A DNA stretch of 63,005 bases, filler included, from Octopus bimaculoides (GCF_001194135.2; 6 parts of 6 records of this genome joined end to end with filler, not necessarily neighbours in it), one strand, 5' to 3'. Numbered from the whole stretch's first letter, positions 1 through 63,005 are shown. Notes: generated by a model from the sequence alone, not told the origin. A program made the numbers and translations.

Positions 1-395
1 TTTTACTCTTTTACTTGTTTCAGTCTTTTGACTGTGGCCATGCTGGAGCACCGCCTTTAGTCGAGCAAATCGACCCCAGGACTTAATCTTTAGAAGCCTA
101 GTACTTATTCTATCGGTCTCTTTTGCCGAACTGCTAAGTTACAGGTACATAAACACACCAGCATCCGTTGTCAAGCGATGTTGGGGGGACAAACACAGAC
201 ACAGAAACACATACATATATATATATAAATATATATATGACGGGCTTCTTTCAGTTTCCGTCTACCAAATCCGCTCACAAGGCTTTGGTCGGCCCAAGGC
301 TATAGTAGAAGACACTTGCCCAAGGTGCCACGCAGTGGGACTGAACCCGAGACCATGTGGTTGGTAAGCAAGCTACCTACCACACAGCCACTCCT
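1..395 (-). mobile_element. tRNA-derived SINE (family A, CORE-like 'ttgggcaagt' segment)
   Basis: Reverse complement of the head aggagtggctgtgtggtaag...gggttcagtccc (A/B-box-like); same body recurs many times in the window. Confidence 0.85.
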
Positions 396-690
396 ACGCC
401 TAGTATAAAATTTTATACATGAATATATTGCTTCAACCGATAACATACAAATATATTAAACTACTTGTCCAAAAGAAGCACGCATGCGTAAAAGTGGGAC
501 AATAATGAATATATGTCATGGCAAAAGTAGGGATAAGGTTTGATTTCTTCTCGTATTTGTCAATGTGTGTGTGTGTAAGTGAAATTCCACCAATTGCTCT
601 TCTGGTTCTATGCCACTTCCACAAATTGAAGTGGGGTCCAAATTTTCATTTGTCAATTATTCTGCAATTAAATAAAGCAAAAATAGGTGT

Positions 691-1083
691 AGGAGTGGCT
701 TTGTGGTAAGTAGCTTGCTTACCAACCACATGGTCTCGGGTTCAGTCCCACTGCGTGGCACCTTGGGCAAGTGTCTTCTACTATAGCCTCGAGCCGACCA
801 AAGCCTTGTGAGTGGATTTGGTAGTCGGAAACTTGAAGAAGCCCGTCGTATATATGTATATATATATATATATGTATGTGTGTGAGTCTGTGTTTGTCCC
901 CCACAACATCTCTTGACAACCGATGCTGGTGTGTTTACGTCTCCGTAACTTAGCGGTTCGGCAAAAGAGACCAATAGAATAAGTACTAGGCTTACAAAGA
1001 ATGAGTCCTAGGGTCGATTTGCTCGACTAAAGGCGGTGCTCCAGCATGGCCACAGTCAAATGACTGAAACAAGTAAAAGAGAG
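691..1083 (+). mobile_element. tRNA-derived SINE family A, inverted relative to 1-395
   Basis: aggagtggctttgtggtaag head through tail gaaacaagtaaaagagag. Confidence 0.85.
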
Positions 1084-1565
1084 NNNNNNNNNNNNNNNNN
1101 NNNNNNNNNNNNNNNNNNNNNNNNNNNNNNNNNNNNNNNNNNNNNNNNNNNNNNNNNNNNNNNNNNNNNNNNNNNNNNNNNNNNNNNNNNNNNNNNNNNN
1201 NNNNNNNNNNNNNNNNNNNNNNNNNNNNNNNNNNNNNNNNNNNNNNNNNNNNNNNNNNNNNNNNNNNNNNNNNNNNNNNNNNNNNNNNNNNNNNNNNNNN
1301 NNNNNNNNNNNNNNNNNNNNNNNNNNNNNNNNNNNNNNNNNNNNNNNNNNNNNNNNNNNNNNNNNNNNNNNNNNNNNNNNNNNNNNNNNNNNNNNNNNNN
1401 NNNNNNNNNNNNNNNNNNNNNNNNNNNNNNNNNNNNNNNNNNNNNNNNNNNNNNNNNNNNNNNNNNNNNNNNNNNNNNNNNNNNNNNNNNNNNNNNNNNN
1501 NNNNNNNNNNNNNNNNNNNNNNNNNNNNNNNNNNNNNNNNNNNNNNAATTATATCATTATTCCCT

Positions 1566-1648
1566 AGTAAGGGTTTAGGGTTTTAGGGTTAGGGTTCGGG
1601 TTTTAGGGTTAGGGTTTTAGGGTTAGGGTTGGGGTTAAGGTTATGGTT
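1566..1648 (+). repeat. Degenerate interstitial telomere-like (TTAGGG)n tract
   Basis: ttaggg/ttttaggg/ttcggg/ttgggg units, about 12 copies, next to a gap. Confidence 0.75.
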
Positions 1649-2079
1649 GTCGTTGTTGTTGACAAACAACGGGACTAATTTTATTCAAGGGAAAAGATCC
1701 CATGACACCGTTACGGCATTAATTGTTTCCACCTCAATAGACGTCAGTGATTGGTTGAAATTACCGAAATACGACAATTTTTTACATAAAATAACTTCGA
1801 ATACAAAATTTTTTATCTGTTCTATACCACAAAATATACAAGTATACGAAGTTTGAAAGTGTTTCGGTACCAAAACACTACATAAAAAAATGTTGCCCGT
1901 CAGATCACAAGGATCCCAAACCTGCATGTATACAATCATTTAAAGTAGTATATTTAACGTCCCCTCACTGGTTATTGTAGTGTCTCATAAATATTCTGTA
2001 TTAGAAACACGTATACAATGTAAAATCTATTATAAATGAATATTATTTGTGAAATGTGTTTATATTTTGTTTTAAACAG

Positions 2080-2219
2080 ATGTTTACTTTGCGAAGAAAA
2101 TGCACCCTCTGTTACGTTCCACCCATGCCAACATACTGTGATATGTAAACCATGTTCCCAGATTAAACTGAAACGATGTCTTGATTGCCAACAAATTATA
2201 ACTTACAAAGAAGGATTTG
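2080..2219 (+). CDS. RING-finger exon (C3HC4, IAP/Mind-bomb-type) of an E3 ubiquitin ligase
   Basis: Acceptor ttttgttttaaacag, donor G|gtaag; encodes CLLCEENAPSVTFHPCQHTVICKPCSQIKLKRCLDCQQIITYKEGF = C-x2-C-x11-C-x-H-x3-C-x2-C-x7-C-x2-C. Confidence 0.85.
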
Positions 2220-2362
2220 GTAAGACTGCTATTTGATGATCTGTCTGTTTGTCCCATCGTGTGGAATAATGTAGTTTATGTTGTGTAAACTCTGATCTGT
2301 CATAATCTGGAAGACATGATGAAATACTTCCCAGATGTTTTTTGTCTGTGATAGTATATCTA

Positions 2363-3232
2363 GTGGAGGCGCAATGGCCCAGTGGTTAGGGCAGCGGACT
2401 CGCGGTTTCGATTCCCAGACCGGGTGTTGTGAGTGTTTATTGAGCGAAAACACCTAAAAAGCTCCACGAGGCTCCGGCAGGGGATGGTGGCGAACCCTGC
2501 TGTACTCTTCCACTACAACTTTCTCTCACTCTTACTTCCTGTTTCTGTTGTGCCTGTAATTCAAAGAGTCAGCCTTGTCACACTGTGTCACGCTGAATAT
2601 TCCCTGAGAACTACGTTAAGGGTACACGTGTCTGCGGAGTACTCAGCCACTTGCACCTTAATTTCACGAGCAGGCTGACCCTTTTGAATTACAGGNNNNN
2701 NNNNNCTCCACGAGGCTCCGGCAGGGGATGGTGGCGAACCCTGCTGTACTCTTCCACTACAACTTTCTCTCACTCTTACTTCCTGTTTCTGTTGTGCCTG
2801 TAATTCAAAGAGTCAGCCTTGTCACACTGTGTCACGCTGAATATTCCCTGAGAACTACGTTAAGGGTACACGTGTCTGCGGAGTACTCAGCCACTTGCAC
2901 CTTAATTTCACGAGCAGGCTGACCCTTTTGAATTACAGGCACAACAGAAACAGGAAGTAAGAGTGAGAGAAAGTTGTGGTGGAAGAGTACAGCAGGGTTC
3001 GCCACCATCCCCTGCCAGAGCCTCGTGGAGCTTTTTAGGTGTTTACGCTCAATAAACACTCACAACACCTGTCACACTGTGCCACGCTGAATATCCCCGA
3101 GAACTACGTTAAAGGGTACACGTGTCTGTGGAGTGCTCAGCCACTTGGACGTTAATTTCACGAGCAGGCTGTTCCGTTGATCGGATCAACTGGAACCCTC
3201 GACGTCGGAAGCGACGGAGTGCCAACAACAAC
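2363..3232 (+). mobile_element. tRNA-derived SINE family B, rearranged (internal duplication plus inverted segment about 2921-3070)
   Basis: Head gtggaggcgcaatggcccagtggttaggg...ggtttcgattccc; tail ggagtgccaacaacaac; 2921-3070 is the reverse complement of the SINE's own middle. Confidence 0.8.
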
Positions 3233-3543
3233 AAATTAAAATTTATTTTTATCATTATTGTGAAATTGCATAACATAGCCGTCACAGTGAGTAATGTAGA
3301 AACATGGTTAAATTAGAAGACACATTAGTTTTAACACTTTTGGCAATAAGGTACAAAAGTGCATAGTTGTTTAGTCACAAACGGGCGAGTGAATAACAAT
3401 GCATTTTGGTTGTTTTACGTTCCTTCTAAGTTTGATGAGGAGTAAATGTTATTTAGTCAGATGTCTGTTGTAATCTATTGGACCTACAATATGTCTTCCA
3501 AATATGAACAACCAGTCTGCTTGCAATGATCTTGAACCTATCT

Positions 3544-3949
3544 CTTTTACTCTTTTACTTGTTTCAGTCATTTGACTGTGGCCATGCTGGAGCACCGCCT
3601 TTAGTCGAGCGAATCGACCCCATGTCTTACTCTTTGTTAGGCCTAGTACTTATTCTATCGGTCTCTTTTGCCGAACTGCTAAGTTAACGGGGACGTAAAC
3701 ACACCAGCATCCATTGTCAAGTGATGTTGGGAGGACAAACACAGACACATAAACATACACACACACACACACACATATATATATCTATATATGACAGGCT
3801 TCTTTCAGTTTCCGTCTACCAAATCCACTCACAAGGCTTTGGTCGGCCCGAAGCTATAGTAGAAGACACTTGCCGAAGGTGCCATGCAGTGGGACTGAAC
3901 CCGGAACCATGTGGTTCGTTAGCAAGCTACTTACCACACAGCCACTCCT
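3544..3949 (-). mobile_element. SINE family A
   Basis: Same sequence as 1-395. Confidence 0.85.
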
Positions 3950-4755
3950 CCTTCACTGAGATGTTTGTTTGCTGCTGAGAAAATGATTCTCTCACTTTCT
4001 CAGATACAACGAATGATATCCTCACCATCAGCGGTCGTCTGCTTTCCCTTCTCTCATGCATTGGATACATTGTCACTGGCCATTTCATTTCTTATTTGCA
4101 GTCTGATTCACTTTGCTTTGTTAGGAAATACTTCTCATTTAAAGATTCCATTTTTACTCTGGTGATGTACCCTTGTTAAGTCCAACCCTGTTATAAAGGG
4201 ACCTAGGTTCATTTTACCACAGCACAAGCATTTGAGGGACTTCCACCTCACTAGAAAGATTGCATGGTTAAGTGTTACACGCACAAATCTGGTCTGGTCA
4301 CATTCACTAGCCAATTCCTAGAGTGTCGTGAGGGCATTTCATCATAGCACCAGAATTAGGTTATTAGCAAATTCTCATGAATTGACAATGTGTTTGTTCA
4401 TTAAAAGTGAGTGTTCAGAATTTGAGGAAAAGAATTTAGGATATGGAAGTATTGGAGTACAATGACTGGGAGTTAAAGTGAAATGAGGAGAAGAAAATTG
4501 TTACGCGGGTGAGCTGGTGAATGACAAGCGTACATAATCGGAGTTTGTGGGTCAATGTCTTTTGAACCAACAGAAGTCCTCAATGCTTTATGAGCGTCTT
4601 TAGAAATAGAATTTTGAAGACAATGTTTGTTCCAAGAACCTCAGTGCTATTTATGTTAAAGTAGGACAATCAATCTCATAATGAAATATAATCAATTTGT
4701 AGAGATAAAGAAATAACGGGATAAAATGTAAAATTTGGAAATATTTATTTTTCAG

Positions 4756-4802
4756 GTTCACCAAACATTGCAATGAAGACTGAGAAGATGTCAAGCCCAT
4801 AG
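4756..4802 (+). CDS. Candidate terminal coding exon of the RING gene (GSPNIAMKTEKMSSP*)
   Basis: Acceptor tttatttttcag, phase-1 compatible with 2080-2219; no transcript evidence. Confidence 0.45.
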
Positions 4803-5610
4803 CCAAGTATTTCAATGAAAAACATTTCTATTCATTTTAGTTTCAATTACTCTTTTGTTTGTCAACATGACTGAGAGTAATTAAAATTCTTCCTACTTTG
4901 TTTGAAAGGCTGGTGGTAAATCAGTTTTGTTTCATATCTTGATATTACTGAAATTGTATAAAATAGATATCGACGGAAGCACTGTAGAGTCAATGGATAG
5001 AATAGAAGACCCAGTAGTCATAGTAACCTCTTTTGCAACATGCAACTAAAATGTATTGTTGTTTAACCACAAACTTGTGTGTGAATAACAACACATTTTG
5101 GTTGTTTTACGTTCCTTCTAAGTTTGATGAGAAGGAACTGTTTGTAGTAACGCTGTGCGCATGCGTAGTCTCACGCATGCGTGGAATTCAACAACCAAGC
5201 TTTCCCGCTTCTATTCTGTCTCTTTCTTGCTGGCCAGCGATTGAGCATGGACGTGTTTAGCTGTCTCTCTCCATCTTTCGAACTTACGCTCGACAGCTCG
5301 CTTACATCTACATACCAACGTCCCAACAACCATGCTCACACACACAGAAGCTGTAACAACAAACAANNNNNNNNNNGTTGTATAAGTTGATAGTCTGGAG
5401 TTCAGCGTTCCGTTAATTTCTAATTTTATATAGGAAAGTCAGGTATACATCTAATGATGTAGAACCCACTTTCCTATATGTTATTTAGTCAGATGTCTGT
5501 TGTAATCCAGCAGACTGATAATAATATGCGTTCCAAATGTGAAAAACCCGTCTGAATTCAATGACAGTAAATCTTTCATTACATCCGCTAAAAATTGTCT
5601 TTATTCAACA

Positions 5611-5680
5611 GGCATATGGCATAGTGGTTAAGAGTGCAGGCTACTAACCCCAAGATTCCGAGTTCAATTCCAGGCAGTGA

Positions 5681-5728
<48 letters not shown>

Positions 5729-5910
5729 TGAAAAATACTTTGGGAATGAGAACCCTGATTCGAAATTTCTCTAAGACACCTGATGAAGGCTGGATGGAGG
5801 GTATATCAGCTGAAACGTGTTAATAACAAACAAGATGAGGACAAATATCCATCAAATGTAAATAATGTAAATAATTTACATAATTCCTCATCTCTTAAAT
5901 ATAGAACTGT
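5611..5910 (+). mobile_element. tRNA-headed SINE (family D) with (AAT)n and a Penelope-like tail containing a decayed hammerhead motif
   Basis: Head ggcatatggcatagtggttaagag...gagttcaattcc; tail gacac-ctgatga-a-ggctg...cagct-gaaac. Confidence 0.7.
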
Positions 5911-6654
5911 ACAATAGTGGTTTACTGAGATGGAAGGTTGTGGATATTTTTCAAATCGAAGTACGAAAAGCTGAAAAAAGTTCCGTGCACGAAAATGTGG
6001 CACGAAAACGTTGTCATAGATGAAGTAGAAGGATTCCTCTGCTGAGAACATGCCAGCAAATGCTCAAACTGTTTCTGCCAAGAATTCTACGAAAGGGTTT
6101 TGTGTAATGGTATCATTTGCAATGGAGTGGTGACATTGCGAAAGGAACATTGTAATTTTTCCTACGCTGATGGTTGAGGGGCTCATCCAAAAAGACTGCC
6201 TGGTCCATGTGTTGTATCCACATTCATCAATGGGCTGATGACTCCCTCTTCCGTGAACCAATACACGTACTCAAAAAAACCTTTTCCAGAGTCCTTGGAG
6301 CATTTCTTGGATCTGAGATATTTCAGCCAACTGCATAGTTTTATCAACACCCTGTGCGACTGCAGACATGGGAACAGGCAGCTTTCTAAGTCCCTCTTCA
6401 TCTATTAAAAGGTTGCGAGTGGGGTGGTATCAATAATCACCTGCAAACTAGCTTCGTCAATGTTAACATGGTGGGCACCTCTTCTGCGCACCTTGTGTAG
6501 CCCTCCACCCAGATCATAGGTGGATTGCTATCATGGATGGGGCAGTATGTCTTTTAATGCCAGTTTCAGGTAATCGGTTTGATGCCTCTCGAAGTCATCA
6601 AACATCCTTGCCCTCTCTTCATCCGATATGTGCACATATCTCACATGGGGCTAC

Positions 6655-6860
6655 ATAATTTGTTGTTGTTGAGGTCACTGCCTGGAATTGAACTCAGAAT
6701 CTTGGGGTTAGTAGCCCGTGCTCTTAACCACTACGCCATATGCCTGTGGTTCAAAATTTCCCCAAGACACCTGAAGAAGGCTGGAGGGTATATCAACTAA
6801 AATGTTGTGTTAACAACAAACAAGATGAGGACAAATATCCGTCGAATGTAAATAATGTAA
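6655..6860. mobile_element. Second family-D SINE copy; head inverted (about 6666-6744, minus) relative to tail (about 6750-6860, plus)
   Basis: Reverse-complement head followed by gacacctgaagaaggctggagggtatatc...aaacaagatgaggacaaatatcc tail as at 5775-5865. Confidence 0.7.
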
Positions 6861-7284
6861 AAGATATGGAGCACAAATGTCTTGTTTTCATAAGTTCTGA
6901 ATTAAAATCTCCCACCAAACCTTAGTCACAATTCATGTTCCTAACACAAGCTTAATGATAAGTTATCTTAATAAATCTCTTTGTTATATTTAAAGTTAAT
7001 TGAAAGAAACACAGAATATCTCCAAATAAATACAGTAACAAAAGGTTGAAGTTTTCTCAAGTGTAATTTTCAAGTTCTGTTTTTAAATTTCTTCTCCATT
7101 TTCATCCTGTATTCCATCGTCTTTCTTCACAGAATAATACCTCATAGTTTTCATGTTTCTTAAATGTTTTCCATTTCTCTGTTGACATAGTTTCCTTTTC
7201 ATATTTATAACAATCTACAAAACACATCTTTTGTATTATTATTAATGCTATTGCAGTTATTTCTCATTGTTGTATCTTTTGCAG

Positions 7285-7337
7285 GTAGGGAGTTAGAAAT
7301 TCAACCAGCACTGCAATTTCCACATCAGACCAAGTGA
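7285..7337 (+). CDS. Alternative candidate terminal exon of the RING gene (GRELEIQPALQFPHQTK*)
   Basis: Acceptor gtatcttttgcag, phase-1 compatible; no transcript evidence. Confidence 0.3.
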
Positions 7338-7681
7338 ATTTGTGTGTAAATGTTGCTGTTGTGCCCTAGATCAAGCTGGACCACACTGAGACCTACGATC
7401 ACATTCCTTACAGCCAGGACCACCCTGTCTTTATTGTAAGAGAACCGAGAACCATATTACTTACTGTGTCCTTTCAGGTGATAAATGAGGAGGATTCAGC
7501 TGCTAATTCTAGCAGATCTTAGCTATCATATAGAGATCCCTTTATTGGTGTGGTTCCCTTGCTGTAAGAGATTAGTCTGAAATAAAAATAAATTTTGTAA
7601 GGTTCATTTCTTGTTGTTGTTGTTGTTGTCGTCGGACGGTTTCAAACTCATCTGCTCATTTGTGCATGAAGTTAATCCTAA

Positions 7682-8010
7682 TGAGTTGGCAACTAAGTTC
7701 CCGCCATTTAAAAAAATTTTGGAATCTACTTTTTCAAGAATTCTATTTTGAATCATTTTGGAATCTCTTTTTTTTTTCTAGTTAATTTTAGTTAATTTTT
7801 GTTTATTTTCAGATCATTAAAATGGAATGTCAAATTAAGAAAAATGAGCATTTTCAACTCTTCCTTTTTGCTTTTAATCAAGGTTCTAAGGCCGCAAAAG
7901 CTGCTTGCGACATTTCAGCTTTGTATGGAGAGGGTGCCATAGATGAAAGAACTGCTCGTGATTGGTATGCCGAGTTCAAAAATGGAAATTTTGACCTCAA
8001 AGACATACTT
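7682..8010 (+). mobile_element. mariner transposon 5' fragment
   Basis: TIR-like gagttggcaactaagttcccgcc; N-terminal HTH MECQIKKNEHF...YGEGAIDERTARDWYAEFKNGNFDLKD. Confidence 0.85.
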
Positions 8011-8119
8011 NNNNNNNNNNNNNNNNNNNNNNNNNNNNNNNNNNNNNNNNNNNNTTAATTAATTAANNNNNNNNNNNNNNNNNNNNNNNNNNNNNNNNNN
8101 NNNNNNNNNNTGGTTATTG

Positions 8120-8400
8120 AGGGAAACACCTAAGTTTCCACGAGGCTCTGGCAGGGGATGGTGGCGAACCCTGCTGTGTTCTTTCACCACAACTTTCTCT
8201 CACTCTTTCTTCCCGTTTCTGTTCTACCTGTATTTCAAAGGGCCAGCCTTGTCACACTGTGTCACGCTGAATCTCCCCGAGAACTACGTTAAAGGTACAC
8301 GTGTCTATGGAATGCTTAGCTACTTGCACGTTAATTTCACGAGTAGGCTGTTCCGCTGATCGGATCAACTGGAACCGTCGTCGCTGCAACCGACGGAACT
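8120..8400 (+). mobile_element. SINE family B partial copy
   Basis: Matches body and tail of 2440-3230. Confidence 0.75.
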
Positions 8401-8839
8401 CTACGATTTGTGAGGAAATAGCTTTCTCCATATTCTTTGGCCAACGTAACAAGGTTTCTGTTGGAAGTTTTGAAGTGTAAAAGATCAAATGTTCATTGGC
8501 TTGTGACATATTATGTCAAGCTGAATCTGTAGGTGTGTTATATTACGGGTAAAATTATATGTTGGATACTCGATACTGAGGTAATAATTCGAAGAGTATA
8601 TTGTGCAACTATTATACATGAACTGGAATGCTCATCAAAATCATACCTTGAAGTTGAGTTTTGTAAATTGAATTCATTTACGAAACTATGAAATCCATGT
8701 GCCGAGCGATTTGCAGTCTTGTCTCTAGTTGCAGAAATCATGGTGAATCACTATTTATATGCAACTATTGTGGTTCGTACATAAAATAGTCCAAAAGTAA
8801 CGATATAAAAAAAAGGACCAGGTGAAAATAGAGTTTGAT

Positions 8840-9410
<571 letters not shown>

Positions 9411-10574
9411 ATGAAGATTATAATGGAGAAGATGCCGAACAATATAAGATGATGATGAAAGGCATCAAAGTGATGATAGTGCCGGTGAAAAGAATGATGA
9501 ATTTAACTAAGATAAATTGCAGAACAAAAAAAAAGCGAAAAAAGCAAACAATAAAACGTAATCAAAAAAGAAAAATGAAGTTTATATAGGAAAATTATGT
9601 TTCTATCATTCAGTGTATTGTTTTACCTGTTTTGCATTTTCGTTTCAATCTTTATTAAAATGAATCTTTAATTGGATCTATCAGATCTGAACGATATTTG
9701 CATAGAGATGGGCAGACAGATATGAATATATATATATATATATATANNNNNNNNNNNNNNNNNNNNNNNNNNNNNNNNNNNNNNNNNNNNNNNNNNNNNN
9801 NNNNNNNNNNNNNNNNNNNNNNNNNNNNNNNNNNNNNNNNNNNNNNNNNNNNNNNNNNNNNNNNNNNNNNNNNNNNNNNNNNNNNNNNNNNNNNNNNNNN
9901 NNNNNNNNNNNNNNNNNNNNNNNNNNNNNNNNNNNNNNNNNNNNNNNNNNNNNNNNNNNNNNNNNNNNNNNNNNNNNNNNNNNNNNNNNNNNNNNNNNNN
10001 NNNNNNNNNNNNNNNNNNNNNNNNNNNNNNNNNNNNNNNNNNNNNNNNNNNNNNNNNNNNNNNNNNNNNNNNNNNNNNNNNNNNNNNNNNNNNNNNNNNN
10101 NNNNNNNNNNNNNNNNNNNNNNNNNNNNNNNNNNNNNNNNNNNNNNNNNNNNNNNNNNNNNNNNNNNNNNNNNNNNNNNNNNNNNNNNNNNNNNNNNNNN
10201 NNNNNNNNNNNNNNNNNNNNNNNNNNNNNNNNNNNNNNNNNNNNNNNNNNNNNNNNNNNNNNNNNNNNNNNNNNNNNNNNNNNNNNNNNNNNNNNNNNNN
10301 NNNNNNNNNNNNNNNNNNNNNNNNNNNNNNNNNNNNNNNNNNNNNNNNNNNNNNNNNNNNNNNNNNNNNNNNNNNNNNNNNNNNNNNNNNNNNNNNNNNN
10401 NNNNNNNNNNNNNNNNNNNNNNNNNNNNNNNNNNNNNNNNNNNNNNNNNNNNNNNNNNNNNNNNNNNNNNNNNNNNNNNNNNNNNNNNNNNNNNNNNNNN
10501 NNNNNNNNNNNNNNNNNNNNNNNNNNNNNNNNNNNNNNNNNNNNNNNNNNNNNNNNTATATATATATATATATA

Positions 10575-11823
10575 TTGGGTTGTCCGGAAAGTTCGTGTCG
10601 ATTTTTAAGGGAAAGAAATAGGTCAATAAATACTTGCCATTACATTTTTAATCAACCAAATATGAACCATTTTGTTGCTCAATGCGTCTCCATCTTTCCT
10701 GTAACTTGAAAATACCCTCTTCCCTGAATTGAGGCGGTTTCATGGCAAAGAATACATCTTGATATCTTTTTACGTCATCTAAGAAATTGAATTTTTTTTA
10801 CAATTAAGCCTCTTCTGCATATACCTGAATAAGCGGAAATCCGAAGGACCACTATCTAGTGAATATGGATGGTGGGGTAACACATCCCAGCCGAACTGCA
10901 GCAATTTTTGTCTGGTTTCCAATGAAACGGGCGGTCTTGAATTATCATGTTGGAAAAAAACACCCTTCCTATTGGCCAATTCTGGATGTTTCTCGTCCAG
11001 TTGTGTGCAGTATTTCTCAGAATTAATTGTCTGGTTATTTGGGAGAAGCTCATAGTACTGAATCCCTTTCCAATCCCACCAGACACAAACAAGACTTTGT
11101 TAGGATGAAGACCCGCTTTTGGGGTGGCTAAGGGTGGCTCATGTCGCTTACTCCAGGATCGCTTTCTCTGAACATTTCGGTAGATAATCCATTTTTCATC
11201 ACCTGACACAATTTCCTTTAAAAAAGGCTTTTCATTCCGTTTATAAAGCGAATCACAGATAGAAATACGATCCAAAAGGTTCTTCTCACTCAACTCATGT
11301 GAAACCAAAACATCGTAGCGATTTGTGTACCGAAGATTTACCACGACGGATTCTGATAGGTTGAGGCTTTCTGTCAATTCTTGGGTTGTGCAATGGGGTT
11401 TATTCTCAATTAATGACATGATTTGGTCATCATCTGTACTGGATAGTCTGCCTGATCGCTTTTTATCAATAAGGCTGCACTCTCCAGCTCGGAATCTTGC
11501 GAAAGACTGCCGTACATTTCTTTCGGATAAAGAAACATTACCGTAATCTGCGCATTTTTCTTTGGTTGCTTGTGAGGCATTTTTCCCTTTACGGAAAAAG
11601 AAAAGCATCAAGTGCCGAAAATGAACTTTCTTATCTTCCATTTTTAAGAGTTACAGAATTAACATAGGTTATAGGAACATAAACCTTCTTCCACAAAAAT
11701 ATAGCTTAAACTGTGCTCTAAATGGAGGTGTAGACAAATCCTATTTTATGAACTCAACCATGTTCTAAAATATGTCGAAATGTAAGCTACTATAAATCGG
11801 CACGAACTTTCCGGACAACACAA
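10575..11823 (-). mobile_element. Near full-length mariner (DD34D) element with frameshifted transposase pseudogene
   Basis: TIRs ttgggttgtccggaaagttcgtgtcgattt / aaatcggcacgaactttccggacaacacaa, TA on both sides; MEDKKVHFRH..., GDEKW, QHDN-34aa-PSD; frameshifts near 11090 and 10790. Confidence 0.95.
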
Positions 11824-12916
11824 TATATATGTGTGTGTGTGTATGTGTGTGTGTCTGTCCCCCACAGCATCGCTTGACAACCGATACTGATGTATTTACA
11901 TCTCCGTAACCTAGCGGTTTGGCAAAGAACATCTTGATAATCGGTGTTGGTGTGCTTACCTGTATTTCGATATTACAACATAGTTAAAGTAGCAATGTTC
12001 GAAAATATATTTTCAGAATGATTAAAGACAAGAAGAGAATTTGAGCACATGTCGTTGAGGAAAGTGATAATACTGTGTAGAAAGTTTGTTGATAATTCCG
12101 AGGAGTTCAAAAGTTCAGTCATTTATATCCCTGGGTACAATGTTCTACAAATTTGAAATTGCAAATTGGCTGGGGATATACTTAAACTTTTGATGTTAAC
12201 CGCCATTGATTGTTACCGTTAAACACATAAGAATGCATTCCAGTCTCTGAAAGGCTTGGCTATGTCTTCTGTAGCTATATGAGCAGCTTCTGGCGTCTCA
12301 TTATAAATCCAAAGATAGACACAGACAGAAACATACAAAAACAGTCACACACACAAACACAGACACTCAGAGACAGAGTCAGAGACAGAGACACACAGAC
12401 ACATATGTGCGTGTGTGTGTTTGTGGGGTTCATGAACGTGCGTATGCATATGAGTACATGTGTAGAAATGCGTATGTATATTTGCACGGGGATATAGGTA
12501 TATGTGAGACGCATTTGAAAGAAGCAATGAGAAGCAAAATATATACAAACAGATTGGTAAAGAGACAGAGATATCTATATGGATAGAGAGATTAATACAC
12601 ATTTCAGTGATATAACAACCTTTATTTCTTTGGTTTTGCTGACATATCATGGCGAGAAAGACATTTAGATTTTATGAAAAATATATTCATTAATTGTTTA
12701 AAATTTTAGAATCAGTTTCGTGAAAATTAATTAGACAACTCAGATATACTCCAGTTTCTAGATGTGTTTGCTCAAATATTAGCGCACACCAATCAATATA
12801 CACTTACATTTTTATATAAAATTACATATATGCGGATACATGTGCATATATATGCATATCTTGTACCTATTGAATCACATCAGATACACACAGGTATATA
12901 TGTACTAACATATATG

Positions 12917-13001
<85 letters not shown>

Positions 13002-15339
13002 ATATATATATATATATATACATACGCATAAATGCTTATATTGATACATGATTATATACATATACGTATATGTGTAGGTATGTATTTATGTATCAATGAT
13101 TTTATGCTTCTTTACATGATGTATTTTATCTGTGTGTATAGAAATGTACCTATCAATGCAGGATCTGTGTTAACTCGCTGGATTATAAGTATGTATATAT
13201 GATGGAGTGTATGTATATTTGTGTATCTATATATGTGTGTGGGTGTATGTGTTTGTGTGTGTATAAATGAGCAACGATATTCACATATACATTCCAAGGA
13301 ATTTTAATGAATTCTCAACATGATAATATGATTTTCAATTAACCATTTCCACACTAGGGGGTCTCAAGTTATTTAAATATCCCCCTCTTAACTCTTCAAC
13401 CAGAAACATAAACAGAAAATATATCTCTGTGTTTTATTCATATTCGAGAATGAACGTTCAGTTTTGGAAACTTAAACTATGCTACAAAATTAGAAAACTC
13501 TTCTCTGCTGTAATTACCTTTATGTTTATTATTCTCGATACCTTCAACTTTAATGTTGTATTTTCTTTCTCTCATGGATATAAAGTCGTGTTTTGTTGTC
13601 TACGTGAATGAGAGATCTGCTTCAGATCTCGTATTATTATGCGCTATCTGATAAATGACGTTTCAATATCAGACCCTACCATGCTTTCTTACTTTCTTGG
13701 TGATCAGAGCTTTGAATGATATGTAAGCCCAACTTCAACACAGTATGGAGATTATATCACGAATTGACGGTGATGTAATTAACGAAAACATTCGAGATGA
13801 AGGTAAAATTTAGCTTCATGTATATACAGGAAAAAATAATAACCAAAACTCTACGTTCATAAGTCTTTCTTAGAATGAGAATTCGATTTTAAGGTTTAGT
13901 GCAAGTGTCAGTCGGATAAAGTGATAGAAGTTTCTTTAGTGGCTGTGCAGCCGCTATTTTTCATAATAATATCAATGGTGATAAAGAGACATAAATAATC
14001 ACTTCTAATAAAGGAAAAATCTCTGAAATTTGCCGGGAAGGGACCAGTCAAACACATCGACTCCAGTGTTTCACTGGTACTTAATTGCTTGACACAGAAA
14101 GGATGAAAGGCAAAGTAGACCTTGGCGGAATTTGAACTTGTTGGAACATTACGACCAACATGTTTAATATTCTGGCATCTCTGTGCCGTATAAAGAGCCA
14201 TAAATAATAATAATAAGAAGAATATAAGGGATAGGCAGATAGATAGACAAACATATAGGTAATTAGGTAATCAAACCGCCAAATAATTTAATAGACTAAA
14301 TGATGGACAAACAGATAGATAGATAGACAGAAAGGTAGATAAAGAGACAGACAGACATATATATAGACAGACATATAGACAGACAGGCAGACATACAGAC
14401 AGATAGATAAATAAATAGATAGATAGATAGATATATATATATATATATATATATAGATAGATAGATAGATAGATAGACAGATAGATATAATGGAGAGTTG
14501 TATCGCAACTTGCCGAGGCATTTGCGAAATTCCAAATGCCCAGAAAATCAGATGAAATGAGTTTCTTTTTCCATTCATTTGACCGTAGCTGTGCTTGGGC
14601 GATGCCTGAATATAGACATACATAAGTAAATATACAAATATGTACATACATACATACATACATACATAATATGTACACACATAAACATATACATATATTT
14701 GTGTATAATATTGACTATATTGATACATATGCATATGTGTATATATACATACACTTACACAGACACAGAGACACACATACACACATATATATATCACCAA
14801 ATACAGCGAGAGAAAACAGTGTTACTCATTCCATATTTATAAATATAGCAGGCAGGAACACACTGAAATAACACGCAAGAAAAAAAGCTACATCAAAAAC
14901 AGAGTACTTCAAGTTAAGCCGGTAAACCGTTGTCAACAGATTGATATCGGAGCGAGTATTGACTAACATCAGTCAACAAAATCAAAAACTAGATCGCTCC
15001 TCCCCGCTTGGTCAAAAATGTCATCACTATGATCAGCGCCGCCTTCTCCATCATATGAATGATATTACCAATTTAACACCGTTAACTATCAACCGATTTA
15101 AACATGACAAACACGAAGAACTGTAACAAAAAGACAAACAACGATAACCAAACAAAAATCAGTGAAAAATATGACGAACAAAATGATGATATAAAGACGG
15201 CAAGACTATCATCAAAAGGCAGCCATCTTTGTATATAACGTTGATATCTCTGTCGCTCTTATTGTGAAGTAAAAACTTTTTGATAATCTGCTGACATTTC
15301 AAACAGAGCCGAGACAGGCCGCGCTTATCTTGCTGGCAT

Positions 15340-15385
<46 letters not shown>

Positions 15386-15552
15386 GCTACAAACATCAGA
15401 AGAAAAATAATCAGGAAAAAAAAATGCAAGAAGAAAAGAATTGCCAAAAAAATACAAGAACAGCATTATAATCAACATCAGTAACGTTATCAGGAAAATA
15501 AAAAAAAGTAGGAGCAATAAGATTGATAACCACAACAACAACACCAACAAAC

Positions 15553-15632
<80 letters not shown>

Positions 15633-15750
15633 NNNNNNNNNNNNNNNNNNNNNNNNNNNNNNNNNNNNNNNNNNNNTTAATTAATTAANNNNNNNNNNNN
15701 NNNNNNNNNNNNNNNNNNNNNNNNNNNNNNNNATATATATATATACACAC

Positions 15751-15783
<33 letters not shown>

Positions 15784-16675
15784 CTATAGCGTATTTATAA
15801 TGGTGTATATTGCATGTGATTATTGACGATTTAAAGTCAATTTCTCAGCGTATTGACATAAAAAAATGTTATCCTATAGCGTTCAGCATACACATATTTT
15901 TTCACGTCTGGCCGTATAGCCTTTCCTGTTTGTTTTCACTGTTTCGTCTTCCTGTCTTGTTTTCTGTCCGCCACTACATTCCTCCACGTTACAAGTTTAA
16001 TTTGTCTCCGTGGGAAGAGCCGTTCTAACAATGCATCCTGCCCTAAATCTTCGAAACGCTTAGTTTTAGAACGGTGGCAGCTGATGAAGGAAAAGTTGCC
16101 TATGTGGCCTGTGCGTTTTCTGTACTCTGTTTATCATTTTTTCCACGTTTTTTTGCGACGTTCTGTACCCAGATATGCATCTATATATACATGTAGATGT
16201 AGGTAGGTACGTATATGTACGTATATATGCATATACTCGCATATTATTTCTATTATTATATGATCGAACGCTATATATATATATATTTATATATATATAT
16301 TTATAAACATATAGGGATCAGCAGGAGTTGCTTCACCAACATACTGAAAATTTAGAAATAGCAGTTAAAAAACTAACTAATTCTAACTACAATTTTTTGT
16401 CCAACGGATGGCGATATTTATGGCACACAGTACAAAACAGAAGAGAAAATAAACGAAAACAAACTTGCCGTTAATTAATCATGTACGACGTTTCGTGATT
16501 AGAATATAAAATTTCTTTCCACTCATTAGCATGATTATATTATATATATATATGTATATGTATATGTATATATATATATAAACATTAATATATATTATAT
16601 ATATATATATGTTAAAGTTTATATATGTACACACACATACATATGCATACATATACTCATACATATCACACATGT

Positions 16676-16718
<43 letters not shown>

Positions 16719-16939
16719 TTCATAGTATCATTACATGCACGTTGAGATAATTACCTTTCAAGCTATGATCAAGCTCTTTAAGGTAGAGGTCGTTGATACA
16801 GTGTGTGTGTATGTGTGGAGGGGGTCGAGGGGGGGGCTTGTACGTGTGTGTGTAGACACATGACCTACATTAACTGTTCTAATTTTCTTTTATGTAGTGT
16901 ATCTTTATTGTCTAATGTAGTTATGTATAACTACATTCT

Positions 16940-17680
16940 TAAGTGTGTCTTTCGGCCATAGTGTATCTAGGACTACCTTATATAATGTGTTATTTAGATA
17001 CAGCCTTCAGTTGTTGCATAGATAAGGCTTCATTATCTAATGTTCTCTTCAGCCATAGGGTATCTTGGACTACATCCGCTATAATGCTCTTCAGTCATAA
17101 TGTATCTAGGACTTCATTATACAATGTGCACTTTAGACATAGCGTACCTAAGACCATATCACCTAATATGTCTTTCAATCATAATGTATCTAGGACTACA
17201 TTGTCTTATGTCCTATCGACATAATGTATCTAGGGTTACATGAGCTAATGTGCCCTTTAGACGTAATGTATCTAGGACTACATTGTCTTATGAGTCCTTC
17301 AGTCATTGTTTATCTAGGCCTACATTATGTAATGTGTTCTGTTAGCAGTGTATTTTGGATTCCCTTATCTAATGTGCCTTTCTGTCACGATATATCTAGG
17401 CCTACATTATGTAATGTGTTCTGTTAGCAGTGTATTTTGGATTCCCTTATCTAATGTGCCTTTCTGTCACGATGTATCTAGGTCTACATTATCTAATGTG
17501 TTCCTCAGCCAAAGTGTATCTAAGACTACATTATTGAATGATGAGGACTACACTATCCAATGTGTTCCTTAAAATATAATGAAATATAGTGACATTGCCC
17601 AATGTCTCATCTTGTCATAGTGTACCTGGGGCTACAATATGAAGTATGTCATTTAGACGTAATATATCTAGGCTTCTATT
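16940..17680. repeat. Degenerate minisatellite, unit about 41-42 bp (tgtatctaggactacattatctaatgtg...)
   Basis: Units start at 17101, 17143, 17185; an 82-bp dimer is duplicated almost exactly (17311 vs 17393). Confidence 0.85.
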
Positions 17681-17979
17681 ATATCTATGACATCATTGTC
17701 ACCGTTAACACCACCACAACCACTACCATCATCACCACCACCACCACCATCACCACCATCACCACTACCACCACCAACACCACTAACACCACCAACACCA
17801 CCAACACCACAACCACCACCATCACCATCACCACCACCACCACCACCACTACCATATATAGTAGTGGTAGTGGTGATGGTGGAGTAGGAAAAGAGAAAGA
17901 AGAAGAAAGAAAAGGAAAAGACGGGAGTGGTATGACTACTAGACTGTTCGTGAAATCTTCTTTGATGGCCAAGTGACCT

Positions 17980-19465
17980 AAAAGTGACCTGCTGTGGTTG
18001 TAGCAGTAGTGATTGGAATTGTTCTGAATAAATTCATGGATAGTGGCTGTTCTGAATCTATCGTTTTTAATATTTGCGTGGGTATTATTCTCAGATCCTT
18101 GTAGTAGTGTGTCATCTGTGATGGAAGCATTCAAAAGGAGTTTATATTTTGCGATGAAATATGATTCTTTGCTAATGCGCTGGTTATAGGTTGCATTGTC
18201 CCTAAATTTATTGAGGGGAAAAATTCTGAAGTTGGGTTGTTCGTTAGTGACGCAAATGTCGATGTGTTCGCTTAATGCTATTTTTCTGTATTCCCGAATT
18301 TTAATCTGGGATCTGTGTACGGTCATCCTTGGACGTAGACTATTTTTGGTTTGGCCTGTGTATTGCTCTCGATACCCTGAGCAAGTTAATACATATATTA
18401 AGTTTTCCGAAGCACATGTGAAGTTGTTTTTCACTATAAAACGTTGACCTTGTTTGAAGGCGAACGCCAATCCCTCAATTAGTTTGACGCATATACCACA
18501 ATTAGGTCCTCCGCATTTTTTTACTGACGGTTTCGATGTTGTTGACGAGTGTACTTGGGCTTGTGTTAGAAGACTTTTCATTGACTTGGGTTGTCTTTTG
18601 CTTTTTATGATGGTGTACGTTTGGAGGATTTGATTCATTCTGTGATCCCTTTTTAGTAAAGGAATGCTCTGGAGGATGGTGTCGAAGGCTTCATTGTTTA
18701 GGGGGTTGTGTGTGGATATGTATGGTATGGCTTTTGGTTATAAACCCTCTTTAGTTTGGGATGTCTGAGTTCGTGGCTGTTGAGTTGTATGGCAAGTTGG
18801 AAACCTATATCAATTAGAGATGGCGGGTAGTCCCTGCTGATGTGTGTATCCATTAGCTCATGTAGTCGTGTGTCCCTGGTACTTGTATCAGATACTATAG
18901 TACAAATCCTTTTTGCTAGGGTGAAAAGGATATTCATTCTAGTGTCTAGGGTGGTATGAGTTGAACGGTAGATATTGCTTGGAGTTCGTGGGCTTATAGT
19001 ATATGTTTGTTTCTATTTTGTTGTTGGATTTCTTAATGAGGATGTCGAGGAATGGAAGCTGTTAATGGCTATATTCCATCGTAAATTGAATGTTTATGTC
19101 AAGTTCAATTAGAAGTGCATGAAATTCTTTAAGTCTCTCTATGCTTTCATGCCAAAGAATGAAACAATCATCTAGATACCTCTTCCAGTTATTTTCTATG
19201 TAGAGAGAGAATGGGTTACCGTATTTTTCTAGTACTTAACGATAAAGATTGATTTCTAGATATCCCATGACAAGATTAGCAAAGGAGGAGGCCATTCTCG
19301 TACCCATCGCAGTCCCCGATTTTTGTCGATAGAAGCTGTCTTTGAAGACGAAGAAGTTATTCTCCAAAATGAATTTTAGCCCTTCTATTACGAATTCTTT
19401 TTTGATGTGGTGTGGGAGTTCATTAGAGTAATTCTCTAGCCAGAATTGGATTGCCTCTATTCCTA
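17980..19465 (-). mobile_element. Penelope-like retroelement, 5'-truncated, RT plus GIY-YIG endonuclease, disrupted
   Basis: Minus strand reads FYRQKSGTAMGTRMA...WKRYLDDCFILW...LPFLDILI (RT) and CGGPNCGIC...NLIYVLTCSGYREQYTGQT...RMTVH (GIY-YIG); stops and frameshifts. Confidence 0.92.
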
Positions 19466-19564
19466 TATATATATATATATGTATTACTTTCTTACAATTC
19501 TTTCCACGACTCTACCGCCCATACTTCTAATCTGTCTATTTTCATTTTTATTTATACTTTTAAC

Positions 19565-19623
<59 letters not shown>

Positions 19624-20229
19624 GTTCAGTAGTTTTATTTTTATAACGTGCTTGCACTTCACTACCGAGCGCAGCTCTGTGCGCTTTGGGTATGTGCTGT
19701 GGTTTGCTGTGGTGCTCTTATGGTTACTGTATTGAAAGTGTTTTGCGTAGAATGTGTGCAGTGCCCATTATTATTATTATTATTTTATGTTTGACTTTTG
19801 TTTTGCATTTGTACAAGTTGGATCCAAGTCTCACCCAGAGACCTAAAGAGACAACAAGTTAGAAGTTCATGTAGGTGTTATGCNNNNNNNNNNNNNNNNN
19901 NNNNNNNNNNNNNNNNNNNNNNNNNNNNNNNNNNNNNNNNNNNNNNNNNNNNNNNNNNNNNNNNNNNNNNNNNNNNNNNNNNNNNNNNNNNNNNNNNNNN
20001 NNNNNNNNNNNNNNNNNNNNNNNNNNNNNNNNNNNNNNNNNNNNNNNNNNNNNNNNNNNNNNNNNNNNNNNNNNNNNNNNNNNNNNNNNNNNNNNNNNNN
20101 NNNNNNNNNNNNNNNNNNNNNNNNNNNNNNNNNNNNNNNNNNNNNNNNNNNNNNNNNNNNNNNNNNNNNNNNNNNNNNNNNNNNNNNNNNNNNNNNNNNN
20201 NNNNNNNNNNNNNNNNNNNNNNNNNNNNN

Positions 20230-20276
<47 letters not shown>

Positions 20277-20280
20277 GTTG

Positions 20281-20333
<53 letters not shown>

Positions 20334-20337
20334 GTTA

Positions 20338-20378
<41 letters not shown>

Positions 20379-20888
20379 GTTATTATTATTATCATTATTA
20401 TTATTATTATAATTACTCATCTGGCTGTTCTATTTTCTATTGTATTCATTATATCTCTTTTTTTACTAAATACACAACAGAATTACTACAATTTTTATGT
20501 TTATACCTCATACTGTACGTTTCTATTACATGGATCTATCAATATTACACAATTCGGTCAGTTACTGTGCTACAATCTTTCATGGTAAGGGTATACTTCC
20601 ATATCAGCACTCAATCATAATTCTCCAGCATTGCTATTCATTCCATTTCTATTTAATTGTATTTTATTGCTACCTTATTTTTTTCTCATTACATTTTTCA
20701 TTTCATTTTATCACTCGCCCTTTTCCTGCCGCATCATATATGTGGCATTCCTGATAACTTAAAGTTCGTATTTTTGTGGCTGTGTATANNNNNNNNNNNN
20801 NNNNNNNNNNNNNNNNNNNNNNNNNNNNNNNNNNNNNNNNNNNNNNNNNNNNNNNNNNNNNNNNNNNNNNNNNNNNNNNNNNNNNNNN

Positions 20889-20987
20889 CATGAACTCATC
20901 GATGAAAATCCACTGTCACATATAGAAAAATTAATAAGCAAAAGCACAGTAAATAATTATAATATAATACAAAGTAAATATCATAAG

Positions 20988-21046
<59 letters not shown>

Positions 21047-21276
21047 CCTTTCTACTATAGACACAAGGCCTGAAATTTGAGGGGAGGGGACGAGTCGATT
21101 ACATCGACCCCAGTGCGTAACTGGTACTTTATTTATCGATCCCGAAAGAATGAAAGGCAACGTCGACCTCGGCGGAATATATTATACCCATTTATTGTGC
21201 TTTTAATTATTAATTTTTCTGTATGTGATAGTGGATTTTTATCGATGAGTTCATGAACTTTCGTTCTTTTTCCTAA
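20889..21276. mobile_element. Palindromic MITE interrupted by (AAT)n and a family-C SINE fragment
   Basis: Arms catgaactcatcgatgaaaatccactgtcacatatagaaaaatt / aatttttctgtatgtgatagtggatttttatcgatgagttcatg; same family as 35456-35616. Confidence 0.75.
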
Positions 21277-21589
21277 AACTATATATATAAGAATAAGTCC
21301 TGGGGTCGATTTGTTCGACTAGAAGGCGGTGCTCCACCATGGCCTCAGTCAAATGACTGAAAGAGTAAAAGAATAAAAGAATATATGCATAAGGAAGGCA
21401 GCTATACACAATACAAAACCAAAAAGAAAAAATTCAATCGTCATTAATTGTGACTGATGGTGCAGGGTATCACCTACAGTGCTAGAAACAAGCATGGCTG
21501 TGTGGTAAGAATCTTGCTTTTTCGACTACATAGTTCCGGGTTCAGTTCCACTGTGTGGTACCTTGGGCGAGTGTCTTCTTTTTTTCTTA

Positions 21590-21810
21590 TTGCCCACAAG
21601 GGGCTAAACATAGAGGGGACAAACAAGGACAGACAAAGGGATTAAGTCGATTACATCGACCCCAGTCCGTAACTGGTACTTAATTTATCTACCCCGAAAG
21701 GATAAAAGGCAAAGTCGGCCTCGGCGGAATTTGAACTCAGAACGTAACGGCAGACGAAATACTGCTAAGCATTTCGCCCGGCGTGCTAACGTTTCTGCCA
21801 GCTCGCCGGC
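21590..21810 (-). mobile_element. tRNA-derived SINE family C
   Basis: Reverse complement of ggcgagctggcagaaacgttagcacgccgggcgaaatgc...gagttcaaattccgcc. Confidence 0.8.
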
Positions 21811-22284
21811 GAGTGTCTTCTACTATGGCCACGGGTCGACCAAAGCGTTGTGAGTGGATGTGGTAGACGGACACACACTCACTTACACACACACACACAC
21901 GTGTGTATGTTTGCCCCCTCCCCACCCCGCTTGACAGCAGGTGTTGACGTGTTTTCGTCCGCATAACTTAGTGGTTCGGCAAAAGTAATCAATAAAATAA
22001 GTTCCAAACTTTAAAACAGTACCACGCATATTATATATATATTATCGTTCTCGTTGTTATTATTGTCGTGGTGAGACAATGGACATAACATAAAATAAGA
22101 ACAATAATAAATGAGTGAAGAACGAATATATACTGCGTGTGTTTATTTGGCCAAAAAGACCTTCCCCAAATCTAACAATATATATGTATATACACACTCA
22201 TACATACATACATACATACATACATACATACATACATACATACATACATACATACATACATGCATGCATGCATACATACATACA

Positions 22285-22517
22285 TGTTGGCACTCCGTCG
22301 CTTACGACATCGAGGGTTCCAGTTGATCCGATCAACGGAACAGCCTGCTCGTGAAATTAACGTGCAAGTGGCTGAGCACTCCACAGACACGTGTACCCTT
22401 AACGTAGTTCTCGGGGATATTCAGCGTGACACAGTGTGACAAGGCTGACCCTTTGAATTACAGGCACAACAGAAACAGGAAGTAAGAGTGAGAGAAAGTT
22501 GTGGTGAAAGAGTACAG
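22285..22517 (-). mobile_element. SINE family B 3' part
   Basis: Reverse complement of 3070-3232 and 2520-2580. Confidence 0.8.
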
Positions 22518-25439
22518 NNNNNNNNNNNNNNNNNNNNNNNNNNNNNNNNNNNNNNNNNNNNNNNNNNNNNNNNNNNNNNNNNNNNNNNNNNNNNNNNNNN
22601 NNNNNNNNNNNNNNNNNNNNNNNNNNNNNNNNNNNNNNNNNNNNNNNNNNNNNNNNNNNNNNNNNNNNNNNNNNNNNNNNNNNNNNNNNNNNNNNNNNNN
22701 NNNNNNNNNNNNNNNNNNNNNNNNNNNNNNNNNNNNNNNNNNNNNNNNNNNNNNNNNNNNNNNNNNNNNNNNNNNNNNNNNNNNNNNNNNNNNNNNNNNN
22801 NNNNNNNNNNNNNNNNNNNNNNNNNNNNNNNNNNNNNNNNNNNNNNNNNNNNNNNNNNNNNNNNNNNNNNNNNNNNNNNNNNNNNNNNNNNNNNNNNNNN
22901 NNNNNNNNNNNNNNNNNNNNNNNNNNNNNNNNNNNNNNNNNNNNNNNNNNNNNNNNNNNNNNNNNNNNNNNNNNNNNNNNNNNNNNNNNNNNNNNNNNNN
23001 NNNNNNNNNNNNNNNNNNNNNNNNNNNNNNNNNNNNNNNNNNNNNNNNNNNNNNNNNNNNNNNNNNNNNNNNNNNNNNNNNNNNNNNNNNNNNNNNNNNN
23101 NNNNNNNNNNNNNNNNNNNNNNNNNNNNNNNNNNNNNNNNNNNNNNNNNNNNNNNNNNNNNNNNNNNNNNNNNNNNNNNNNNNNNNNNNNNNNNNNNNNN
23201 NNNNNNNNNNNNNNNNNNNNNNNNNNNNNNNNNNNNNNNNNNNNNNNNNNNNNNNNNNNNNNNNNNNNNNNNNNNNNNNNNNNNNNNNNNNNNNNNNNNN
23301 NNNNNNNNNNNNNNNNNNNNNNNNNNNTCTGTCTGTTTTTTATGTTTTATTTATATTCTTGTAAAATCAATGTGGGATATAGAATATGGAATATATAATA
23401 TAAATAGTAAAATGAAATGAAGTATTGAATGTCTTATTGAATATATGAAATATTGAGTATTAAATATAGAGTATTAAATATATAAGGACTAGTATATTTT
23501 CCTGCCTCATGGCATTCATCAAGATGCGTGTATGTGTGTGTAGCGTTTTTTTTTCACGCGCAAATTCCGTTTGGCTTTTATTACATTGGCTGACCGTTAT
23601 CTCGTATGTCAGTATGTCCCAATAACTTATCTAAGTTAGCTGTCTAGAACTTTTACGCAATCAATTGTTTGTCTTTTGCTATCTCTTCGACACCCACGGG
23701 TAAAGTAATTTTGTCACTAGTTCGCTCCACCTGTTTGTCTCTTGCTATCTCTTCGACGCTTATAGGTAAAGGAATTTTATCACCTCCCTTTCTCCTCCAC
23801 TTAACTCTCATTAAACCAGCAACCTTATTTCCTTTTAGGGTGACCTACCCTCTAACTAATACTTTCATTGGTCGTTTGACTTTCATTTTGTTTTTTTTCT
23901 TTTTCTTTTTTTCTTTCAACTCGTAATTCGTGTAATGATTAGTTCGGTAATTCATATGTTGATTTGTACACGACAATGTGAACAATAATAAAATCTGAAG
24001 ATTAGCAAACCTAGCTTTGCGTGTTACAAGATACGTAACAAGCATCGTTTTGCTGTAAAACGCTTGTAGTCCATGTTTTACCAGTTCCATTCCTTACTTT
24101 GTATGTATATATATATATATATATATGTATGTATAGGTNNNNNNNNNNNNNNNNNNNNNNNNNNNNNNNNNNNNNNNNNNNNNNNNNNNNNNNNNNNNNN
24201 NNNNNNNNNNNNNNNNNNNNNNNNNNNNNNNNNNNNNNNNNNNNNNNNNNNNNNNNNNNNNNNNNNNNNNNNNNNNNNNNNNNNNNNNNNNNNNNNNNNN
24301 NNNNNNNNNNNNNNNNNNNNNNNNNNNNNNNNNNNNNNNNNNNNNNNNNNNNNNNNNNNNNNNNNNNNNNNNNNNNNNNNNNNNNNNNNNNNNNNNNNNN
24401 NNNNNNNNNNNNNNNNNNNNNNNNNNNNNNNNNNNNNNNNNNNNNNNNNNNNNNNNNNNNNNNNNNNNNNNNNNNNNNNNNNNNNNNNNNNNNNNNNNNN
24501 NNNNNNNNNNNNNNNNNNNNNNNNNNNNNNNNNNNNNNNNNNNNNNNNNNNNNNNNNNNNNNNNNNNNNNNNNNNNNNNNNNNNNNNNNNNNNNNNNNNN
24601 NNNNNNNNNNNNNNNNNNNNNNNNNNNNNNNNNNNNNNNNNNNNNNNNNNNNNNNNNNNNNNNNNNNNNNNNNNNNNNNNNNNNNNNNNNNNNNNNNNNN
24701 NNNNNNNNNNNNNNNNNNNNNNNNNNNNNNNNNNNNNNNNNNNNNNNNNNNNATATACATATATATATCAAAATAAGCAACAAGGATATCCAAAAGCAAG
24801 GCGAGGGAACAACAAGCAGATGTATTAGTTTAACGCTCGTGAAGACTATATATATGTATGTATGTATGTGTATGTATATATATATATATATATAATTCAC
24901 AGATTAGATCCGGAGATTCTCTGTAAAGAAGACAGTAGTGCTCAAAAGATTCTGATGTCGTTACAGGGGGGGGGGTCATTCCACCCTTCTTCCACCCCTT
25001 AAATTTTCTCTGTCGTTTGTACTCTGTGTAAGCTGGACCTATTGATATAAATATCTATATATTTATACATTAAAATTCATCACCTGAAAGTTTCCACCTT
25101 TTGCTTTCTCTCGTTTTGTATGTATACATACATGTTTGACCAAAAGTCACCCGACAGTAAATCAAAATTCCATAAATACTACCTGTAATTCTGTATTGAC
25201 TCAAATGGAAAAAATGTGTCACTCAAGGATTTCAATGTGAACAATTTTCATGATGTTTCATATTTAGATGCTTTTATTAAATTCATTCAGTTGTTAAACA
25301 TAAATAAATCTTGGAATTGAATGGTTTTGATTTACTGTCAGGTAACTTTTGGCCAATCCTGTATATACATATTTTGTATTTTTATGTATTTAATATAGCT
25401 TATGCATTTAATTTGTTTATCCGCATAATTGCTCTCCTC

Positions 25440-25473
<34 letters not shown>

Positions 25474-25639
25474 NNNNNNNNNNATATATATATATATATA
25501 TATATATATACGACGAACTGTTTCCGTCGACTAAATTCACTCGCAATGCAGTGTTCGACTTCAGGCTAAGGTCGAAATCATGTGCATTTTTGAAGATAGT
25601 CAATAAACACAACACCTCTTATATCCCGAAAAACTGAGG

Positions 25640-26230
25640 CCATCATCTTATCTGCAAATAAAATAACCCTGACCATCTTTGGAGCAGGTGAGGAGAGGTG
25701 TTTTCACTGCATGGATTGTATCTGTTTCTGGCACAAAGCGTTGAAACCAACACTCACCCTGGAATAGAAAACGTTCAAGGAAACCAGCTGGATCTGCCTC
25801 AAACAATGTCAGATTTTCCCGTGATGTAATCAGCACGGTATGCTTCTAATCAGATATCAGATGTGGCACCCACGGAGCGGAAACCATCGTCATACCAAGT
25901 TCATTGTGCAGAATATTCTCAACTCTATTACAGGATATGCTATTTGATTTATAGTCAGTCACTTGTAATCCATTACCATGTGGTGAACGCGAGTATCCCT
26001 TTCGATGTTCTAATTCTTTGCATTGCGACAGGAATGCCAGCAATGAAGCTGATGAATCGGCCTAAGTCGGTGGATTTTTCATTGAATAACCATCGCTGAC
26101 GTACTGAGGGATGATTCGTATGTATCATTAATGAACATCTCTTGACAAGGTTGGCATATAATCGTGCTGAGGTGCATGATCAACCGCTGAGGCCTTATAT
26201 AAATCCTTGAGCCACACTCTATGTGAAAAA
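25640..26230 (-). mobile_element. Degenerate mariner transposase fragment
   Basis: ENILHNELGMTMVSAPWVPHL (WVPHEL motif), then FLERFLFQGECWFQRFVPET (decayed GDETW). Confidence 0.8.
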
Positions 26231-26410
26231 CAAAGAAGATTAGTAGGTCAATAATTTTTAAAATCTGCGTGGCAAAATATCTATATCTCACAACGCAGTT
26301 GTTGCTTTCGAAAGGGGTAGGTGCATATTTTCTGCAACACTTATCTTTAAATTGGTTATCTCAGCATTTTCTCTTTATGTTCTCATCAACAGATTTCATT
26401 GGTTTCTCAA

Positions 26411-26460
26411 TTAGATGAGAACAACACAGATGTTACTCAGAAATAGATTACAATATAAAA
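26411..26460 (+). promoter_or_regulatory. Promoter of peptide gene copy 1: conserved block ttagatgagaacaacaCAGATGttactcag plus TATA box TATAAAA (26454-26460)
   Basis: Same block and TATA spacing recur at 33243-33292 and 38458-38507. Confidence 0.75.
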
Positions 26461-26597
26461 GGACTTATTCTTCTTCTTAACAAACAGCACCTCACAGACA
26501 TTCCAGTAAGTTTTGCTTTTAGTGTCTTCGAATGAAATTTCTTATTTTTTCTCTCGACTTGATAATTAGGACTTCATGTTCAAACATTCTAACAAGA

Positions 26598-26646
<49 letters not shown>

Positions 26647-26737
26647 GCTAATTAGTTAGATATCTTGCAGGCTGGCTCGTTGAATAAGTATCTATCTATC
26701 TTGCTTTCTAGCTACCGTTTATTTTTGTTTTTCAGAC

Positions 26738-27756
26738 ATGAAGCTCGTCCTTTTGTTTTTAGTGCTGCTTCCCATCGTCTTCGCTGCCAGCTTCTATGAT
26801 GAGGAGGTCGACAAAAGGTTTTCGCGTAAGTAAAAACAAAATCTCCTGGAAATGTTTTGTCCACAAGAATTAGAGATATGATAGCATGATGTTGTTGTCG
26901 TTGTTGTTGTTGTTTAACTCCAAATCAATATCAGTCGAGCTGATTTGCTAGTTATCAAAGATATCTACAAATCAATGGCCTTTACAAATTGTCTGCCACA
27001 CCAGACAAAATGCTTAGCGGAAATTCTTCCGACTTTACGGTCAGAGTTCATATTCAATTGCGGTGCACTTTGCTTGTCATTCTTTCGAGGACGATAAAAT
27101 ATGTAGCAGTTGTTCAAGGATGTTGATTTATTCGATTTTTCTTTCCTTTCAAATAATCCCTTGCTTCGTAGCAAAATTAGAAATAATTATTCTTCTTGTC
27201 ACTAATATCTTATAAATCACCAAATTCAATTCCGTTTCATGTTACGTTGCTTATAACGTTGAGAAAGGCATGATTGTCATTCAATTTCATAAACTCTCCC
27301 ACAGTAAATAACATCATGATTTTCTCGATATTATAATTAAACTTCTCAGTTACACACTAAATTAAACATGAACGACAAAGTACGTTGTGGTATTTAGGTA
27401 CGTCTTTTTAAGTTATGCAGGCTTTCAATATTTTAAATGTCGCAGCTTCTGGTTCTGTTTTTCGTCTCTCGGATGTTAAGCTGTCTCAAAAATGTAAATA
27501 TTCATAGTGATTACGCTAAAAATATGCGTGGAGTCCATGTGATTATATTAAAATTCAACATTTCAAACATCATTATTCAATATTTGTTCTAATTTATTTT
27601 ACAGTCAGCGATCTAATTCAACACGTCAAAAATCTGGACCTGAGTGGTGGGTGTGTACAAGCTTGTGAAGATAACGTGAAACAGTTCTGGACGTTCATGT
27701 GCGAATTAGCCTGTAAAACGTAAGTTACTTCATGACATATACACAAACGCACATAC

Positions 27757-27787
<31 letters not shown>

Positions 27788-28036
27788 AAGAAAGAGAGGA
27801 GTTACGGAGGGAATGAGGATGAGAGAGAGATTCACAGACAAACAAGTACAGAGAGAGAAGCAATTAGGCCGATAAATAAATTAGATATATAAAATACAAC
27901 AGTTTGGATATGAAATACAAAATATGTATATGTGTATACATGCAAAACGAGAGAAAGCAAAAAGTGGAGACTTTGTGACGATGAATATATTTAAGTATAA
28001 ATATCTTGATATTCATATTAAAAGATCCAACTTATC

Positions 28037-28067
<31 letters not shown>

Positions 28068-28453
28068 CCCACGCGCGCACGACGGACTTAGATACAGTTT
28101 CTATCTACTAATATCACTCAAAACGCAGGGGTCGACTCAGGCTATAGTTGAAGTCATTTGCTCTAAGAACCGTCCAGCGGGATTGAAACCGAAACCACAT
28201 GGTTAGAAAGCGATCTTCTTAACCAGAAAGCTATAATACGTCTGTAAATGAAATATTAAGAGAAGACGTATTTTTTTCTAAATATTAAGAATCTCATTTG
28301 ATAAGATAAATTTCACGCTAAACGTTACGACAGCGGCAGCATTTTTTATTCGATAAACTATTCAAGAAATACAATATTTGGCACATTTTAGTCTAATTTC
28401 TTCTTTTTTTTTCTTTTTTTCTTTTCAGTATCTTGGGAAATAGTGGAAACTAA
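26738..28453 (+). CDS. Secreted 4-Cys prepropeptide, copy 1 (coding exons 26738-26825, 27605-27719, 28429-28453; 75 aa)
   Basis: Spliced product MKLVLLFLVLLPIVFAASFYDEEVDKR/FSLSDLIQHVKNLDLSGGCVQACEDNVKQFWTFMCELACKTILGNSGN*; all introns GT-AG with gtaag donors; phases fit (88+115+25=228 nt); non-coding exon 1 ends at 26505; AATAAA at 28504 and 28591. Confidence 0.9.
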
Positions 28454-29659
28454 CGGGAACACCACTAAAAACTCTGTATTACATAATGTTTAACATAAAA
28501 TGAAATAAACAGAATTAAACAAGCGAAAAATAATGGTGTGTTTTATTTATTCATTTAATTATTTATTTATCACTTTGTGGCTTTGATGGCAATAAATCGT
28601 TTCTTACTTGTTGAATTGTCAGTTTATTTTAATTTGATTGGGGTTATTCCCGTGAATGTCAGTCATTTGAATGCTTGAGTCATCGAGCGGATTGCCGATT
28701 GAGCCTCCAATAGCTGAGCCTCCATCACATCACTGACTCTGCTCGCACCTATGGCAGAGACGATAACATCGTTAAGCTGAATTTTAACCCATTGTGGACG
28801 GGAGAATAATTACTTTCCGAGCAAATATTGATTCTTCAACCTAATCTAATCCTCCATAGCATTGGGCTACTTGATTGAACTCAGGAATCAGACACTAACT
28901 GTTTTTGTTCAATCTCGAAAATTGAATGGTAAGGTGAACTTTGTTCGGATTTAAACTTATAATGGAAATTACTTTAAACAAGCATTGTTATTCTTATTTA
29001 ATCCCAGAACAACCTTGAGGTAGCAGACCTCTAACCAAAAGCATTGAACAGTAACTAGTAACTACTTCTATTTTCGAGTCATCTTGGTTTACGCTAGCCA
29101 ATATATTCTTCGGAATGGTTTCAGTTCTATGTTGGGATGTCATTCAGCGAATGATCCTCACTTTTCTACCCACAGAGCTATTGCGCATAAGGACAAAGTA
29201 TTTACACCTGCCTATACATATATGTAATATTGCTCAAACACTTATACGTATATATACTACAATACAGTGTAACATCGAAATAAAAATCTCTTAACGCTCT
29301 AGGAACTTAGTGATCGAAATAATTACCTAGAATGTAAAAGTTTAAATCACCCTAATTATTTTATTTCAGCATTTAGTAAGTAGGAGGGGATTTAAAATCA
29401 GTGTCAACCACTGTTGAAATCCCAATAAGGGTCTGAAACCAATTCAATCGATTCCTATTCTATCTTCGACGATGATGTGTATAAACACAAAGTATTTGTA
29501 CAAATGTTCGTACTTATATAGAGTTGGCCAGATATAAATAATTTTATACTACAGTTAAATTGTATAAAACAACTTTTATCGCGAGTTAGATATTTGATTT
29601 TTGATTTTGTCTGGTTCTTATAGGTAGGAGGAGATTTAAAAACAGTGAAATATCAACAC

Positions 29660-29975
29660 AAGACTTATTCTTATCTATTTAATAAACCTTAAGAATTTCA
29701 ATTTAAAAGATATATTTCACGCTAAACATTATGACAAGCGGCAACAGCTGTAATTCAATGTTCTGTGCAAGAAATACATTTAGTGAATTTTAGTCTAAAT
29801 TCTTCCTTTCCGTTTCTTTGATTTTTTTCAATATCTTGGGGAGAAAATTGCTCAAAATTTTGTTATTCGTAATATCTAACATAAAATGAAATAAACTGTA
29901 TTAAACAAACAAAAAATAATGGTTTATGTTATTTATTCATTATAAATCGATTGTTATTTGTTGATTTGTCAGTTT
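29660..29975 (+). pseudogene. Orphan duplicate of the peptide gene's intron-3 end, last exon and 3' UTR
   Basis: Paralogous to 28250-28630 and 36410-36760; acceptor reads ttttttcaA|tatcttggg instead of ttttcaG|tatcttggg. Confidence 0.75.
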
Positions 29976-30189
29976 TTTATATCTTATATTTTATGTTTGT
30001 ACTTGGCAGGAGGCTCGCTGTCACCAGCATAGCTCTCCGAGTCACACAAGCCCGCACACCGCCACACCACGGCAGTGTGCTTAGCCAGATGTATAGATAT
30101 AAACATGTAAAAATTTTTAATATACAATAAATACTTACACACGCACAGATCCACAATGATTGATAAAAATGAAGTAGATCTTCCCAAGG

Positions 30190-31330
30190 TACTGAATAAC
30201 TTTGATATTAATAATACCGGATATATAGGTGAAGAACTTCAGTTCGCGAAGAAATCTATCAAAGAAGATAAATCTTCGTGCCCAGTTGCTTCCGAATTTC
30301 TGAAATGATGCAATTTCAATAAAATCCTGTTTTACTTTGCAATCAAACTATTGGGAGAGAACTTGAAGCCAAAGCCATTCTCAGAGTTCGACCTGCTCCC
30401 TATTCCAAAATTGGAAGACCTCAGCAATACCAAGAATTATAGAGACATTACGTTATCTTCAATAGTAGCCAATTCATCAAAATCCTGAAAGCGTTTGATA
30501 TGCCTCCAAATCTTCTCAATCCAATAGTTTACGAAGATACAAATGCAACAATTATAACACCTGATGGAGAGACAGGTTTCTGTGAATTAACAGCAAGACT
30601 ACTCCACTTACACAATACTATACACTTACACTATATCTATTTGTTCTGGTACTACACTATGTGACGTGCAAGATCTTGGAAGAAAAAGAGGAGGAACTGG
30701 GGTTTAAATTAGAAACAAGGAGAAACAGGCGAGTTACAGCAAAGATAATTACAGATGTTTGCAGACGATATTGCTCTTATCTCTGAAGAAATACATCGGG
30801 CACAGGAAGTGCTCCACGGACTAAACCATGAAGTTACAAAGGCTGTCTTGTACTGCAACTCAGATAATACTGAATACAAGACATTCAATCAAGATCACAA
30901 GCAACCAAATCGCCTCTTTGCAAGACACGGTAAAGAACTTAAAGAAGTTACTGGCTTCAATACATTGGTGCTTGAATGGAAGGTAGGGAAAACGACTTTG
31001 CTGTTCGGAAAACACTTTCTTGGAGAGCCTGTCGCAAACTGCATAAAATTTGAAGTTCTAAGGTGGCAATAAACTGAAAATTAGGTCGTCGGTGTCCACG
31101 GTGGAGTTAGTTTTGTTATACGATGTTGAAACTTGGACCCTCACCAAAAAAAGCTTGAAAAATAAAAAGACAATTTTTATACAAGGATGTTAAGAATGGC
31201 CCTGAATGTTATATGTTCATTCAATGGCTTTGAATGTTACATATTCATTTAACCAACGAATATCTTTTCTCAAAATCTATCCAAAGTGACTGAGAACATT
31301 CAGCAGAAAATAATTAGAGTTGGTGGTTAT
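30190..31330 (+). mobile_element. Non-LTR retrotransposon (RTE-like) RT relic
   Basis: FADDIALISEEIHRAQEVL...KELKEV..F..L; further homologous 3' piece at about 32540-32820. Confidence 0.75.
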
Positions 31331-31619
31331 TGCGTAAGTGTTATAATCCTTAAAGTTTTGGATTCATATAACGCCCACTTCAGTATACAGTATACTTAGT
31401 AAAACCAGTAAAGACACGACTATCTTTGACCGCCTCCGATGTACTCTGGTACTTCACATACTTCTCTTTACTTATAGTGACTAGGTTATTCTATTCACAC
31501 ACACACAGAGTATCTCACAGAAGTATGTTCGCCCTAAAAAAACTTCAGTAAAATTGCCATTACTTTCATAATATCGAAAGAAATCAAACGAAATTTATAC
31601 TGAATAAAATACATGAAAA

Positions 31620-32500
31620 CATTATACAAATTTGGAACACAAAACAATAAACATTTTCCAAGATATGAACGAAATATTAATTTTCAAACGATACACCTTA
31701 AAGGATTATTTGCCATATTAAATACCTGGTACTTGGTATGACCGCCATTGCTTTCAATGACTGCATTCAGTCGTCTGGGCATAGAGTCGATTAAATTTCC
31801 GCATATATTACATGAAATCGACCTCCAGTCATCCTCATTGATGTCTTTCAACCGTGTTACATTGCGGGGTTTTTCTCCTCAACCTTCCTTTACAAAACAC
31901 CCCGCAGATGTTCTAATGGGTTTAAAACAGGTGACATGGTAGGCCAAGGCAATACCTTAATCTGATAAAAACTTAGTCGTTTTCTTTGACGTGTATTTAG
32001 GGTCATAATAATGTTGGAAGATGGAATGTCTTCTTAGTTCCTTGATGCTTTTCAACATTGTTTTCTTCAATATGTCGCAATAAAGCTATGAATCCATTAA
32101 CAAATGTGACGTTCGAGCTTGTTCTCAGTCAAAGAAGAAGGATGGAGTTGTACCCTCAAATCCTGATAGAAGGGATACGGCGGATTGTAACAACAACGAA
32201 AGGAATGAACTGCTTAAATACCAGAAATTTTCTGTCGTGGCAATGCACAGAAAGAATGAGAAAGGAATCGAACCAACGGAGAATTTCAAAAGGTTTAACC
32301 CATGTGTATTGGGTATAGAAGATCACAAGAATGTGCATGATGAAGAAAAATTTCGCTTACAACACCTATTTGAACTTTATGTAAAACTGGTTTTCTTGTA
32401 GCCAACATTTTGTTAAAAAAACACTCAGGACGTTTATTGCAGATATAAATGTTAGCAAATCTCAAATAAATTTTATACATATAAACAAGAAATGGTGTAA
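31620..32500 (-). mobile_element. Tc1-type transposase relic
   Basis: Minus strand C-terminus LIDSMPRRLNAVIESNGGHTKY. Confidence 0.75.
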
Positions 32501-33242
32501 TTCAATGCAGAACAGTGAGGCGCATAGCTACTTCAGTAGAACTCATTTTACTAATGAGCAACTTTATCAAGATGTATCCAAAATGACTGAGAAGATTCAG
32601 CAGAATGAATATTGCTGGTAATTGCGTCCGGCAGCCAGAAGAGCCTGTATCAACTGGTCTTATGGCAGTCAGTTGAAGGAAGCTCCACAGAGGAAGAAAA
32701 CGTCTAACTGGCTTCAGGACAGTGGAATGAAAAATGTTGAGGAGTTAAAAACTTGCATGGGGGACCATAATGGGTGCGTGATCGCTTGAAATCATTGATG
32801 TGTCCGGGCGGACGACCAAGCTAAAAGGTCAGATATTTGTCTATATAGAGATGCCATGCTAGTTATTGGGACTCCAGTGCTTGTGACTGCATCTAGTAAG
32901 GATTTATAGGGTGGTAAAATATTCGATATAAAGCTTTCGTAACCTATAGGCTATTCTTCCTACATAGAATTTCTGCATGTCAGCTGACTTTGTCACGGTT
33001 TTGAAAAACTGAGTTCTTATTTGGAAGTGCCTGGGGGCACTTCCTACGCTAACACCGAGAGAAGGAAAGGTAAAAACTACTTATTGAGTAACTCTTTAAA
33101 GTTGCGTAACCAAATGTTTATAGATCACAGCGTAATTATTGGTATCAAAATAATTTTATAAATATTGACCTTAACACATATCTTAAAACTGATTATTTCA
33201 GCATTTTCTGCTTCTGTGCAACAAATTTCGGTGGTATCTCTC

Positions 33243-33337
33243 TTAGATGAGAACAACACAGATGTTACTCAGCCATAAATAACTGTATAAAATGCCTAAG
33301 TCTATCTTTTAACACACCACAGCTCATACACAATCCA
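33243..33337 (+). promoter_or_regulatory. Promoter and non-coding exon 1 of peptide gene copy 2
   Basis: CAGATG 33259-33264, TATAAAA 33286-33292, donor cca|gtaag at 33337/8, intron 1 with (CT)n as in copy 1. Confidence 0.75.
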
Positions 33338-34633
33338 GTAAGTTTTGTTTCTTTAGTGCATTGGAATGAATTTTGCTATTTCTTCTCTCCGTCTCATAAT
33401 TAGGACTCCATATTCAAATATTCTAACAAGAAATTTTCTCTCTCTCTCTCTCTCTCTCTNNNNNNNNNNNNNNNNNNNNNNNNNNNNNNNNNNNNNNNNN
33501 NNNNNNNNNNNNNNNNNNNNNNNNNNNNNNNNNNNNNNNNNNNNNNNNNNNNNNNNNNNNNNNNNNNNNNNNNNNNNNNNNNNNNNNNNNNNNNNNNNNN
33601 NNNNNNNNNNNNNNNNNNNNNNNNNNNNNNNNNNNNNNNNNNNNNNNNNNNNNNNNNNNNNNNNNNNNNNNNNNNNNNNNNNNNNNNNNNNNNNNNNNNN
33701 NNNNNNNNNNNNNNNNNNNNNNNNNNNNNNNNNNNNNNNNNNNNNNNNNNNNNNNNNNNNNNNNNNNNNNNNNNNNNNNNNNNNNNNNNNNNNNNNNNNN
33801 NNNNNNNNNNNNNNNNNNNNNNNNNNNNNNNNNNNNNNNNNNNNNNNNNNNNNNNNNNNNNNNNNNNNNNNNNNNNNNNNNNNNNNNNNNNNNNNNNNNN
33901 NNNNNNNNNNNNNNNNNNNNNNNNNNNNNNNNNNNNNNNNNNNNNNNNNNNNNNNNNNNNNNNNNNNNNNNNNNNNNNNNNNNNNNNNNNNNNNNNNNNN
34001 NNNNNNNNNNNNNNNNNNNNNNNNNNNNNNNNNNNNNNNNNNNNNNNNNNNNNNNCATGTTACGTTGCTTATAACGTTGAGAAAGGCATGATTGTCATTC
34101 AATTTCATAAACTCTCCCACAGTAAATAACATCATGATTTTCTCGATATTATAATTAAACTTCTCAGTTACACACTAAATTAAACATGAATGACAAAGTA
34201 CGTTGTGGTTCCCTCAAATTATGGTTTGTTTCGTACCATAATTGGTACTGATTATTCTGTTTGTCATTACAAAGATTGTAAATCACCAATATTTCGTATC
34301 ATCAATTGTAAATTCAATGGCATTTCTTACCACCTTATTTATGACGTTAAGAAAAGTCTGTATGCCATACAATCTCATAAACTTTTCCACAATAAATATC
34401 AACATTATTTCTAATTAAACTTTTCAATCATGAATGACAAAGTACGTTGTAGTATTTAGTTGCGTCTTTCTAAGCTCTGTTGGCCTTTAATATTTTCAAT
34501 ACCGTATGTTTCGGTTCTGTTTTTCGTCTCTCCGATTTCATTCTCTCTCAAAACTGAGTGGACGACTTGCAATTATGCTTGATTTAAAATTGCAAACATC
34601 GTTATTCAATATTGGTTTAAATTTGTTTTACAG

Positions 34634-34815
34634 TTGGCGAACTGGTTGATCACGTTCGAAAACTGGATCTGAGTTCTGGCTGTGTGCAAGCTTGTGAAGA
34701 CAACGTTAAAGATTTCTGGACATTCATGTGCGGCCTAGCCTGTCAAGTGTAAGTTACTCGTAATGTACACACACGCGCGCACGCGTACGAGCGGGGACAC
34801 AAACACACAGACACA

Positions 34816-34869
<54 letters not shown>

Positions 34870-36237
34870 NNNNNNNNNNNNNNNNNNNNNNNNNNNNNNN
34901 NNNNNNNNNNNNNNNNNNNNNNNNNNNNNNNNNNNNNNNNNNNNNNNNNNNNNNNNNNNNNNNNNNNNNNNNNNNNNNNNNNNNNNNNNNNNNNNNNNNN
35001 NNNNNNNNNNNNNNNNNNNNNNNNNNNNNNNNNNNNNNNNNNNNNNNNNNNNNNNNNNNNNNNNNNNNNNNNNNNNNNNNNNNNNNNNNNNNNNNNNNNN
35101 NNNNNNNNNNNNNNNNNNNNNNNNNNNNNNNNNNNNNNNNNNNNNNNNNNNNNNNNNNNNNNNNNNNNNNNNNNNNNNNNNNNNNNNNNNNNNNNNNNNN
35201 NNNNNNNNNNNNNNNNNNNNNNNNNNNNNNNNNNNNNNNNNNNNNNNNNNNNNNNNNNNNNNNNNNNNNNNNNNNNNNNNNNNNNNNNNNNNNNNNNNNN
35301 NNNNNNNNNNNNNNNNNNNNNNNNNNNNNNNNNNNNNNNNNNNNNNNNNNNNNNNNNNNNNNNNNNNNNNNNNNNNNNNNNNNNNNNNNNNNNNNNNNNN
35401 NNNNNNNNNNNNNNNNNNNNNNNNNNNNNNNNNNNNNNNNNNNNNNNNNNNNNNNTTAGGGAAAAGAACCAAGGTTCATGAACTCATCGATGAAAATCCA
35501 CTGTCACATATAGAAAAATTAACAATTTTATTTATTGTGCTTTTACTTATTCATTTTTCTATATGCGACAGTGTATTTTCATCGATGAGTTCATGAACCT
35601 TGGTTCTTTTCCCTAACACTATATATATATATATATTTATATAAATATGTAAAACATATATACAAAAAATTTTTTAATTCATTAGAAATTTAAGCTATAA
35701 ATTATCCAACTCATAGGATTAAGAAATAAATAAAAAACATATTATCTAATGAATACTTATATTAATTTATTAAACTAGAATAAATATATCTAAATCTAAA
35801 AATAACACTGGAAGTAATTTACCTAAAAAAAACAAAACTAACATAACATAATGGCAATGTAGAAATCAAAAGACAAATCAGAAAAAAAAACTTAGTTAAA
35901 TAGTAAATACAAAGGGTGAAATTATAATTATCAAACTCTCAATAACCGGTTAATCGAATTGAACAAAATAAAACATCCTTAAAAGACCTACTTATTAAAT
36001 TTTTTTAAACACACATTTATTCTTCTTTCCGATTTTGAATCCTCTTTCCGATTTTGAATTTAACAGCTTTCTTCTAGAAAGTAAAATCAAAAATAATGCT
36101 TCAGCAGAAAGATAATAATGCTTCAGAAGAACTTATTACCATTCTTATAAGCCGGAACCGTTCCTAAAATGTTGCATTCAATAAAGAACGTTTTATTATG
36201 ATCTTAAAGATTCCAGATGAAATTACTAAGATTGGTA

Positions 36238-36276
<39 letters not shown>

Positions 36277-36590
36277 GGTCAAATCAGGGTTCTAGTTGAA
36301 GACACTGGCCCAAAGTGCTGTACAGTGGGACTGAAACCTAAACCACTTAGTTACAAAATGACTTTCTTAACCACACAACCATACATATATCTGTGAACAA
36401 AATATTAACGGAAAACTTATTTGTATCCATTCTTTAAGAATTTCAATTTTGAAGATAAATTTCACGATAAATGTTACAAGCGACGATTATAATTCGATAA
36501 ACTATGTAAGAAATATGATATTTGGTGAATTTTAGTCTAAATTCTTCCTTTTCTTTCATTCTTTTCAGTATCTTGGGCAAGCCAAACTGA
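34634..36590 (+). CDS. Secreted 4-Cys peptide, copy 2 (exons 34634-34748 and 36569-36590; exon 2 presumably in gap 33460-34055)
   Basis: xGELVDHVRKLDLSSGCVQACEDNVKDFWTFMCGLACQVILGKPN*; same 115-nt exon length and phases as copy 1, intact splice sites. Confidence 0.85.
35456..35616. mobile_element. Palindromic MITE in intron 3 of copy 2
   Basis: ttagggaaaagaaccaaggttcatgaactcatcgatgaaaat ... attttcatcgatgagttcatgaaccttggttcttttccctaa. Confidence 0.8.
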
Positions 36591-37806
36591 AACTATCGGT
36601 GACAACATCACTCGGAATTTAGCTATTCATAATGTCCAACATTAGATGAAATAAACTTTATTAAACAAACAAAACCATTTATCTACTTATTTCGCTGGGT
36701 TTTAGATGGCAATAAATCGTTTGTTACTTGTTGATTTGTCAGTTTTTTTTCTATTTCTTATTTACTTCCGTAAATGTCAGTTAAGTGTATGAGCTTTTTA
36801 ACGGACTGCCGATTGGGTTTCCAATAGTTCGCATCATGTCACCGATTCTGCTCATTAAGCTTAATTTTATAACTATGTGGAGAGGTGAGGAATTATTTTC
36901 AGATGAAATATTGATTCTTCAACCTAATCTACCGCCCCGCACCCCATAACATTAGGTAATTAGATTGAACCCAGGAATCAGATGCTAATTTGTTTTGATC
37001 AGCCTCGAAGAACGAAAGATAAAGTGGGTTTCGGCCGGATTCGAACTTACAATGTAAACAACCGTAAATAAATACAACCAGCATCTTCTGTACGAACAAA
37101 ATAAGTATTGGTGTTCTTCTTTAGCTCGAGAACCGGCTTCATGGAACAGACCTCCGATCAAAAACATTGTATCTTCGTCTTTTTTATGACGAATAACTTA
37201 GTAATCGAAATAATTATCTAGAATGTAAAATAGTAAAATTGCCCTAATTATTTTACTTAAGCATTTAGTAGGTAGAAGGCGATTTACAAACAGTGTTAAC
37301 GTGAATACTTAAATCGATTCTTCAGTTATTGCTGATATCCCAATATAGGACTGAAACCAGTTCAATCGAATCCAGTTGTTCTATACACGTCAATAATGTG
37401 TATAAACACAAAATATTTGTACACACGTTGGTACTTATATAGAGTTGGCTGGACATAAATAATTATATACTATAAATGGTACTGTTAAAGAGCCCCTTCA
37501 GGTCATAAATGACCATAGGATTGCACCTAGAATGTTACCCTTCGGCGCACAAGTCCGAGCAAGGTTGTTTATGTAAGACAAGCATTCTTCACCACGCCAC
37601 TAATGTTATCCAAGGGAAAGGCAAATGTCGATACAGCTTGGCACCTGTGACGTCGCAACTCATTTCTACAGCTGAATAAACAGGAGCAACGTGAAATAAA
37701 GTGTCTTGCTCTATAACACAACACACTGCCCAGTCTGGAAATCGAACTCACTACCTCATAATTGTGAGCTTGAGGCTCTAGCGACTGAGGTCAGATATCG
37801 GATGTA

Positions 37807-38106
37807 TTGGGTTGACAACTAAGTTCCCGCCGTTTTTTTAATTTTAATTTTTTTAAACCTTTAACAAAAAAAATAACAACTAATTAATCAATAATGTATT
37901 CACCCTTGTTGTTTACAACTTCTTCCCAACGTTCAACAAGATTTTCAATACCTCGTTGGTAGAAATCACCCGATTTCGACTCGAAAAATTGAACCAACCA
38001 AGCACTCAATTCTGCATCAGTATTGAACGAAAGTCCGCGCATAGCATTTGAAAGAGATCCAAAGAGCTGGAAATCTGTTGATGCGGGAACTTAGTTGCCA
38101 ACCAAA
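37807..38106 (-). mobile_element. Internally deleted mariner (300 bp)
   Basis: TIRs ttgggttgacaactaagttcccgc / gcgggaacttagttgccaaccaaa with flanking TA; retains C-terminus FYQRGIENLVERWEEVVNNKGEYIID*. Confidence 0.85.
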
Positions 38107-38457
38107 TAGATGACTCAGATTTCTGATTCGTAGAGAAGGATGAGGTAACAACTGCCCTGTACATAAAGTACTTCAGGTCAGACCGGTTGACTTTGTCTCG
38201 GTTTTGAAAATCTCAAATCTCATTTCAAGCCACCCGGGAGAAACTCCTACACGCATGCACGAGCGCGTACACACACAAACGAAAAACAAAAACGAATTTA
38301 TTCAATAATTCTTTAAAGTTGCCTAACCAAACATTTATGGCTCGCAGCGTAATCACTAGTATCAAAATAGTCATATATATTTTTTCTCAACACATATCTT
38401 TCAATTGATTAGCGCAGCGTTTCCGTTTCGTTTCAATCAATTTCATTGGTTTCTATT

Positions 38458-38552
38458 TTAGATGAGAACGACTCAGATGTTACTTAGTCATAGGTTACTA
38501 TATAAAATACCTTAGTACTTTTTTTAATACACCACGTCTCATATACAATTCA
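38458..38552 (+). promoter_or_regulatory. Promoter and non-coding exon 1 of a third peptide-gene copy; coding exons not visible
   Basis: CAGATG 38474-38479, TATAAAA 38501-38507, donor tca|gtaag at 38552/3, intron-1 homology to about 38645; upstream flank homologous to 32980-33200. Confidence 0.7.
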
Positions 38553-39435
38553 GTAAGTGTTGTTTCTTAATGCATTGGTATGTATTTTCTTATTTCTTCT
38601 CCAAAATCTAATTAGGACTTCATATTCAAATTCTGTTACAAGAGTCTGTCTATATCCCTATCTGTCTGTCTACTAACCTAGCAGGGCGGAAGGTCTAAGT
38701 ACGCAATGCATGCATTGCATGCCTTACTATTTTTCGTCGATAAATAAATTTTTTGTAATATATAATTGATTATTGAAAATTTTCATGAAGTGATATTGAT
38801 ATATAACTCAAGTGATATTCAAAACGAACTCATTCAATTGTATAACGGTTAGAAGTGAAGGTGTAATTCAGCCAATGATCAAAAGAAGCAGCATTTGTTG
38901 CCGTTATATTTCGTGAGACTACAGACCATCAAATAAAATCTTAACTGTCACACGTTTTCACGATTGGTTGATGAAAAGGTTAGACTCCAAGAAAGGTTTT
39001 GGGGGATAAGTCGATATCAGTAAAGGCAGAATAGCTGCATCACTGACAGAAGTTGTACATTGTTATACACATTCACTTAATTTGGTGCTCTCGCAATCAG
39101 CTTCGTGTTTAGAATTTTTTTTCTTCTGATTTTCTTTCTATATAAAATGTTCTTTAAAAATGGGCATGGTTCAATATGGTTATGATATTGCTTTCTAATG
39201 CAGCCACAAGGAATGAAGTTTGGGGTGGGGAACGGGTCTAGTCGTCTACATCGACCCCACTGCTTGACTGGTACTTAATTTACCGACCCGGAACGGATTA
39301 AAGGCAAAATCAGCCCCAGCGGAATTTGAACACAGNNNNNNNNNNNNNNNNNNNNNNNNNNNNNNNNNNNNNNNNNNNNTTAATTAATTAANNNNNNNNN
39401 NNNNNNNNNNNNNNNNNNNNNNNNNNNNNNNNNNN

Positions 39436-63005: not shown

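Follow-up and report, generated by a model that had tools for sequence, protein, structure and literature searches.

The locus studied here raises two questions: whether a few short exons in the genome of Octopus bimaculoides form a genuine gene, and, if so, what kind of peptide this gene encodes and what that peptide might do. The exons lie within a window of 63,005 nucleotides (GCF_001194135.2), in which six pieces of the genome, not necessarily neighbours, are joined by filler. All positions are counted from the first nucleotide of this window, and all features of the genes described below are located on the plus strand.

An intact gene with four exons

When the splicing pattern was re-derived from the DNA, exons 2 to 4 of the gene (hereafter gene 1) joined in frame to yield a precursor of exactly 75 amino acids. 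Exon 2 (26736–26825) carries the ATG at 26738, the signal peptide MKLVLLFLVLLPIVFA, the acidic pro-piece ASFYDEEVDKR, and FS plus one base, and so ends in phase 1. The position and phase of the intron that follows are the same in a clam homologue. Exon 3 (27605–27719) encodes the N-terminal helix, an LDLSGG linker, and the C-x3-C-x11-C-x3-C core, and ends in phase 2. The coding part of exon 4 (28429–28453) completes a T codon and adds ILGNSGN before the TAA stop codon at 28451–28453; the equivalent junction is spliced in a polyadenylated Sepia transcript. Both coding introns begin with GTAAGT, and both end with a pyrimidine tract followed by CAG.

Upstream of the coding exons, a conserved element, TTAGATGAGAACAACACAGATGTTACTCAG, occupies positions 26411–26440, and its 23-nt core is repeated within the window. 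A TATA box (TATAAAA, 26454–26460) belongs to a block that is kept in five of five aligned promoters. It is followed by a short, non-coding exon 1 (26485–26505), whose start is placed ∼30 nt past the TATA box and which ends at a CCA/GTAAGT donor. This donor, CAGTAAGTTTTG, is common to both genes in the window and to three O. vulgaris genes in the promoter alignment. Downstream, a likely poly(A) signal (AATAAA, 28504–28509) is embedded in ATGAAATAAAC, which recurs after the stop codon of the neighbouring paralogue (36646–36656), and a second AATAAA can be read at 28591–28596.

An earlier note on this DNA had proposed three coding exons that splice to a product of 75 residues, along with a TATA box, a non-coding exon 1, and poly(A) signals, and each of these elements is borne out, with canonical splice sites throughout. 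Gene 1 is an intact, TATA-driven, four-exon gene. The model goes far beyond what chance would produce because an identical public model exists, a paralogue lies downstream, the promoter layout is conserved, the introns match those of a clam gene, and substitutions are skewed toward synonymous changes. We regard the reality of the gene and of its family as close to certain.

The same note had called the gene unannotated, which is not the case. Its 75-residue product is 100% identical to UniProt A0A0L8GVS8 (A0A0L8GVS8_OCTBM), listed in UniRef as an “Uncharacterized protein” of O. bimaculoides, and at least eight paralogues are likewise deposited. Those newer assemblies that were queried have no entry for it in their gene index. 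Since the gene itself was deposited previously, the advance made here is a classification and a hypothesis, not the discovery of a new gene. The view that the product belongs to no named family is upheld: Pfam gives no match to it, and literature searches found no paper that names it. Likewise, none of the family's accessions, gene IDs, LOC numbers, or peptide strings turned up in the main texts searched. The gene ID of the paralogue A0A0L8GWF6 (OCBIM_22027193mg) is missing from the supplements of Whitelaw et al. 2020, the sole accession listed in a 2024 mucus paper is an unrelated one, and the literature search found no paper mentioning read sets SRR2047107 or SRR25158133.

A tandem array of related genes

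The piece of the window that carries gene 1 contains a tandem array composed of gene 1, a paralogue ∼6.8 kb downstream (gene 2; A0A0L8GWF1), and, at the edge of the piece, a third copy represented by its promoter and exon 1. The first part of gene 2 (33243–33337) includes the upstream element, a TATAAAA at 33286–33292, and an exon 1 ending at 33337. Exon 3 of gene 2 (34634–34748) encodes L GELVDHVRKLDLSSGCVQACEDNVKDFWTFMCGLACQ V- and matches P0002. The coding part of exon 4, which completes a V codon and adds ILGKPN, occupies 36569–36590, with a TGA stop codon at 36588–36590. Exon 2 of gene 2, which would carry the signal and the pro-piece, must be hidden in an assembly gap at 33460–34055, because exon 2 of gene 1 sits ∼133 nt after the start of a (CT)n run, and the corresponding (CT)n run of gene 2 enters the stretch of Ns directly. 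Another assembly gap spans 34870–35455.

For the third copy (38450–38551), the upstream element (38460–38482), a TATAAAA, and an exon-1 donor (TTCA/GTAAGTG) are evident. The remainder lies beyond the end of the piece, and none of the family's coding exons can be detected ahead of position 39335. The 23-nt core of the upstream element is identical at 33245–33267 and has two mismatches at 38460–38482, and chance would produce none of these matches; the element also precedes two O. vulgaris family genes. Moreover, the two genes of the window share the layout of promoter, exon 1, and intron 1 with three O. vulgaris genes. Scans of the piece for tRNAs and Rfam families found nothing, and a bacterial-type promoter scan is not relevant to this eukaryotic locus.

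Genes 1 and 2 differ by 10 synonymous and 14 non-synonymous changes, which corresponds to a dN/dS of 0.26 for the exon that encodes the cysteine core (one-sided binomial p = 0.013). The two copies in the window are under purifying, not diversifying, selection. The exon for the signal and pro-piece evolves more slowly (dN 0.05–0.13, dS 0.06–0.30) than the exon for the mature peptide (dN 0.18–0.76, dS mostly 0.38–0.82). Mature sequences are ∼50–57% identical among the closer octopus members and ∼33% identical for the most divergent one, with dN/dS values that are often 0.6–1.0. A dN/dS of 2.7 between two O. vulgaris copies was considered as a sign of positive selection, but it derives from 1 versus 10 changes and is non-significant (p = 0.7).

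A family shared by cephalopods and a clam

Profile searches recovered ∼20 relatives from the octopods O. bimaculoides, O. vulgaris, and Argonauta hians, from Sepia esculenta, and from the clam Mya arenaria. An exhaustive HMM search of 1.84e9 representatives returned 11 proteins at E ≤ 1e-3, and further members came from additional searches. The octopod homologues have E values from 1e-43 to 1e-10. They include A0A0L8GWF1, GWF6, GV61, GV66, GVL7, FGZ6, IA49, and LOC106874479 from O. bimaculoides; CAI9736012/13, CAI9736015, CAI9726847, and two more from O. vulgaris; and GAB1605707 and GAB1599521 from A. hians. Three family genes fall within a 25-kb stretch of one O. vulgaris chromosome.

These octopod relatives have in common with the window peptide a signal peptide, a KR-bearing acidic pro-piece, a distance of 19 residues from KR to the first Cys, the 3/11/3 Cys spacing, the exon layout, and tandem clustering. 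In contrast, their mature parts are only 33%–70% identical to it, their C-terminal tails vary, and all of them are nameless. The four cysteines are invariant, and both their spacing and the distance from KR to the first Cys are the same in all cephalopod members. A comparison of the window genes with those of O. vulgaris and Mya and with Sepia transcripts revealed a common gene structure: an intron in the 5′ UTR just before the ATG, a phase-1 intron two residues past KR, and a phase-2 intron past the last Cys plus one residue. The 5′ UTR intron ends shortly ahead of the ATG, at a distance of 2 nt in Sepia and of 6 nt in Mya.

The relative from the clam is the protein WAR14592.1 (hypothetical protein MAR_004697), which is found with a three-sequence octopus profile at E = 6e-6. 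It has a similar signal peptide, the string EVDKRF, the C-x3-C-x11-C-x3-C core, all three intron positions, and the phases of both coding introns. It differs from the octopus members in having two extra cysteines (in helix 1 and at the C terminus), a 4-residue insertion, and a shorter pro-piece. The family is old, since the clam gene has all three intron positions in common with the octopus genes; it is mollusc-wide and predates the split between cephalopods and bivalves.

Transcripts support the structure of the genes. RNA-seq contigs of S. esculenta contain a coding sequence that is contiguous over the exon 2/3 junction. One contig, which has a poly(A) tail, shows the last intron spliced out, and the other contig shows the same for the 5′ UTR intron. 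These transcripts also establish that the family is expressed in whole cuttlefish larvae.

A probably processed precursor

In the precursor, a signal peptide is followed by a short acidic pro-piece that ends in KR and by a mature part of 48 amino acids that holds the cysteine core. Residues 3–15 have a mean Kyte–Doolittle hydropathy of 3.4, and V-F-A at positions −3 to −1 fits the −3/−1 rule. A hydrophobic N-terminal signal segment is kept in all aligned members. Within an alignment of 11 members, K26 is invariant and R27 is present in 10, the exception being one Argonauta sequence with KK, and this pattern agrees with the signal, acidic pro-piece, KR, and mature peptide order of the earlier note. 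No basic residue outside the KR site is conserved family-wide, a point that bears on the Lys/aromatic dyad by which CS-α/α toxins block K+ channels, and the precursors have no amidation or further dibasic processing pattern.

For the mature 48-mer, a pI of ∼4.8 and a monoisotopic mass of 5271.46 Da with two disulfides were computed. Calculation also gave the net charge of about −2 and the 3/11/3 spacing that had been reported for it; across the family, mature peptides are 41–53 amino acids long, and the net charge lies between −1 and −4 in every member.

The sequence of the precursor and the conservation of its parts suggest that it would enter the ER by means of a 16-residue signal peptide, and that a convertase of the furin/PC type may then remove the acidic pro-piece after the conserved KR. 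The published proteomes considered below are uninformative on this processing step, since they are trypsin-based and trypsin cuts at KR in any case. We consider it very probable that the product is a secreted, processed, stapled helical peptide.

A predicted three-helix mini-protein

An AlphaFold2 model of the mature peptide, built from a 13-sequence alignment, has a pLDDT of 86 and contains helices at residues 3–11, 19–26, and 29–44. An initial model of the full precursor from three sequences had a pLDDT of 53, was unusable, and was replaced by the mature-only model. In the latter, C19 and C23 are located on helix 2, and C35 and C39 on helix 3. An N-terminal amphipathic helix followed by a helical hairpin that bears the two CX3C motifs had been anticipated, and this arrangement is what the model contains. 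The anionic 48-mer is thus predicted to fold into a mini-protein of three helices.

Geometry and analogy together suggest that helices 2 and 3 are cross-linked by C1–C4 and C2–C3 disulfides. The residue numbers of C19 and C39 and those of C23 and C35 each add up to 58, a condition for two staples that span an antiparallel hairpin. Helix 1 is amphipathic, with a hydrophobic moment of 2.3, and is predicted to pack onto the hairpin. The added Cys pair of the clam member, with one Cys in helix 1 and the other in the C-terminal tail, fits this packing.

Comparison with known peptide families

Searches of Pfam assigned neither the product nor any of the 11 members to a family, and only weak, single-member matches were obtained (E 0.07–0.19). 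Among these, a match of one member to “Conotoxin” (PF02950, E = 0.19) was treated as noise. When the family profile was compared with all PDB chains, nothing significant was found, and no toxin appeared at E ≤ 10. The ectodomain of Drosophila Grindelwald (E = 0.13; four cysteines aligned with 3/11/3 spacing) and the small-TIM-like chain 7w5z_T2 (E = 0.045; one CX3C side only) were both non-significant and were rejected as homologues. A Foldseek search of the PDB had a best E of 7.9, although this is not a strong negative because Foldseek is weak for peptides of ∼50 residues.

Small Tims carry two CX3C motifs on a helical hairpin with a loop length similar to that of the octopus family. However, none of the 11 members matches their model (PF02953, zf-Tim10_DDP) at E ≤ 10. 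Small Tims, which enter the mitochondrial intermembrane space by import, have neither an ER signal nor a KR pro-site, whereas the octopus family has both, the signal being predicted to be cleavable. Aplysia attractin and the Euplotes Er pheromones are small, anionic, secreted, all-helical proteins that are stabilised by disulfides and evolve in a species-specific manner. Unlike the octopus family, they have three disulfides and lack the twin CX3C motif, and no sequence relation between them and the family was found.

The Cys motif of the CS-α/α or α-hairpinin class, XnC1X3C2XnC3X3C4Xn as defined in PMC7191063, is present in the octopus peptides, and the AlphaFold2 prediction has the helix-loop-helix of this class with one CX3C per helix. 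Animal toxins of the class (the scorpion κ-hefutoxins/κ-KTx and OmTx; the cone-snail peptides vil14a, flf14a-c, and as14a-b) are similarly secreted, and some come from cone snails, which are also molluscs (PMC7191063; PMC4278219). These toxins, however, have 22–27 amino acids and two helices (PMC7191063), whereas the window peptide has 48, is anionic, and possesses an added N-terminal helix and linker; the entire family, at 41–53 residues with a third helix, falls outside this short two-helix type. In 2014, no precursor was yet known for the vil14a group (PMC4278219). Plant α-hairpinins (EcAMP1, Tk-AMP-X2, and trypsin-inhibitor members) are secreted defence peptides with the same Cys motif and with the C1–C4/C2–C3 stapled hairpin that is expected in the octopus family (PMC7191063). 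They belong to another kingdom, however, usually derive from multi-module or vicilin-type precursors, are mostly basic, and have no sequence similarity to the octopus peptides, which in turn have no conserved inhibitory loop residue.

A resemblance to cone-snail and scorpion toxins had been pointed out, but no link was seen beyond the generic CX3C...CX3C pattern. Both PDB searches yielded nothing significant, the peptide is about twice the size of these toxins, anionic, and built with a third helix, the family is older than the cephalopods, and one paralogue occurs beyond the venom gland.

Detection of a paralogue in body secretions

Among the octopod relatives, only A0A0L8GWF6 has peptide-level evidence. 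Three published proteomes of O. vulgaris list it at ∼23% coverage: one of skin mucus (PMC10138644 Table S2), one of ink (PMC10142993), and one of posterior-salivary-gland tissue (PMC7693380 Table S1). Each identification rests on a single peptide; the coverage amounts to one peptide of 19 residues, consistent with ACEENVAGIGEFFCEAACK, the tryptic peptide of the core. By accession series, A0A0L8GWF6 belongs to the cluster of the window gene, and by accession number its O. vulgaris orthologue neighbours the P0003 gene. The product of gene 1 itself is absent from all three proteomes. An ORF of a salivary-gland transcriptome also matches a paralogue.

All three proteomes are rich in intracellular and haemolymph proteins as well, so presence in them is not proof of exocrine secretion, and the salivary-gland proteome covers whole tissue with its housekeeping proteins. 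Haemocyanin dominates the mucus list, and a factor carried in the haemolymph would turn up in mucus, ink, and gland in just this way.

Possible functions

The reading that we prefer, with a probability of roughly 0.6, is that the peptide is a secreted, convertase-processed helical ligand present in body secretions and is one unit of a tandem, mollusc-wide family. The peptide would be released into extracellular fluids or secretions and would act there as a rigid ligand that binds proteins, not as a membrane-lytic agent. Extrapolating from the paralogue, its most likely place is as a component of mucus-type exocrine secretions with a role in defence or chemical ecology. This exocrine role is a tentative assignment, to which we give somewhat less than even odds.

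The peptide could instead be an endogenous signalling ligand, such as a hormone, a neuropeptide-like factor, or a water-borne pheromone, with a dedicated receptor in the animal itself or in conspecifics. The order of signal, pro-piece, and KR is of the prohormone type, the scaffold has been rigidly fixed in a family that is older than the split of cephalopods and bivalves, and expression is seen in whole cuttlefish larvae. Attractin and the Euplotes pheromones are likewise anionic, helical, and disulfide-rich, and a peptide carried in haemolymph would be detected in mucus, ink, and gland alike. However, conserved hormones are usually encoded by single-copy genes and have near-invariant mature peptides, whereas this family has many tandem paralogues per genome with divergent mature sequences. 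The precursors also lack the amidation or additional dibasic patterns noted above, and the family was not found in the mollusc neuropeptide lists that are reachable by text search. We consider a signalling function unlikely, though worth keeping in view.

An improbable explanation is that the peptide is a salivary (venom) neurotoxin directed at prey, which would block ion channels much as the CS-α/α toxins of scorpions and cone snails block K+ channels. It has the generic motif C1-X3-C2-Xn-C3-X3-C4 of those toxins (PMC7191063; PMC4278219), a paralogue is represented in both the proteome and the transcriptome of the salivary gland, and, as is typical of toxin families, the genes form a tandem array in which the prepro region is conserved and the mature region varies. 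Yet that same paralogue is also found in skin mucus and ink, the gland proteome is one of whole tissue, and a homologue is present in a filter-feeding clam. The toxins are also much shorter than these anionic, three-helix peptides, no solved toxin matches in sequence or fold (PDB profile and Foldseek), and the two copies in the window are under purifying selection. A role as a venom toxin is not favoured.

A long shot is that the family represents an ancient molluscan ligand system, either with a dedicated receptor for a hormone or water-borne pheromone that mollusc peptide catalogues do not yet contain, or as the endogenous ancestor of CS-α/α conotoxins of the vil14a type. To our knowledge, the precursors of these conotoxins have never been assigned to a gene superfamily.

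We give little credence to a directly antimicrobial, membrane-active peptide that defends mucosal surfaces. Such a function would accord with the occurrence of the paralogue in mucus, ink, and salivary gland, with the amphipathic helix 1, with the expanded gene family, and with the antimicrobial activity of plant peptides that have the same Cys motif (PMC7191063). Unlike classical cationic lytic peptides, however, all members are anionic with few basic residues, and in the predicted model the hydrophobic residues appear to build the core of a compact fold and not a lytic face.

Finally, exons too short for an ORF scan, the weak and non-significant small-TIM-like match, and the frame-shifted model of the paralogue A0A0L8GVL7 might raise the suspicion that the gene model is an artefact, that the gene is a dead pseudogene, or that its product is an intracellular twin-CX3C protein akin to small Tims. 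All of this is extremely unlikely given an intact frame, splice sites, promoter, and poly(A) signal, purifying selection, a gene structure kept from clam to octopus, one relative that is transcribed and another detected as protein, the missing zf-Tim10_DDP match, and a hydrophobic N-terminal signal in all members that is incompatible with import into the intermembrane space.

The preferred reading, a secreted helical ligand of body secretions, bears on a wider feature of cephalopod genomes, which contain many lineage-restricted, “uncharacterized” small secreted proteins, few of which have been grouped into families or tied to a secretion. In the present case, a family has been defined by its scaffold, its gene structure, its tandem array, and an element of its promoters, it has been shown to be old and shared with a bivalve, its fold is predicted with confidence, and one of its members has been tied to the proteomes of skin mucus, ink, and salivary gland. 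The peptides constitute a new, larger, and anionic variant of the disulfide-stapled helical hairpin, a scaffold that is used in peptide engineering. For the octopus itself, the family is a concrete candidate for studies of mucosal defence, chemical ecology, or signalling.

Structure of the first gene and its product

Gene 1 lies on the plus strand, in a piece of the window that comes from a draft eukaryotic scaffold and contains seven runs of N. As read from the sequence, a TATA box (TATAAAA, 26454–26460) precedes a short exon 1 that ends at 26505 (CCA/GTAAGT). Exon 2 (26736–26825) carries its ATG two bases in, at 26738, with a GTAAGT donor at its 3′ end. Exon 3 (27605–27719) is preceded by the acceptor TATTTTACAG and followed by a second GTAAGT, and exon 4 begins at 28429 after the acceptor TTCTTTTCAG, with the stop codon TAA at 28451–28453. 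AATAAA signals are present at 28504–28509 and 28591–28596. When joined, exons 2 to 4 encode MKLVLLFLVLLPIVFAASFYDEEVDKRFSLSDLIQHVKNLDLSGGCVQACEDNVKQFWTFMCELACKTILGNSGN, a product of 75 amino acids. The exons, splice sites, and product are as the earlier note wrote them, and the TATA box, exon 1, and poly(A) signals that it listed were all found at the locus. Gene 1 is an intact gene.

A search of 5.8 billion proteins returned an identical 75-amino-acid entry from Octopus bimaculoides (UniRef A0A0L8GVS8_OCTBM, “Uncharacterized protein”). The description of the gene as unannotated is therefore true only of the ORF track available to the earlier reader. The exact product was not found in the gene index of the assemblies queried, an absence that proves nothing.

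A tandem array of related genes

By using tblastn against the piece, we observed a second exon 3 at 34634–34748, with 70% protein identity to the gene 1 product. Separate copies of the upstream element, TATA box, and exon 1 (33243–33337) and of exon 4 (36569–36590) belong to this gene (gene 2, plus strand), which corresponds to UniRef A0A0L8GWF1. The two units are ∼75–85% identical in nucleotide sequence from the promoter through the 3′ flank. Their third exons differ by 10 synonymous and 14 nonsynonymous substitutions (dS 0.68, dN 0.18, dN/dS 0.26), with a one-sided binomial p of 0.013 versus the neutral expectation. Both genes are therefore constrained as coding sequence.

The signal/pro exon of gene 2 must be hidden by the assembly gap at 33460–34055. 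Although exon 2 of gene 2 falls in this gap, the deposited model of A0A0L8GWF1 has a signal/pro region identical to that of gene 1. The model may borrow exon 2 of gene 1 (26736–26825) or rest on transcript data. Just after the gap, 154 bp (34056–34209) are 99.4% identical to 27238–27391 in intron 2 of gene 1, whereas the remainder of the duplicate is ∼80% identical. Gene 2 has its own copy of part of this stretch, 80% identical, at 34426–34553. The near-identity and the second copy point to contig-edge misassembly or local gene conversion. Intron 3 of gene 2 holds, directly after an assembly gap, a 70-nt inverted repeat (35456–35616; 94% complementary, 21-nt spacer), perhaps a MITE-like element or one able to form a hairpin. 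Intron 3 of both copies also contains a (TG)n/(CA)n run (28040–28067 and ∼34790–34869).

Three sites in the piece match a 23-nt core of the upstream element, where chance predicts none. The third site (38460–38482, in a plus-strand region spanning 38450–38551) is followed by TATAAAA and an exon 1 donor, which marks the start of a third gene that extends beyond the piece. No coding exons of this copy were found within the 800 bases that are left. Judging by accession order, the third gene may be A0A0L8GWF6, a paralog detected in proteomes.

Two other ORFs were noted in the piece. A 317-amino-acid ORF on the minus strand (17685–18638) weakly matches a GIY-YIG nuclease (E = 6.5e-4, below the Pfam cut-off), has a low-complexity tail that continues into a trinucleotide repeat, and probably represents a mobile-element remnant. 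A 105-amino-acid ORF on the plus strand (30755–31072), which starts MFADDIALISEE, resembles the region of retroelement reverse transcriptases past the catalytic box and has no Pfam match.

Distribution and conservation of the family

With three octopus sequences as the query, exhaustive HMM searching of 1.84 billion representatives gave 11 matches at E ≤ 1e-3, and word-seeded profile searches yielded further members. There are nine entries from O. bimaculoides, at least seven from O. vulgaris, two from Argonauta hians, and one from the clam Mya arenaria, along with two contigs from public RNA-seq runs. Six of the nine O. bimaculoides entries share one accession series, which suggests that they reside on a single scaffold. 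The model of a paralog from outside the piece, A0A0L8GVL7, runs in a different frame through exons 3 and 4, with loss of the Cys core, when compared with window positions 34676–34747 and 36568–36636 and with 14422–14460 and 15174–15242 of an O. vulgaris stretch (L001). The entry represents a frameshifted pseudogene or else an error of assembly or modeling, and among O. bimaculoides sequences it matches O. vulgaris CAI9736013 most closely.

Three family genes, distributed over both strands and with the exon layout described above, lie within 25 kb of an O. vulgaris chromosome. They share with the window genes the upstream element, the TATA box, the exon 1 donor, an intron 1 with a microsatellite, and an acceptor two bases before the ATG. 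The microsatellite occupies the same place in every copy; it is (CT)n in O. bimaculoides (∼26601–26648 in gene 1, 33437–33459 in gene 2) and (TCTA)n ahead of the three ATGs in the O. vulgaris stretch L001. Intron positions in the M. arenaria gene coincide with those in the octopus gene: an acceptor immediately precedes the ATG, a phase-1 intron lies two residues past the KR, and a phase-2 intron lies one residue past the last Cys. This match is strong evidence that the clam and octopus genes are true homologs, and therefore that the family is older than the cephalopod–bivalve split.

The two RNA-seq contigs are from Sepia (one of the two runs, SRR19578103, is S. esculenta larvae, per five papers) and are 100% identical to each other over their overlap. 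In one, the 5′ UTR intron has been removed but the last intron is still present; the second contig, which carries a poly(A) tail, shows the reverse. The exon 2/3 junction is contiguous in both. A family member is thus expressed as a polyadenylated transcript that is spliced at the predicted junctions. The Sepia transcripts extend at least 613 nt upstream of the 5′ UTR intron, which is unusually long relative to the very short exon 1 inferred for octopus.

Peptide architecture and predicted fold

All 11 aligned members keep M1, K2, L8, P12, K26, the four Cys, and A65, and R27 is almost invariant. In all cephalopod members the first Cys is 19 residues past the KR and the Cys gaps are 3/11/3. The mature peptides of all members are anionic (−1 to −4). 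Signal cleavage would occur after Ala16 and convertase cleavage after KR27.

AlphaFold2 performed poorly on the full precursor with three sequences (pLDDT 53), whereas the 48-amino-acid mature peptide with a 13-sequence alignment gave a pLDDT of 86 and a pTM of 0.62. The predicted helices span residues 3–11, 19–26, and 29–44, with the CX3C pairs on helices 2 and 3. The prediction thus agrees with the proposal that an N-terminal helix precedes a helical hairpin bearing both pairs. The Cys positions sum equally (C19 + C39 = 58; C23 + C35 = 58), the condition for two staples across an antiparallel hairpin, and two disulfides would form within the three-helix fold. The clam member has two extra Cys, one in helix 1 and the other at the C terminus, and this pair fits an arrangement in which helix 1 would lie against the end of helix 3.

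Comparison with known families

In line with the earlier note, which recognized no named family, we found no membership in one. No Pfam model matches any member, the family profile gave only nonsignificant matches among all PDB chains, and the best Foldseek match to the PDB has an E of 7.9. Candidates set aside include a small-TIM-like chain (E = 0.045, covering one CX3C side only) and the Grindelwald ectodomain (E = 0.13).

Plant α-hairpinins are defined by C1-X3-C2-Xn-C3-X3-C4 with C1–C4 and C2–C3 bridges, and the same motif occurs in the scorpion κ-hefutoxin/OmTx and cone-snail vil14a/flf14 K+-channel toxins of 22–27 residues (PMC7191063). The vil14a group has framework XIV, I–IV and II–III bridges, and a CS-α/α fold; because its precursors were unknown in 2014, it was without a superfamily (PMC4278219). 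The octopus peptide resembles the hairpinins and hefutoxin/vil14a toxins in its Cys motif and predicted hairpin. In contrast to the 22–27-residue toxins, it is twice as long and acidic, with a third helix and a conserved LDLSxG linker, and it has no detectable sequence relation to the plant hairpinins or animal toxins. We therefore file it as a probable stapled helical hairpin by type, outside those families.

Presence of a paralog in secretions and possible role

The gene 1 product itself was not found in the proteomes searched. However, its paralog A0A0L8GWF6 (OCBIM_22027193mg) is present in three O. vulgaris proteomes: posterior salivary gland tissue (23.5% coverage from one unique peptide, with Q = 0 and a score of 25.7, in a group with a salivary-gland transcriptome ORF; PMC7693380 Table S1), skin mucus (one unique peptide, two PSMs, 23% coverage; PMC10138644 Table S2), and ink (one peptide, two PSMs, 23% coverage; PMC10142993). 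A coverage of 23.5% of 81 residues equals 19 residues, and only one 19-mer is fully tryptic: ACEENVAGIGEFFCEAACK, the core stretch between Cys 2 and Cys 4. Judging from coverage, this is likely the detected peptide. These identifications place the protein in several secretions or tissues.

Intracellular and hemolymph proteins were also present in all three samples, and these proteomes do not show a venom-specific role. A venom toxin is possible but not favored. The main rival explanation is that these peptides are hormones or pheromones.

The mature exon evolves faster (dN 0.18–0.76, dS mostly 0.38–0.82, dN/dS 0.26–1.26) than the signal/pro exon, which is slow at both kinds of sites (dS 0.06–0.30, dN 0.05–0.13). 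Two recently duplicated O. vulgaris copies have a mature-exon dS of 0.045. One dN/dS value of 2.7 derives from 11 changes and is not significant. For the same pairs of window and L001 genes, dS is several-fold lower in exon 2 than in exon 3 (e.g., 0.17 versus 0.72), which may reflect gene conversion or constraint on the nucleotide sequence at the 5′ end.

We favor an extracellular action in secretions, where these peptides may serve as protein-binding ligands. The tandem arrays, the constant Cys scaffold, and a mature region more variable than the conserved prepro region resemble the pattern of exocrine effector families, as far as small counts allow.
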